Positions 1 to 64,000 of a stretch of 64,000 nt of DNA are shown piece after piece; the first letter of the stretch is position 1, and the number at the start of each line of letters is the position of its first letter. The notes beneath the pieces were generated by a model. The model made no database searches and was not told the origin of the DNA. It saw only the letters and a list, made by a program, of their open reading frames with translations. The translations under genes and the position numbers were made by a program. The stretch spans positions 128,001 through 192,000 of the forward strand of contig CAVUHW010000008.1 in NCBI GenBank assembly GCA_963741205.1, given 5' to 3'. This DNA is from Nitrospirota bacterium. Lineage in GTDB: Bacteria > Nitrospirota > UBA9217.

Positions 1-11
1 ATTGGTTAATA

Positions 12-105
12 TACGAGTTACGCGTTTCGTGAGTTGCGAGTTAAGACTCAGTAAGCGGCAACCTGCAACTCGAAATCCGCAACACTCAACTCCGAAATCA
101 GCAAT
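12..105. repeat. Intergenic heptamer tandem repeats in inverted arrangement (TACGAGT/TGCGAGT ... GCAACTC/GAAATCC)
   Basis: Imperfect 7-nt periodic units at 12-42, with complementary-sense units at 58-105. Confidence 0.6.
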
Positions 106-118
106 TAAAGGAGTTTCC

Positions 119-1236
119 ATGTCCCATCCGCATGCAACGAAAGCGCCCCACGCACGGCCATCCCGGGGGCGAGGGCACAGAAAAAAAATATCTTCCCGCG
201 GCTGATCGCCTGGGAGGTGACCCGAAGCTGCGTCCTGAACTGCGTCCACTGCCGCGCCGCGGCCAAGTACGGTCCGTACCCGGGCGAGCTCGACACGGAG
301 GCGTGCTTCCGGTTCCTGGACGACGTCAAGTCCTTCAGCGACCCGATCATCATCCTGACCGGCGGCGAGCCCATGATGCGGCCCGACATCTACGATATCG
401 CGAAACACGGCACCAAGCTCGGGCTCCGCATGGTCATGGCGCCCTGCGGCCTGCTGGTGACCGAGGAGCTCGCGCAGAAGATCAAGGATTCGGGCATCAT
501 GCGCGTGTCGCTCTCGATCGACGGCCTGGACGCGAAGAGCCACAATGCCTTCCGCCGCGTGGAAGGGGCCTTCGAGGGCGTGATGAAGGCCATCGAGAAC
601 TTCAAGAAGGTCGGCATGGAGTTCCAGGTGAACACGACCATCACGAAGCACAACGTGAAGGACCTGCCGAAGCTCCTGGAGATGGTCATCGGCCTCGGCG
701 CCGTGGCCTACCATCCGTTCCTGCTCGTCCCCACGGGCCGCGGCAAGGAGCTCGTGGACCAGGAGATCCCGCCTGCGGAATACGAAAGCACGCTCAAATG
801 GTTCTACGAGATGCGGGACAAGGTGCCGATCCAGTTCAAGCCCACCTGCGCCCCGCATTACTACCGCATCTTCCGGCAGGGAGAGAAGGAGAAAGGCGAG
901 GCAGTCACACCCGAGTCCCATGGCTTCGACGCCATGACCAAGGGCTGCATGGGCGGCCAGAGCTTCGCCTTCGTGTCCCATGTGGGCAAGGTCCAGATCT
1001 GCGGGTTCCTCGAAGAAGAGGCGGGCGACATCAAGAAAGAGCCTTTCTCGAAGATATGGAACACCTCGAAGCTTTTCATGGAGATGCGCGACCTCGACCA
1101 CTACCACGGCAAGTGCGGCATCTGCGAGTACCGCAGGGTCTGCGGCGGCTGCCGCGCCCGGGCCTTCGCCATCTCCGGCGACTACCTCGCGGCCGAGCCG
1201 TTCTGCACCTTCGAGCCGGCCATGGCGAAGAAGTAA
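119..1236 (+). CDS. ahbD: Radical SAM/SPASM heme b synthase, AhbD/NirJ family (N-terminus broken by apparent frameshifts at about 150 and 197)
   Basis: RBS AAGGAG before ATG119; His-rich N-terminus, then RLIAWEVTRSCVLNCVHC (CxxxCxxC), TGGEP, KPTCAPHYYR, and SPASM cysteines CGICEYRRVCGGCRARA. Confidence 0.8.
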
Positions 1237-1256
1237 GAAAAACCGGAGAAGTTCCA

Positions 1257-1294
1257 AGGAGGGGGTGGTTCACATCACTCCCTCCTATTTTTTT
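1257..1294 (+). terminator. Intrinsic terminator after ahbD
   Basis: AGGAGGGGGTG...CACTCCCTCCT hairpin followed by a T run. Confidence 0.7.
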
Positions 1295-1374
1295 AACGTT
1301 GGTCATCTCCTAAATATTAAAGGGGGATCCAGTTTTTTACGAGGACATTCAGGAATAAGGCCGGTTTTGCGGGC

Positions 1375-1429
1375 GTTCACGACATGTTCACGCCATGTCC
1401 TTGACAAACGTCTCTTACTGCTTTACTCT
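1375..1429 (+). promoter_or_regulatory. Sigma70-type promoter (TTGACA-17-TACTCT) with three 11-bp-period direct repeats running into the -35
   Basis: GTTCACGACAT/GTTCACGCCAT/GTCCTTGACAA at 1375-1407; -35 at 1401-1406, -10 at 1424-1429. Confidence 0.6.
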
Positions 1430-1471
1430 ATTGCCACTTTAACCTGAGACGGACATTGTTCAAAACCTAAT

Positions 1472-2803
1472 ATGAAACCTATCTGTATCGTAGACGACCA
1501 GCCTTCCATTTCCTCCACCGTTGCGAGCATTCTGAAGGACGAGGGATACCAGGCCCTTTCATTTCCGGATGCGGAGAGTTTCTTGCAGAGGCTCGATACC
1601 CTGGAGCCTTCTCTCGTCCTGCTGGATATCTGGCTCCCGGGCATAGACGGCATGCAGCTCTTGAAACGTCTGCAGGACCGGTTCCCCGCGCTCCCCGTCA
1701 TCATGATGAGCGGACATGCCGGAATCGAGGCGGCGGTTGCCGCGATCAAGGCGGGGGCCTACGATTTTTTGGAGAAACCGCTGCATCTGGAGGTTTTACT
1801 CGACAAGGTGGCGTCCGCTTTGAAGCACCGGCCGGTCGGGACCAACGAGACCCTGCCCTCGGATACGCGTCTTGAGATCGCAAGCGCCGACCATGCGATG
1901 CCTCCCGGCGCGGTGGACGTGGTGGATTCTCCTGAACCTCAGCGCACCCTCAAGGGGAATGTGGTCCTGAACGGGACAGGGCTCCTGAGCGGCAGGAACA
2001 CGGGGATCATCCTGAGCCCCCTCGGGATCAACGAGGGGATCGTCTTTCAAACGCTTGACGGTCAAACCATCAGCGGACATATTACTTCCCTTGAGGATTA
2101 CTCACAGTCAGTCTCGTCGAAGACCTTTTCCGCGAACTCCACGACCCTGGTCAACGGCTTTCGGCGCGTGCGCACGGTTGAACACCTGATGGCGGTTCTT
2201 TCCATGTACGGTATAACCAACGTGCTGGTAAAGGTCGATGAGGAAATACCGAACACGGACGGTTCCGCCCAGCATTTCTGCGACCTCATCGGGGAGGCGG
2301 GGATCGAGGAACAGCCTGCCTTCACCAAGGTCGCCGTCATCCGCAGGAAGATCGGCGTGGGAAATGAGGAGAGGGGAGAAAAGCACCTCTATGCGGAGCC
2401 GTTTGAAGGGTTCGAGATATCGATGCGGGTCGACTACCCGACGCCTATAGGCGAACAAGTCCTCACATTCAATCCTGAACGTATGTCCTTTGCAAAGATG
2501 ATAGCCCCGGCCCGCTCTTTCAACACCTTTGAAAATATCGAAATGGCCCAGAAACTCGGAAAGGTGGGAGGCGGATACCTCAATTCCCATATCATCATGT
2601 ACGACGGCAAGGTCATCAACACTGAACTCCGCTATCCCGACGAATTCGTGCGCCACAAGATATTGGACCTGATCGGAGACCTCTACCTCCTCGGTCATCA
2701 CATCAGAGGACGCATTATTGCCAACATGACCTCCCACGGTTATAATCAGGCCCTGGTGCAACGCTTGTACGAGGCTGTCCAGAGCAGCTCCAGGAAATTA
2801 TGA
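1472..2803 (+). CDS. lpxC: Response-regulator receiver domain fused to UDP-3-O-acyl-GlcNAc deacetylase
   Basis: N-terminal REC (VDD, LLDIWLPG, MMSGH, FLEKP); C-terminal LpxC motifs QRTL, TVEHL, DGSA, APARSF, RHKILDLIGDL, SHGYN. Confidence 0.9.
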   Translation: MKPICIVDDQPSISSTVASILKDEGYQALSFPDAESFLQRLDTLEPSLVLLDIWLPGIDGMQLLKRLQDRFPALPVIMMSGHAGIEAAVAAIKAGAYDFLEKPLHLEVLLDKVASALKHRPVGTNETLPSDTRLEIASADHAMPPGAVDVVDSPEPQRTLKGNVVLNGTGLLSGRNTGIILSPLGINEGIVFQTLDGQTISGHITSLEDYSQSVSSKTFSANSTTLVNGFRRVRTVEHLMAVLSMYGITNVLVKVDEEIPNTDGSAQHFCDLIGEAGIEEQPAFTKVAVIRRKIGVGNEERGEKHLYAEPFEGFEISMRVDYPTPIGEQVLTFNPERMSFAKMIAPARSFNTFENIEMAQKLGKVGGGYLNSHIIMYDGKVINTELRYPDEFVRHKILDLIGDLYLLGHHIRGRIIANMTSHGYNQALVQRLYEAVQSSSRKL

Positions 2804-2864
2804 CCCGGCTCTTCTCCGCTTTACGCTCTCCTGAAATAAGCGATCATCCAGGAGGAGAAAGATC

Positions 2865-3635
2865 ATGAAGTTAAAGCATTTGCTTTGCGGTTTTTTCATT
2901 GTGGTTGTAGCGGCATCATCCGTGTTCGCAGTACCGACGCAGATCACTGTCCGGGTCAAGTCCAAGGACGCTAAGTTCGTGGGCACCAGTATGGGGGGCG
3001 TTCTGATCACGATCAGGAACGTACAGACCGGCGAGCTATTGGCCAAGGGGCGTACCGCCGGCGGCACGGGCAATACGGCCAAGATCATGACGACGCCGAT
3101 CACGCGGGGCGTGGCCATTTCTGACGAGAGCGCGGCCAAATTCTCCGCCACTATCGACATCGACGAACCGGTCCAGGTCGAGGTGACTGCGTTCGGGCCT
3201 TCCGCAAGCCTTCAGTCCGCCAACAAAGTATCCGCGACCCAGTGGGTGGTGCCGGGCAAAAACATCACTGAGGGCGATGCCTGGCTTATGGAGCTGCGGG
3301 GCTTCGCGGTGGACGTGTTGGCCCCTCCCACGCACTCCATGCTCATGGGAGTGCCGCAGGCCGTGGCCATCAAGGCCAATATCACGATGATGTGCGGCTG
3401 TCCCATCACGCCCGGCGGCCTGTGGGATGCGAACAAGTTTGAAGTGGCGGCCCTCCTGAGCAAAGACGGGCAGCGCATCGGCGTCCTGCCCCTCCAGTAT
3501 GCCGGGAGCACCAGCCAGTTCTCCGCAATCTGGAACCTGCAGGAGCCGGGGACCTATGAAGCGACGGTGTATGCCTACGACGCTTCGAACGGGAATACCG
3601 GGATTGACAGCGTGACCTTCATGGTAGGAAAATAG
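2865..3635 (+). CDS. Secreted hypothetical protein with MMCGCP motif
   Basis: RBS AGGAGGAG, signal-peptide-like N-terminus, beta-rich composition. Confidence 0.8.
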   Translation: MKLKHLLCGFFIVVVAASSVFAVPTQITVRVKSKDAKFVGTSMGGVLITIRNVQTGELLAKGRTAGGTGNTAKIMTTPITRGVAISDESAAKFSATIDIDEPVQVEVTAFGPSASLQSANKVSATQWVVPGKNITEGDAWLMELRGFAVDVLAPPTHSMLMGVPQAVAIKANITMMCGCPITPGGLWDANKFEVAALLSKDGQRIGVLPLQYAGSTSQFSAIWNLQEPGTYEATVYAYDASNGNTGIDSVTFMVGK

Positions 3636-3637
3636 AC

Positions 3638-4528
3638 ATGCAGGCCGCTGTTGTCTCGAGTCCGGTGAACGAAAGGTTTGTGCCGTTTATGGAAGAATCG
3701 CAAATAGGACCTCTCTTAGCCAAACTTGACAAGCTCCTGGACCGCTATGTGGACGGCGGTCCGACAGCTCCGTCTTTTGATACCTACCAGGCTTTCGTCT
3801 GGGACGGGAAGCGAAAGTCTATCAGGCCCGTAAAGCGGCCGGTACGGGTCTCCCCGGACGAGCTTATCGGCATCGACTCCATTAAGAAAGAAGTGGTCCG
3901 CAACACGAAGAATTTTATCGAGGACAGGAGGGCTAACAATGTCCTGCTCTGGGGCGAACGGGGCACGGGCAAGTCGTCGCTTCTGAAGTCGCTCCTCACC
4001 GTCTTCGACGGGACGCCGCTCAGGATGGTCCAAATCTACAAGCATGACATCCTCACCATCCAGGACCTCTATGACGTCATCGCCGCAAGCAAACCCTACC
4101 GGTTCATCCTGTTCATCGACGACCTGTCCTTCGAAGAGAGCCAGACCGACTATAAGGAAATGAAGATCATCATGGACGGCGGGCTCGAGGAAATTCCTGA
4201 GAACGTTCTGTTCTACGCCACCTCGAACCGAAAGCACCTGGTGCCCACGCGATTTTCCGACAACGACAGCGACGAGATCCGTCCTTCCGACACGGTCGAG
4301 GAAAAAGTCTCGCTCGTGGACCGCTTCGGCCTGCGCTTGGGCTTTTACCATTTTTCCCAGGACACCTACCTTGAGATCGTCGCTTCCTATGCCGCAAAGT
4401 ATGGGGTCAGCATGGACAAGGAAAGGCTCGAAGAACTGGCGATCCGGTGGGCCATGGGGGCAGGAGGCAGGAACGGCAGGATCGCCGAGCAGTTTATCAG
4501 GATGGTCCAGGGAGACGGCTTGAGTTAG
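3638..4528 (+). CDS. AAA+ ATPase, DUF815 family
   Basis: ANNVLLWGERGTGKSS Walker A, FILFIDDLSF Walker B, YATSNRKHL, EEKVSLVDRFG. Confidence 0.9.
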   Translation: MQAAVVSSPVNERFVPFMEESQIGPLLAKLDKLLDRYVDGGPTAPSFDTYQAFVWDGKRKSIRPVKRPVRVSPDELIGIDSIKKEVVRNTKNFIEDRRANNVLLWGERGTGKSSLLKSLLTVFDGTPLRMVQIYKHDILTIQDLYDVIAASKPYRFILFIDDLSFEESQTDYKEMKIIMDGGLEEIPENVLFYATSNRKHLVPTRFSDNDSDEIRPSDTVEEKVSLVDRFGLRLGFYHFSQDTYLEIVASYAAKYGVSMDKERLEELAIRWAMGAGGRNGRIAEQFIRMVQGDGLS

Positions 4529-4675
4529 CATGCAGGCTGCGCCCTTTTCCCCTCTTCCGGTCTTGCCTTTTCACTGATTTTAGATTATCCTCATTGTAGC
4601 GTAACCGGCGTCAGCAGCTGAGTGGTCCCCTGCGGGCGCTTCAATCACATCACAACGCCATCGGAGGTAGAGGAA

Positions 4676-5146
4676 ATGATAAAGCTTCTCATAGCAATCG
4701 ACGATTCATCGAGCGCGATGAAGGCGGTAGACTACGTTGCGCAGCAATTCGTCGGATGCGGCGCGCAGATCAGCCTCGTGCATGTTCTGCCGAACCTGCC
4801 CGCCATCTTCTGGGACGAAGGACATATCCTTTCCGAGGAAGAGAAGGGCGACCGGCAGAAGGTCGTCAGCAAATGGCTTGACGATCAGAAGGCCAGGATG
4901 GAGCCTCTTTTCAAGAAATCCGTTGAAACGCTGGCTGCGAAGGGAGTCCCCTCGGATTGGGTGCAGACCAGGTTCCTGTCCGATTCAACGGACATTGCAG
5001 ACAGTATCCTCGAAGAGGCCAGGAACGGCGGGTACAAGACCATCGTCGTGGGACGGTGTGAACATCCCGCAAAGCACTTTCTGGGGAGCGTGTCGGGCAA
5101 GATCGTCAACCAGGGAAGCGGCATGACCGTAGTCATCGTTGAATAG
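4676..5146 (+). CDS. Universal stress protein
   Basis: LLIAIDDS...LVHV...TIVVGR...LGSVS USP motifs; RBS GGAGG. Confidence 0.9.
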   Translation: MIKLLIAIDDSSSAMKAVDYVAQQFVGCGAQISLVHVLPNLPAIFWDEGHILSEEEKGDRQKVVSKWLDDQKARMEPLFKKSVETLAAKGVPSDWVQTRFLSDSTDIADSILEEARNGGYKTIVVGRCEHPAKHFLGSVSGKIVNQGSGMTVVIVE

Positions 5147-5398
5147 GAGGTCCCGGTGTCGTAAGGCCGGTAAACGCCTGGCCCTCTTCTTTTCGGCGGC
5201 GGATTCTCCATCTTTCTTTGCCTGACCTTCCCGGACGGAACGCCGTTCCTTAAACCTGCGGCCATCTGCGGCTGACGGCCTTTCCCCGCGTAATACCGCC
5301 TCGTCCCCGCCGATTTTTTCAGCTTAATTTTTCAATTTTTTGTATTATCTTTTTTGCATTACGGCAATCCACCGTTGCCGAAGGAAAAAGGAGATGAT

Positions 5399-5905
5399 AT
5401 GAAAGTCTCTGTGAAAATAGCGGCACTGTTTTTCGCCGCCGGCGTTATTGCGCTCGTCCTGTTCATGATGAAAGAAACACCCAAATCCGAAAGTTCAATC
5501 ATTGCCGGAGAGAGGGACAAGCTTGCCCGCTCCCTGGATAAAGAGCGCGCCCAAAAGGATCAGGACTATGTCCGCGACCTGGATGACAAGCTGCGGTTCC
5601 TCGGTTACCGGCTGGCCCTGGCATACATTGCGGAAAAAAAGCCCGATGACGCCATCGGGGTCCTGGAGAAGATGATCAAGGACGAAGAGGCGAAGTCCCC
5701 GGGCAACAGGCCCCGGCGCTCCCGCAGTTATTTTGACGAAGCGCGGTACTACGGGGCGCTGATGAGGGCTTATGAACTGAAGGGAGACGACGGCGGTGCG
5801 ACTAAGGCGGCGCGGCTCCATGATGAGCTCCAGTCCAGGGCCTCGGAACTGAAGAAACAGGAAGATCAGAGTGAAGGTAAATCTGTCGGCATGAAAGCGC
5901 AGTAG
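5399..5905 (+). CDS. Membrane-anchored helical (TPR-like) hypothetical protein
   Basis: RBS AAGGAG, N-terminal hydrophobic helix, LALAY...DDAIGVLEK TPR-like pattern. Confidence 0.7.
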   Translation: MKVSVKIAALFFAAGVIALVLFMMKETPKSESSIIAGERDKLARSLDKERAQKDQDYVRDLDDKLRFLGYRLALAYIAEKKPDDAIGVLEKMIKDEEAKSPGNRPRRSRSYFDEARYYGALMRAYELKGDDGGATKAARLHDELQSRASELKKQEDQSEGKSVGMKAQ

Positions 5906-5979
5906 CGGGCATCGTTATCGTTGCCGATGCTCCAAGCAGTTCCAGTTTTCTCCGGTTTTATCCGCCTGCAGGATTTCGT

Positions 5980-6819
5980 TTGGAGCTGCAATCCATGGAC
6001 ACCCTTTCCGGAAAAAGGAAACTCGGCCTTGCCTTAAGCGGGGGCGCCACCCGCGGCCTGGCGCATATCGGCGTGCTCCAGGCGCTTGAAGAGAACGGCC
6101 TTTGGCCCGATTTTATTTCCGGCACGAGCATCGGCGCTTTCGCCGCCGTTCTTTACGGCTTCGGCGTACCGCTTGCGAAGATGCGGACCGTGGGGGAGGG
6201 GATGACCCCTCTCCGGGTCACGAAGCTCAAGCTTTCCCGGTACAGCCTCTTCTCGAACGAGGAGTTGGGCAAGCTCATCAAGGCGGAGATCGGGACCGCC
6301 CGGCTCGAAGAGTCTCCTATTCCGCTCGCCATCGTGACGACGGACATCAGCACGGGCGAGAAAGTCGTGCTGCGGGAGGGCGAGGCAGCGTCAGCGGTGA
6401 TGGCGAGCAGCGCGCTGGCGGGCATCTACCTGCCGGTGCGCATAAACAACAGGCTGCTGATGGACGGCGGCATCATGGAGGACGTGCCGATTTCGCCGCT
6501 TCGCATGATGGGCGCCGACGTCGTGGTGGCCGTCAATCTGAGCGCCCAGCGCAAGTACCGGATGCCCGAGGACATTATCGACATCCTCTTCAATGCCTTC
6601 GATATCGCCATTGACGAGAACACCAAGGTCCAGGTGAAGGCAGCCGATGTGCTCATCGAGCCCTGCCTGTTCGATTTTCGCCGCATGGATGTGAGCCAGA
6701 TCGACGAACTCATCGCGGAGGGTCGCCGGGCCGCCGTGGAAAGCATCCCCCGGATCAGGGAAGAGCTGGAGCGTCCCGCGGGACAGGCCGCCTCCCGGAA
6801 AGATCTTTGCGCCGAATAA
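5980..6819 (+). CDS. Patatin-like phospholipase
   Basis: LALSGGATRG, GTSIG nucleophile elbow, DGG motif. Confidence 0.92.
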   Translation: MELQSMDTLSGKRKLGLALSGGATRGLAHIGVLQALEENGLWPDFISGTSIGAFAAVLYGFGVPLAKMRTVGEGMTPLRVTKLKLSRYSLFSNEELGKLIKAEIGTARLEESPIPLAIVTTDISTGEKVVLREGEAASAVMASSALAGIYLPVRINNRLLMDGGIMEDVPISPLRMMGADVVVAVNLSAQRKYRMPEDIIDILFNAFDIAIDENTKVQVKAADVLIEPCLFDFRRMDVSQIDELIAEGRRAAVESIPRIREELERPAGQAASRKDLCAE

Positions 6820-7298
6820 AATCCGCACGGGTGATCACTTCCAACGACTCATCATCCTGTTGGCATTCGTGTTACCAAGACCATTAAGAAAAAGAGCGGC
6901 TGCGAACAGTTTCAGGACGAAACCTGCGGTTCCCGTTGACCACACTTTGTTTTTCTATGCCTGTATAACCTTGCTGCTATCTTTGTATGAAATTTCTTCG
7001 CCTTGATCGTCCCGGACATTTTCTGCAATTTTTGTCGGATTGACACAGGTATACAGAGAGTTAAAATATATCAGGAGAGATGCAAGGTAGAGCAATGTCT
7101 CTTCAAGCCGGGGGCCCCAGATAATGACCCTCGGCTCTCATTTTGTGCGCGGAAATCGCGGCAACGCCCTGCACTCGCGCTGTCGCACACCCTGCATTCG
7201 CGCTAGCACTCATAACCGCTGGGTGCAGGCTCATAATCGCCGGGTGCAGGTTCGGTTGCCTTGCTCCCTGAAAACATGGTATAACGTCCCGACACTCC

Positions 7299-8414
7299 AT
7301 GGATAGTCAAGCTCACATGCAAAACGACAAACTAAAATCCCTTGCTCAAAAGGTCGCCCGGCTCTCTCATCTCCTGACGCGGGAGCGAGAGGACCTGCCG
7401 GCCTCATACCTGAAGGATGCGGGGCTCCGGGAAGCGTATCTCTCGTATTTTCTCCCCCCGAACCTCGGGAAAATTCATGTGCCGCTCAGGGAACTGTCGC
7501 GCCATCCCGAAAGGCTGCTGGAAAAGGACAGGCTCCGGATCCTTGATCTGGGCTGCGGGCCGGGCACTTCGCTGCTCGGCATACTCGAATTTTTCGCGGC
7601 GCAGGAGAAACGTCCTCATCTCGAGTTCGTCGCACTCGATCTCGTTGCCGAGAACCTGAAAATCGCCGAGGATTTATTTGCCTCCTCGCGGAGCGCGAAG
7701 GCGCTCCCGGCCTCCCTGAAGACCATCCGCTCGAGCATCGAGAGCGCAGGGCAGCATGTTGCAGGGGCCTTCGATCTCATCATCCTCTCGAATGTCCTGA
7801 ACGAGCTTTTCGCCCATGAAGGGCGGAAGATCGAAAAACGGTTTGTGGTGACGGAGGAGATCATAACAACGCTGCTCGCGGACAACGGCAGCCTCATCAT
7901 CATCGAGCCGGCCCTGCGTGATACGTCGCGGGAGCTGCTAGAAGTCAGGGACCGATTGCTGGGCGAGGGTTTTCACATCTACGCCCCCTGTTTCTTCCGA
8001 GGAAAATGCCCGGCCCTCGCGAATCCCAAGGACTGGTGCCATGAAGACATTCCGTGGGACCCGCCTGCCGTGATCAGGGAACTGGACAGGCTGACGGGAC
8101 TTCGGAAAGATTCGCTCAAGTTCTCCTGGCTCGTCCTGCGAAAGGACGGCCTCTCGGCAGCCGACTTCTACGGCAGGAATTCCTTCCGTGTTGTAAGCGA
8201 GCCGCTCGTTTCCAAGGGCAAAGTCGAATTCTACCTCTGCGGCATGAACGGAAGAAAACTCGTAACACGGCTCGACAAGGACAGGTCCGCAGGCAACGAA
8301 GGCATGGGAGCGATGAGGCGGGGCGATGTTGTAGTCTTCGAGGGGCTTCTCGACGAGGGGAAGCGATATAAAGTCGGTAAGGATACCAGCGTAAGTGTAA
8401 GAAGCAACCGCTGA
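7299..8414 (+). CDS. Rsm22/METTL17-family SAM-dependent methyltransferase
   Basis: YLSYFLP, ILDLGCGPGT, SNVLNEL, IIEP, APC-x5-CP...WCH. Confidence 0.8.
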   Translation: MDSQAHMQNDKLKSLAQKVARLSHLLTREREDLPASYLKDAGLREAYLSYFLPPNLGKIHVPLRELSRHPERLLEKDRLRILDLGCGPGTSLLGILEFFAAQEKRPHLEFVALDLVAENLKIAEDLFASSRSAKALPASLKTIRSSIESAGQHVAGAFDLIILSNVLNELFAHEGRKIEKRFVVTEEIITTLLADNGSLIIIEPALRDTSRELLEVRDRLLGEGFHIYAPCFFRGKCPALANPKDWCHEDIPWDPPAVIRELDRLTGLRKDSLKFSWLVLRKDGLSAADFYGRNSFRVVSEPLVSKGKVEFYLCGMNGRKLVTRLDKDRSAGNEGMGAMRRGDVVVFEGLLDEGKRYKVGKDTSVSVRSNR

Positions 8415-8459
8415 TTGCTTCTTGATTCCCGCCCCTGTTTACCGTATTATCTCCCCGAT

Positions 8460-9014
8460 ATGAGCAGATACCGTCCGCCCCAGAAACCGGGCTCCAAGTA
8501 CATCACCCCCGAAGGCAAGAAGCGCCTCTCCGACGAGTTCGAATATCTCTGGCGGACCAAGCGCCCCGAGGTGACGGCGGCCCTCGCGGCGGCCGCTGCA
8601 GAGGGCGACCGTTCGGAAAATGCGGAGTATATCTACCGCAAGAAGCAGCTCCGCGAAATAGACTCCCGGATCCACCATCTCAAAGAGCGGCTCGAACACA
8701 TCGTCGTCGTGGACAGTCCGCCGGACAACGAGTCGCAGGTGTTTTTCGGGGCCTGGGTGCGGCTTGAGGACGAAGAGGGGAACAGGAGCGAATACCGCAT
8801 CGTGGGGCCCGATGAATTCGACCCCGCAAAGAACCTGATCAGCATGGACTCCCCCATGGCCAGGGCGCTCATGAAAAAGTCCGAAGGCGACGAGGTCGTC
8901 GTGAAGCGGCCGAAGGGTGACGCGATGTTTACGATCCTGTGCGTTCAGTATGAGCCGTTTCGAGATAACACGTTCTTGATCGCGAACATAGTAGCCTACA
9001 TTCCATGCGGATAA
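8460..9014 (+). CDS. greB: Transcription elongation factor GreB
   Basis: YITPEG, GDRSENAEYIYRKKQLREID, ISMDSPMARAL. Confidence 0.93.
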   Translation: MSRYRPPQKPGSKYITPEGKKRLSDEFEYLWRTKRPEVTAALAAAAAEGDRSENAEYIYRKKQLREIDSRIHHLKERLEHIVVVDSPPDNESQVFFGAWVRLEDEEGNRSEYRIVGPDEFDPAKNLISMDSPMARALMKKSEGDEVVVKRPKGDAMFTILCVQYEPFRDNTFLIANIVAYIPCG

Positions 9015-9131
9015 CAAAGAGCCCATCACCCCTCGCATGCCTCTCCCATCGAAGGGAGGAGGAGCCTTAAAAAACGGATTCCCGCTTCAAGGGGAGTGGC
9101 CAGGGATTGGCACTGAGAATATCACGATCAG

Positions 9132-9881
9132 TTGAACACTGTTGCTTCAAAAGAATTAAGGAGGCCGCTGCTGAACCTGATTCTTTTGCATCCTGAGGAC
9201 CTTACCGAGGCCACGGAACGCGTGCGGCTTACGGGTCGTCGTCTCAAGCACGTTCTCGAAGTGCACCGCGCTTCTGTCGGCGACGAGCTTTGCGTGGGAA
9301 TGCTGGGTGGTCGCATCGGCATCGGGAACGTCACTCTCCTGACTCAATCAGTCCTCGAGATGGAGGTGCGGTTCGGGCAGTCGCCGCCGCCTCCACTTCC
9401 GCTGACCCTTATTCTCGCCCTGCCGAGGCCGAAGGTGCTGAGACGGCTGCTCCGCTCTGCGAGCGCCCTGGGTGTGAAACGGATTATCCTGATCAACTCT
9501 TTTCGCGTGGAGAAGAGCTACTGGCAGACCCCGTTCCTGAATGACGAATCCGTGAAAGAGCAACTGGTCCTCGGCCTTGAGCAGGCGAAAGACACCGTCC
9601 TTCCCGAGGTCCGGCTCCGGCCGCTCTTCAAGCCGTTCGTGGAGGATGAGCTGCCCGGGCTCATCAAGGAAACGCTTCCCCTTGTCGCCCATCCCGCCGG
9701 CGCGGAACCCTGTCCGCGGGACATCAGGCGCAACGTGACCCTTGCCGTCGGTCCTGAAGGAGGTTTCATCCCTTACGAGATTGACAAACTCGTCTCTTGC
9801 GGGTTCATGCCGGTATCGCTGGGAGAACGCATTCTGAGCGTTGAAACGGCGGTGCCTGCCCTCATTGCCCGGCTCTTCTGA
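9132..9881 (+). CDS. rsmE: 16S rRNA m3U1498 methyltransferase (true start may be about 9171)
   Basis: HVLEVHR, LALPRPK, GLEQA, VGPEGGF, LGERILSVETA SPOUT motifs. Confidence 0.9.
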   Translation: MNTVASKELRRPLLNLILLHPEDLTEATERVRLTGRRLKHVLEVHRASVGDELCVGMLGGRIGIGNVTLLTQSVLEMEVRFGQSPPPPLPLTLILALPRPKVLRRLLRSASALGVKRIILINSFRVEKSYWQTPFLNDESVKEQLVLGLEQAKDTVLPEVRLRPLFKPFVEDELPGLIKETLPLVAHPAGAEPCPRDIRRNVTLAVGPEGGFIPYEIDKLVSCGFMPVSLGERILSVETAVPALIARLF

Positions 9882-9928
9882 TCAAAAAATCCGTGTACAT
9901 CCGTGTTCATCCGTGGCAAAATGAACTT

Positions 9929-10351
9929 ATGATCAAAATCACGAACAATATCTTCATTGACGAAAGCGAAATCCAACTCAACTTCGTCCGTGCTTCCGGC
10001 CCCGGCGGCCAGAACGTCAACAAGGTCGCCACGGCCGTGCAGCTCCGGTTCGATGTGGGGAATTCTCCATCTCTCCCCGGCGATGTGCGCACGCGTCTGA
10101 TACGACTGGCAGGAAGGCGTGTCACCCAGGACGGCATCCTGATCATCGAAGCGCGCCAGTTCCGCACTCAGGAGCGGAACCGTGAGGATGCGATAGATCG
10201 GCTTGCTGAGCTTATCCGCAGGGCCGCGGAGAGGCCGAAGCCGCGGAAGAAGACGAAACCCTCCAAAGCGTCGAAGGAGAGAAGGATTGAGGGCAAGAAG
10301 CGAAGGGGCGAGGTCAAGAAGATGCGCAGGGCTGCGCCGGGTCTTGAATAG
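9929..10351 (+). CDS. arfB: Alternative ribosome rescue peptidyl-tRNA hydrolase
   Basis: RASGPGGQNVNKV, RTQERNR, basic C-terminal tail. Confidence 0.95.
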   Translation: MIKITNNIFIDESEIQLNFVRASGPGGQNVNKVATAVQLRFDVGNSPSLPGDVRTRLIRLAGRRVTQDGILIIEARQFRTQERNREDAIDRLAELIRRAAERPKPRKKTKPSKASKERRIEGKKRRGEVKKMRRAAPGLE

Positions 10352-10558
10352 TATTACTCGCATGAAAACCGCAGCGAGTATTGTTACGCGGATAATGCGC
10401 AGATGCATTCCGCACGCTTTGATCGGCGAATCCATTTTTGATAATTGAACAATGGATTCCCAAAGAGGCATTCATGCTGCATTTCTACCTGCCGCATCTT
10501 AATCCGCTTTTCCTGAAGTAAATCGTGAGACGTTAATAAATGTGGTGTAGGGTATCTT

Positions 10559-11236
10559 ATGGCGAAACCGTGGCAGACACTCGATAAGGCGGAAACTCCG
10601 GACGGGGTGCTTGAACTGCGGAGGCGGGGAGAGAGGGACTTTTTGATCCTCATCAACAACCGTGTGCTCATGAACAGCAGCGCGAACAGGTCCGAGCTCG
10701 CGCTCGGTGAGCTGGCCTGCAAGGTTGTGGCGGCGCGCCCGGGTCCCCGAGTGCTCCTTGGCGGACTGGGCATGGGGCTCACCCTGCGGGCGGCGCTCGA
10801 TTCGTTGCCTCATACCGCGGAGATCGTCGTCTCCGAGCTGAACCCTGTTGTCGCTACCTGGTGCCGCGGTCCCCTGGCGGGGCTCACGAATAACGCAGTG
10901 GGTGACCCTCGCGTTATCATTATGATCGACAATGTTGCCGACATAATCGCGCAGTCGGCAGAGCAGGGCGTAAAAAAGTACGATGCAATCATCATAGACC
11001 TTTATGAAGGCCCGCATGCGGGAACGGACGCTGTCAATGATCCCTTCTACGGAAGCCGCGCCCTTACGAAGACAGCCGGGGCGCTTTCGGCAGGCGGTGT
11101 TTTCGCTGTCTGGGGAGAGGCCTCCGATGCGGCGTTCGAGAGGCGCCTTGCGGCGGCGGGATTTTCGGTTGACCGGCAAAGGCCGGGCAGAGGCGGGCTC
11201 AGGCATGTCGTGTACGTGGCGCAGAAACTGAAGTGA
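10559..11236 (+). CDS. Spermidine synthase-like SAM-dependent protein
   Basis: LMNS...SELAL, VLLGGLGMGLTL, YDAIIIDL. Confidence 0.8.
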   Translation: MAKPWQTLDKAETPDGVLELRRRGERDFLILINNRVLMNSSANRSELALGELACKVVAARPGPRVLLGGLGMGLTLRAALDSLPHTAEIVVSELNPVVATWCRGPLAGLTNNAVGDPRVIIMIDNVADIIAQSAEQGVKKYDAIIIDLYEGPHAGTDAVNDPFYGSRALTKTAGALSAGGVFAVWGEASDAAFERRLAAAGFSVDRQRPGRGGLRHVVYVAQKLK

Positions 11237-11255
11237 ACCTTTTTCGAGTGTTGTA

Positions 11256-11489
11256 CTACTTGCTTGATTTCAGCAATTCAATGATACGCGGAGTGCACCG
11301 CTTCCCTTTGCATGAACCGCCACCCGTGCCCGTGGCTTTTTTCAGTTCTTCGACCGTCCGTAAGCCTGCCTTGATGTGCTTGAGAAAGACGCTCTTCCTG
11401 ATGCCCTTGCATTGGCAGATCGGTTTGAGGCCGTCGATGATGTCCTGGTTCTTCGTCAAAGTAGATGATAACTCCTCTCGGCCCATCAT
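11256..11489 (-). CDS. BFD-like [2Fe-2S]-binding protein
   Basis: ICQC...TGTGGGSCKGKRC cysteine pattern. Confidence 0.8.
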   Translation of the reverse strand: MMGREELSSTLTKNQDIIDGLKPICQCKGIRKSVFLKHIKAGLRTVEELKKATGTGGGSCKGKRCTPRIIELLKSSK

Positions 11490-11642
11490 ACCATAACGTG
11501 CAGGTTATAGAAACGGTGTATCACTGCGCTGTTTTCGTGAACGTCGTCTTCCTGTTTTGCAATCGATGATTTCGGTTGCAATTCAGGGCCTCTCACGGTA
11601 CATTGTGCGGGCACAAATGGCGGCTGACAAGCGGGGTAATCC

Positions 11643-13531
11643 ATGGCATTGGTAAGTTTACAGGGTGTGAACGTCGGCTTCGGCGGTCCGCTTCTTCTTG
11701 AAGGGGTCGATCTTTCCATTGACCGGGGAGAGCGGGTCTGCCTCGTGGGCAGGAACGGCACGGGCAAGTCCACGATCCTGCGGCTTATCACCGGCGAGGT
11801 GAAGACCGACGCGGGAAAGATCGTGTTCCAGCAGGGCGTGCGCATCACGCTTCTGACCCAGGAGGTCCCCCAGGCGCTCGCGGGAAGCGTATTCGACGTG
11901 GTGTCCGGCGCGTTCGGCGAGCAGGGGAAACTTTTGGCCGCGTATCATCATGTGAGCGCACGGCTGGCCCATGACCACAGCGAGAAGCTGATGGCCGAGC
12001 TCGAGGACGTGCAGCACAGGTTCGAGGCGGCCGGCGGATGGCAGATGCAGCAGAAGGTTGAGGAGATCCTGACGAGGCTCAAGCTTCCGGAAGACGCCGA
12101 GTTCTCCGAACTTTCCGGCGGGCTCAAGCGCAGGGTCCTTTTGGCAAAGGCGCTGGCGGGCGAACCGGACCTCCTGCTCTTGGATGAGCCCACGAACCAT
12201 CTGGACATCGACGCCATTGCCTGGCTCGAGGAATTCCTGCTTTCTTTCGGCGGGACCCTGTTGTTCGTGACCCACGACCGCATGCTGCTCCAGAAGCTGG
12301 CAACGCGCATCGTGGACCTTGACCGCGGCAGGCTCACCAGCTGGCCCGGCAACTATCAGTCCTACCTGGCGCTGAAACAGGCGGCGCTCGATGCCGAGAG
12401 CATGGAGAACGCGAAGTTCGACAAGAAGCTTGCGTCGGAGGAGGTCTGGATCAGGCAGGGCGTCAAGGCCAGGAGGACGAGGAATGAAGGCCGCGTGCGC
12501 GCGCTCAAGGAGCTTCGGAGGATCCGGAGCGAGCGCCGCGAGGTCACGGGCGCTGCGCGCATGCAGACGCAGGAGGCGGAGCGCACCGGTAAGATCGTGA
12601 TCGAGGCGACGGATGTCTCGTACGCTTACAACAACGTTCCGGTCATCAGCGACTTTTCCACGACCATCCTCCGGGGCGACAAGATCGGCATCATCGGGCC
12701 GAACGGTTCGGGAAAAACCACGCTGCTCAAGATCCTGCTCGGAGAGCTCAAAGCGCAGAAGGGAACGATCAAGCACGGCACGAACCTGGAGGTTGCGTAC
12801 CTGGACCAGCACCGGGCCCAGCTCGACGACGAGAAGACCGTGCAGGACAATGTTGCGAACGGCAGCGACCACGTGACCGTGGACGGGAACCACAGGCACG
12901 TGATCGGCTATCTGCAGGACTTTCTGTTCGCCCCGGCCCGCGCGCGAAGCCCCGTGAAGGTCCTGTCCGGCGGAGAGCGGAACCGGCTCCTTCTGGCCAA
13001 GCTCTTTACCCAGCCCTCGAACGTGCTGGTGCTGGACGAGCCCACGAACGATCTGGACATCGAGACCCTCGACCTGCTCGAAGAGCTTCTCTCGGACTAC
13101 CGCGGCACCGTGCTGCTCGTGAGCCACGACCGCGCGTTCCTCAACGACGTGGTCACGAGCACGCTGGTGCTCGAAGGCGAAGGCAGGGTGAGCGAATACG
13201 TGGGCGGGTACGACGACTGGCTGCTCCAGAGCCGGAGGAGGACAGCGGAGACAGCGGTTACCGCAAAGCCGGAAGGTAAGAAGGAGCCGCCGCGGCCTCC
13301 AGAAGGAGAAACCTCGCAAGCTTACCTTCAAGGAACAGAAGGAGCTTGAGGCCCTGCCGAAGCGCCTGGCGGAGCTCGAAGCCGAACAGCAGCAGATCCA
13401 GAAGGACTTGGCAGACCCGGCCTTCTACCGGGAAAGCGGCAATAAGGTTTCGGGATACAAGGCGCGGCTTGAAGTGCTGGAGAAGGAGCTGTCGGAGGCG
13501 TACAAACGGTGGGAGGTGCTGGAGGCGTTAA
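11643..13531 (+). CDS. uup: ABC-F family ATPase Uup (frameshift near 13295)
   Basis: Two ABC domains (GRNGTGKS, LSGG, LLLDEPTNHLD; GPNGSGKT, LSGGE); C-terminal RKLTFKEQKELEALP coiled coil continues in another frame to 13531. Confidence 0.9.
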
Positions 13532-13691
13532 AGGAGTGATTATCAGCTGATGCCTTCCGTCCGGCTGTTTCGCCGGATTGTCGGTCAGATCATGAAACGC
13601 AGCATTGGACACACTTTTTCCGCTGACGCAGAACAAATCCGTTCATCCTCCGGCATTTGAGAAGTGCCATGACCTGCGTCCAGTCTCCAGG

Positions 13692-13865
13692 CTACTTGTC
13701 GTGAATTTTCTTACGCCATGAATCAAGGTAATCTTTGGTTACCTTTTCAATACCATGGTCTTTTTTCCCGTGTGCAGCGGCTTTTTTTAAAACGTCATCC
13801 ACCGTTTTGCCAGTCGCAACATAGTCACAGTCCACACCAAGGTCTTTGCATGCTAATGCCTTCAT
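13692..13865 (-). CDS. DUF1059 family small metal-binding protein
   Basis: MKALACKDLGVDCDY...AAHGKKDHG; RBS GGGAGG. Confidence 0.85.
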   Translation of the reverse strand: MKALACKDLGVDCDYVATGKTVDDVLKKAAAHGKKDHGIEKVTKDYLDSWRKKIHDK

Positions 13866-13919
13866 AATTTGCCTCCCTTGCGCCGTTTCCACGGCTCCCT
13901 GCATTACTCTGTCCCGCAC

Positions 13920-14765
13920 TCACTCCGCATACTTCTTCAGATACTCGATGGTCGCGGGCCAGGCTTGTTTCGATGCCTCGAGGTTTGCCCCTTCGCGGCC
14001 GTCCTGCGCGCGAAGGAAGCCATGCCCAGCGCCCTTGTAGGTGTGGGTAATAAAGGTTTTTTTCAGTTCCTTCATCTTCGCCTCGGCAGGCCCCACCGTG
14101 GCGTTGACGCGGGCGTCGTCCTCTCCGTAGAGCCCGAGCACCGGGGCATGGACCGTTTTCAAAGCCTCCAGGTCCGGGGACGTTCCGTAATACACAACCG
14201 CCGCCGCCAAGTCAGGCTGCGTCACTGCGTACTGAAAGCTTTGACTTCCGCCCCAGCAGAAGCCGATCGTGGCGAACTTGTTTTTCGCCGCGGGGAGTTT
14301 CGTGCCGTAGCGGGCCACGGCGTCCAGGATCGTTGCTACCTCCGATGAGGACAGGTCGCGCACGGCCTTGACCACGTCGTCCCTACCCGCAAACTTGTCC
14401 GTTCCTCCGCCCCCCGGGCCTCTCCCGGAAAGCATATCCGGGGCAATGGCGATAAATCCAGCCCCCGCGAGATTGTCGGCAACGGCGCGAATCCAGTCGG
14501 TGAGACCGTAGACCTCGTGGATGACGAGCACCACAGGCGCCTTGTCCTTGCGTTCAGGATAGGCAACGAATGCCGCGATCGGCGCGTTCTTCCCCGGGAC
14601 GGCGATGTCCACCCACTCATGGTGGCGCGGAGATTTATTCAGCGCTGCCTTTGCTTCAGCCTCACCCGGGGGGATCACCCCTGAATTGGCAGCAAAAGTA
14701 CTTGTGGGAATCGTTGTTCCGAGAATGCTCAAAAGAAACAGAAGAATGCCTAATTTTTCGTCCAT
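13920..14765 (-). CDS. Dienelactone hydrolase family protein, exported
   Basis: IHEVYGL, GFCWGG, YGEDD, GAGHGF catalytic triad motifs; signal peptide. Confidence 0.92.
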   Translation of the reverse strand: MDEKLGILLFLLSILGTTIPTSTFAANSGVIPPGEAEAKAALNKSPRHHEWVDIAVPGKNAPIAAFVAYPERKDKAPVVLVIHEVYGLTDWIRAVADNLAGAGFIAIAPDMLSGRGPGGGGTDKFAGRDDVVKAVRDLSSSEVATILDAVARYGTKLPAAKNKFATIGFCWGGSQSFQYAVTQPDLAAAVVYYGTSPDLEALKTVHAPVLGLYGEDDARVNATVGPAEAKMKELKKTFITHTYKGAGHGFLRAQDGREGANLEASKQAWPATIEYLKKYAE

Positions 14766-14900
14766 GGCAGTCTCTCCTTTCGTCTAAGAAAATTATACCT
14801 CTTAAGGAGGGGGGAGACTGAGCACGGGAGACCAATAATCCTGAGAAAACATTTGGACGCAGATAAAATCTTATAAGCGCGGATTAAAGCGGGTAGCCTG

Positions 14901-15060
14901 GAAAAAGCGCTTGGACGCGGATTTGCGCAGATGCACGCAGATATTCAAGAGCTTGAGTAAAAATCTCAAGTCGCCTTTTTGGTGAATACCAAATTGCAAT
15001 TATGTCTTTGGTTTATCAGCGGAAAACTGCGTTCATCTGCGTCCGATCGCCGTTTTCAAG
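14901..15060. repeat. Dispersed ~150-bp MITE/REP-like element, copy 1
   Basis: Inverted ends GGACGCGGATTTGCGCAG...CTGCGTTCATCTGCGTCC; homologous to 42877-43030 in reverse orientation. Confidence 0.8.
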
Positions 15061-15149
15061 ACAATGACTCTTGCATTTTTATTCGTGCGAGTTATAATGT
15101 GTGGGTATGATCGGCCCTTCGGGTCGGTCGGTTGTGGAGGATTGAATAC

Positions 15150-15467
15150 ATGAATATTTGGACTGTGGCGGCCCTGGTCGCCTTACTGAACATCCCTTTC
15201 GGCTACTGGAGGGGGAGCGTTGATAAATTATCCCGACAGTGGTTTCTTGCCGTGCATACACCGGTGCCATTTGTCATAGCACTTCGAATCCTTTCAGGCC
15301 TCGGCTTTCATCTGGCCACACTTCCCGTTATGATCGGGGCGTTCTTTATCGGACAGTTCATGGGGGGCAAGCTGAACGAATGGGCGAGGAACCACGCAAA
15401 AGCGCCGGTGACCGCCTGCCTCGTGATGGACGCAGTGTCCGGCATCAGGAGCGTCATTCCCCGATAA
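15150..15467 (+). CDS. Small membrane hypothetical protein
   Basis: RBS GGAGG; NIPFGYWR...[11 protein letters not shown] hydrophobic segments. Confidence 0.75.
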
Positions 15468-15870
15468 TCTTCACCAGCACCCGCTTTTTCCTTCTCCCGT
15501 CGAATTCCCCGTAGAAGATCTGTTCCCACGGCCCGAAGTCGAGCTTGCCGTTCGTGATCGCGACCACCACTTCGCGGCCCATGACTGAGCGCTTCAGATG
15601 CGCGTCGGCGTTGTCCTCGCCGGTGTTGTGCCGGTACTGGGCGACGGGCTCGTGGGGCGCCAGCTTTTCGAGCCAGACCTCGAAGTCTCCCAGAAGACCG
15701 CGCTCGTCGTCGTTTACGAACACCGATGCCGTGATGTGCATTGCGTTCACGAGGCAGAGGCCCTCCCGGACCTCGCTCTTCTGCACGCACTCCTCGACAT
15801 CCCGCGTGATGTTCACGAAGCCCATGCGCGAGGGAATGTTGAACCAGAGTTCTTTGCGGAAGCTTTTCAT
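15454..15870 (-). CDS. yjbQ: YjbQ/UPF0047 family protein
   Basis: [38 protein letters not shown]. Confidence 0.92.
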
Positions 15871-15972
15871 ACCTTCACCTACGAGCTTGCACACGCGTTG
15901 ACTAAAATTAATGAAGAATACCGCATTATGTGTAACTGACTACATTGCAAGAAATCCCGAAGCTGCCCGATC

Positions 15973-16278
15973 TTATTGCGGGACGGCGAGATTATCGTTG
16001 TGATAATAATACGTATTCGCCACTCGGTGTTCGCCAGAGGCTGTCCATACAGGCATGCATTTCCGCAGTGATAGTTCCAGCATTATCTGATTCGTCGATG
16101 ATATGTACGCAGGATTGTAATGGAATATCGTCGCTGTTCCGTTAACGACCTTCTTCACCCGCTGGCCATTGCCGTTGTACGTGTAGCCGGCGATCATGGC
16201 TCCGTCCACTACTGGATCAAGCGCTGTTCTGGTTATAGGTGTAGACCCGAGAACTTTGCGTTGGACTGCTGTTACCAT
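15973..16278 (-). pseudogene. RHS-repeat remnant
   Basis: YTYNGNGQRVKKVVNGTATIFHY and YYYHND.L..P RHS-core motifs; no toxin tip or full core. Confidence 0.7.
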
Positions 16279-16892
16279 TCAAGACTTAACAGTGCGAGGA
16301 TTCCTGACCCTGCGATGATCAGGCCCGCGATCCTATTTACCCATTGCAACTCGTGATGCTCGAACCTTTTCTTAAAAATGCTGAAGACACCGACCAGAAA
16401 AAGCCACCAGATCGCCGAGCCGAGGAATACCCCGAGAACGAGTATTCCCGCAGATGTCACGCTCCCCCTTGTGCCTGCCAAGCCAAACCCGGCGAAGACC
16501 GCTGCAAAAGAAAAGATCGTCATAGGATTCGTGAGCGTAAGGAGGAACGTGGAAGTGTACATCCCGGCATATTTTCGCACCGATGAGGGAAGCTCACTAT
16601 CTTCTTTAGGTACCGAAATAAGCGTCTTCGTCCCCAGGAAACACAGAAACGTGCCACCGACAAGCCTGAGCCAGAACTGGTGGCCGATTAGAAAGTTCGA
16701 TACGAAAGTCAGGCCGAAGGCGGCGATGAAACCGTAGATGGCGTCGGCGGTGGCCGCTCCCATACCGGAGAAGAAACCCGCTCGCCTCCCGTGCGTCAGC
16801 GTGCGCCGTGCACAGAGCACGCCGATGGGACCGACGGGCGCGGCGATCACAAAGCCGAGAATAAGTCCTTTTAGAAAAATTATCGTTTCCAT
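16272..16892 (-). CDS. LysE family translocator
   Basis: IAAPVGPIG, GAATADAIY, LTLTNPMTI. Confidence 0.92.
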   Translation of the reverse strand: METIIFLKGLILGFVIAAPVGPIGVLCARRTLTHGRRAGFFSGMGAATADAIYGFIAAFGLTFVSNFLIGHQFWLRLVGGTFLCFLGTKTLISVPKEDSELPSSVRKYAGMYTSTFLLTLTNPMTIFSFAAVFAGFGLAGTRGSVTSAGILVLGVFLGSAIWWLFLVGVFSIFKKRFEHHELQWVNRIAGLIIAGSGILALLSLEW

Positions 16893-17546
16893 ACCGCTTT
16901 TATTGCGTTCTCTATTTTTCGCCGTTCACTGTCACGCGTACGACGAACGCGTACGAAGAACCTTAATCTCTGCTTCCGGAGATATTCGAGCGATCAAGTC
17001 AGTTAGTTTGAATAACGATGAGTTTGATTAGCGCTGGAGAATTGATAATCGTCCAATCATTCCTGCCGGTGAACTTATATAGCTTGTTTACGATTGTGAA
17101 ATAAGTTAATACAGCTAAATGAAATATACTGGCAATATTCTGTAACAATCTTTTCGTTTTCATCCATACGCATTGAAAAAGTATCACCAATAATACTACG
17201 TGAAGTCTACAATTTCAGAAAGAAGCGACTGTCGCGGACTTCAGGAAGAAAACGTCACTGCAGGCTACAATAGTTAATCTTCAAAAAATCAGATCAGAAG
17301 CTCCGCTGGGAGCACCTAACGCTTTGCAATGCCAGTTTATCGAATCAGACAACAATTACTGACTGAAGCATGAACGACAAAGTTAAGCTGCGGCGGCCCC
17401 CTCCCAGGACCTCAAATTCCGCGAAGCCGGGCGGCGGGCCACCTCTCTCTGCTTTTCCGCCTTTTTATGGCAGCGTTCAATATTGATCTTATTTCTTGTA
17501 ATTGCTACACAGCCACGAATACGGACGCGAAGTTATATCAGCTTTC

Positions 17547-18290
17547 TCACTTACTCATTTCGCTCACCAGGCTCTTGTCAATCAGCATGATCTCTATCCG
17601 GCGGTTCTTCTGGCGTCCTTCCGGTGTGTCGTTGGTAGACACGGGATCGTACTCAGCCCGTCCTGCCGCCACCATTCGCTCTGGCGGAACACCAACCTCC
17701 TGCAGGAAACGGACGACGTTCGCGGCCCGGGCAACTGACAGATCCCAGTTTGACGGGAAGGTGGCCCGCAGGGACTTGGCAACCGGCACATTGTCCGTAT
17801 GACCTACGACCCGTATGATCTTGTTCTCGTACCGCATCAGGGCATCGCCGACCTTCTTTAGTACGGCCTTGCCTTCCTTCCTCAGCGTCACCTTACCGGA
17901 ATCAAAGAATACTCGCGATGCCAGATCCACCGACAGCATGTTCTTATACTGATTCACCTGCAGCTCGCCCTTTTTAACTTCCTGCGCGAGGCCCTGCGTC
18001 AGTTCCTCGTACTCTTTCTGCGTCTGAAGATTGGACGCCGCCAGTGAGGCCTTTTCCGTCTCCAGCGATCCGACCTTCTGCTGGGCATCCGCGTTCTGCT
18101 GCTCCAAGGACCTAACCCGCTTTTTTAGATCCGCGTTCTCTTTCTCCGTCGAGGCTTTTTCCTGCTGCACAGCAGCGATCTCCCCATTTTTTGACGCTTC
18201 CATCTTTTCGAATGTGCCGGAGCTGACACAACCGCTCGCGATGAATCCCGCCGCGAGAACGGCAACGCTGAGGCGAAGATGCTTCATCAT
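17547..18290 (-). CDS. OmpA/MotB-domain lipoprotein with coiled coil
   Basis: Lipobox ASGC, VVGHTDN, NWDLSVARA, NRRIEI. Confidence 0.9.
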   Translation of the reverse strand: MMKHLRLSVAVLAAGFIASGCVSSGTFEKMEASKNGEIAAVQQEKASTEKENADLKKRVRSLEQQNADAQQKVGSLETEKASLAASNLQTQKEYEELTQGLAQEVKKGELQVNQYKNMLSVDLASRVFFDSGKVTLRKEGKAVLKKVGDALMRYENKIIRVVGHTDNVPVAKSLRATFPSNWDLSVARAANVVRFLQEVGVPPERMVAAGRAEYDPVSTNDTPEGRQKNRRIEIMLIDKSLVSEMSK

Positions 18291-18604
18291 ATGCAAGTCC
18301 TCCTTGTCCTTTCAATGATTATCATGGTTTGATCCACGACCCTCTCATAAACGGCAATTGAACCACAGATGTACACAGATAAGAGCTCAAGATCAAAGTC
18401 ATAGACGTTCCCAATCCTTTTCTCTCGAAGAGTTTAGCGTTATCGAGAACTACTTAGATAAAATCACATACCAGAAGAGTTGTCAATGTTTCGATAGGGC
18501 ATTTTAAGGGTAGGCACTATTGAATTCGGAATGAAAATTGATGAGTTGCCAGTTTAAGAAACTTCATGAGATTCAGGCAGGAGGTCGCGCCTGCTCTTCA
18601 CCGC

Positions 18605-18940
18605 CTACCAAATGAACGGCACGAGACGGTAACGCACCTTCTCACAGTACGCCGCATATCCGTTCAAGTTTGCAATGAGAAATTTTTCTTCCTCAAGTAA
18701 CCTGGCCGTAACAGCGATTATCAATAGTATGGGGAACGGGAGCGCCACCCACGACCCAAGCGCAAGCGGCGAAAAAAGAAGTAAAAGGCTGGCTCCCGCA
18801 TACATCGGGTGTCGAACCAAACTGTATGGCCCACTGTCTATTACCTTTTGCTCCTTCGAAACTTCAATGATTGCGCTTGCATAACTGTTTTCCCTGAAGG
18901 CCAGGAATACGACAATTAAGCCAAGTTCTACAAACCCATC
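18605..18940 (-). pseudogene. 5'-truncated isoprenylcysteine carboxyl methyltransferase family gene
   Basis: FRENSYA...GPYSLVRHPMYAG...EEEKFL...YRLVPFIW; N-terminal half absent. Confidence 0.75.
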
Positions 18941-18976
18941 GCAAGGGGATTTGAGCGTGATCCCTAAGGCACACCT

Positions 18977-19444
18977 CTAGCCGACTTTGCCGGGATGTTC
19001 GCGCCGGACCATCTGAATCACCTGGTCCAGTTTCTGCAAAAAGCTTGACCTGTCGCGTTTGGAGAAGGGTGCCGGACCCCCAGTGATCTCGCCGTTCCCA
19101 CGCAGCTCTGCAAGCAGGTTACGGGTTGCGACAGCATCTCCGATGTTTTCCTCGGTGAAGGCCTTCCCCGTTGGGTCGATTGCGTACGCACCTGCCTTGA
19201 TGCATCGGCTCGCTAGAAGAATATCAGCCGTGACCACGATGTCGTGGGGAGTGACATTAGCAACAATCCAGTTGTCGGCCTCATCTAGCCCATTGCCGAC
19301 GACTTGAAGTACGATTCCATCCTCTGTGGGCACGCGCATCCAAGAGTTGGTCACCAAGGTGACACCTATATGATACCTGGCTGCAACCCGGTAGACCTCT
19401 TGCTTCACAGGGCATGCGTCAGCATCTACGAAAACATTCAGCAA
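18977..19444 (-). CDS. yaiI: YaiI/YqxD family protein
   Basis: VDADACPVK, DEADNWI, VVTADILLA, TGGPAPF. Confidence 0.9.
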   Translation of the reverse strand: MLNVFVDADACPVKQEVYRVAARYHIGVTLVTNSWMRVPTEDGIVLQVVGNGLDEADNWIVANVTPHDIVVTADILLASRCIKAGAYAIDPTGKAFTEENIGDAVATRNLLAELRGNGEITGGPAPFSKRDRSSFLQKLDQVIQMVRREHPGKVG

Positions 19445-19842
19445 TCGATATCCTTGGTGACAAACTCAAAAGGAATCCAGTGAGGTTGCCTCTAACCAAT
19501 CCATCGTTCAATTGTTTTGATTCGGGAATTGGCTTTATTTTTTGATGACTGCGGTCAATACGCAAATAAAAAGAACTTTATTAACTGTCATCAATTTACC
19601 CTCTTGTATCTTTTGAAGCTTGTGAAATCTTATCTATTGTGCAGAATGAGAACTTCAGTATGTACCAGGCGCTGAAAGATTCAACCAATATTTTTCATTT
19701 CAATCTGGCGTTGGTACCTGTCACAGCCACCTACAAGTCTGCAGTGCCAATAATGTGACAGGGCAAAGAATTCCGGTTGTAATATGCACTTGGGTTAGTG
19801 GGGCCAAGCAAAGCTGTTTTTACAAATGCGCTTGAGACCCTG

Positions 19843-20394
19843 TCATACAGTTCCTGATCCCGATTCGAATCCGTGGTCGTCTCTACTCTGGAAAAAGAGA
19901 GCCCTTATTTTGTCCTCTCCTAGCACCCGCCCCAACTCCTTGACGGCGAAGAAAGGGAGAAGCGCCACGAATATGACCAGACTCCCGGCGAGCAATTCAT
20001 GGGATCCTTTTCCAAAATAGTCAACGAGACCTCCCATGAGACCCTTCCCCACCCAAAGACCCTTGATCACCTGCTCGATGAGAGTAAAGACACCAACAAA
20101 TAACGCGAAGACTACCGTCTTGTAAAGAGTAGGATAAATCAAAGGCTTCTGTTCAAGGCCGCGACCGAGGCGGAATACAGATCCTATCATGATGACTTTT
20201 GCAAGCACCAATGCTTCGATCACGGCTACTCCGTAATTCGTGTACTCGATATCATGGGCAGCCAGAAGGAATCTTCGGTACCACGTGAAAGCGGCGAACA
20301 CAAGGATGAGATAACAGACATTTAGCCAGTACTCGACCACTTCATGGAAGATTCTTTTCTTCCAGCTCCCCTTTTTCTTATCAGGGCTGTTCAT
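19843..20394 (-). CDS. Hypothetical multi-pass membrane protein
   Basis: RBS GGAGGAG; about four hydrophobic helices. Confidence 0.75.
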   Translation of the reverse strand: MNSPDKKKGSWKKRIFHEVVEYWLNVCYLILVFAAFTWYRRFLLAAHDIEYTNYGVAVIEALVLAKVIMIGSVFRLGRGLEQKPLIYPTLYKTVVFALFVGVFTLIEQVIKGLWVGKGLMGGLVDYFGKGSHELLAGSLVIFVALLPFFAVKELGRVLGEDKIRALFFQSRDDHGFESGSGTV

Positions 20395-20490
20395 AACCCG
20401 TGGCCCTCCTCCACACACCATTACCCCTTCTCAGATAATCAGTGGTACTTTTGAATCTGTCAGCATGAAAAACTTTCATCATCTCAACTC

Positions 20491-20601
20491 TCATAGAAGG
20501 CTCGATTCTTTTTCGATCACGCCGCAAATATAGTAGAGAAGCCCGCAATTCGAATAGAAAACATCGGGTCCGCGTGCCACCATCAGGATCTCAGCGTCTC
20601 C
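20491..20601 (-). pseudogene. Fragment of CoA-disulfide reductase/NADH oxidase N-terminus
   Basis: Manual translation DAEILMVARGPDVFYSNCGLLYYICGVIEK resembles the E.GP.VSYANCGLPYY motif. Confidence 0.6.
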
Positions 20602-21014
20602 TCGGTATACAGCATGAGCGGCTATATACCGACGCGATCGGAGTTCATCCTGGTAACGCTCATATTGTCCGCCTTCTTCGATTGTGTCGATGGATATTCG
20701 TGATGCTTTGATTCAAGGTGAAAATCGCACACTGGATTAACATAGCGTCAGTGCATAATTCAGGAAGAAGTCTATTCTTTTCTAAATTCCTTGTCAATCA
20801 GAGGATAATGCCGACGCCCCTCTGAAGCGTGCGGTTGTGGCTGGAAGGCCATAGTTGCCGTTACAAACGGCTAACTCGACTTTGGACCCCAGGAACAGAT
20901 ATTTTGCGGAGCGTTTAAAGGAAGACGGGAAAAGCCGGTGCTGGTGAAGGTCATCGGGGAATTTTTTTTATGCCAGACGTCTTGTTTTGGCATGTCCCGG
21001 CTCGAATTAAGTTG

Positions 21015-21256
21015 TCATGTGAGCACGCCCTCGTGATACACGGTTTTGATAAATACAGACTCTCGGAGGGGACTGTTCTTTATAGCATCGATGCTCAAAA
21101 CGATGGAGACGACGTCATCGGCAGATCCGGCTCCCATACGCAATCGCTGATATAGCGTTCTGTTTCATGGTCCGCGCGGTCAACAACCACGAGCACATCG
21201 AGGTCCGACTCCGGGCCTGCTGCTCCCCGCGCATGTGACCCGAAGACCCTTTTAAT
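21015..21256 (-). pseudogene. Minimal nucleotidyltransferase (MNT) fragment, frameshifted
   Basis: VFG-SHARGAAGPESDLDVLVV motif read across a frameshift. Confidence 0.65.
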
Positions 21257-21268
21257 GTGTCAGGTTTT

Positions 21269-23523
21269 CTACGCGAACTTCACTGCCTTCACGGCCTTGT
21301 GTCCTACGCTCCCCCGGGTCATCACGCCGTATTTTTTCAGGTCGATCACCTTCTCATTGCCCTTCTCATCGAGACCTTCACCTGCTCGCCTTTGCTGACG
21401 GGCCGGAAGAGCGCAACCTCGCCGTTCTTCACGTTCACGAGCTTGACGCCCTTGCCCGCTCCGGTCAGGACGGGGATTTCCTTGGCTGCGACGACGACGG
21501 CCTTGCCCTCTGAGGTGATAAACAGGACATTCGGCAGATCGAGGATGCCCACGCCCATGATATAGTCGTCTTCTTTGACACTGGCGAATTTTTTCCCGGC
21601 TCGGGTGGTTACGGAATTATATTGACCCAGGTCAAAGGCAAAACCCATACCGTGGGCGGAAACGGTCAGGGCCGTCACCTCCCGGGGGGCGAGAGCAAGC
21701 TCCGGTTGTTCGCCTGGTGCGAGTGCCGGTTGCGCTAAGACGGTCGTGAAATTCATTGCCGCGATAGGCCGTTCGCCGTCGCCGAACTTGAAGAGGTGTT
21801 GGACCGGCTCGCCGAAGCCGGAGCCGGACGGCAGGTCGAAGGCCTTCACGACATAGACCTTGCCTGCCGACGAGAAGACGGCGATGTTGTCCTTGGTGTT
21901 CGCCGGCAGGAGCGCCAAAAGCTCGTCGCCTTCCTTGAACCGGAGGTTCTCTCCCACGGTCTTGACGCGTCTGATCCATCCCATCTTCGTCATGATCACG
22001 GTCACATCCTCGTGAACGATGAAGTCCTCCTGGGAGAATTCGACGTCCTCGGCCGCCTTCATCGTTGACTTTCGCTTGTCGCCGTATTTTTCCTTGATCT
22101 CCAGAAGCTCGGTCTTGATGAGGCCCCAGATCTTTTTCTGTGAGGCCAGGATGACCTCGATGTCTTTCTTTTGCCGGGTCTTCTCGGCTATCTCCTTGAG
22201 GATCCGCTCGATTTCCAAGCCCACGAGCTTGTAAAGCTGGATATCAAGGATAGCCTTCACCTGTTCGTCGTCGAGCTTGAAGTGCTTCTTGAGCTTCTCG
22301 GAGGCATCCTCCCGCGATTTCGCCTTGCGGATGATCTTGATCGCCGCGTCGAGGTCGTCATAGAGCTTCTCGAAGGCGGCCAGGATGTGGAGCCGGGCCT
22401 TGAGGATCCTGAGGTCGAAGTTCAGCCGCTTCTTGACGACGTCGTGCCGGAAGTCGAGGAAATACCGCATGATCTCCTTGAGCGGCAGCCGGTCGGGCTC
22501 CATGTTCGGTTTCAAGGCGGTGAAGTTGATCGGAAAGGTGGATTCGAGGTCCGTGTGTTTGAAGAGGTATGCGGTAACGAGCTCCGCGTTCGTTTCAGCT
22601 TTGAGCTCGAGCACGAGGCGAACTTCATGGGTGGATTCGTCGCGGACGACGGACACCTGGGGCAGCTTCTTGTCCTCCATGAGGCCGATGAGCTTCTCGA
22701 GCAGCTTGGCTTTGTTCACGAGGTAGGGGATGGAGGTGAACACGATGGCCTGCTTGCCGCGGGGAAGGTCTTCGACGTCGTATTCTCCGCGGATCCTGAT
22801 GCCGCCGGAGCCGGTTTCGTAAATCTCCCGAAGCTCCTTTTTCGAGTTCAGAATCTGGCCTCCGGTCGGGAAATCCGGGCCTTTGATGTATTTGAGCAGG
22901 TCCTTTACCTCGATGTCCGGATCATCGATCATGGCCGCCAGGCCGTCGATCACCTCGGAGATATTGTGCGGCGGGAAGGAGCAGCTCATACCCACGGCTA
23001 TTCCGGACGTGCCGTTCACCAGGAGCTGGGGGAACCGCGCGGGAAGCACAAGCGGTTCTTTCAGCGAGTTGTCGTAGTTCGGCCGGAAGCCGACGGTGTC
23101 CTTGTCGATCTCGGCCAGGAGCTCTTCGGCGATACTCGAGAGCCGCGCCTCGGTATAGCGCATGGCCGCCGCGGGGTCGCCGTCCAGGCTGCCGAAATTT
23201 CCCGAGCCCTCAACGAGCGGATAGCGGAGCGAGAAGGGCTGCGCCATTCTGACCATGGCGTCGTAGGCAGCCTGGTCGCCGTGGGGGTGGAACTTTCCGA
23301 GTACCTCGCCGACGACGGCCGCGCTCTTGCGGAATTTTGCCGTGGGGCCGAGGCCCATTTCCCACATCGCGAAAAGGATCCTGCGGTGCACCGGCTTCAA
23401 GCCGTCGCGCACATCGGGAAGAGAGCGGGAAACGATGGTCGAAAGGGCGTAGGTGAGGAACCGGCTCTCGACCTCCGAGTGCAGCGCGGTGGTCAAAATC
23501 GAATTGTCCTTTGTCGGCATCAA
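21269..23523 (-). CDS. parC: Type IIA topoisomerase subunit A, ParC/GyrA-like (frameshift near 21370)
   Basis: [29 protein letters not shown]; short C-terminal pinwheel with no evident GyrA box. Confidence 0.85.
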
Positions 23524-23735
23524 ATGCCCCCTTTATGGTGATGTCCTTATCGGGTCCGCATTGTATCACAAAAAGAAAATAATTTCCCGTCATTCTGCGG
23601 TTATGAAAGGATTCGCAATCTTCAACTGAATACGATTGAGGGGAAAATTTCGTGTCTGCTTGCAGTCTCGTTCTAGATGGTCATAGCGGGACAAACATAA
23701 TGCGGGGCAAGGGCTTGAGGGAGAGCGCTTGTTTC

Positions 23736-23906
23736 CTACTTTACAGCGGCGTCGAAATAGGAGGCTACGATGTAATGTAACAGCCTGTATCTCTCTGCCA
23801 GCTCCATGTCCAGGTAAAGGTCGCTGTCGATCAAAATATTAACGATCTCTTTTTCCTTTTCCTGGATGCAACCGGTTGTTCTCATCTCGTTCATTTTATT
23901 ACCCAT
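23736..23906 (-). CDS. Small hypothetical protein (about 56 aa) behind a sigma-54 promoter
   Basis: ORF EKEIVNILIDSDLYLDMELAERYRLL; promoter motif immediately upstream. Confidence 0.65.
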   Translation of the reverse strand: MGNKMNEMRTTGCIQEKEKEIVNILIDSDLYLDMELAERYRLLHYIVASYFDAAVK

Positions 23907-23932
23907 CCTATCTATAATTCTGATTAATAATA

Positions 23933-23948
23933 AGCATATGGTATGCCA
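23933..23948 (-). promoter_or_regulatory. Sigma-54 (-24/-12) promoter
   Basis: TGGCATACCATATGCT on the minus strand (GG-N10-GC). Confidence 0.7.
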
Positions 23949-24206
23949 GAATTGTAAACTATTAAATTTCAGTGTATTACAAAATGAAGGGTTGGGTAAT
24001 TGCGCCAAAAGTGGGTCAAATGACATATTAGGTGGGCTTTTTTGAACTACTCCTTTAGTATGCTTATTAATTACCCCGGATCCCAGGTAGCCTGATAGCT
24101 AAGGTATTCGAGACCAGTGGGGTCAGCTGGCAAGGGGGGCAATGAGTGACTCGTTCGAGGATCTCCGCCGGAGTTCATTCTTTATCGGATTCCGCAGGGG
24201 CGCGCA

Positions 24207-25247
24207 TTAAAATTTGTACAGCACACCCGCATAGACCCCCTGCCGCGTCACGGTGGCCCAGTCCAGGTTCGAAACGTCTGAGGTCCCGTCCGCAAAAAAT
24301 GTCGTATCGGTCCCGTTCGTCGCGCGAAGGTAAAAAATCCGGTATCCCGCGGACAATTCCAGATTTTCCAAAACAGCATATGCCAACCCGACCGACACGT
24401 CGTAGCCGTAGCCGGTTGAAGAGGTCTGCGTGAAATTCGGCGGCTGTGAACGGAAATCGTTCCTACCGCTCCCCGCTCGCAGGTTCCAAAAACCGTCGCC
24501 CTTGTATTCTACGAAGGGATAAACGGACAGGGTTCCGATAAAAGAAAGCTGCTCCGTCAGAGAAGGTTGAAACAGGACACCCACTTTAAGGGCATCCCAG
24601 GAAAAATCGAAATTAGAATTGAGCACCAGGCCCGGGGGAAAAGGGCCTTTCGGCGGGAACACGGTCCCGTCGAAGGTCTCGGAAACGGTTTGTACGGCGT
24701 TCGTCATGTGCAGTTGGTCTTCATAATGGGTGTAGCCCAACACCGCCCCCCAGGGCCCATCATGTTTCCCGGAGAAACGATGGTTATTAAAGTAGAAATT
24801 TAATTCCCCCAGCTTGACGTTACCGTCGATATCATTTTTGGATTGAGAGAACTCCAGGCCTCCTCCCGAGTCCGCCAGAAACCTGTCCGTGTCCGTTCCG
24901 TGCCCGTTTCCGATCGAGCCCGTGCCTAGTAATACTTCAAAAGAAAAGTCCGGCCCAATGGCCGCTCCTCCCGTAATGATCCAAATTGGGCTGTCGATGT
25001 TATCGAAATCGAGCTCTGATTCGATCTTGCCCCGCGTGCCTGCGGGGGTATTTCCTGCCCGGTTATCACTCCGGGTGACATAAGGAAAGGAGATCTGCCA
25101 TTTTGCAAAGGCCGATGAGAACCAGCCCTGGATGCCGATTGCGGGATGAATCGATGACGCGTCCTCATCCATGCCGAAGGCGGCACCGGCGGTGGATAAA
25201 CAGATCGCAGTCATTATAAGCAGTGTCGCAAGAGTTTTTCGTTTCAT
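24207..25247 (-). CDS. Outer-membrane beta-barrel protein (omptin-like fold possible)
   Basis: Signal peptide, alternating beta strands, C-terminal YAGVLYKF. Confidence 0.75.
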   Translation of the reverse strand: MKRKTLATLLIMTAICLSTAGAAFGMDEDASSIHPAIGIQGWFSSAFAKWQISFPYVTRSDNRAGNTPAGTRGKIESELDFDNIDSPIWIITGGAAIGPDFSFEVLLGTGSIGNGHGTDTDRFLADSGGGLEFSQSKNDIDGNVKLGELNFYFNNHRFSGKHDGPWGAVLGYTHYEDQLHMTNAVQTVSETFDGTVFPPKGPFPPGLVLNSNFDFSWDALKVGVLFQPSLTEQLSFIGTLSVYPFVEYKGDGFWNLRAGSGRNDFRSQPPNFTQTSSTGYGYDVSVGLAYAVLENLELSAGYRIFYLRATNGTDTTFFADGTSDVSNLDWATVTRQGVYAGVLYKF

Positions 25248-25353
25248 GCGGTCCCCACGATCCCGGCAGATGCGACAGGGGATTTTCCTTCGCCGGTCAA
25301 CTGGTTTAGTTCCATTCATTTTATCTATTGTAGCTCATTTATCGCTTCTCCGA

Positions 25354-25389
25354 TGCTCATTAAACGAACAGGTGCTTAAAGCGTTGTCT
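25354..25389 (+). promoter_or_regulatory. Tandem putative NtrC-type enhancer sites
   Basis: TGCTCATTAAACGAACA and TGCTTAAAGCG at 19-bp period, upstream of a sigma-54 site. Confidence 0.5.
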
Positions 25390-25486
25390 GTGATATCGAA
25401 TGCCGCATGATCGTCATAAATCGTTTAGATCAAGAGGACCGGCATGAAATCAATGCATTATCCGTTCTGATCCTGCGACATGCTGA

Positions 25487-25502
25487 TGGCATGAGCATTG
25501 CT
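25487..25502 (+). promoter_or_regulatory. Sigma-54 promoter of porin-amt-glnK operon
   Basis: TGGCATGAGCATTGCT. Confidence 0.85.
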
Positions 25503-25630
25503 AAAGAGGTAACCAGAGAATGATTGCGAAGCAATGTTCTGAAAGCTCCAAAGGCTGTCAGCGACTTACAGCGCCCTGCGAAAAGCTCGCGGGGCATGAT
25601 CGACATCATTAACTATGATAGGGGGGAAGT

Positions 25631-26788
25631 ATGAACAGAAAGAAGATCGTTCAGTTTGTGTGCACCGCACTGATTGCGGGCACGGTAGTGTCAGCGGCAC
25701 CGGTTTTTGCGGAGGACCCGAAGCCGGCGGGCCTCAACCCGGACGAGGTGAAGAAGGCGCTCGGCATCAGTTTCTATGTCCAGGGCGGCTACACATACAA
25801 TGGAAACGCCACCGACGGCGTTACCAAGGCTTCGGAAAACGACCTCAGGGTGTTCGACCACAAGGCGAACAGCTTCAGCCTCGATCTGGCGCAGATCGTG
25901 GCATTAAAGGATGTGGCTAAGGCGGGGGACGGCGGTTACAAGATCAAACTCTCCGCCGGGGAAACGGCAAAGTGGATCCATGCGCGCGGCTTAAGCGGCG
26001 CTACGCTTGACACGCCGCAGGCGGGGGAGGGGACCGACAGCATCGACGTTACGGAGGCCTATGTGAGCTACATGGCGCCCCTCGGCAGAGGGCTCAGGTT
26101 CGACGCCGGCAAGATGGTGACCTACTTCGGCGCGGAGGTTATCGAGGCAATAGACAACCCGAACTATTCGCGGTCGTTCCTGTTCAACTATGCAATCCCG
26201 TTTACGCATACCGGCGTGAAGGCGAGCTATGCCTTTACCGATGCGCTGAATGCGAGCCTCCACGTTGTGAACGGTTGGGACAACGCTGAAGACAATAACG
26301 CCGGCAAGAGTTTCGGCGTCAGCATCGGCTATGCCCCTGCTGAAATATTCTCGGGGTATGTCAACTTTATGACCGGTCCGGAGCAGGACAGCAACAGCAG
26401 CAACACGAGGACGCTTGTCGACTTGGTCGCCACGATCAAGCCGATAAAGCCGCTCTCGATCATCCTGAACTATGACGATGGGAAGGAAGACAAGGCGATT
26501 GCGGCAGGCGATGCAAAGTGGTCCGGTTTTGCGGGTATCGTGAAGTTCGATTTCAATGACAGGTACAGCCTTGCGGTCAGGGGCGAGTCCTTCGACGACA
26601 AGGACGGCTTCAGGACCGGCACGGTGCAGAAGCTGACGGAAATTACGGTCACTCCGGAGATCCGGCTTAGCGGCGGTTTGATCCTCCGTCCTGAATACCG
26701 GCACGATACGTCCGACAAGCAGTCCTTCGACAACGGCACGAAGAAATCCCAGGACACCCTCGCGCTCGCCGCGATGTATAGATGGTAG
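25631..26788 (+). CDS. Outer-membrane beta-barrel porin (BBP2/DUF1597-like) heading the amt operon
   Basis: Signal peptide; EAYVSY, GAEVIEA.DNPNYSRS, PFTHTG, NGWD, RPEYRHD; C-terminal W. Confidence 0.85.
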   Translation: MNRKKIVQFVCTALIAGTVVSAAPVFAEDPKPAGLNPDEVKKALGISFYVQGGYTYNGNATDGVTKASENDLRVFDHKANSFSLDLAQIVALKDVAKAGDGGYKIKLSAGETAKWIHARGLSGATLDTPQAGEGTDSIDVTEAYVSYMAPLGRGLRFDAGKMVTYFGAEVIEAIDNPNYSRSFLFNYAIPFTHTGVKASYAFTDALNASLHVVNGWDNAEDNNAGKSFGVSIGYAPAEIFSGYVNFMTGPEQDSNSSNTRTLVDLVATIKPIKPLSIILNYDDGKEDKAIAAGDAKWSGFAGIVKFDFNDRYSLAVRGESFDDKDGFRTGTVQKLTEITVTPEIRLSGGLILRPEYRHDTSDKQSFDNGTKKSQDTLALAAMYRW

Positions 26789-26816
26789 GGAATACGAAAG
26801 AAAAAGGAGATTTACT

Positions 26817-28870
<2,054 letters not shown>

Positions 28871-29009
28871 AAGGACCACCGCGGCCTTCACCTATGACAG
28901 TGAGTTTTTATTCCCGAATGCTTTTACGGAATTCTTGAAGTTTGATTGATAAGCTCTTTCAGGTATGACTGATGATATTTAGCATGGGCTCTTCGCAGCA
29001 AAACACATT

Positions 29010-30055
29010 ATGATCACCATCATCCTCATACTTATATTCCTGATATCCTGCTCCTCCCCATGCTGGTAAAGCGGGTCGAGCACAACCTCGAAGCTGTTCC
29101 TGCTCGTCACGGGAGGCGTCACACTTGCGTTATCCCACTTGTTCGGACCCGAGCCGCTCGTAAATCTTCGGCTCATTGAGTCGGCATTGTGGGAGCCCGT
29201 GAAACTTACGATCGCGACGCTGGTCTTCGGGCTCGCTTTCCGCGCGATACGTGAACCTCTGAAGAAGAAGGTCGTCCAGGTCGAAACACGGCTTGGGCCC
29301 CGTCTTTTTGCATTCCTGCTCATATTCGTCCTCGGGCTCGTATCGAGCGTGATAACGGCGATCATCGCGGCCCTCATCCTATGCGAGATCGTGAGCGCCA
29401 TCAACCTCGATAAGAAGTATGAAACGCGTCTGGTCATCTTCGCCTGCTTTTCGATCGGCATGGGCGCGGCCCTTACGCCGATCGGTGAGCCCTTGTCCAC
29501 GATTGCAGTGGCCAAACTGCGCGGCGGCGAGCTTGACGGTGATTTTCTGATGCTCTTGCGCGTTTTCGGGATCTATATCGTGCCGGGCCTTCGTCGTAGC
29601 GCTGGCAGGCGGGTTTTTCCGGGGACCGAGGTTGCGCGATCGGAAAGCCTGGTCGAGGATTTTGAGGAGCCGTTCGGTCAATCGCGCTCAGGGCGTTTAA
29701 GGTTTACATGTTCATCATGGCGCTGGTGCTCCTGGGCACAGGCTTCAAGCCGCTCATCGACATGTACATATCGAAGATGCCTGCCCCGCTCCTCTACTGG
29801 GTCAATATCACGTCGGCAATCCTCGATAACGCCACGCTTGCCGCAGCGGAACTCGGTCCTCATATGACTACTGCTCAGGTGAAGGGCATCATCATGGGGA
29901 TCATCATCTCCGGCGGCATGCTCATCCCCGGCAATATACCGAACATTATCGCCGCGAACAAACTGAAGATTTCGAGCAGGGCATGGGCAATGGCGGGTCT
30001 GCCCTTCGGCCTTTTGCTCATGGCGTTCTATTTCGTAATCCTGTATCTGCGGTAA
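29010..30055 (+). CDS. DUF1646 family putative cation transporter (several frameshifts)
   Basis: VEHNLE, SSVITAIIAA, GAALTPIGEPLSTI, SAILDNATLAAAE, GGMLIPGNIPNII. Confidence 0.8.
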
Positions 30056-30073
30056 GTCCGAGAAGCTTCGGCA

Positions 30074-30109
30074 CGCTTATTTTTTAGGCATTCGCTTAAA
30101 GCATCACCT
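30074..30109 (+). promoter_or_regulatory. Tandem putative NtrC-type enhancer sites
   Basis: CGCTTATTTTTTAGGCA and CGCTTAAAGCA at 19-bp period. Confidence 0.55.
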
Positions 30110-30202
30110 TCACCGCGCATAACGAAATGAGATCGCTCTGAATTGCCAATATGCGTTTGTGTTGGAAAATCAACGATTGCACAGTATTCATGAAGGCGGG
30201 CG

Positions 30203-30218
30203 TGGCACAGGCCTTGCT
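30203..30218 (+). promoter_or_regulatory. Sigma-54 promoter of the divergent PII gene
   Basis: TGGCACAGGCCTTGCT. Confidence 0.88.
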
Positions 30219-30264
30219 TTAGAAACACTGAATGGAAGATGCGAATTGAAGGAAGGAGATTCCT

Positions 30265-30603
30265 ATGAAAAGGATCGAAGCGATTATCCGTCCGGCAAAA
30301 GTTTCTGATGTCTGCGCTGCTTTGGACAAAGCGGGCCATCCGGGTGTGACGATCTCGGCAGTCGAGGGACGGGGTAGCCAAAAAGGGTGGGTCAATCAGG
30401 TCCGCGGCTCTGCATACGAGAGGAACTTGCTGGCCAAAGCGCGAGTGGAAGTAGTCGCAAGTGACGAAAATGCCGACAAGATCATCAAGGCCATACGAGA
30501 TGCGGCGTTGACCGGCGAGGTGGGCGACGGTAAGATATTCGTCCACGACATGGCCGATGCCATCAGGATACGGACCAACGAAAGCGGCATGGCTGCCATA
30601 TAA
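30265..30603 (+). CDS. Divergent PII-family protein
   Basis: MKRIEAIIRP, QKG, RG..Y51, TGEVGDGKIF, RIRTNE; T-loop diverged. Confidence 0.92.
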   Translation: MKRIEAIIRPAKVSDVCAALDKAGHPGVTISAVEGRGSQKGWVNQVRGSAYERNLLAKARVEVVASDENADKIIKAIRDAALTGEVGDGKIFVHDMADAIRIRTNESGMAAI

Positions 30604-30670
30604 CGAGATTCAACGGATAGCCTTATGGACTGGCTCTTTTCGGCTTTTTACAGCTCCATCAAGTAAGGAA

Positions 30671-30744
30671 AGGCGGCGATTTGAGAGGTCGCCGTCTATC
30701 CTCCCCGGGGGCCGGCATGTTCCATTGCATGCCGGCCCTTTTTT
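30671..30744 (+). repeat. Two-hairpin element with terminator, copy 2 (free-standing)
   Basis: GGCGGCGAT-TTGAGAG-GTCGCCGTC, TATCCTCCCC, terminator; starts about 67 nt after the PII stop. Confidence 0.85.
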
Positions 30745-30781
30745 CACCTTCCCTTGACGGATTTATACTATAATAAAATCC

Positions 30782-31939
30782 GTGGATTATGTAAAACGAA
30801 ATATCAATCTGATGAGGGAGTTTTCAGTTCCGCTCATTGCCGGAGTGATGACCGCGCTTCTATGGGCGAACTTCGCGCCGCAAAGCTACCACGCCTTTCT
30901 CCACGCCCCCTTTCTCGGCCGCCTGAACTTTCACTTCCTCACGAACGACATCTTCATGGTATTCTTCTTCGGCATCGCCACGGTGGAAATTACGCAGAGC
31001 TTTCTTCCCGGAGGCGACCTCAGCCCCCCCAAAAGGGCGATCAATCCGCTCCTGGCGACGCTGGGCGGCGTGCTCGGTCCCGCTGTTGTCTACCTTATTT
31101 GCAATCATTTCATCGGCAGCGATGCGCTCCTGCGAGGATGGGGCATTCCGACAGCCACGGACATCGCCTTTGCCTGGCTCGTGGCGAGAATGGTCTTCGG
31201 GAGCAGCCATCCGGCGGTCTCCTTTCTGCTTCTGCTTGCCGTGGCAGACGACGCCATCGGGCTTGCCATTATCGCCATTTTCTATCCTGACCCTCATTTC
31301 CCGGTCGAGCCGGCATGGCTTCTGCTGACAGGACTCGGAATGGTCATTGCATTCTGTCTTCGTCTGGGGAAGGTGCGGACCTACTGGCCCTTCGTCATTT
31401 TAGGCGGGGGGGTCTGCTGGGCAGGGCTGTTCAAGGCCCATCTCCATCCGGCGCTTGCCCTCGTATTCATCATTCCTTTCCTGCCTCATGCGCCACGGGA
31501 GGACAAACACTTCTTCGAGGAGAACGAAGAAGACCGCTCTCCCCTTGCGCAATACGAGCACGAGTGGAAGGTGATCGTCGACTTCGGGCTCTTCATGTTC
31601 GGTCTTGCCAATGCAGGCGTCGAACTTTCGGCAGTCGGGGCCGCTACGTGGCTGGTCCTCGTGTCGCTCCTGGCGGGCAAGAGCATCGGAATTTTGGCCC
31701 TCGGGGCCCTCGCTGAATCGTTCGGGTTCCCGCTCCCCGCAGGCATGTCGAAAAAAGACCTGCTGGTGGCCGGGATGATTGCGGGGATCGGTTTCACTGT
31801 TGCCCTCTTTGTTGCCGGCGAGGCATTTACCGACCCGGTCAACCAGGCCGCCGCAAAAATGGGCGCGATGCTCTCCTTTGGCGCGGCCTTCATCGCCCTG
31901 CTGCTCGGAAAGATCCTGAACATTCGCAAGGTTCATTGA
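30782..31939 (+). CDS. nhaA: Na+/H+ antiporter NhaA
   Basis: TNDIFMVFFF, GWGIPTATDIAF, LAVADD, FGLANAGV, GIGFTVALF. Confidence 0.92.
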   Translation: MDYVKRNINLMREFSVPLIAGVMTALLWANFAPQSYHAFLHAPFLGRLNFHFLTNDIFMVFFFGIATVEITQSFLPGGDLSPPKRAINPLLATLGGVLGPAVVYLICNHFIGSDALLRGWGIPTATDIAFAWLVARMVFGSSHPAVSFLLLLAVADDAIGLAIIAIFYPDPHFPVEPAWLLLTGLGMVIAFCLRLGKVRTYWPFVILGGGVCWAGLFKAHLHPALALVFIIPFLPHAPREDKHFFEENEEDRSPLAQYEHEWKVIVDFGLFMFGLANAGVELSAVGAATWLVLVSLLAGKSIGILALGALAESFGFPLPAGMSKKDLLVAGMIAGIGFTVALFVAGEAFTDPVNQAAAKMGAMLSFGAAFIALLLGKILNIRKVH

Positions 31940-32111
31940 GGGAACGACGATTACCCTCTTCTGGCGGAGGTCGCGACAAGTAGTATAAGCGCTGACGTTA
32001 GTATTACAGTACGAAGAGAGTTGAGAGCAAGGAGGGAAACTTCGGGGGTATAGCTACCATCTTTTATCAGAAATCGTGAACGCCGCGCGGAGCATGATAG
32101 GTGTTAGGAAA

Positions 32112-32748
32112 TCAGGGGAACACCGCTCCCTGCGTGGCCCCATGAGCAGTGTCGATATCGTACTGTTTCTGGTCGTAATCCAATTTTTTCATCTCCGCGC
32201 TGGCCAGGGCCTTCACATACCGGTCGAGCTCCGCACAGGTGCGGGAGGGCGAAAGCTCGGCCACGGCTTTGGTTAGTTCGGCGGCTGCATCCACGGCCCG
32301 ATCTCGATGACCGCTTTCATGCATGGTAAGGTTTTTCTCGTAGGTTTCCCATTTGTCCGCAAGCTGCTGCGGAGCATCGGCTGACTTTGCCCACTTGGGC
32401 AAGCGATAGGTGATATCGACGGTCACGGTGAATGAATCCGCGGTGCAGGCCTGGCCATCCTGGTTGCGGCCGTAGTCCCATTTCATTTTCCAACTCGTGA
32501 CGGCGTCGTATTTTTTGCCGTCGTTCCAGGAAATGCACTTCTGCTTCAAACTATGTTTAACGTCGGCTTCACAACAGCCGCACACTTCATAGTATTCATA
32601 TTGTTCCTTCACCCGGGGCGGAACGATCGTATTCCTGGTCTGGAGGGAACCTCCCTTTTCGAGGTTGGCGATGACGGTCCCGCCATCTCCCGCGAAAGTT
32701 AATGAGGAAAAAAGTTAAGATCAGAAAGGAAAGAGCAATGCTTTTCAT
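32112..32748 (-). CDS. DUF922 family putative Zn-dependent protease (frameshift near the signal peptide)
   Basis: YRLPKW, HESGH, QKQYD.DT.HGATQG; ATG at 32748 with hydrophobic leader in another frame. Confidence 0.8.
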
Positions 32749-33095
32749 AAACCCCTTCATGTTCCGCCGCGATATGATGTACGAACGCAGCTTCTAGTTA
32801 TCAATATGATACGACTTTAAACGTTCGGTTTCAAGACTAAAAAACTCCGCTAAAATGCGGCGTAGGGCGCAGTTCATTCAAATTCCCGGCCTCGCGCAAG
32901 TCCACACACCCTGTCCCATAAATGGGAGGCCATAAACCCGGCTGGGTTCAATCACGGCACTGAATAATCCCAGATCTTTTTGTGGCAACCTCCTTGATAA
33001 ATTTCATCGGATTTAACCACAGAATCACGGAAACCCTCGTCGGGGGAATTGGCGAGATTTTTGATGTCAAGCCAAAAGAGAGGCGTGCAGGGGAG

Positions 33096-34309
33096 TTACT
33101 GTTTATTGTCCTCCTCCACCGCTTTCTTCAGCATATCGAGGATGCCGGGGATGGCCGACGTCACCCGGTTCCAGTTCGGGATGAGCGGCGCGCCCAGGGG
33201 ATTTTCCATGAACTTTTCGGCCGCCAGGGCGATGGCCCGCGTAAACGCCTCGACTGCCTTCGCCTCTTCGTGACGGTCGAATACGAGGCCGTTGATCGCC
33301 GCATCCGCCTCGTATTTCATGATGGTGTCCTCGGCGTTCCTCAGGTAAGCCGCGGAAAGGGACTTGAACAGGCCGTCGGAGAACACGACCCCTTCGGAGG
33401 CCAGGGTCCGGAACACGGACTTGCAGATGTCCACCGTCATCTTCATCAGACCTTTTTCCGGATCATCGGCCGAGAGCGGCTGGTGTTTATGCTCGTAGGT
33501 AGTCGGCGATGTCAACCTGGCAGATCCGGCGCGGAGAATAGTTCCGGTACACCTCGGCCAGGGAGCCGACCTCCAGCCCCCAGTCCCAGGGGATCCGGTT
33601 CACCCGCGCCATGTCCGTGGTCATGCAGAACTCGCCCGCAAGGGGATAGCGGAAGCTGTCGAGAAAGATGAGGAAACTGGTGCGGCCCGATGAGCAGCTG
33701 GAGCGACCGGACGAGGGGCGTCACCATGAGCCGCGTCACGCGTCCGTGCATCCTGTCCGTCACCCTGCTGTAGAAGCCCTTGCAGAACACATAATCGAGG
33801 TTGGGATTCACCACAGGGTAGCAGAGGCGGGCGAGCATCTCCCTGTTGTAGCTGACGATGTCGCAGTCATGGAGCGCGATGACGTCGGCCTTCGCCGCCG
33901 CGAGCACGTATCCGTAGGCGAGCCAGCAGGACCGGCCTTTTCCGTCCTGTCCCGGGTCGAGGCCGTTTCTCCTGATGGTATCGTAGATCTCCCGGATGCG
34001 TTTTCCCTCGTTGTGGATGATCTTGACCTCGTAGGGAATGGGAGACATGAACTCCCGCACTTTCGAAAACTCCTTGTCCGAAGCCCTGCCCAAAACGAGG
34101 ACGATCTGTTCGAGATATTTGACCTTGGCAAGCTCGCTGACGATCCCCGGCATGGCCCTGCCTTCGAATTCCGAGTACAGCGCGGGAAGAACGAGCGCGA
34201 TCGGCCGCGTCCTCGAATGCCCCCGCAGTTCCATTTCAAGCCGTTCCAGCGACGGCTGACCGAGTTTGTGGAGCGTTGTGATGATGCCTGTCTGGTAAAA
34301 GTCCGACAT
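33096..34309 (-). CDS. gpgS: Glucosyl-3-phosphoglycerate synthase-type glycosyltransferase (frameshifted near 33660 and 33515)
   Basis: MSDFYQTGIITTLH, LVLPALYSE, GKGR, LHDCDI, FCKGFYSR, GRVTRL, YEHKHQ, IPNWNRV. Confidence 0.8.
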
Positions 34310-34319
34310 GATGCCTACC

Positions 34320-35018
34320 TCAGATGTGATTGATGTCCTTTTTATCCTCGTCCTTTTTTCCCATCTCCTTTTCGATGATCTTCCTTGCGACATCGATGCC
34401 GCCGACGCCGAAGGAAATGACCATGGTCAGGACAGTGCCTCCGAAGATAATGGAAAACGCCGTCACCACGATGGCCGGCGCCACCTCGAGCTGCTCCAGG
34501 GCCATTGCAACGAACAAGGCGGTCATGAGCACCCGCACCGCATCGGCAAGAGGTCTCGCGAACAGGTGCCCCCGGTTCACCGCTCCGATGAGGACGGCCC
34601 TGCCGATGAACCCTGTCGCGATATACCCGACGACCAGGATCAGAACGGCGGATAGCATCCGCGGCCCGTACAGGATGAAACGCGTAATGAGATTGTCCAT
34701 GGCCTGGAAATTGAGCGCGCTGAAGCCCGCCATCAATACTCCAATAATCAGGAACCAGTACACGAGTGATCCCACAGCACGGGACGGCTTGTTCCAGAGG
34801 TCTCCTTTCCGCATGACCGAGGTCAGCCCCATTCTGTCGCTCCAGCTGTCGAACTGCACGGCCCTGAGCAGCTTGAGCAGAACGAACCGGACGATTCTCG
34901 CCGCCATAATACCGACGAGAATGATGATGAGCATGACCAGAAGGTTCGGGCAGAACCTCGCGAATCGGTAGTACACGTCCCTCAGTTGTTCAAGGACTAA
35001 AGTGGCGAATGTCTCCAT
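34320..35018 (-). CDS. TM-helix-repeat membrane protein (MscS/CmpX-like)
   Basis: Repeated P.LL...IILVG helices, ALEQL, SFGVGG. Confidence 0.75.
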   Translation of the reverse strand: METFATLVLEQLRDVYYRFARFCPNLLVMLIIILVGIMAARIVRFVLLKLLRAVQFDSWSDRMGLTSVMRKGDLWNKPSRAVGSLVYWFLIIGVLMAGFSALNFQAMDNLITRFILYGPRMLSAVLILVVGYIATGFIGRAVLIGAVNRGHLFARPLADAVRVLMTALFVAMALEQLEVAPAIVVTAFSIIFGGTVLTMVISFGVGGIDVARKIIEKEMGKKDEDKKDINHI

Positions 35019-35034
35019 GATGCACCTCCCGGGA

Positions 35035-36307
35035 TTATTTCCAATTGTTGACCAGGTAACCCTTGCCATCCTCGAATTCCAGGCAGAGTTTTTCGATCTC
35101 CGCCTCGGCTTCGCTTTGGCTCTTGTCCCTGACCTCCATGACGAAGGAAGCGGTCTTTCCGAGATAGAGAGGCGTCAGGGACCCGAGAAGATGTTCGCTG
35201 GGCAGCTTTCTCTTGTGGTATGCAAGGGCGTAATCGTAGACGACGCAGGCCCACAGTTTGGGAGGGAACCTGAATTCCTCGTCAGGGCGGGCAGAAAGGG
35301 CGACGAGCTCGCTAAAGTCTCCGCTCCCGAGGACGGCAGTCCATATCTCCTTCAGGTCCTTGAGCCCCGCCCTGAACCTGCGCAGCATCCTGCCTGCGTC
35401 AACCGTCACCTGTTCCAGGCCGACTTCATACTGAAAACCGAAGCTCTCCGCCGGCACGGAACCGCGTATTTTCTTCCACACGTGTTCGTAGCTTTCCATG
35501 AGCCCGAAGGTGGAACCCACTACCTGGTAGAGCATGGCGGAAAGGTCCGCGCCCGGGTCCTTGGGATCGTGGATCTTCGCGCCGAGAAAAGCCTGGGCGA
35601 CCCTGCAATCGTTCGCTATGCGCCTCGGTGGTCATCCAGATGTCGATGCCGTACCGCGCAACGTCGGTCTGCCAGACGTCCTTGGAGAGGTAAATGTTTC
35701 GCGAGGTCCCCGGAAAAGCCGAAGTCCCCGCCGATCGGCTGTCGCACCCGCTTGCCGTAAAGCGCCCGGGTCAGGGGATAGATGATGCTGTTCGTGATGG
35801 TGCCGTCGTACTTGTGCCGGTGATACAGCGGGGCGACGTAATCGACCCCCTCATCGAGCACCGGCTTTAACAGCAGCTCGATCCACTCGGGCGTGATGCT
35901 CCGGAGGTCCGAGTCGACGACCGCGCAGGCCTTTACGCCCGAGCGCACCGGCAATTTCGAAGATCGTCCGGAAAGCGCTCCCTTTCCCCGGGAGCCCGTG
36001 ATAAGGGATGGCCATCTTATGGGCCGGCTCGACCCGATGGTTGAGCAGGATGGACTGGAAATTCTCAATGACCGTGTTCTGCACGATCTCCGACAGTGCC
36101 GTCGGTGGAACCTCCGTCGGAATCGATGAGCACTGCCTTTCGGTCGGGGAAATATTTTGCGAGGCCCGCCTGCACGGCGCGTACGACATGGCCGATGGTC
36201 CGGGCGTTATTGAAGCTCGGGATGCCGACGAGGATGTCGGCAGTCTTGATCTTTTCAAGCTGATCGGTAACCGTCTTTCTGGATGCTATCGTGTCCATTT
36301 CCGTCAT
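35035..36307 (-). CDS. Glucosylglycerate synthase-like GT2 glycosyltransferase (multiple frameshifts)
   Basis: VGIPSFNNARTI, DGGSTDGT, GKGSA, VDSDLRSITPEW, RHKYDGTITN, RQPIGGDFG. Confidence 0.8.
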
Positions 36308-36315
36308 AATTCATT

Positions 36316-36410
36316 TCCTCTCCTTCAAGGGGAGGATAAGGTGGGGATGGGTCTTGTGGAACCGGCAATAAACCCATCCTCACCCCGGCCCTCTCCTTGA
36401 AGGAGAGGGA
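36316..36410. repeat. Palindromic intergenic CCCTCTCC-type element
   Basis: TCCTCTCCTTCAAGGGGAGG...GGGGATGGG / CCCATCCTC...CCCTCTCCTTGAAGGAGAGGGA; related degenerate copies at about 9024-9105 and 57752-57793. Confidence 0.65.
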
Positions 36411-36422
36411 GTCTAACTACAG

Positions 36423-36794
36423 CTATCCTTCGACAAGGATGATCTGCAAATCCATCACATTCGTTCCGATCGGACCGGTCAGAACGTGATGTTTTTCGCG
36501 CGTTCGTGAGTCGACCCTGGCGAAAAAAGTATAGGAGTCATAGTTTCCCAGATAGGTCTCCGGTTGGACGCTGATGTCGCAGGCCTTTCGGACCAAGGAC
36601 CACGAGCGCCCTCCCCATCGCGCAGCGGCCTTCCCGGCGCCCACGACGACTATGCGCTCGAAGGCATCGAGGCGGTAGACATCTCCAGGCGACGACCCGC
36701 CGTCTTCCCGCCGCAGAGTCTCGAGCACAGCCCTATAGGGGGCCACGGCCGCGAGAGCCGCTTTGAAAATGTTCAAGAGCAATTCACGATCCAT
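36423..36794 (-). pseudogene. Glycerate kinase (DUF4147/MOFRL) with large internal deletion
   Basis: N-terminal IFKAALAAV...VVGAGKAA joined directly to C-terminal DSYTFF...TGPIGTNVMD; only 123 aa. Confidence 0.75.
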
Positions 36795-37587
36795 GTTCGA
36801 TCAGCTCCAGCACCGCCTTGTTCCAGCCGGACGGTCCTATGCCTTTCGCTTTGATAAGGTGAGGGACCCGGACCCGTTGATCGTAGCCTTCGTCTTCTTT
36901 TTGGACCAGGACGGGACGGTCGACTTCCCGCAGAAGCGGCAGGTCGTTCAGACTGTCTCCAATCCCGATGGAAATAAGTTTACCACGTTTGCTCTCATAC
37001 CATTGTTTCAAAAGGCGAACAGCCTTTCCCTTGTCATGGTCCCCCATCAAGTAATGGAGCCTGCCCTGTGTCCAGTGGAGTCCGCGATCCTCGATGGCCC
37101 TGAGGAACCGCTCGTCGGTTCCGCGCTCGAAAACAAAAGGTTCACCGAACTCCCGCTGCCTGGCCAACTCCGCTTCGTCTGGGGAAAGGCCCGTCAGTTC
37201 TGATATCTCCTTCACCGTCATGTCGCCAAACCCCTTTACCGGTACATGCAGGCTTTCCCGCAGTTCTGTAAACTCCTTCCTGATTTCCGCATAAGGCTTG
37301 CCGAAAGCGCTGATAGTATAGTCCCCGCTTCGTATACTTCCGGTCGGAAAAATAAAATATCCAACGGGGACGAAGATAGCGCCGCCGTTTTCCGCAACGA
37401 AGGGGTCCCCGTTTTGCAAGCGCTTCCGGTAGACTTCAATTTCGGCCTTCGTCTTGCTGGAGCACAGGACCAGGGGAATGTCCTTCTCTCTGAGCAGGTC
37501 CAGGGCGGGCAGCGCTTCGATGAAAGAATACGTTTTCGGATGAAGTAGAGAACCGTCAAGGTCAGTGAAAACGATTATTTTCTTCAT
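36784..37587 (-). CDS. Mannosyl/glucosyl-3-phosphoglycerate phosphatase (HAD IIB)
   Basis: FTDLDGSLL, CSSKT, ENG, DKGKA, GDSLND. Confidence 0.9.
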   Translation of the reverse strand: MKKIIVFTDLDGSLLHPKTYSFIEALPALDLLREKDIPLVLCSSKTKAEIEVYRKRLQNGDPFVAENGGAIFVPVGYFIFPTGSIRSGDYTISAFGKPYAEIRKEFTELRESLHVPVKGFGDMTVKEISELTGLSPDEAELARQREFGEPFVFERGTDERFLRAIEDRGLHWTQGRLHYLMGDHDKGKAVRLLKQWYESKRGKLISIGIGDSLNDLPLLREVDRPVLVQKEDEGYDQRVRVPHLIKAKGIGPSGWNKAVLELIEHGS

Positions 37588-37731
37588 TGCCTGTTCCTTC
37601 CTGGACCTTCGAGAGCTGCTTTCTGTTCCCCGTAAAAAAAGGATAGCAATCGCATCTATCCATCATAGATGTTCTCGCCATCCACCTTTCCCGCTGGAAA
37701 CCTTATGTACTAATAGTAATAGCATACTCCA

Positions 37732-37767
37732 TGCACAACATTTAGTCACGTGCCTAAAATAACATCC
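37732..37767 (+). promoter_or_regulatory. Tandem putative NtrC-type enhancer sites
   Basis: TGCACAACATTTAGTCA and TGCCTAAAATA at 19-bp period. Confidence 0.55.
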
Positions 37768-37875
37768 GCATTTGCGGCGTGATGAAAGTTCGCGCACAGG
37801 CACAAGCACCGCGCATGAGCTCTATCCTGTAATGAAATCAATATGATTGTCATAATACTTCAACGCCTTCTTCTT

Positions 37876-37891
37876 TGGCATGTGCCTTGCT
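37876..37891 (+). promoter_or_regulatory. Sigma-54 promoter of amt2-glnK
   Basis: TGGCATGTGCCTTGCT. Confidence 0.88.
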
Positions 37892-37947
37892 TATTATCAC
37901 ATGCAGAATAATTAAACATGGCATCATCAAACAAGGAGGAATGTACC

Positions 37948-39312
37948 ATGAAAGAAGCATGGAGTGAAATGTGTTCGCTGTTGTTGCAGTGCTTCTGATA
38001 TTCGCGGCGTTTTGCGCGCCGGCCTTGGTCATGGCGGAGGAGACGGTTGCCCCTGCGCCCGCGGCTGCCGCGGCTGCGGCTGCCCCTGCGCCGAAGATCG
38101 ACACCGGCGACACGGCATGGATGATCGTTGCCACGGCGCTGGTCATGCTCATGTCCATACCTGGCCTGGCGCTCTTTTACGGCGGACTGGCAAAGCGCAA
38201 GGATGCGCTGAACACCATGGCCATGACCTTCGTGACCTTCTGCATCGTGAGCGTGCTGTGGGTCATCTACGGCTACACGTTTTCGTTCGATACCGACATC
38301 AAAGGCATTATCGGCAGGGCATCGAAGTTGTTCCTGAAAGGTGTGGGGCCGAACAGCATCTCGGACCTGGCCAAGACGATCCCGGAGTACATCTTCATTG
38401 CGTACCAGCTCACCTTTGCGGCAATCACCGTGGCCCTGGCCTCGCGGCGCATACATCGAGCGCATGAAGTTCTCATCGTGGATCATCTTTTCCGTGCTCT
38501 GGATGACGGTCGTCTACCTTCCGGTGGCCCACTGGGTATGGGGCAACGGGTTCCTTGCAAAACTGGGGGCGCTTGATTTCGCCGGCGGAACGGTCGTGCA
38601 TGTCAACGCCGGAATCGCGGCGCTGGTCGGCGCTCTGGTGCTCGGCAGGCGCAAGGATAAGGCATCATTCCGCACAACCTGACACTCGTCGTGACCGGCG
38701 CGGGCCTCCTGTGGTTCGGCTGGTTCGGGTTCAATGCCGGTTCAGCCCTGGCGGCGAACGGCCTGGCCGGCGCTGCCTTCCTCAATACCAATACCGCGAC
38801 AGCAGTCGCGGCCATTTCCTGGATGGCCGTTGAATGGATGCATTCCGGAAAGGCCACGGTCCTGGGCCTCGCGTCCGGCGCCGTCGGGCGGCCTGGTGGC
38901 CATCACCCCGGCAGCGGGATTCGTCAACATCGGCGGCGCCATCATCATCGGCATCGCGGCAGGCGTGGTCCCTTTCTTTGCCGTGGCGAAGCTCAAGCCC
39001 CTGTTCGGGTATGACGACACGCTTGACGCATTCGGCATCCACGGCGTGGGCGGGACCATCGGGCGCGATCCTGACGGGCGTGTTCGCGGACCCGGCGATC
39101 AACGAGGCAGGCAAGGGGCTTTTGTACGGAAACCCCGGCCAGCTCTGGACCCAGATCGTGGCCGTGCTGGTGACGCTCGTGTACAGCGGCGTCATGACCT
39201 TCATCATCTTCATGATCATCAAGGTGACCGTCGGGCTCCGGGTCGGCGCGGAAGAGGAGACCATCGGCCTCGATGAAAGCGAGCATGGTGAAAGGGCGTA
39301 TAATTCAGTTAG
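37948..39312 (+). CDS. amtB: Ammonium transporter 2 (several frameshifts; 3' end approximate)
   Basis: [66 protein letters not shown]. Confidence 0.9.
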
Positions 39313-39401
39313 TGAACAGGAGTCAGGGGTCAGGAGTCAGGAGAAAAATCATTCACACGCCTGACCGCAAACGTTGGATCCCGTACTCTGTACTTTTATA
39401 A

Positions 39402-39806
<405 letters not shown>

Positions 39807-39904
39807 CGCGATGTGTCACCCTCCTTCGAAAGTTTTTTCTCTTCCTTTGTCAATGTCAATCTTCCTATCGCGGGATGTGACCGTCCCGCGGGAAATGCTT
39901 CCGT

Positions 39905-41463
39905 TTACTGCACGGCTGCCATCGTACCGTGGCCTCCGGCAATCTTGTTCACGGTCAGGCCGAACTGGGCGAAGGCAGTTGTAAGCGACTGCGGTATGCT
40001 GGCGGCGGCCACTACCGCTCCTGACGGGCTCAGGAGGTCGCTCACGAAGACCAGGTTCTCCCCGGACACGTGGGCTATGACCATGTCCACGGCGTGGGTG
40101 TTCTGGACCGGATAAACTCCCACGGTCCGAATTCCGTCGGTAAAGGTCAGGCCTGCTGCAGGTACTGCCGAAACAGCGACCTGACGCGGATTATTCTGAA
40201 GGGCGTCCGGAACCAGGGTGTGCGGCGCGTCGAGACGGCCTGGAAGTGTGCCTGGCTCTGGGCCCCTACGACGATCGTCGCCCCCTCGGCTGCATATGCC
40301 CTCACGCCTCCGGAATGATCGAAGTGGAAGTGCGTAACCACGATGTCGCGGATGGGTTTACCGGGGAACCGGGTCTTGATCTCCGCGATCACGGCCTGGG
40401 ACCTGGATTCGTAGAGCGGAGGCTCCACGACGATCACATGATCCGCCATCTCCACGACGAGGCTGTTGTGGGTCACACCGGACACGAACCAGACCCCTGA
40501 GCCCGGGCTGCTTTCCGTAAATACAACAGGATGGGACAGGTCCGCATAACTGGGCAGGCCGAGCCCCTGGCGCCGCAGGAAGTACTGAGACATCCGCTCC
40601 CCGCGCAGGGCGTCCGCGGGATCATAAGGCAATTGCAGGTCCGACGGGATATCGAGGGCGCCGGCTTGTACCTGTACGTTGTTTTGTACTGCCGAGAGCT
40701 GTTCCGTCGCTATGGTGACTGTTCTGCCCAGGCCTTCCAGGCGCTGGGTCAGGCTGAAGGGAACCATGATATCGCCTGTCTGACGCCAGTCGGCGTAGAG
40801 CACCTCGTAGCGGGTGTCTCCGTAGATTGGATCGTCCTCGACCGTGTCAGCCTTGGCTGGAAGAAAGGTGTCAGGATCGATGAATATCCGGACCGGGCTC
40901 ACGCCTCCGGCCAGGGCTATTACATGGTGAGTCTTGCCGTCAAACTCCTCGTCCGGCATGGTCTCGACGGATTGCGGTGAATCCAGGGTTTCCTTCATGA
41001 GAAGCAGAGGAGAGGTAAGACGATGGAGTTTCATCAGGGTCGCGACCCTCGCCGAAAGCATCCCGCTCCGTGACGCCGCTGCGTTAGCGGTGTCTTGTCC
41101 GTCCATGAAGCCCTGGTTGACGTTTACCACCTCGGAGTATGTCAGAGTTGCCGCGAAGGGATAGACGACTCCTCTTACCCAATCGTAGCGAAAGCGGTTG
41201 CCTGCCAGATCCTGGGTAAGCGTGTACTGGTAGGAGGACACCATAAGCGGCTGGTCGCCTGGCTGATACGTCTGCTCCGGCTCGAACCACGTGCCCGAGG
41301 CCGTGATCTGCTGGGTCTCCACGGCGTGGATCGCCGCCCTTCCTCCCATCGCAGCCGCAGTCCGTTCCGTTACACCCGCCTCTCCGCTTTTCTTGCTGCA
41401 TCCGAACAAAACTGCGGCCGTGATAAGAATCAAGATCAAGAAGTGCTTCTTCGAGTTGTTCAT
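39905..41463 (-). CDS. Metallo-beta-lactamase-fold lipoprotein (frameshifted near 40200)
   Basis: Lipobox LFGC, THFHFDHSGG, HAVDM, VSDL, GGHG. Confidence 0.85.
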
Positions 41464-41754
41464 GACCGCTCCTTTCTCCTTACAAGGTTTTTTAAAAGGC
41501 CTTGCATCTTCAACCTAACTATCTTGAGGGATATTGTCTTCTGTCAAAATTTAATCATGATGGGATGAAAGTTGTCAATCATGATAAAGTCGCAGGAAAC
41601 CATTTAAGTTATGAGGGACGCGCTGTCCATGAACAAGGAGTTCCTCTGTCTTGCCCGAGCCGCCGGCGGTGGGGTAAACTGTTGATAGAGAGCGGGATGA
41701 CGTCGTCCCGGCACTCCGCATGCCGGCGAGGGCGGCGGTTATCAGGAGCTGATC

Positions 41755-42870
41755 ATGAACCAGAAGGCTGTATCTTTATTTCTCTGCGGTGATGTCATGA
41801 CCGGACGGGGGATTGATCAGGTCCTGGCCCATCCATCCGATCCCCGCATCCATGAACCGTACATGACGGATGCGCGCGGATATGTCGGTCTTGCCGAGCA
41901 GGCAAACGGTCCCATGGGAAAGCCGGTCGAATTCTCCGCGATCTGGGGCGACGCTATCACTGAACTGGACCGGCAGGCTCCCGATGTTCGCCTGATTAAC
42001 CTCGAGACATCCGTTACCAAGAGCGACGACTTCTGGAAGGGGAAAGGCATCAATTACCGTATGCACCCCGAGAATATCCCGGTCCTGTCCGCCGCCCGCA
42101 TCAACCTTGTCGCCCTTGCGAATAACCACGTGCTCGACTGGGGATATGCGGGTCTCGTGGAGACCATCGATACGTTGAAAAAGGTGAAGATAGGGTATGC
42201 AGGCGCAGGCAGGAACATGGCGGAAGCCGCGGCACCGGCTGTCCAGGATCTCGGAAGGGCGCGGGTGCTGGTATTTTCTTATGCCACGGAATCGAGCGGC
42301 GTACCGGTTGCCTGGCGAGCGGGTGAAAACAGGCCGGGGGTAAATGTGATAGCTGACCTTTCGGAGAACACGGTGCGCCGCATAGGGGAAGAGGTGAGGC
42401 GCGTCAAAAGGGCCGGCGACATCGCCGTAATATCGATCCATTGGGGCCCGAACTGGGGATACGAAATCACTGCTTCCGAGGAGCGTTTCAGCCACGACCT
42501 CATAAACGAGGCTGGCGTGGACCTGATCCACGGTCACTCGTCGCATCATGTCAAGAGGATCGAAGTATACCGCGGCAAGCTCATTCTTTACGGATGCGGA
42601 GATTTCCTGGACGACTATGAGGGCATCAGAGGTTTGGGGGCCTATCGCGGGGACCTGGGGCTCATGTATTTCGCACGGCTCGATCCGGAGAGCGGAAGGC
42701 TGCTCGCCCTCGACATGACGCCGACCCAGATCCGGCTCTTTCGGATAAACCGCGCATCGCCGGCTGATGCGACGCTGCTTGCGAACGTGCTGAACCGGGA
42801 AGGAAGGGGCTGCGGGACGCGCGTTACGATGGATGAGGAGAAAAGACTACAGCTCAGATGGGGTGAATAA
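41755..42870 (+). CDS. CapA family metallophosphoesterase
   Basis: GDVMTGRG, INLET, LANNHVLDWG, IHWG, HGHSSHH, YGCGDF. Confidence 0.92.
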   Translation: MNQKAVSLFLCGDVMTGRGIDQVLAHPSDPRIHEPYMTDARGYVGLAEQANGPMGKPVEFSAIWGDAITELDRQAPDVRLINLETSVTKSDDFWKGKGINYRMHPENIPVLSAARINLVALANNHVLDWGYAGLVETIDTLKKVKIGYAGAGRNMAEAAAPAVQDLGRARVLVFSYATESSGVPVAWRAGENRPGVNVIADLSENTVRRIGEEVRRVKRAGDIAVISIHWGPNWGYEITASEERFSHDLINEAGVDLIHGHSSHHVKRIEVYRGKLILYGCGDFLDDYEGIRGLGAYRGDLGLMYFARLDPESGRLLALDMTPTQIRLFRINRASPADATLLANVLNREGRGCGTRVTMDEEKRLQLRWGE

Positions 42871-42876
42871 TCCTGC

Positions 42877-43030
42877 AAACGGCTATTTGGACGCAGATGA
42901 ACGCAGATTTTCGCCGATAAAACGAACTATAATCGTAATTTGGTATTCATCAATAAAGCGACGTGAGATTTTACTCAAGCTCTTGAATATCTGCGCGCAT
43001 CTGCGCAAACCCGCGTCCACGTGCTCTTTT
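42877..43030. repeat. Dispersed ~150-bp MITE/REP-like element, copy 2
   Basis: Reverse complement aligns end-to-end with 14901-15060. Confidence 0.8.
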
Positions 43031-43085
43031 TGAGGATGATCGAGGGTACCGACAGGCAGGGAGCGGCGGCGAACAAGCGATCATG

Positions 43086-43655
43086 TCAGGTGCCCAGTCT
43101 TTTACCCGCTTCATAGGCCTGGCTGAGCGCCGTTGGATGCTTCAGAATGTCCCCTCGCGAGTCGATGCCGCCGAAGGAAAGGGTCTCGTGCTCCGGCACG
43201 CTCACGGTCCTGAAGAAGGCCTTGCCCGTCTCTTCCGCGCATTTTGAGCTTCCTTCTTCCTTCATTCCGCCGACGAGCAGGAGAAGACCCTTTCTCCCAT
43301 GGGGTCCCGCAGGAATGGACTTTTTCAAGATGTATTTTTCACACCAAAAGGCCTGACACCGGTCGACCATCGTCTTTGCCTGGGTGCTCAAGTTGAAGAA
43401 AAAAATAGGGGAGGCGAGAATTATTCTCTCGGCCTCCCTGATCTTTGCGTAAATGTCCGCCATGGCATCCTCGTGAACGCAGACGCCGGTTTTTGCGCAA
43501 CCGCCGCAGTCCTGGCAGGGTTTAATATTCAGGTCATAGAGGTTAAAGACCCTGACGCTGTGTCCGGCTTCACGGAGGGGCTTCAGGGCGCCCTCCAGAA
43601 GGATCTCGGTATTGCCTCCGGAACAAGGGCCGCCGTTGAACGCGACGATCTTCAA
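43086..43655 (-). CDS. Iron-sulfur flavoprotein / flavodoxin family protein
   Basis: GNTE, CQDCGGC..TGVC, ASPIFF, DRCQ. Confidence 0.88.
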   Translation of the reverse strand: MKIVAFNGGPCSGGNTEILLEGALKPLREAGHSVRVFNLYDLNIKPCQDCGGCAKTGVCVHEDAMADIYAKIREAERIILASPIFFFNLSTQAKTMVDRCQAFWCEKYILKKSIPAGPHGRKGLLLLVGGMKEEGSSKCAEETGKAFFRTVSVPEHETLSFGGIDSRGDILKHPTALSQAYEAGKRLGT

Positions 43656-43658
43656 ACG

Positions 43659-44153
43659 TTACTCCGCCTTGCGAAATGCCTGCTTCTTTGCCCTGCAAAC
43701 GGGGCAATCATCCGGGGCCTCTCCCTCAACAGTATGGCCGCAGACCGAGCACACGTAATAATCGGTTGCCGCGTTCTTGCCGAGGTTTTCCAAGGCCTTT
43801 TTGTACAGGGCCGCGTGCACTTTTTCAACTTCATTCGCAAGACTGAAGCTTCGAACTGCATAGTCCTGACCTTCCGTCTTGGCGTCGTCTATCATCGGGG
43901 GATACATCTTCTGGAACTCATACGTTTCTCCGCTGATGGCGGCCATCAGGTTATCCCTGGTAGACTTGACTCCGGCGAGCGCCTTCAGATGGTTGTGAGC
44001 ATGGATGGTCTCCGCCGCGGCCGCTGCCCGAAACAGCTTCGCCACCTGTGCATAGCCTTCGTCCTCGGCCTTCTTGGCAAAGGCCAGGTATTTCCTGTTC
44101 GCCTGGGACTCGCCGGCGAACGCGTCCTGCAGGTTCTGCTCCGTCTTCGACAT
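43659..44153 (-). CDS. rbr: Rubrerythrin
   Basis: AFAGESQA, ETIHA, GETYE, EKVH; C-terminal CSVCG...CPVC. Confidence 0.95.
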   Translation of the reverse strand: MSKTEQNLQDAFAGESQANRKYLAFAKKAEDEGYAQVAKLFRAAAAAETIHAHNHLKALAGVKSTRDNLMAAISGETYEFQKMYPPMIDDAKTEGQDYAVRSFSLANEVEKVHAALYKKALENLGKNAATDYYVCSVCGHTVEGEAPDDCPVCRAKKQAFRKAE

Positions 44154-44170
44154 GGTAATATTTCTCCTTT

Positions 44171-44749
44171 CTATTTCATGCGTGATTCGACTGCCTGCCA
44201 GTTGATGTTCTTGAAAAACGCTTCAATATAGTCCGCCCTCTTCAGTCCGTAATCGAGCATAAAGGCATGCTCGAAGACGTCCATGATCAAAAGGGGCGTG
44301 CATCCCGCGGGATGGGAAACATCGTGCTCGTTCACCCAGAAATTGATGAATCGTCCCGATGCCGCGTCCCGGTAGAGGACCGTCCACCCGATGCCGCGCA
44401 TGGCGCCGGTAGCCCGGAAATCCTTTTCCCAGGCCTCGGCGCTCCCGAAGCTTGCGGCCAGGCTTTTGGCGAGCGCGCCACCCTTGTCCATGCCGCCCTT
44501 GCCGCCCAGATTTTCGAAATAGTATTCATGAAGCCGCATCCCGTTGAATTCCCAGCCGAGTCTGCGTTTGAGTTCCGCGAATTCCGGCGTCGCCGTCTTT
44601 CCGTCCTTGGCCATCTGGTCAAGGGTGTCGAGCACCTTGTTCGTGTTGGTGACATACCCCTGGTACAGCGTGAAATGGTTCTTCAAGAGCGTTTCGCTGA
44701 ATCCTTCCATCCCGATGAGCTTTGCGTAATCCTTTGCCGCATATGGCAT
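44171..44749 (-). CDS. Fe/Mn superoxide dismutase family protein
   Basis: HFTLYQGYV, LHEYYFENL, DVFEHAF. Confidence 0.9.
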   Translation of the reverse strand: MPYAAKDYAKLIGMEGFSETLLKNHFTLYQGYVTNTNKVLDTLDQMAKDGKTATPEFAELKRRLGWEFNGMRLHEYYFENLGGKGGMDKGGALAKSLAASFGSAEAWEKDFRATGAMRGIGWTVLYRDAASGRFINFWVNEHDVSHPAGCTPLLIMDVFEHAFMLDYGLKRADYIEAFFKNINWQAVESRMK

Positions 44750-44920
44750 GATGGTTTCCTCCCTGGTTGACTGAAGTTTTTTAGAACAATGGTATTAGTA
44801 TATCAAAAAGCGGGGCTCATTGAACTGAAAGGCGCGGATACAAGAAAAGGCAGCCGCGACTTTCCGGTTTTTTAACGCCGTGCGGCTGCCCCATTTGTTC
44901 AAGGACGTATGTCTGTTATT

Positions 44921-45061
44921 TTAATGAATTGTTCGCTCTCTTTCGAAGACCCGGTATTGACAGAAAATGCACAGCGTCTCCGTTTCTTCCGACCAGAGTC
45001 CTACCTCGCCGCCGCATTTCGGACAGGTGGTGACGAGGTCAAGCACGCTGGCAAGCTCCAT
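44921..45061 (-). CDS. Small zinc-ribbon protein (start uncertain)
   Basis: CPKCG...CIFC. Confidence 0.6.
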   Translation of the reverse strand: MELASVLDLVTTCPKCGGEVGLWSEETETLCIFCQYRVFERERTIH

Positions 45062-45080
45062 TATGGATGACTTTTTTGTT

Positions 45081-45534
45081 TTATGCTTTGACAGGCTCCC
45101 TCTCATGTGCTTTCCTCCATCCTTCCTGTGCTAGCCGCGCCATCCGGCTGTTTCCCCAGGACTTGATTTCCTCGAAGTACCGTTTGCGGTCCGTCTTGGC
45201 AAGCCGGACCAGCTGTTCCCGTTCCCGAACGGAATCGATATGATCCGACGGGGTCACGCCCCTCCATGTGCAGTAACCCTCGTCAAAGATATATTCGGGG
45301 GACACTTGGTGGGGCAGGGGCTACCTTTTGCAGCATGCAGCGCGCCAAGTCCATATCGTAGGCAATGACCCACCCGTTATCGGAAAGCATGGTCGCGGGG
45401 TCAAAGGCGACCTCGCCCGAACACTCGGGACAGAACATCCCGGTGATGACTTCATGGGGAAGGACCTCATCTTTGAAATTAAAGCTTGCATGGTTCTTTC
45501 CACAAGAACAATGAATACTATGATCTATGCACAT
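45081..45534 (-). CDS. Cys-rich hypothetical protein (frameshift near 45310)
   Basis: MCIDHSIHCSCG...FCPECS, continuing as PEYIFDEGYCTW...EGWRKA; overlaps the perR end; RBS GGAGG. Confidence 0.7.
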
Positions 45535-45955
45535 TGACAGCCTCCTTCGTTGTTTTATTCTTGTCCGTTTTACATTCCGGGCAGAGCCCGTAAAATTCCA
45601 CATGACTTTCAATGACCGCAAAATCCTGTTTTTCGACTTCGGGAAGGTCGAGATGGCGCTCGCCGGGAACATCGACGATCCGTTTGCAGGAAATGCAGAT
45701 CAAGTGGTTGTGTGGCCCGGTATCAGGGTCATATCGTTTTTTGTCCGGATCGAGCGTCAGCTCAATAACGTATCCCTTGTCCTTCAGGGCTGCAAGTGTG
45801 CTGTAGACCGTTGCCAGCGACATGGTCGGAAACTTATCATGCACGGCCCGGTAGATGTCGTCCGCAGAGGGATGCGCCTTGTTCCCCTGGAGATAATCCA
45901 GAATGGTCAGCCGCTGGGGCGTCAGTTTTAATCCGATGTCACGATAGTTTTCCAT
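45518..45955 (-). CDS. perR: Fur-family peroxide regulator
   Basis: LTPQR, HPSADD, SLATVY, HNHLICISC, GLCPEC; upstream of sod and rbr. Confidence 0.85.
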   Translation of the reverse strand: MENYRDIGLKLTPQRLTILDYLQGNKAHPSADDIYRAVHDKFPTMSLATVYSTLAALKDKGYVIELTLDPDKKRYDPDTGPHNHLICISCKRIVDVPGERHLDLPEVEKQDFAVIESHVEFYGLCPECKTDKNKTTKEAVNVHRS

Positions 45956-45977
45956 AAAGTTTACTAACTTGTAACCG

Positions 45978-46023
45978 ATTATAATATAGAAACTATTACT
46001 TGTCAATAGTAATTATTAGTTAA
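45978..46023 (-). promoter_or_regulatory. Consensus sigma70 promoter of perR overlapped by Per/Fur-like boxes
   Basis: TTGACA(46006-46001)-17-TATAAT(45983-45978); AT-rich dyads AATAGTAATTATTAGTT and ATAGAAACTATTACT. Confidence 0.85.
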
Positions 46024-46156
46024 TTTCTGTTATCATTCGTTCATGGCGGATGGAGATGGGCGGATGGCAGGTACATGCTGGAATGCATTTTGTGTGACCA
46101 TGTACCCGACTCATTTGTATATCAGCATGCAGTTGAGCGTATTTAACATCATATAT

Positions 46157-46192
46157 TGCCTATTAATTAATCATGTGCCTAAATTATCAGCT
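46157..46192 (+). promoter_or_regulatory. Tandem putative NtrC-type enhancer sites
   Basis: TGCCTATTAATTAATCA and TGCCTAAATTA at 19-bp period. Confidence 0.55.
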
Positions 46193-46289
46193 TTAAGAAT
46201 TGCGGAGATGATACGGTGTCACATATTTTACAGGCACTAATAGAACCACCAAATCAACGAGTTAATGTAATCTCAGGTGCCTATATGAG

Positions 46290-46305
46290 TGGCACAGGCC
46301 TTGCT
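46290..46305 (+). promoter_or_regulatory. Sigma-54 promoter of amt3
   Basis: TGGCACAGGCCTTGCT, identical to 30203-30218. Confidence 0.88.
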
Positions 46306-46529
46306 ACTCAAGTATAGAGATACTTTTCCTGAGGCAATCTATTCAGAATACTCCGTAGACGACAGTGGGGAGGTGGTGAACCGATTCGAGCTGCTTGAGC
46401 GCTCAGATTTGTCGTACATCGTGCATCACAGCCGGAAGACTCCATGTCCCACGCGGTCCGGGTTCATGAATGTTCTTTGAAAACCTGATTTTTACAATCT
46501 GATTACTTAAACAGGGAGGATAGTGTTCA

Positions 46530-47879
46530 ATGGATGAAAGACGTTTTTCAGAATCATTGCGGCTCGTGCTGCTCTCACTGGCGGTATTCTTGCCGCTTGC
46601 AGCCATGGCCCAGGACGCAGTTTCCGCTTCACCGTCGCAGTTCCGGCGGCAAAAATTGATACCGGCGATACGGCCTGGATCCTCGTTTCAACTGCCCTCG
46701 TGATGCTCATGACGCCGGGGCTCGCCATGTTTTACGGCGGCATGGTGCGAAGGAAGAACGTGCTCGGGACGATCATGCACAGTTTCATCGCTATTGCGCT
46801 GGTCAGTCTGCAGTGGATTTTGTTCGGGTACTCGCTCTCGTTCGGTCCCGACGTCAAGGGACTGATCGGGAGACTTCAGCTGGGCCGGGTTGGCCGGCGT
46901 CGGCCTGACACCGAACGCGGATTATGCGCCCACCATCCCCCATCTCCTTGTTCATGGCTGTACCAGATGATGTTCGCGGTGATCACGCCCGCGCTTATCA
47001 GCGGCGCGGTGGCGGAGCGGATGAAGTTTTCCACGTTCTTATTTTTACTCTTGCCTGGACCACGATCGTGTACGATCCCGTGGCCCACTGGGTCTGGGGG
47101 ACGGGCGGATGGCTCAAGAACCTCGGGGTACTCGATTTCGCCGGCGGCATCGTGGTGCATGCGACCTCCGGTTTTTCGGCGCTGGCGGCCGCGCTCTACA
47201 TAGGGAAGCGGAAGGGTTTCCTGCACGAGCATATGCCGCCCCATAATCTGCCGATGACGGTGCTCGGGGCGGGGCTTTTGTGGTTCGGCTGGTTCGGGTT
47301 TAACGCCGGGAGCGCCTTGTCGTCGGGGACCCTGGCGACCATGGCGTTCCTGACGACCCATATCGCCGCCTCGTCCGCGACGGTAACGTGGGTGATCGTT
47401 GAATGGCTCCACCGCGGCAAACCGACGATGTTCGGGGCCGCAACGGGCTCCATCGCGGGGCTCGCCACGATCACCCCCGCGGCGGGATTTGTCGGGCCCT
47501 TTCCGGCGCTTTGCATCGGAGTTGCGGCGGGCATCCTCTGCTACATTGCACTTCAATGCAAAGTCGCACTTCGCGTACGACGATTCCCTCGACGCCTTCG
47601 GCGTGCACGGCGTGGGCGGGACGCTCGGGACGCTCATGGCCGGCCTGTTTGCCTCCGTCGCCATCAACGCCGCGGGCGCGAATGGAATGTTCTTCGGGAA
47701 CGCGAAGCAGTTCTTCATCCAGGCGGGAGCAGTGGCCCTGGTCGCACTCTATTCGTTCGTCGCCAGCTTCGTGATGCTGAAGGTTCTTGATGCGGCGATG
47801 GGCCTGCGGATTCGAAGCTGAGCAGGAGACCGAGGGACTCGACATCAGCCAGCACGGCGAGGCGGGGTACGCGCTGTAG
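46530..47879 (+). CDS. amtB: Ammonium transporter 3, no adjacent PII (several frameshifts)
   Basis: [67 protein letters not shown]. Confidence 0.9.
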
Positions 47880-47978
47880 AAGATGTGATTTATAGCCTCG
47901 GAGAACGCAGGGGATATGGAAGTCGGTCGCAAATTCTGAGCGATCCTTTTCCTCCGCTCCCCGATCTTCGGTGACAGT

Positions 47979-48855
47979 CTAGTTTATGCCGTTTTGCGCT
48001 GCACGAGATAAACGCCGGCGAGAATTGCCGCTCCGCCGGCAATCTGGAGGGCGGCGATCTTCTCGCCCGCGGCGAGGACCGCGAAGAGGACCGCCGCGAA
48101 GGGCATGACGTAGTGATACACAATGGTCCGGGTGACGCCGATCTGTTTCACTCCCCGGTACCAGAGGGCGTAGGCAGCTCCTCCCGCGATGAAGGCGGAA
48201 AACGCCGTGGCGGACCATGAGAAGACCGGAAATGGCGGTCCAGCGCTGGCTGATCAATCCCGGCAGGCTCAGGGGCAGAAGCAGGACGCATCCGGCGAAC
48301 ATGCTGTAGGAGGCGATCTTGACGGCGGAATATTTTTCCAGCAGAGGCCTTGCGGACGCGGTATAGACCGCCCAGGTGAGAGGCGCGCCGAGGGTCAACA
48401 GATCCCCGGCGATTCCCGCGGAGGAGAAACCCGGCGTCGCCGTAGTGACTCCTGATGATGAGGAAGACACCGGCGGTCGAGAGCGCAAGGCCCGCGCCGG
48501 CGCGCACGGTCAGGCGTTCCTTGCCCCATGCGGCGCTGATCAGCGCACCGAACAGCGGCGACAGGGATACGAGGAGCGCCGAATTCGCGACGGTCGTGTA
48601 CTTGAGGCCGTACATGAAAAAGATGTTGAACAGGGTGATGCCGATGAACCCGAGCTTGATGATGGCGAAACGGTCCCCGCGTTCGATGGCGAGCGGCTCC
48701 CGCGTGACGAGCATCACGGCGATGAGAAAAACGGCCGCAAGGCCGAAGCGGATCATGGTGAAACCCAGAGGATGAAAGTCCGCGAGCGCCAACTTTACGG
48801 CCGAGAAATTGACGCCCCAGACGACGGCGACGAATAGGAGACGGAGATCGAACAT
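47979..48855 (-). CDS. EamA/DMT family transporter (frameshifted)
   Basis: VWGVNFSAVK, GLKYTTVANS, GDLLTL; two-repeat DMT layout. Confidence 0.85.
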
Positions 48856-48865
48856 AATTTCTGAA

Positions 48866-48957
48866 CGCGGAATACGGAAGGCGGAACAAAAATCGGAAGA
48901 ATAGAAGGCTGCTCTACCTGTTTTTCATTCCGAAATCCGCAAGCTGCAATCCGCAAT
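48866..48957. repeat. Heptamer inverted repeat cluster (GCGGAAT / AATCCGC)
   Basis: GCGGAAT-ACGGAAG-GCGGAAC ... ATTCCGA-AATCCGC-AAGCTGC-AATCCGC. Confidence 0.6.
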
Positions 48958-49016
48958 TGAAACAACTATACCGGAAAGAGCTTGAATACTCAAATATATT
49001 GTGTTATCAATGAAGC

Positions 49017-50135
49017 ATGGAAGCGCCCAGTCACCGAATAGAGGATATCGCCGCGGACATCCTGACCGGGATCATCGACGGCGTGGTTGTCACCGATGTC
49101 GAGGGACGCGTGCTCATCTGGAACCGGGCGGCCGAGGAATTGACAGGGATCGCCGGGTCCGACGCCGTCGGGAAGCACCTGCGGGCCGTCCTGTCGGAGA
49201 ACCCGGCCGTGGTGGGGCAGGTTGAAAAAACCGTTGCCTCGGGAAGGTCCTATTCCGACTATGAGGCAGAGATCGCGGTAAGGCACGGTCCTCAGCAGCC
49301 CGTAGGTCTGGTTACGAGCATGCTGACGGACGAGATGGGCAGACCCACGGGCGTGATCCTCACCATCCGCGACCAGACAGGCGTCCGGGACCTGAAGGAG
49401 CGTATGCGCAGGTCGGACCGTCTGGCCACGCTCGGCATGATCGCGGCCGGCATCGCGCACGAGGTGAAAAACCCGCTTGCCGGGATCCGCGGCGCCGCGC
49501 AGCTCATGAAGTCGGACATCCGGTCCGGAAGCCAGGAGTGTCCGGGCGCCGGCAAGAGCCTGACCGAATATCTCGACGTGATCCTGAAGGAGTCGGACCG
49601 CCTGAACAAGGTGCTGGAAGGAATCCTCGATTTCACGCGGCTCAAACCCCGCGAGGCGAAGGCTTCGAACATCCACAGCATTCTGGACCGCGTGCTGCTC
49701 CTGAACGAGGAGAGCGCGCGGCAGCGCGGCATCGTGCTTACCAGGCTCTATGACCCGAGTCTGCCCGAGGTCTACGGCAGCGAAGACCAGCTCATTCAGG
49801 TTTTTTTGAACATCATCAAGAACGCCGTGGAGGCCATGCCCAGGGGCGGGAAGCTTACCGTCATGACGCGCATGTCTGACCTGTTCACGACCGTGCAGTC
49901 CGATGGCAGGAAATACCAGCTCATGGTGGTGAAGGTGAGCGACACGGGCCAGGGGATCAAGCAGGAACATCTGCAGGACATCTTCACACCCTTCTTCACG
50001 ACCAAGGACCGGGGCGTGGGCCTGGGGCTGGCGCTCTCGTACCAGATCGTGCAGGAGCACCTGGGAACGATCCGGGTCGAGAGCCAGGAGAACGAGGGCA
50101 CGACGTTCAGCGTGTATTTGCCGCTGGCGGGGTGA
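49017..50135 (+). CDS. ntrB: PAS-domain sensor histidine kinase, NtrB-like
   Basis: PAS domain; AHEVKNPLAGIRGAAQL H-box, YDPSLP, NIIKNA, DTGQG, GVGLGL. Confidence 0.88.
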   Translation: MEAPSHRIEDIAADILTGIIDGVVVTDVEGRVLIWNRAAEELTGIAGSDAVGKHLRAVLSENPAVVGQVEKTVASGRSYSDYEAEIAVRHGPQQPVGLVTSMLTDEMGRPTGVILTIRDQTGVRDLKERMRRSDRLATLGMIAAGIAHEVKNPLAGIRGAAQLMKSDIRSGSQECPGAGKSLTEYLDVILKESDRLNKVLEGILDFTRLKPREAKASNIHSILDRVLLLNEESARQRGIVLTRLYDPSLPEVYGSEDQLIQVFLNIIKNAVEAMPRGGKLTVMTRMSDLFTTVQSDGRKYQLMVVKVSDTGQGIKQEHLQDIFTPFFTTKDRGVGLGLALSYQIVQEHLGTIRVESQENEGTTFSVYLPLAG

Positions 50136-50136
50136 G

Positions 50137-50210
50137 GCGCATAGTGCATGGCGCAAAGCGCATAGCGTAAAAGTCTTAAACGCCATGCGCTATGCGCTCA
50201 GCGCTATGCG
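50137..50210. repeat. Heptamer inverted repeat cluster (GCGCATA / TATGCGC)
   Basis: Tandem GCGCATA-like units followed by complementary units, between ntrB and ntrC. Confidence 0.65.
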
Positions 50211-50223
50211 AATTTAATGCATT

Positions 50224-51680
50224 ATGACCAATGAACGAGTACTCATAGCCGACGACGACGAGAGCCTCCGGTGGGTGCTCAAGAAGGCCCTCGAAAAAGA
50301 GGGCATCGAGACGGCCCTTGCCAAGGACGGCAACGAGGCGCTTGAGCGGCTCAAAGAAGGCGATATCTCGATCGTGCTGATGGACATCCGCATGCCCGGG
50401 ATGGGAGGGTTCGAGGCCCTCGACAAGATCCGGTCCTCGGGTGACGGACCGTCGGTCATCATCATGACCGGCCAGGCCACGATGCAGAACGCCATTGAAG
50501 CCATGCGCCGCGGCGCCTTCGACTACATCACCAAGCCCTTTGACCTCGACGAGGTGAACATCCTCGTCCGGAAGGCGCATTGAGGTCAGGCGTCTGTCGC
50601 AGGAAGTGAACCGCGCTCCGTGCCGAGGTGCGGGAAAAGTACGAGGGCGGGCTCGTGGGCAACACGGCCGCCATGCAGGAGATCTACAAGACCATCGGCC
50701 GCGTCGCGGAGAGCGACGCGACGGTCCTGATCCACGGCGAGAGCGGCACGGGCAAGGAGCTTGTGGCCCGGGCCATTCACTACCACAGCAAGCGGGCCGG
50801 CCGGCCCTTCGTGGCCGTGAACTCCGCGGCCATCCCGTCGGAGCTCCTGGAGAGCGAGCTCTTCGGCCATGAGAAAGGCGCCTTTACCGGCGCGGTCGCC
50901 CGCAAGATCGGCAAGTTCGAGGCGGCGGCGGGCGGGACCCTGTTTCTGGACGAGATCGGCGACATGAACCTGCCGCTCCAGGGCAAGCTTTTGCGCGTGC
51001 TGCAGGAGAAGGAGTTCGAGCGCGTGGGCGGCACCGAGCCGATCAAGACGGATGTGCGCGTCCTGGCCGCGACCCACCATAACCTCGAAAAGATGGTTCA
51101 CGAGAAACGTTTCCGCGAGGACCTGTTCTACCGTCTGAACGTGATCCAGATCAACATCCCGCCGCTCAGGAAGCGCAAGGACGACATCGTCGCGCTGGCC
51201 GAGTTCTTCATGCAGAAATACCAGGGCGGCGACGCGAAGAAGAAGGTCCTGACCCCCGAGACGCTCAAGATCCTCCGCGCCTATGACTGGCCGGGAAACG
51301 TGCGCGAGCTGGAGAACGCCGTTCAGCGCGCCATCACCCTGTCCCAGGGCGATAAGATATTTCCCGACTCTTTGCCGCCGCAGATTTTCAAGCCCGGTCA
51401 GGGCGCGCACTTATCCTTCGAAAATTTTCTCGAAGAGAAGCTCGCCGACCTCGTGGAGCGAATGGGCGGGCTCGAGCGGGGCGACATCTATTCCCTGGTG
51501 CTCCACCGCGTGGAAAAGCCGCTCATCACCCTGGTTCTCAAAAAGACCGACGGCAACCAGGTCCGCGCCGCCCACCTCTTAGGCATCAACCGCAACACCC
51601 TCCGGAAGAAGATCAAGGAACTGGCGATCAAGGGGCCCTTCAGCGCTGAGGAGGAAGAGGGAACGGAAGAGGAAGAGTGA
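50224..51680 (+). CDS. ntrC: Sigma-54 response regulator NtrC-like (frameshift at about 50580-50625)
   Basis: REC domain; [32 protein letters not shown]; Fis-type [14 protein letters not shown]. Confidence 0.9.
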
Positions 51681-51687
51681 GGCGCGT

Positions 51688-53142
51688 TCAGATCCTGTCC
51701 AGTAATGCCGTCATGCGATGCAGTTCCTTCCAGCGTCTATAGCGTTTTTCCACGCCCGCATTTGCCCGCCCTGTTACGGTCTCTCCCGGCATGGTCATGT
51801 TGCTAATGCTCTCCGCTGACCAGGCGCCTTGTTCCAGGCCCGCCAGGAGCGCGGCGCCCCGGGCCGAGATTTCCTGCTCGCTGCTTACGCGGAGGTCTTT
51901 CCGCAGAAGATCTGCCTGGACCTGGACAAGGTAGGAGAGCGAGGACAGCCCTCCGGAAAGTAAGAACCGCGACGGTTTGATGCCTGCCGACCCCACCGCC
52001 TCCGCGATGTCGTTCATAAAGAACGCGATGCCTTCAACGGTCCCTCGTACGATGTCCGCAGCCGTGGTCCGCCCGGTCATACCGTGTAGAGAGCTCGAAA
52101 TGTCCGTTTCCCAATGCGGAGCGCCGGTCCCGTTCAAGCCGATAAAGACAACCGCGTCGGATGCCGCCTTCCAGCACAGGTCGTCCACCTCATCGTATCC
52201 CGAAATAAGGCCGAAATTCTCCTTAAGCCATGCGAGGGCATCACCCGCGGCGTTGACGCTCCCTTCGAGAAGATAGCGGTTCCCGTCCTTCGAGGAGCGC
52301 AGGACCGAGGCCATTAATGACTGAGTTCTTATAAGGTCTTTCCCTGTGTTGACCAGGAGAAAGCCCCCCGTGCCGAAGTTGATGACGCCGGCGTCCTTTT
52401 CCAGCGCCCCGAGCCCGATCATGGCGGCCTGCTGGTCCCCCACGCAGGCGATAAGAGGGGCGTCTCCGGCCGCGGTCCTGACCGTACCAAAGGGACCCGC
52501 GGTCGGCCGGAGCTTCGGCAGATTGATCCGTCCGAGGCCGAAGAGGTCCTTGAGTTCGTCATCCCAGGCGAGAGATTGGATGTTCATCAGGAGGGTCCTG
52601 GCGGCGCTTGCGTGGTCTATCAGGGCGCGTTGCCCTTCTGTCAAGCGCTGGACAAGAAAACTGCTGAGCGTGCCGAACACCGTCGAGGCCTGCATGGCAT
52701 CGGGGTGATGGTCTTTGAGCCAGCGGAATTTGGTCGCGGAATAGTAGGAGGTGAGCGGAAGCCCCGTTTTTTCGAAAATAAATTCCTTCCGGTCCGTCAA
52801 GTGCCGCGCCAGCTCCTGTCCCCGCGTGTCCCTCCAGCTCAGGACCGGAGAAAGGGGCTGACCCGTGTCTTCATTCCAGATGAGGCATGACGAACGCTGG
52901 CAGGAGAGGCCGATGCCGGGAACGGCAAAATTTGAAGACCGGGCGTATTCCATGGACGCCCGAAGAACTTCCTGCGCCGATGCCAGGATCTCGAGGGGGT
53001 CCTGTTCGACGAGCGGGCCTTCGCGAAATGGGGCCTGCAGTTCTCGCCGGTCCTGGAACAGAACCGCGCCCCCGGCATCCAGGACCACCGCCTTGGTCGA
53101 GCTGCTTCCCTGGTCGATACCTATGAATGCCTTGTCAGCCAA
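51688..53142 (-). CDS. FGGY carbohydrate kinase, glycerol kinase-like
   Basis: GIDQGSSSTK, CQRSS, SWRDTR, GDQQAA, FGTGGF, LEGS, GAPHW. Confidence 0.88.
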   Translation of the reverse strand: MADKAFIGIDQGSSSTKAVVLDAGGAVLFQDRRELQAPFREGPLVEQDPLEILASAQEVLRASMEYARSSNFAVPGIGLSCQRSSCLIWNEDTGQPLSPVLSWRDTRGQELARHLTDRKEFIFEKTGLPLTSYYSATKFRWLKDHHPDAMQASTVFGTLSSFLVQRLTEGQRALIDHASAARTLLMNIQSLAWDDELKDLFGLGRINLPKLRPTAGPFGTVRTAAGDAPLIACVGDQQAAMIGLGALEKDAGVINFGTGGFLLVNTGKDLIRTQSLMASVLRSSKDGNRYLLEGSVNAAGDALAWLKENFGLISGYDEVDDLCWKAASDAVVFIGLNGTGAPHWETDISSSLHGMTGRTTAADIVRGTVEGIAFFMNDIAEAVGSAGIKPSRFLLSGGLSSLSYLVQVQADLLRKDLRVSSEQEISARGAALLAGLEQGAWSAESISNMTMPGETVTGRANAGVEKRYRRWKELHRMTALLDRI

Positions 53143-53277
53143 GAATGATCACCGCCTGGAACGGCCATCAGCAGTTCACGCTGATGTTTTAATTTTTTTT
53201 GAAGTTTGTCCGGGTGTGATGATAACGGCACATCGTAGAGTGTCAGGGTAGTGGGTTCTGTCCGCCGCCAACAGCAG

Positions 53278-53949
53278 TTATTTTGTTTTCTCCGTTTTCA
53301 CCGAAGCATCGAAGCGTTTCAGGTAGTCGCTTGCAAACTTCTCGGCGTCGCACCGGAGGACTTTTGCGTACAGACAGAGGAAACCCCGGATATACGTCCT
53401 CGCGGGCAGCTTCCGGAAATTTTCTTCCTCGATGAATTCCAGGTACCGTATGCTCACCCTCGTCAAGTCCGCAATGGCCCGCAGGGTCTGCCCGCTCTGC
53501 TCCCGCAGGGCCTTGATGGCGGGACCGGTAAATTCTCCGGTGAATTCACAGACCGGCTTCGCCTCTTCAGGCGCCAAGCCGCGCATCTGCAGCGGGACGG
53601 AGGCGAGACCGGAGAGGCGCGTCGTGTCCACCGGCGGCGCCACCTGCTGCACGGGCTCGGCGGGGCTGGATTGCGGAGGGAGGGAAGCCTCCGGTTCAGG
53701 TACTTCGCCCCTCAACGAGATGTCGTATTGCCTGCGGTTGTCCTCGTACAGGAGCGTGCGGTATGCTTCTTCGAGCCTCAGTTGCACCGCGGCGGTTTCT
53801 TCAGGACTAAAGAGCGAGTAAAGGGCGATGGAGTTCGGGTCGTAGATCTTCCTCAGCCGTTCATAGGCCTTGTGAATCTCCTGGGTCGTGGCCGTGGGGC
53901 TCACTTCCAGCAGTTCGTAGAAATTCAGGTCTTCTATTTTTTTAATCAT
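53278..53949 (-). CDS. Degenerate J-domain plus RodZ-like HTH protein
   Basis: FYELLEV...EIHKAY...EEAYRTL...RRQYD, with no HPD motif; IKALRE..GQTL..IA..TRVS.RYLEFIE...YIRGFL. Confidence 0.8.
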   Translation of the reverse strand: MIKKIEDLNFYELLEVSPTATTQEIHKAYERLRKIYDPNSIALYSLFSPEETAAVQLRLEEAYRTLLYEDNRRQYDISLRGEVPEPEASLPPQSSPAEPVQQVAPPVDTTRLSGLASVPLQMRGLAPEEAKPVCEFTGEFTGPAIKALREQSGQTLRAIADLTRVSIRYLEFIEEENFRKLPARTYIRGFLCLYAKVLRCDAEKFASDYLKRFDASVKTEKTK

Positions 53950-53984
53950 GAAGCCACTCCTCAAGGCCTGCAAGCATGCGGGCG

Positions 53985-54932
53985 CTAGTACAGCACGCTG
54001 GGAGTCAGTTGTTCCTTCCGGAGCACGTTATTGACGATGCGTTCGATGCCCCGCGACGGCCGCGAAAAGGGGTATTCGACGGCGAGGGGCCGTTTGCTCC
54101 GGATGGACTGCCAGACGCAGTCGTCGTAATCGACATAGCCCAGGTATTCCACGTCGATCCCGAAATATTTCCCGCAGGCGCTCTTCATCGAGAACCCGAT
54201 CTGGATGTCGTTTTTGGTCCGCACCTGGTTCATGATCAGCTTGGGCTTGAACTTGATCATTTCGAGATCGAGGAGCTCGCCGACATCCCGGTCCATGGTC
54301 TTTATGCGCTCTATGAGGTCATGGGGCGTCCGAAGGCCCATGGCGTTCTTCTGGTCCATGGCCGTATCGATGACGGTCTTTACGTTTCGGTTGTTCACCA
54401 CGAGTTTTTTGAACCTGCGGTAAAAGGCGCTCTTGATGAACCGGTAGGCGTTCTCGATCGCCGTGGGCTCAGGCATGACCACCAGGATGCCGTGGTCGGA
54501 GAAGAGGAAGAAGTCGAGGATGTTGAACGAGGTGCCCGCTCCGAGGTCGAGAAGGATGTAATCGGTGTCCAGGGAATCAAGGTTTCTGAGCAGCCGCGCC
54601 TTCTGCGCGAAATTGGGGTTGGCCGCGTCGAGGAAGTCCTGGGCGCCGCTGATGAGGCTCAGGTTCGGAATGCTCGTCTCGATGATTACATCCCGGAGGC
54701 TCTCCACGCGGCGGCTCAAGAAATCGGAGAGCGTCATTTCCGGCACGCCGATTCCCAGGGTGGTGTGGAGGTTCGCGCCGCCCAAATCAGCGTCGACAAG
54801 AAGGACCTTCTTATTAAGACGCGCGAGATGTATGCCCATATTGCCGGTGATCAGGCTCTTACCGATACCGCCCTTGCCACCGCCGATGGCCCATATCTCT
54901 TTCTTGCGCAGGATATCCTGGAGTTCAGTCAT
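53985..54932 (-). CDS. MinD/FlhG-like P-loop ATPase
   Basis: GGGKGGIGKS deviant Walker A, VDADLGGANL, LDLGAG, PEPTAIENAY. Confidence 0.88.
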   Translation of the reverse strand: MTELQDILRKKEIWAIGGGKGGIGKSLITGNMGIHLARLNKKVLLVDADLGGANLHTTLGIGVPEMTLSDFLSRRVESLRDVIIETSIPNLSLISGAQDFLDAANPNFAQKARLLRNLDSLDTDYILLDLGAGTSFNILDFFLFSDHGILVVMPEPTAIENAYRFIKSAFYRRFKKLVVNNRNVKTVIDTAMDQKNAMGLRTPHDLIERIKTMDRDVGELLDLEMIKFKPKLIMNQVRTKNDIQIGFSMKSACGKYFGIDVEYLGYVDYDDCVWQSIRSKRPLAVEYPFSRPSRGIERIVNNVLRKEQLTPSVLY

Positions 54933-55606
54933 TCCGAAACATTCTCCTCGGTCACGGCGGCTGTCATGGATTCGTCTTCCTCCGCTCCGCCGGGAGCTGT
55001 TTCATCCTGTGCGGTTTCCTCCGCCGGCGCCGCGGCGCCTCCCTCGACGACCGGTATTTCTTCCATGACCTCTTCCGCGGCCTCGAGTTCCTGGAATTCC
55101 TTGAGCGTCGGAAGGGCCGAAAGGTCCTTCATGCCGAAATACTGGAGAAACTCCGGCGTCGTGCCGTACATGATGGGCTTGCCCGGCACGTCCTTCTTCC
55201 CCACGATCTTCACGAGGCGTCGTTCCATCAGGTTCCGCATGATCCCGCCGATGTTCACGCCGCGGATAGCCTCCACCTCGGTGCGCGTGATAGGCTGTTT
55301 GTAGGCCACGATTGCGAGCGTCTCAAGCGCAGGACGGGAAAGCTTTGACGATGCCTTGACGGATTTGAACTTCCTGATCCAGGAAGCGTACTCCGGTCTC
55401 GTCGCGAGCTGGTGCCCTCCGGCCACTTCGGCAAGCATGATGCCCGCGCCCCGGTCGTCGTACTCACGGCCGAGCGAGGCGAGCTGGGCTTCGATTTGTT
55501 CCGGCGACGCATCCTCGAACAGGCCCTTCAGTCTGTCCGCAGACAGGGGATTACCCGCCACGAAGAGGAGCGCCTCGATTGCCGATTTCAATTGCTGATC
55601 GTCCAA
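54929..55606 (-). CDS. scpB: SMC-Scp complex subunit ScpB
   Basis: IEALLF, LSRPALETLAIVAYKQPITR, IRGV, YGTT.EFL.YFG. Confidence 0.95.
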   Translation of the reverse strand: MDDQQLKSAIEALLFVAGNPLSADRLKGLFEDASPEQIEAQLASLGREYDDRGAGIMLAEVAGGHQLATRPEYASWIRKFKSVKASSKLSRPALETLAIVAYKQPITRTEVEAIRGVNIGGIMRNLMERRLVKIVGKKDVPGKPIMYGTTPEFLQYFGMKDLSALPTLKEFQELEAAEEVMEEIPVVEGGAAAPAEETAQDETAPGGAEEDESMTAAVTEENVSE

Positions 55607-55639
55607 AATAGGACCTCACAAAAAAGGAAAGAATGAATG

Positions 55640-55861
55640 GGACGCAGATGAACGCAGAAAAAACGGACTCGACGATACTTATGATGATCTCGTAAAAAGT
55701 CTTGGCTCACACGAAGCCACGAAGATCACAAAGGATATCTTGAATGTTTTCAACAGGTCTTTCTTCGTGCCTTTGTGTGAAAATAGAAGTTCTTACGACT
55801 TCATCATTCCTATTATAGTTCTTTTTACTCATCTGCGTGCATCTGCGCAAATCCGCGTCCC
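55640..55861. repeat. MITE/REP-like element with a second inverted-repeat element nested inside (55681-55807)
   Basis: Outer ends GGGACGCAGATGAACGCAG / CTGCGCAAATCCGCGTCCC; inner ends ATGATGATCTCGTAAAAAGT / AGTTCTTACGACTTCATCAT. Confidence 0.75.
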
Positions 55862-55874
55862 AAGGTTCCCGGGT

Positions 55875-56723
55875 TCACATTGCGGACGGGTCGCCGAGCC
55901 TGCCGAGCGCGACCTTGGCGTTCATTTTAATGTCTATATCGGTTGATGTCTCGAGTATCCTCCGGATCTTCGGGAGCGCGTCCCGTACCAGTTCCGGATT
56001 CTCGCTCCCGATGTTGCCGAGCGCTGCCACGGCGTTTTTAACGGCGTTCGGATGGGCGCTGTCGAGGTACTGCATCAGCTTCGGCACCAAAACCGCCACT
56101 TCGGCGGGGTAGTGTAGTCCGATGGCGCCCAGAGCAAAGAGCACGCCGCCGCAGGTCGCCTCTTTTGAGAACTCGAGCACTTCGACGAGTTTCGGCAAAA
56201 TCCCGCGAATCAGTTCGGGCGCGTTGATGCCGACCTTGCCCAAGGCATGGGCCGCAGCCTCGCGTTCGTCGTCATCGCCGCCTTCGAGCATCTGGATGAG
56301 ACGAGGCACCGCATCCCTGACCAGCTCCGTGTGAGCGAAGCCGATGTTTCCCAGGGCATAGGCCGCTTCCTGTCGCACCAGGCTCTGTTCGTGATTCAGG
56401 AGGGCCTTGAGCTTGGGCGCGGCCTTGGCTGCCGAATCCTTGAAGCTGAAACCGAGGTTCCCGATTGCGTTCGCCGCGTCGATTTTGATGAACATGTCCG
56501 GATCGTCGAGGAGTGCGATGAGAACCGGGAGGTGGGGCCTGGTATCGTTCGGATAGTCGAACCCCACGCGAGACAGGAGGTTCAAAACGCCGGAACGGAT
56601 GTCGCCGTTTTTCTCGCCCAGGAGCGCAACGAGATCGCCGATGAGCGAACGGTCTCCGTAGACGGCCGCCTCGATGCCGCCGAACTTTTTTTCCAGCGCA
56701 AGCGCTTTAAAGTCAGGTTTCAT
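55875..56723 (-). CDS. HEAT-repeat protein
   Basis: About six to seven ~39-aa repeats of P.L..LL.D....VR..AA.ALG.IG; RBS GGGGA. Confidence 0.88.
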   Translation of the reverse strand: MKPDFKALALEKKFGGIEAAVYGDRSLIGDLVALLGEKNGDIRSGVLNLLSRVGFDYPNDTRPHLPVLIALLDDPDMFIKIDAANAIGNLGFSFKDSAAKAAPKLKALLNHEQSLVRQEAAYALGNIGFAHTELVRDAVPRLIQMLEGGDDDEREAAAHALGKVGINAPELIRGILPKLVEVLEFSKEATCGGVLFALGAIGLHYPAEVAVLVPKLMQYLDSAHPNAVKNAVAALGNIGSENPELVRDALPKIRRILETSTDIDIKMNAKVALGRLGDPSAM

Positions 56724-56826
56724 GAATAATCCCCAATAGCAATGGGTAAGGGTCAAGAAGCAAGGAGGACCATAATCATCTTCCCTTGCTACATGCTACT
56801 TGCTGCCAGATTTTCTCCTCATTTCC

Positions 56827-57582
56827 TTATCCAAACAGGTTCCCCGTGGCCGTATCCTTGTTCTGTGACTCCGTCACCGCCTTGACGATCCTGATCGCGC
56901 CGAACTGCTCGATCTGCACGGCCTTGACGATCCGCGTCTTGATGAGCTCAAGGAGCGCCAGGAACGTGCCGATCACCTGCGCCCTTGACGCGCTTCCTTC
57001 GAACAGATCGGCGAAGAGCAGGCTGTCCACGGCCTCAAGCCGGGCCAGGATCTGAGAAATCTTTTCCGTGATCGAGACGGCCTCGGCAGTGATCTCGAAG
57101 CCGGCTTCGGGCACCCGCGCCATCACGTCCTTGAGCGCCGCCAGGAGGTCGAAGAGGTGGAAGTCGAAAAGCAGCGGCTCCTCTTCCGCGGGACGCTCCG
57201 GCGCGGTCTCGGCCTGCCTCGTGTAGATCTGCGACCAGGTCTCTTCCTTGTTTTCGAGGGCAGCCGCGGCATCCTTAAAGCTCTTGTACTCGAGGAGCCT
57301 GCGGATGAGCTCGGCCCGGGGGTCGACGCCGTCCTCCTCCTCCGTATTCTCGGGAGGCGGCAGGAGCATCCGGGACTTTATGTGAGTAAGCGTCGACGCC
57401 ATCACCAGGAAATCGCCGGCGATCTCCATGTCGAGGCTTTTCATGATTTCGATGTACTCGAGGTATTGCTGGGTGATAAGAGCGATGGGGATGGAGTAGA
57501 TATCGAGTTCGTGTTTCTTGATGAGGTGGAGGAGAAGGTCCATGGGACCTTCAAAAATCTCGAGTTTTATCTGATACGACAT
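56827..57582 (-). CDS. scpA: Segregation/condensation kleisin ScpA
   Basis: FEGPMDLLLHLI, FLVMASTL.HIKSRMLLP, DPRAEL..RLLEY, TFLALLEL. Confidence 0.95.
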   Translation of the reverse strand: MSYQIKLEIFEGPMDLLLHLIKKHELDIYSIPIALITQQYLEYIEIMKSLDMEIAGDFLVMASTLTHIKSRMLLPPPENTEEEDGVDPRAELIRRLLEYKSFKDAAAALENKEETWSQIYTRQAETAPERPAEEEPLLFDFHLFDLLAALKDVMARVPEAGFEITAEAVSITEKISQILARLEAVDSLLFADLFEGSASRAQVIGTFLALLELIKTRIVKAVQIEQFGAIRIVKAVTESQNKDTATGNLFG

Positions 57583-57863
57583 GGGTGCTTAAACGCCTCC
57601 GAGCATGTGCCGTCGGCATCCGGGCCATGCCGCTTCTTAGTTAAGAAAATTATCTTTATTCGCCCGAAAAGTCAAGAGAAAACATTTTCCAAACGCGGAA
57701 TGCGGAGCGCGGAATGCGGAATAAAAACCGAAAATAATGGCGGAGCGTTCAGTCCTCCCTCCTTGCATCATAGGAGAGAAGGTGGGTGAGGGACACTTTT
57801 CTTCCGCATAACCGCATTCGAACCGGTCTGGTATAATGTTGGTAGCGGGAGGGAGGAGGATGG

Positions 57864-58841
57864 ATGGCGGCAGGCAACGGGATTTATTCGGAAAAAGAGC
57901 TGTTACGCATGATTCGCCGATGGGTCCCGCGCGAGCGCGTGCCGAAGCGCGTACAGGTAAAGGACACGGCGGACTACTTTCGTGTGGACTATGACGATGT
58001 CGTCGTGCTCGAGGATATTCCCTATTTTATCCGGAATAACGAGCGCGAGGGCAGGTTCGGCCTCGACGACGAGCAGAAGTTCTGGGTCAAACGCTCCATC
58101 AACCTTCTGACGGGCGAGGTCAAGATCCTGAAATGGGTTTTCAGGGAGCGGTACGAGGCGAGGATCGGAAACCTCGTGTTCGAGTGTGTCAGGAGCCCGC
58201 AGAAGGAGGCGCGGATTCTCGAGCTCGTGCGCGGCAGGCCCGAATTCATGCAGGGCAGGACCGTCCTCGATTCCTCCGGCAACCAGCTCCGCATCCTGGA
58301 CTACATCAGGGGCAAAACACTGGGCCAGATCGCGGTCGAACTGGGAAGGGACCACGAGGATTTCTTTTATAACTTCTATCCCGCGCTGCTGGACGAATAC
58401 ATCACGATCGCCGGGGCCATCCGCTTCCTTCACGAACACAACGAAAAGCATGGAGACATCCGGCGCGACCACCTCATCAAGGACGCCGAGACGGGCCAAT
58501 ACCGCTGGATCGACTTTGATTTCAACTACCGCCACAGCGAAAGCCGCTTCGGCTTCGACCTCTTCGGACTGGGGACGGTTCTGCTTTTCATGACCGGACG
58601 CGGGGACGTCACCACACAGCGGCTGCTTCATGACAACCCCGCCCTCCTGGACCGGCTTACCGGGGACGACGTGAATATCGTGTTTCACAACCGCGTCAGC
58701 AACCTCAAAAAAATTTATCCCTATATCCCGGAAAAGCTGAACCGGATCCTGATGCATTTTTCCGTGAGCGCGCCGGTCTATTATGAAGAGACGAGGGAAT
58801 TGCTCGAGGACCTGGGAGAGGCCAGGGAGGAATTGAAGTGA
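57864..58841 (+). CDS. Protein kinase-like fold protein
   Basis: KILKW lysine, KEARIL helix-C, HGDIRRDH catalytic loop, WIDFD, DLFGLG. Confidence 0.8.
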   Translation: MAAGNGIYSEKELLRMIRRWVPRERVPKRVQVKDTADYFRVDYDDVVVLEDIPYFIRNNEREGRFGLDDEQKFWVKRSINLLTGEVKILKWVFRERYEARIGNLVFECVRSPQKEARILELVRGRPEFMQGRTVLDSSGNQLRILDYIRGKTLGQIAVELGRDHEDFFYNFYPALLDEYITIAGAIRFLHEHNEKHGDIRRDHLIKDAETGQYRWIDFDFNYRHSESRFGFDLFGLGTVLLFMTGRGDVTTQRLLHDNPALLDRLTGDDVNIVFHNRVSNLKKIYPYIPEKLNRILMHFSVSAPVYYEETRELLEDLGEAREELK

Positions 58842-58910
58842 CGATTGCGGAATGCGGAATTCGGAATGAACGTCTAACGGTCTAAAATAACAGTTCGAAT
58901 TCAATTAGCT

Positions 58911-58986
58911 TGTCATCCCCGAATGCTTCTATCGGGGATCCATTTTGACCTGATGACAATGGATTCCCGCCTGCGCGGGAATGACA
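58911..58986. repeat. REP-like palindrome (TGTCATCCCCG...GGATTCCCGCCTGCGCGGGAATGACA)
   Basis: Double-hairpin element with TGTCAT/ATGACA termini. Confidence 0.7.
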
Positions 58987-59017
58987 GACAGAGGAAGTAA
59001 TAAAAAGGAGCGAAACC

Positions 59018-59494
59018 ATGTCACCCGATGCCGGTGTACCCATGAAGGACAAGCACCTCCTGATCGCCGTCGACGAGTCGGACAGCTCGCGCCGCGCCGT
59101 TCTGTATGTCGCTGATTTCCTCGGCGGGCTCCCGGGGTTCACGGCGACGATCCTCTCCGTCATTCCCGAGCCCGAAGAGGATTTTTTCGACTCCGACCAC
59201 GAGATGAACGTCTGGATCAGTGACCAGGTCGACAAGACAAACAAGATGCTGGCAAACTACAAGCAAATCCTGATCCAGTCCGGCTTCCCCGAGAAAAAAG
59301 TGCGCATTCGTTCCTGCGTGGGAGAGGCGAAGTCGTTTTCCGACGCGATCCTCGATATCCACTGCGACGCAACGTGCTGCACCGTCGTCGTGGGCCGCCA
59401 CCACAAGTCCAAGACCGAGGAGTTCCTCTTCGGCAGCACGTCGAACAGGCTCATCCACGAGGCGAAGGGCTGCGCGGTGTGGGTGGTGGAATAA
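59018..59494 (+). CDS. Universal stress protein
   Basis: LLIAVDES, TVVVGR, FGSTS, AVWVVE. Confidence 0.9.
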   Translation: MSPDAGVPMKDKHLLIAVDESDSSRRAVLYVADFLGGLPGFTATILSVIPEPEEDFFDSDHEMNVWISDQVDKTNKMLANYKQILIQSGFPEKKVRIRSCVGEAKSFSDAILDIHCDATCCTVVVGRHHKSKTEEFLFGSTSNRLIHEAKGCAVWVVE

Positions 59495-59601
59495 TATGGT
59501 TTGATGTATCTCAGGGTCATCAAGAATGACACGACTCTTTCATTCTCCTGCTGTTCGATTTAACCGTGTCCCTCCCTGCCCATCCATGGTAAAATACCTT
59601 C

Positions 59602-61446
59602 GTGACACTCGAGGAAAAACTCCAGAACCTGCCGGACTCTCCCGGCGTATATATCATGAAGGACGCCGGGGGGCATGTGATTTACATCGGCAAGGCCGTG
59701 TCCCTCAAGAACCGCGTGCGCTCCTATTTCCAAAGGGGCGCTAAGGGAGAGAAGACCGAGATCATGGTCCGCCAGATCGCGGACCTCGAGACCATTGTGA
59801 CCCATACCGAGCTCGAGGCGTTTGCGCTCGAGTCGAACCTCATTAAAAAGCACCGTCCCCGCTACAACATCATCCTCCGCGACGACAAAAACTATCCCTA
59901 TCTCCGCTTCGACATCAAGTCCGAATATCCCCGCCTCGAGGTCGTGCGTCGATTAAAAAAGGACGGCGCGCTTTATTACGGGCCCTATGTGCCTGCGGGA
60001 GGAATGTGGGAGTCCCTGGCGCTCATCCGGCGCACCTTCCCGATCGCACCCTGTAAGATCGAGCTCAGGGCGGACAGGCCCGGAAGGCCCTGCATTCAGT
60101 TTCAGATCGGCCGGTGCCTGGCCCCCTGCTCCGGAGATGCCGACAAGGTCCAGTACCAGGATATGGTGAACCAGGTGCGGCTGTTCCTCGAAGGCAAGAA
60201 CCGGGACCTCCTTGATATCCTGAGGAGCCACATGGACGAGGCGTCCGAGAGAATGGAGTACGAGCGCGCGGCGGAACTCCGGGACCGGATCGCGAAGATC
60301 GAGGGCGCTCTCGAAAAGCAGAAGATCATCTCCCCCGGCTTTGAGAACCAGGACGTCATCGGCATGGCGTTTGAAGCAGGCCGCGCGGACATCCAGGCGC
60401 TTTTTATCCGGAACGGCATGCTGCTGGGGCGCAAGGATTTCTACCTCGACGACGTGCGCGGCATGACGGAAGAAGAGGTGCTCTCCGACTTTCTCCGGCA
60501 GTTCTACTCCAAGGAGATGATCGTGCCCCAGGAGGTGCTCTTGCCGGCCGAGGTCGCGGGCCGCGAGACGTTCGAGGCCTGGCTCGCGGAAAAGCGAGGC
60601 GCGAACGTGGAGGTGCAGTTCCCGCAGCGGGGCAGAAAGCGCGAGCTCGTTCAGATGGCCTCGGACAACGCGGCCCAGTCGCTCCGGGAGCGCCTGCTGT
60701 CGCGCAGGAGCAAGGAGCGGATCCTTGCGAGGCTCCAGGAAGAGCTGGGCCTCCGGAACCTGCCTCGCAGGATCGAGGCCTTCGACATCTCGACCATCCA
60801 GGGCGCCGAGTCCGTGGCGAGCATGGTTTCCTTCGAGGACAACTTGCCGGACAAGAGAAACTACAAGAAGTTCAAGATACGGACCGTCAGCGGCCAGGAT
60901 GATTTCGCGAGCATGGCCGAGGTGATCAGGCGGAGGTATACGAAAGCGAAGGAAGAGGGCGCGCTGCCCGACCTCATCCTTATCGACGGCGGCAAGGGCC
61001 AGCTCAACGCCGCGCTCGACGTGCTGCAGGAATTGGATATCGCGGGGCCTGACGTGATCGGCCTCGCCAAGGCCCGGAGCGGTGAGGAAGGGACCGAGCG
61101 GGAGTTCGAGCGGGTGTTCCTCCCGGGCGTGGAAGAGCCGGTCATTCTCGAACCCACCAGCTCGACCACGCATCTGGTTGCGCGCGTGCGCGACGAGGCG
61201 CACCGGTTCGCGATCACCTATCACCGGAAGCTCCGCGAGAAGAGAGCGGTGCATTCCGAACTGGACGACATCCCGGGCATCGGCGAAGTGCGGAAAAAGG
61301 CGCTGCTGCTGCATTTCGGGAGCTTGGAGAAGATACGGCAGGCGACGGCGGAGGACCTGGCGGCGGTCAAGGGGATGTCGAGGAAGTCCGCGGAGGAGAT
61401 CGTGCAGCTATTTTCAAGGAGCCGAGGTCAAGGTTCAAGTCCGTAA
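59602..61446 (+). CDS. uvrC: Excinuclease ABC subunit C
   Basis: PGVY...YIGKA.SLKNRV.SYF GIY-YIG, UVR domain, IEAFDIS, LIDGGKGQL, RDEAHRFA, HhH. Confidence 0.97.
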   Translation: MTLEEKLQNLPDSPGVYIMKDAGGHVIYIGKAVSLKNRVRSYFQRGAKGEKTEIMVRQIADLETIVTHTELEAFALESNLIKKHRPRYNIILRDDKNYPYLRFDIKSEYPRLEVVRRLKKDGALYYGPYVPAGGMWESLALIRRTFPIAPCKIELRADRPGRPCIQFQIGRCLAPCSGDADKVQYQDMVNQVRLFLEGKNRDLLDILRSHMDEASERMEYERAAELRDRIAKIEGALEKQKIISPGFENQDVIGMAFEAGRADIQALFIRNGMLLGRKDFYLDDVRGMTEEEVLSDFLRQFYSKEMIVPQEVLLPAEVAGRETFEAWLAEKRGANVEVQFPQRGRKRELVQMASDNAAQSLRERLLSRRSKERILARLQEELGLRNLPRRIEAFDISTIQGAESVASMVSFEDNLPDKRNYKKFKIRTVSGQDDFASMAEVIRRRYTKAKEEGALPDLILIDGGKGQLNAALDVLQELDIAGPDVIGLAKARSGEEGTEREFERVFLPGVEEPVILEPTSSTTHLVARVRDEAHRFAITYHRKLREKRAVHSELDDIPGIGEVRKKALLLHFGSLEKIRQATAEDLAAVKGMSRKSAEEIVQLFSRSRGQGSSP

Positions 61447-61595
61447 AGTTGACAACTAAAAGCAACAGTTGAGCACAGGCGCAAGGAGCAAGGAGCAAGT
61501 ACGATTCAAACTGACAGATCTTCTCCTGTTTCGCGTCTGCCCTGCGATGGCTGACTTAGATCCCTTGCAGCAATTGTCATCATCAAGGAGTCTCC

Positions 61596-62414
61596 ATGAC
61601 CAACGAACAGTGGCTGGAAATCTTCAAACACATCGGCAAGAAAATGCGCGACGGCCTGTCCGTGATCCTCGCGAAGGAAGGCGGCGCCGTGCCGCTGGGC
61701 AAGGGGGCGGGCGGGGACAAGACCTTCCCCGTGGACCAGTGGGCGGAGGACATCATCATCGCGTCACTCGAAAAGGCTCAGCGGGAAGGCGAAACGTTCA
61801 CGCTCATATCCGAAGAGCTCGGCATCAGAAAGTTCGGGGAGGGCGGGAAGATCGTGCTCGTGGACCCCATCGACGGAAGCAATAACGCAAAGAGCGGGAT
61901 ACCGTTCTTCTCCGCCTCACTCGCGCTTCTGAACGGACCAACGCTGGACACCCTCGCCGTGGGCTATGTCATCAATCTTGCCGCGGGCGACGAGTTCTGG
62001 GCGCTGCGCGGCAACGGCGCGTACAAAAACGGCTCGCGGATCAGGACATCGGCCGCGCAGGGCATCACGATCGTCGCCTACGAGGCATCCTCGCCGGCGA
62101 CCGATATTCCGCGGCTCATGCCGCTTTTCGCTCAGGCGAAACGCACGCGCTGTTTCGGTTCGACCGCGCTCGATCTTGCCTACCTTGCGTCGGGCGCGCT
62201 CAGCGTTTTCGCAACGGCAACGGCATCGAGGGCCTTCGATTACGCGGCAGGCATGTTGATCCTGAAAGAGGCCGACGGCGTCATCACCGACCTCGAGGGA
62301 ACGACGCTCGACCACATCGTCGCGGGGCTGCACCGGACCGTGCCGCTCCTTGCCAGCAAGAACGACGCGACGCACATTCTGGCGCTAAACGCCCTTTCCG
62401 TCCGCAAGGATTAA
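61596..62414 (+). CDS. Inositol monophosphatase / FBPase class IV family
   Basis: ISEE, VDPIDGS.N, GSTALDL, FDYAAG. Confidence 0.9.
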   Translation: MTNEQWLEIFKHIGKKMRDGLSVILAKEGGAVPLGKGAGGDKTFPVDQWAEDIIIASLEKAQREGETFTLISEELGIRKFGEGGKIVLVDPIDGSNNAKSGIPFFSASLALLNGPTLDTLAVGYVINLAAGDEFWALRGNGAYKNGSRIRTSAAQGITIVAYEASSPATDIPRLMPLFAQAKRTRCFGSTALDLAYLASGALSVFATATASRAFDYAAGMLILKEADGVITDLEGTTLDHIVAGLHRTVPLLASKNDATHILALNALSVRKD

Positions 62415-62464
62415 TAGTATTTCCCAGTATTGACTTACTTTTCTTTTTATGTAATTATGAGTCT

Positions 62465-63391
62465 ATGGCGCTTGTGAATCACACCACGCGTGAGATCAAC
62501 GCGAAAATCGTGTACTATGGCCCCGGCCTCTGCGGCAAGACGACGAACATCCATCTCATCTATCACCGGATAGCGCCCAACCAGCGGGGCAAGCTCATCT
62601 CGCTGGCGACGGAAACGGACCGGACGCTTTTCTTCGATTTTCTTCCCGTCGAACTCGGCACCATCAAAAATTACAAGGTGCGGTTCCATCTCTACACGGT
62701 TCCCGGACAGGTGTTCTACAACGCTACGCGGAAGCTCGTCCTGAAGGGCGCCGACGGCGTCATTTTCGTCGCTGATTCTCAGCGGGCCATGCTGGACGCC
62801 AACCTCGAGAGCCTGGCGAACCTGCGGGAAAATTTTGCGGAGCAGGGCGTCAAGCTCACCGAGTTTCCCATGGTGATACAGTTCAACAAGCGGGACCTGC
62901 CCGACCTGCTCTCGACCGACGAACTGAACGAGGCGTTAAACCCGCGGAAGGTGCCGTTTTACGAGGCCGTGGCGACGACCGGCGACGGAGTGCTGAAGAC
63001 CTTCACCGCCATTTCCAGGCTGGTGCTGCAGGACATGCAGAAGAAGCCGGAGCGCCATAATTTCACGCTCAGCGACATCATCGCAAGGGGCGACAAACAA
63101 CCGCAGGCCGCCGAAGGCGTCATGAACAACATTCCGCCCGCGGAGCCGTCGATGCCGGGCGCGCCCATGGCGGAGGCCAAGCCGGAGATGGCAGCACTCG
63201 AGGAGGCCGTTGATGCCGGCATGAAGGTGAATCTCGGAAAGGCCTTCGTGGAAGACAGCAATATCATACTCCCGTTCGATGTGGTGACCAGGGAGCGGCA
63301 AGAGCAGTTCCAACTCCGCGTTGCGATCGATATGGAGGCGCCCCTCGCCAAACGGTTCAAGATTCTCGTGAAGAATTTTAAGAAGTGGTAA
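62465..63391 (+). CDS. MglA-family small GTPase with C-terminal extension
   Basis: YYGPGLCGKTTN, TETDRTLFFDF, TVPGQ, NKRD; about 110 extra C-terminal residues. Confidence 0.9.
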   Translation: MALVNHTTREINAKIVYYGPGLCGKTTNIHLIYHRIAPNQRGKLISLATETDRTLFFDFLPVELGTIKNYKVRFHLYTVPGQVFYNATRKLVLKGADGVIFVADSQRAMLDANLESLANLRENFAEQGVKLTEFPMVIQFNKRDLPDLLSTDELNEALNPRKVPFYEAVATTGDGVLKTFTAISRLVLQDMQKKPERHNFTLSDIIARGDKQPQAAEGVMNNIPPAEPSMPGAPMAEAKPEMAALEEAVDAGMKVNLGKAFVEDSNIILPFDVVTRERQEQFQLRVAIDMEAPLAKRFKILVKNFKKW

Positions 63392-63613
63392 GAGAGCGGG
63401 AGCCGGACGGAGGTCAGCGCAGACGCCCGCTGGTTGCACGAGGGCCGTCACAGTCGGGAATACCCGCCGGCACGATAAGATGCCGCAGGTTTCAACCTGT
63501 TTGATCGTCCCTGTGCCACCGCGTTCATCCCGGAAGTGCGGTTTCATCTCCAGCGGGTATTCATCCATGGATAGCTGTCGTATGAGGTCAAGTGGTTTCC
63601 CTTTGAGGTTCCC

Positions 63614-64000
63614 ATGTCGAAGGTGACGGTTCTTATCCCCGCCGCAGGAACGGGAAAACGGATGGGCAAGGCGACTGCGAAACAGTTTCTGACGCTCGGT
63701 GACAAGCCGATTCTCGCGCACACCCTCCTCGCGTTCCAGCGCGCCTCGGAGATCGATGAAATCATTCCGATCCTCTCCGAGGAGGACCTGGAGACCTGCC
63801 TCGGGGAAATCATCGAAGGATACCATATCACCAAGGTAAAAACCCTCGTCGTGGGCGGTAAGGAACGGCAGGACTCGGTGATGAACGGGCTGCACAAGCT
63901 CGCGAAAGATGCGGCAATCGTTCTTGTTCATGACGGCGTGCGGCCCTTTGTGACGCCGGAGATGATCAAGGAGACCGTGGACTACGCGAAGAAAGGCGAG
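63614..64000 (+). CDS. ispD: 2-C-methyl-D-erythritol 4-phosphate cytidylyltransferase (partial, runs off the window)
   Basis: IPAAGTGKRMG...KQFL, GGKERQDSV.NGL, VLVHDGVRPF. Confidence 0.93.
   Translation, partial: MSKVTVLIPAAGTGKRMGKATAKQFLTLGDKPILAHTLLAFQRASEIDEIIPILSEEDLETCLGEIIEGYHITKVKTLVVGGKERQDSVMNGLHKLAKDAAIVLVHDGVRPFVTPEMIKETVDYAKKGE

Follow-up and report, generated by a model that had tools for sequence, protein, structure and literature searches.

A receiver domain of NtrX type fused to LpxC: candidate phosphorylation control of lipid A synthesis

LpxC determines how much flux enters lipid A and commits the cell to its synthesis, and it is a leading target for antibiotics. It is known to be controlled by proteolysis (FtsH/LapB and relatives) or by transcription; in Escherichia coli the enzyme is controlled by FtsH/LapB proteolysis, the signal for FtsH lying in its C-terminal tail. 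Response regulators with enzymatic outputs, such as CheB, PleD/WspR and RpfG, are built from a receiver, a flexible linker and a catalytic domain. To our knowledge, only genetic evidence, from alphaproteobacteria, attests to a role of the NtrYX system in the cell envelope. An excerpt of a study of Rhodobacter sphaeroides reports that loss of NtrYX raises lpxC mRNA 8.8-fold and increases LPS (PMC7240162), which is a physiological link between NtrYX and lipid A. For Desulfovibrio vulgaris, part of another account describes the response regulator DVU2934 as binding upstream of lpxC (PMC3333781). A review of how lipid A is regulated, published in 2025, uses none of the words "response regulator", "fusion" and "fused" (PMC12444477), and a literature search confined to the papers proper found no account of a receiver-LpxC or NtrX-LpxC fusion. 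Here we describe such a fusion in a 64,000-nucleotide stretch of DNA (the window; contig CAVUHW010000008.1, positions 128,001 to 192,000, assembly GCA_963741205.1) from a Nitrospirota bacterium.

The fusion gene and its setting

Positions 1472..2803 of the window (+ strand, as for all features below) hold a single uninterrupted ORF with an ATG start, which encodes an intact two-domain receiver and LpxC protein of 443 aa whose first residues, MKPICIVDD, are common to its homologues. Pfam assigned residues 4-113 (1481..1810) to a receiver domain, of NtrX/NtrC type (Response_reg, PF00072; profile 1-110 of 111, E 1.7e-29, 102.6 bits against a cut-off of 30.2), and residues 157-433 (1940..2770) to a full-length LpxC domain (PF03331; profile 1-267 of 268, E 6.5e-72, 242.7 bits against a cut-off of 27), after which the protein continues for about 10 residues. 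With the NCBIfam model for lpxC, TIGR00325, the score was 204.8 bits, above the curated cut-off of 187.25. The two domains are joined by a poorly conserved linker (residues 119-155, 1826..1936) with predicted disorder at 120-141; no HTH or AAA+ remnant was found in it, and the Pfam scan of the protein gave no further family. An AlphaFold2 model of the protein had a mean pLDDT of 84.8, with values below 50 at residues 120-141 and 213-220, and a Foldseek search of the PDB with the predicted LpxC domain returned solved LpxC structures as top matches (target-normalised TM 0.81-0.93, rmsd 2.0-2.9 over 281-298 columns). Modelling of residues 1-120 (receiver) and 142-443 (LpxC) as two chains with alignments, in a run made without controls, gave a score of 0.00, which weighs neither way on a contact within the molecule.

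The residues expected of a working receiver were located at D8, D9, D52 (in LLDIW), S80 (in MMSGH) and K102 (in EKP). The predicted phospho-acceptor is D52 (codon at 1625..1627), which is Asp in all 134 close relatives and in 18 of 19 distant REC-LpxC proteins. The LpxC motifs are TVEH (235-238), HKILDLIGD (395-403) and SHG (421-423). Alignment to PDB chains equates E237-H238 (2180..2185) with Pseudomonas aeruginosa E77 and H78, H395-K396-x2-D399-x3-D403 (2654..2680) with H237, K238, D241 and D245, and H422 (2735..2737) with H264; for the P. aeruginosa enzyme, part of a published account gives E77 and H264 as catalytic and H78, H237 and D241 as zinc ligands (PMC11877204). E237, H238, H395, K396, D399, D403 and H422, together with R348 and F350, the latter the counterpart of F191 in canonical LpxC, were invariant in the 52 fused and 51 canonical domains that were aligned.

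The fusion gene adjoins no lipid A gene, and no histidine kinase domain was detected in the ORFs within about 12 kb on its upstream side and about 8 kb on its downstream side. Directly 3' of the upstream radical-SAM gene lies a terminator-like hairpin (1257..1286; 13 pairs, then a T-run), which suggests that the fusion gene may be transcribed on its own; a sigma-70 promoter scan of the 235-nt upstream gap found none, and no Shine-Dalgarno-like run was visible before the ATG. No shared neighbour was revealed when the flanking ORFs of the window were compared by tblastn with 19 fusion loci. Likewise, all-against-all clustering of the ORFs of 15 loci and the window found no neighbour conserved within about 8 kb, with the exception of one ORF group present in 5 loci, whose member in the window carries an ABC-transporter ATPase domain. 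A compositional sign of recent transfer was considered and rejected, since the GC content of the gene (0.563) matches that of the genome (0.563). A preliminary description of this DNA had reported one uninterrupted frame of 443 aa, an intact NtrX/NtrC-like receiver, the retention of the LpxC motifs and the lack of an adjacent cognate kinase, and these observations hold.

NtrX ancestry and spread of the fusion

Among NCBIfam models, the receiver was matched best by that of NtrX (NF051870), with 110 bits against a cut-off of 600 and over the receiver part only, and its best solved relatives in the PDB included 4d6x (E 1.1e-25) and 5m7n, which we take to be Brucella NtrX entries. The protein itself falls outside NtrX, as Pfam detects neither AAA+ nor HTH_8 in it and its gene is not beside ntrY. 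Of the best 150 cluster representatives, 43 had the REC-LpxC architecture, 15 had REC-AAA(-HTH)-LpxC and 2 had REC-HTH-LpxC. One of the long forms (P0125) matched NtrX end to end (343.6 bits, profile 3-451 of 452), and a pattern search found a GAFTGA-like motif in none of the 19 AAA+-bearing forms. In both metagenome loci examined (L103 and L104), a DUF4390 gene is followed by one for a kinase of NtrY_N-HAMP-PAS-HisKA-HATPase architecture and then by the fusion. In a rapidly searched tree of 107 LpxC domains, for which a single type of branch support was computed, a branch of SH-aLRT 99 separated 50 stand-alone domains and one with an N-terminal extension from all fused forms. Judged by these matches, gene orders and tree, the receiver is a remnant of an NtrX-type regulator and the protein descends from NtrX-LpxC fusions, and the range of architectures indicates that the AAA+ and HTH modules have been lost repeatedly in the fused family.

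Close relatives fell into more than 120 database clusters, and the best 120 listed all combined PF00072 with PF03331 (84-91% identity, 439-479 aa). Fifteen independent genome records hold a full-length fusion, among them that of a cultured isolate, Desulfopila sp. IMCC35006, which has both the fusion and a canonical lpxC. The preliminary description had left it undecided whether the combination was confined to one assembly; a search for Response_reg with LpxC found it to be widespread, so it is not a misjoin peculiar to this assembly. Within the family to which the window belongs, 64 genomes were surveyed: the fusion type was present in 38, both LpxC types in 20, the window genome included, and the fusion as the only LpxC found in 16, eight of them 97-100% complete, although these fusion-only calls come mostly from metagenome-assembled genomes, in any one of which a gene may have been missed. 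Given its coexistence with canonical lpxC in 20 of the 64, the fusion could be accessory in the window genome. Re-tests with the TIGR00325 model and a canonical protein query found no canonical copy in the family genomes G011, G016 and G024. Outside the family, a Pfam search detected only the fusion type in G042 (a chromosome record), G044 and G045, and a re-test with the canonical protein query found no canonical copy in G042 or G044. Matches over the cut-off were obtained for lpxA in G011, G016 and G024 and for lpxB in G011, G024, G042, G044 and G045.

The second, canonical lpxC of the window genome, whose existence the preliminary description had proposed to check, was found, and is read in three frame pieces; ntrY is read in at least three, and rpoB is intact. 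In run X1, the extra letter at the first lpxC break is absent from the contigs (depth 5.3), and at the second break they have one letter more (depth 2.3, from a loose end); this check rests on X1, both sites being outside the coverage of X2-X4. The idea that the canonical gene is pseudogenised was dropped given the X1 reads at both breaks, and because the X1 contigs differ at both sites, the breaks are probably assembly errors or strain differences.

Between the window protein and that of Desulfopila sp. IMCC35006 the fusion is 80.5% identical, whereas the canonical LpxC of G014, a genome of the same genus as the window, is 43.7% identical to its Desulfopila counterpart. Because of this difference in identity across phyla, we conclude that the fusion gene of this subclade has, as far as such comparisons indicate, moved between phyla.

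Probable enzyme activity and proposed control by the receiver

We consider it probable that the ORF encodes a genuine UDP-3-O-acyl-GlcNAc deacetylase with a phosphorylatable, NtrX-derived receiver and that the enzyme is under phospho-control. The ancestor would have been a REC-AAA+-HTH-LpxC protein encoded directly behind an NtrY-type sensor kinase, and repeated loss of the AAA+ and HTH modules would have produced the REC-linker-LpxC form. In the subclade of the window, the gene would have become a stand-alone orphan that moved between phyla and, in part of the window's own family, may have replaced the ordinary lpxC. We infer from the conserved sequence features that phosphorylation regulates the fused LpxC: a kinase, most plausibly the orphan NtrY-type kinase of the genome, would phosphorylate D52, and this would alter the output of LpxC in either direction. 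Possible routes are dimerisation of the receiver, as in receivers of NtrC/NtrX type, release of an inhibitory contact between receiver and enzyme, as in CheB, or altered stability of the enzyme. Such phospho-control would stand in for the FtsH/LapB proteolysis of enterobacteria.

The likely kinase class for the receiver of the fusion is NtrY. NtrY-type kinases are encoded in G000, G011 and G024, in the last two without an adjacent response regulator, and stand-alone NtrX-like regulators are present in G000, G002 and G024; in the window genome, the NtrY-type gene lies on a different contig from the fusion. As NtrY_N was detected in 37 of 41 relatives, with or without the fusion, co-occurrence does not point to NtrY in particular as the partner; phylogenetic profiling of NtrY against the fusion was therefore rejected as partner evidence. 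A bolder proposal, which we offer tentatively and regard as rather doubtful, is that the gene would work on arrival, because this kinase class is present in most recipients, that it would then displace the housekeeping lpxC, and that its phospho-switch would replace regulated proteolysis.

The enzyme might instead be a constitutive LpxC that is not under phospho-control, its receiver, left over from the NtrX fusion, being vestigial or having a purely structural role. The orphan position of the gene, with no adjacent kinase, favours this reading, as do the repeated AAA+ and HTH losses in the family, which would point to ongoing domain decay, and the risk that would lie in switching off an essential sole enzyme. 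Conservation of the receiver makes it unlikely, however. All 134 close relatives retain D8, D52 and K102, along with F99, W54 and H82, and 133 retain D9 and S80; of the 19 distant REC-LpxC proteins, 17-19 retain the residues of the acidic pocket, the phospho-acceptor, the switch Ser and the Lys. Mean identity among close relatives is 87% in the receiver and 88% in the enzyme domain, against 72% in the linker, and among distant relatives the linker falls to 10%, against 40-41% for the two domains. The receiver is therefore as conserved as the enzyme while the linker drifts, which is the pattern of a working receiver and not of a relic.

Quite unlikely, in turn, is a neofunctionalised paralogue that deacetylates some other acylated UDP-sugar or polysaccharide intermediate under two-component control, outside lipid A synthesis. 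The position of the fused domains on their own side of a well-supported branch, the occurrence of canonical lpxC in the same 20 family genomes and the lack of a lipid A gene beside the fusion would agree with such a role, and so would several changes in the window's subclade. Residue L172 (1985..1987) takes the place of the canonical active-site histidine H19 of the GLHSG motif, a position at which 10 of the 52 fused domains have L and 36 have H, as do 46 of the 51 canonical ones; T190 of canonical LpxC is S349, a conservative change; and the subclade carries insertions near the active-site rim. Among these is a ten-residue insertion (residues 209-218, 2096..2125; a region of low-confidence prediction) that is confined to the subclade among fused LpxC domains, its columns being gaps in 41-42 of the 52 fused and 47-51 of the 51 canonical domains. 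Given H19 to L, T190 to S and the rim insertions, substrate preference may have shifted. Against a role outside lipid A synthesis, the fusion is the only form in 16 of the 64 family genomes, half of these 97-100% complete; the three of them tested have lpxA over the cut-off, and two also have lpxB; the protein exceeds the equivalog cut-off of TIGR00325; and no column of the alignment has one conserved residue in the fused group and another in the canonical group. The equivalent of L172 is moreover present in all six fusion-only genomes examined, so this residue appears compatible with service as the only LpxC. As the only LpxC in 16 of the 64 genomes, accompanied by lpxA, lpxB or both in the fusion-only genomes tested, the enzyme is most likely a genuine lipid A LpxC.

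We regard as very improbable a third reading, in which the LpxC domain senses lipid A precursors and modulates the receiver as a phosphate sink or kinase competitor, so as to tune NtrY-NtrX. It would find a basis in the long forms, which join LpxC to a complete DNA-binding regulator, and in the stand-alone NtrX-like regulators and NtrY-type kinase found alongside the fusion in G000 and G024; yet sensors derived from enzymes usually lose their catalytic residues, which here do not vary in any of the 52 fused domains, and fusion-only genomes need LpxC activity. Finally, a misjoin or frameshift joining two separate genes has a negligible chance of being correct: indel-type breaks do occur in other genes of the assembly (canonical lpxC and ntrY), but the reading is refuted by recurrence of the architecture, at 439-479 aa, in all 120 best clusters, in the 15 independent records with their cultured isolate, and in 38 of 64 family genomes.

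Comparison with described systems

The fusion, here proposed to be an LpxC under phospho-control, resembles the NtrY/NtrX system in that its receiver matches NtrX best and that its long relatives align with NtrX along its length and sit behind an NtrY-type kinase preceded by DUF4390. NtrX, however, consists of REC, an AAA+ module without GAFTGA and a Fis-type HTH, whereas the window protein has neither AAA+ nor HTH, and so is ruled out as a transcription factor; it has an enzyme as its output, and its gene is not beside ntrY. The fusion may serve as a "Rosetta stone" that ties NtrYX physically to lipid A synthesis. With canonical LpxC the protein shares the fold, the zinc and catalytic residues and a TIGR00325 score over the cut-off, but it differs by an identity of only about 35-37%, a separate clade, the N-terminal receiver, the changes H19 to L and T190 to S, and the insertion at 209-218.

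The bifunctional LpxC-FabZ protein (NF009667) is also a natural LpxC fusion, and the match of the window protein to its model is limited to the LpxC half (174.8 bits); the partner there is a C-terminal metabolic enzyme, whereas here it is an N-terminal signalling domain. Regulators of the CheB type provide the expected logic, in which phosphorylation of the receiver changes the output of the enzyme, but the output of the fusion is a lipid A biosynthetic metalloamidase and not a signalling enzyme, and its receiver-enzyme contact is hypothetical. If the proposal is true, the built-in receiver would add a third logic, post-translational control of LpxC by a two-component kinase, which would be shared by several phyla and, in certain lineages, would govern the only LpxC found. 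DVU2934 likewise represents two-component control aimed at LpxC, but there the control is transcriptional and is exerted by a separate DNA-binding regulator, whereas the receiver of the fusion lies within the polypeptide of the enzyme itself.

The fusion gene and its two domains

A single uninterrupted ORF of 443 aa with an ATG start occupies positions 1472..2803 (+) of the window, as the preliminary description had reported, and encodes a receiver domain (REC) joined to LpxC. Pfam searches identified a complete receiver (residues 4-113, E 1.7e-29) and a complete LpxC domain (residues 157-433, profile positions 1-267 of 268, E 6.5e-72), with the C-terminus lying about 10 residues past the end of the latter match. 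The NCBIfam equivalog model for lpxC scored above its cut-off (204.8 bits against 187.25), and NtrX was the best NCBIfam family match of the receiver. The motifs claimed for an intact receiver (D8/D9, D52 in LLDIW, S80, K102) and for LpxC (TVEH, 235-238; HKILDLIGD, 395-403; SHG, 421-423) were all found in place. It had also been noticed that no cognate kinase is adjacent, and indeed none of the ORFs inspected, between about 12 kb upstream and 8 kb downstream of the fusion, encodes a kinase domain.

Among 134 close relatives, D8, D52, K102, F99, W54 and H82 were kept in every protein and D9 and S80 in 133, and a set of 19 distant REC-LpxC proteins retained the pocket residues D8, D9, D52, S80 and K102 in 17-19 cases. 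Mean identity among the close relatives was 87% for the receiver and 88% for the enzyme domain, with the linker at 72% in this set and at 10% in the distant one, a pattern that would be expected of selection on a working receiver and a flexible linker serving as a tether.

Alignment to P. aeruginosa LpxC equated E237/H238 with E77/H78, H395/K396/D399/D403 with H237/K238/D241/D245, and H422 with H264, residues that PMC11877204 gives as zinc ligands and catalytic neighbours. These positions were invariant in 52/52 fused and 51/51 canonical domains, and no alignment column of these 52 + 51 domains was fixed to differing residues in the two sets. An AlphaFold2 model (71-row alignment, mean pLDDT 84.8, pTM 0.71) contained two well-predicted domains with a disordered stretch (120-141) between them, the LpxC part matching solved LpxC structures with TM 0.81-0.93. 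Limited to the window's subclade were a leucine (L172) replacing H19 of the GLHSG motif, a serine replacing T190, and a 10-residue insertion at 209-218.

Because a strong terminator-like hairpin (1257-1286) lies 3' of the upstream radical-SAM/SPASM gene, the fusion gene probably has its own transcript. This upstream gene (217-1236, +) is overlapped by long ORFs in other frames, and its real start may lie upstream, or it may be clipped by a frameshift, since its Cx3Cx2C motif is only a few residues past the listed GTG start. Directly 3' of the fusion, a 256-aa ORF (2865-3635, +) with a hydrophobic N-terminus and a strong Shine-Dalgarno-like GGAGGAG matched no Pfam family and is not kept beside fusions elsewhere. 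At 50583-51626 (+; G000:C8:178583-179626, G000 being the window's own genome), the AAA+/HTH portion of the NtrX/NtrC model gave a match of 280.5 bits that contains one internal TGA, which could reflect gene breakage, an error in the assembly or codon recoding.

Distribution and origin of the fusion family

The proposed domain-architecture check (Response_reg + LpxC) was carried out by a search of 5.8 billion proteins, in which both domains were present in every one of the best 120 clusters listed (84-91% identity, 439-479 aa, several named Nitrospirota). When one genome per species was searched, the whole fusion was encoded at 15 loci and cut by a contig end at one more; by their labels, these include Nitrospirota and Desulfobulbales (the cultured Desulfopila sp. 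IMCC35006 among the latter), as well as MAGs labelled Myxococcota, delta proteobacteria, Oligoflexales, Bdellovibrionota and Leptospirales. The same architecture in the best 120 clusters and at 15 whole loci rules out an assembly artefact or misjoin. A locus of genome G022 (L020; G022:C22:1-2559, - strand) encodes a REC-LpxC that shares 83.6% identity with the window protein across residues 1-318 and then runs in frame into unrelated hydrophobic sequence with loss of the C-terminal catalytic residues; the alternatives are a chimera in the contig and a genuine rearrangement.

Scanning 1.84 billion cluster representatives without a profile gave 399 proteins at E <= 1e-30. Using domain queries from the window and two matches, the best 150 of the 399 were divided into REC-LpxC (43, some fragments), REC-AAA+(-HTH)-LpxC of 650-736 aa (15), REC-HTH-LpxC (2), AAA+-LpxC with possible N-terminal truncation (5), LpxC alone (58), and receiver-only plus a few odd or duplicated-match architectures (27); Pfam confirmed these assignments for the ten proteins submitted. 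The N-terminal 445 residues of the long-form protein P0125 cover the NtrX model end to end (343.6 bits), and, by pattern search, none of 19 AAA+-bearing members has a GAFTGA-like motif, an absence expected for NtrX-type proteins and not for sigma-54-activating ones. Full long forms are encoded at three metagenome loci, two of which were annotated (L103, 5023-10223; L104, 5036-10190). Both contain, in one direction and with short gaps, genes for a DUF4390 protein, an NtrY-type kinase (NtrY_N-HAMP-PAS-HisKA-HATPase) and, directly downstream, the 730-743 aa NtrX-LpxC, with mutS and a sugar epimerase gene on the flanks; the arrangement is presumed to be the ancestral operon form. Given the end-to-end NtrX match of P0125 and the kinase upstream at L103 and L104, the family is NtrX with LpxC appended, located in ntrYX operons.

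A tree of 107 LpxC domains was built from representatives whose single match spanned 260 or more of the 281 query positions (fragments dropped), supplemented with the window, 8 fusion loci and canonical genes from relatives (6); a quick IQ-TREE search was used, with SH-aLRT as the sole support and no root inferred. One branch (support 99) separated 50 stand-alone LpxC and one with an unidentified N-terminal extension from all 52 fused domains and four "alone" sequences of 283-292 aa, which may be truncated gene calls. REC-LpxC and REC-HTH-LpxC rows were nested several times within REC-AAA+-LpxC groups, as would be expected if the middle modules (AAA+, HTH) had been lost repeatedly. The window fell within a 13-row group (support 100), and the Desulfopila fusion was nested among Nitrospirota sequences. 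The window and Desulfopila fusions share 80.5% identity over 442 residues, whereas canonical LpxC of a same-genus relative and of Desulfopila share just 43.7%. No flanking gene was conserved among the 15 loci and the window, and no unusual base composition of the fusion gene was seen. The simplest reading of these comparisons is that a single gene has spread laterally.

Canonical lpxC and fusion-only genomes

The suggested check for a second, canonical lpxC located one on contig C43 of G000 (C43:28090-28990; locus L004, ~1490-2400), read in three frame pieces owing to an extra T near 28213 and, 280 nt on, a base missing from a T-run near 28496. In contigs of an independent sequencing run (X1, ~99% alike), the extra letter is absent at the first break (one contig, depth 5.3) and one more letter is present at the second, from a 9-letter loose end (one contig, depth 2.3). 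Each of these differences returns the gene to the reading frame found in relatives, and the G000 ntrY gene is likewise split over at least three frames, with rpoB whole; loss of the canonical gene was therefore set aside, the breaks being probably assembly errors or strain differences. The pieces of the NtrY-type gene (NtrY_N, HAMP, PAS-HisKA; G000:C26, L186 ~6400-9110, - strand) are a further sign of indel errors in the assembly.

LpxC content was tallied by hand over 64 genomes of the window's taxonomic family. Both forms were present in 20, the fusion only in 16 (8 of them 97-100% complete), the fusion with an unassignable fragment in 1, a partial fusion-type match only in 1, the canonical form only in 21 (in 2 of which another copy is broken or cut), and nothing or a fragment in 5. 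The fusion was absent from all 16 genomes sampled in other families of the phylum. In genome G046, canonical lpxC is accompanied by another LpxC copy that is split in two, one piece containing a TAG (G046:C14:235031-235862).

Neither the TIGR00325 model nor a canonical protein query found canonical lpxC in genomes G011, G016 and G024. Outside the family, the Pfam search detected the fusion type alone in G042 (its record titled as a chromosome), G044 and G045, and a protein query also found no canonical gene in G042 and G044. Matches over cut-off were obtained for lpxA in G011, G016 and G024, and for lpxB in G011, G024, G042, G044 and G045. Since fusion-only genomes keep lpxA/lpxB, and their fusion proteins share L172 and the intact catalytic residues with the window protein, they provide the strongest argument available that the fused enzyme is a true LpxC in which the H19L change is tolerated.

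Candidate kinase and relation to known regulation

One NtrY-type kinase was found in each of G000, G011 and G024, lying in the latter two between genes for a LysM protein and an Ogg glycosylase, with no regulator adjoining. NtrY_N was detected in 37 of 41 relatives, with or without the fusion, and stand-alone NtrX-like regulators in each of three genomes tested. By descent, NtrY would be the most plausible kinase partner of the fusion. The architecture, conservation and genomic role of the fusion are matters of observation, to which a switch can be added conditionally: phosphorylated D52 would alter LpxC output, and the candidate routes are dimerisation through the receiver, relief of an inhibitory contact and a change in stability.

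A full-text literature search returned no description of LpxC fused to a receiver or to NtrX, although such a fusion may be listed in supplementary architecture tables, and a term search of a review on lipid A regulation from 2025 (PMC12444477) found none of "response regulator", "fusion" and "fused". The window adds an orphan subclade, apparently laterally spread, a count of family genomes with the fusion as the sole LpxC found, and the H19L active-site deviation. Related knowledge is indirect: excerpts of the respective reports describe an 8.8-fold increase in lpxC mRNA on NtrYX loss in R. sphaeroides (PMC7240162), and lpxC transcription targeted by the regulator DVU2934 in D. vulgaris (PMC3333781). 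The fusion, real and conserved, is an apparently undescribed variant both of a response regulator with enzymatic output and of LpxC regulation.
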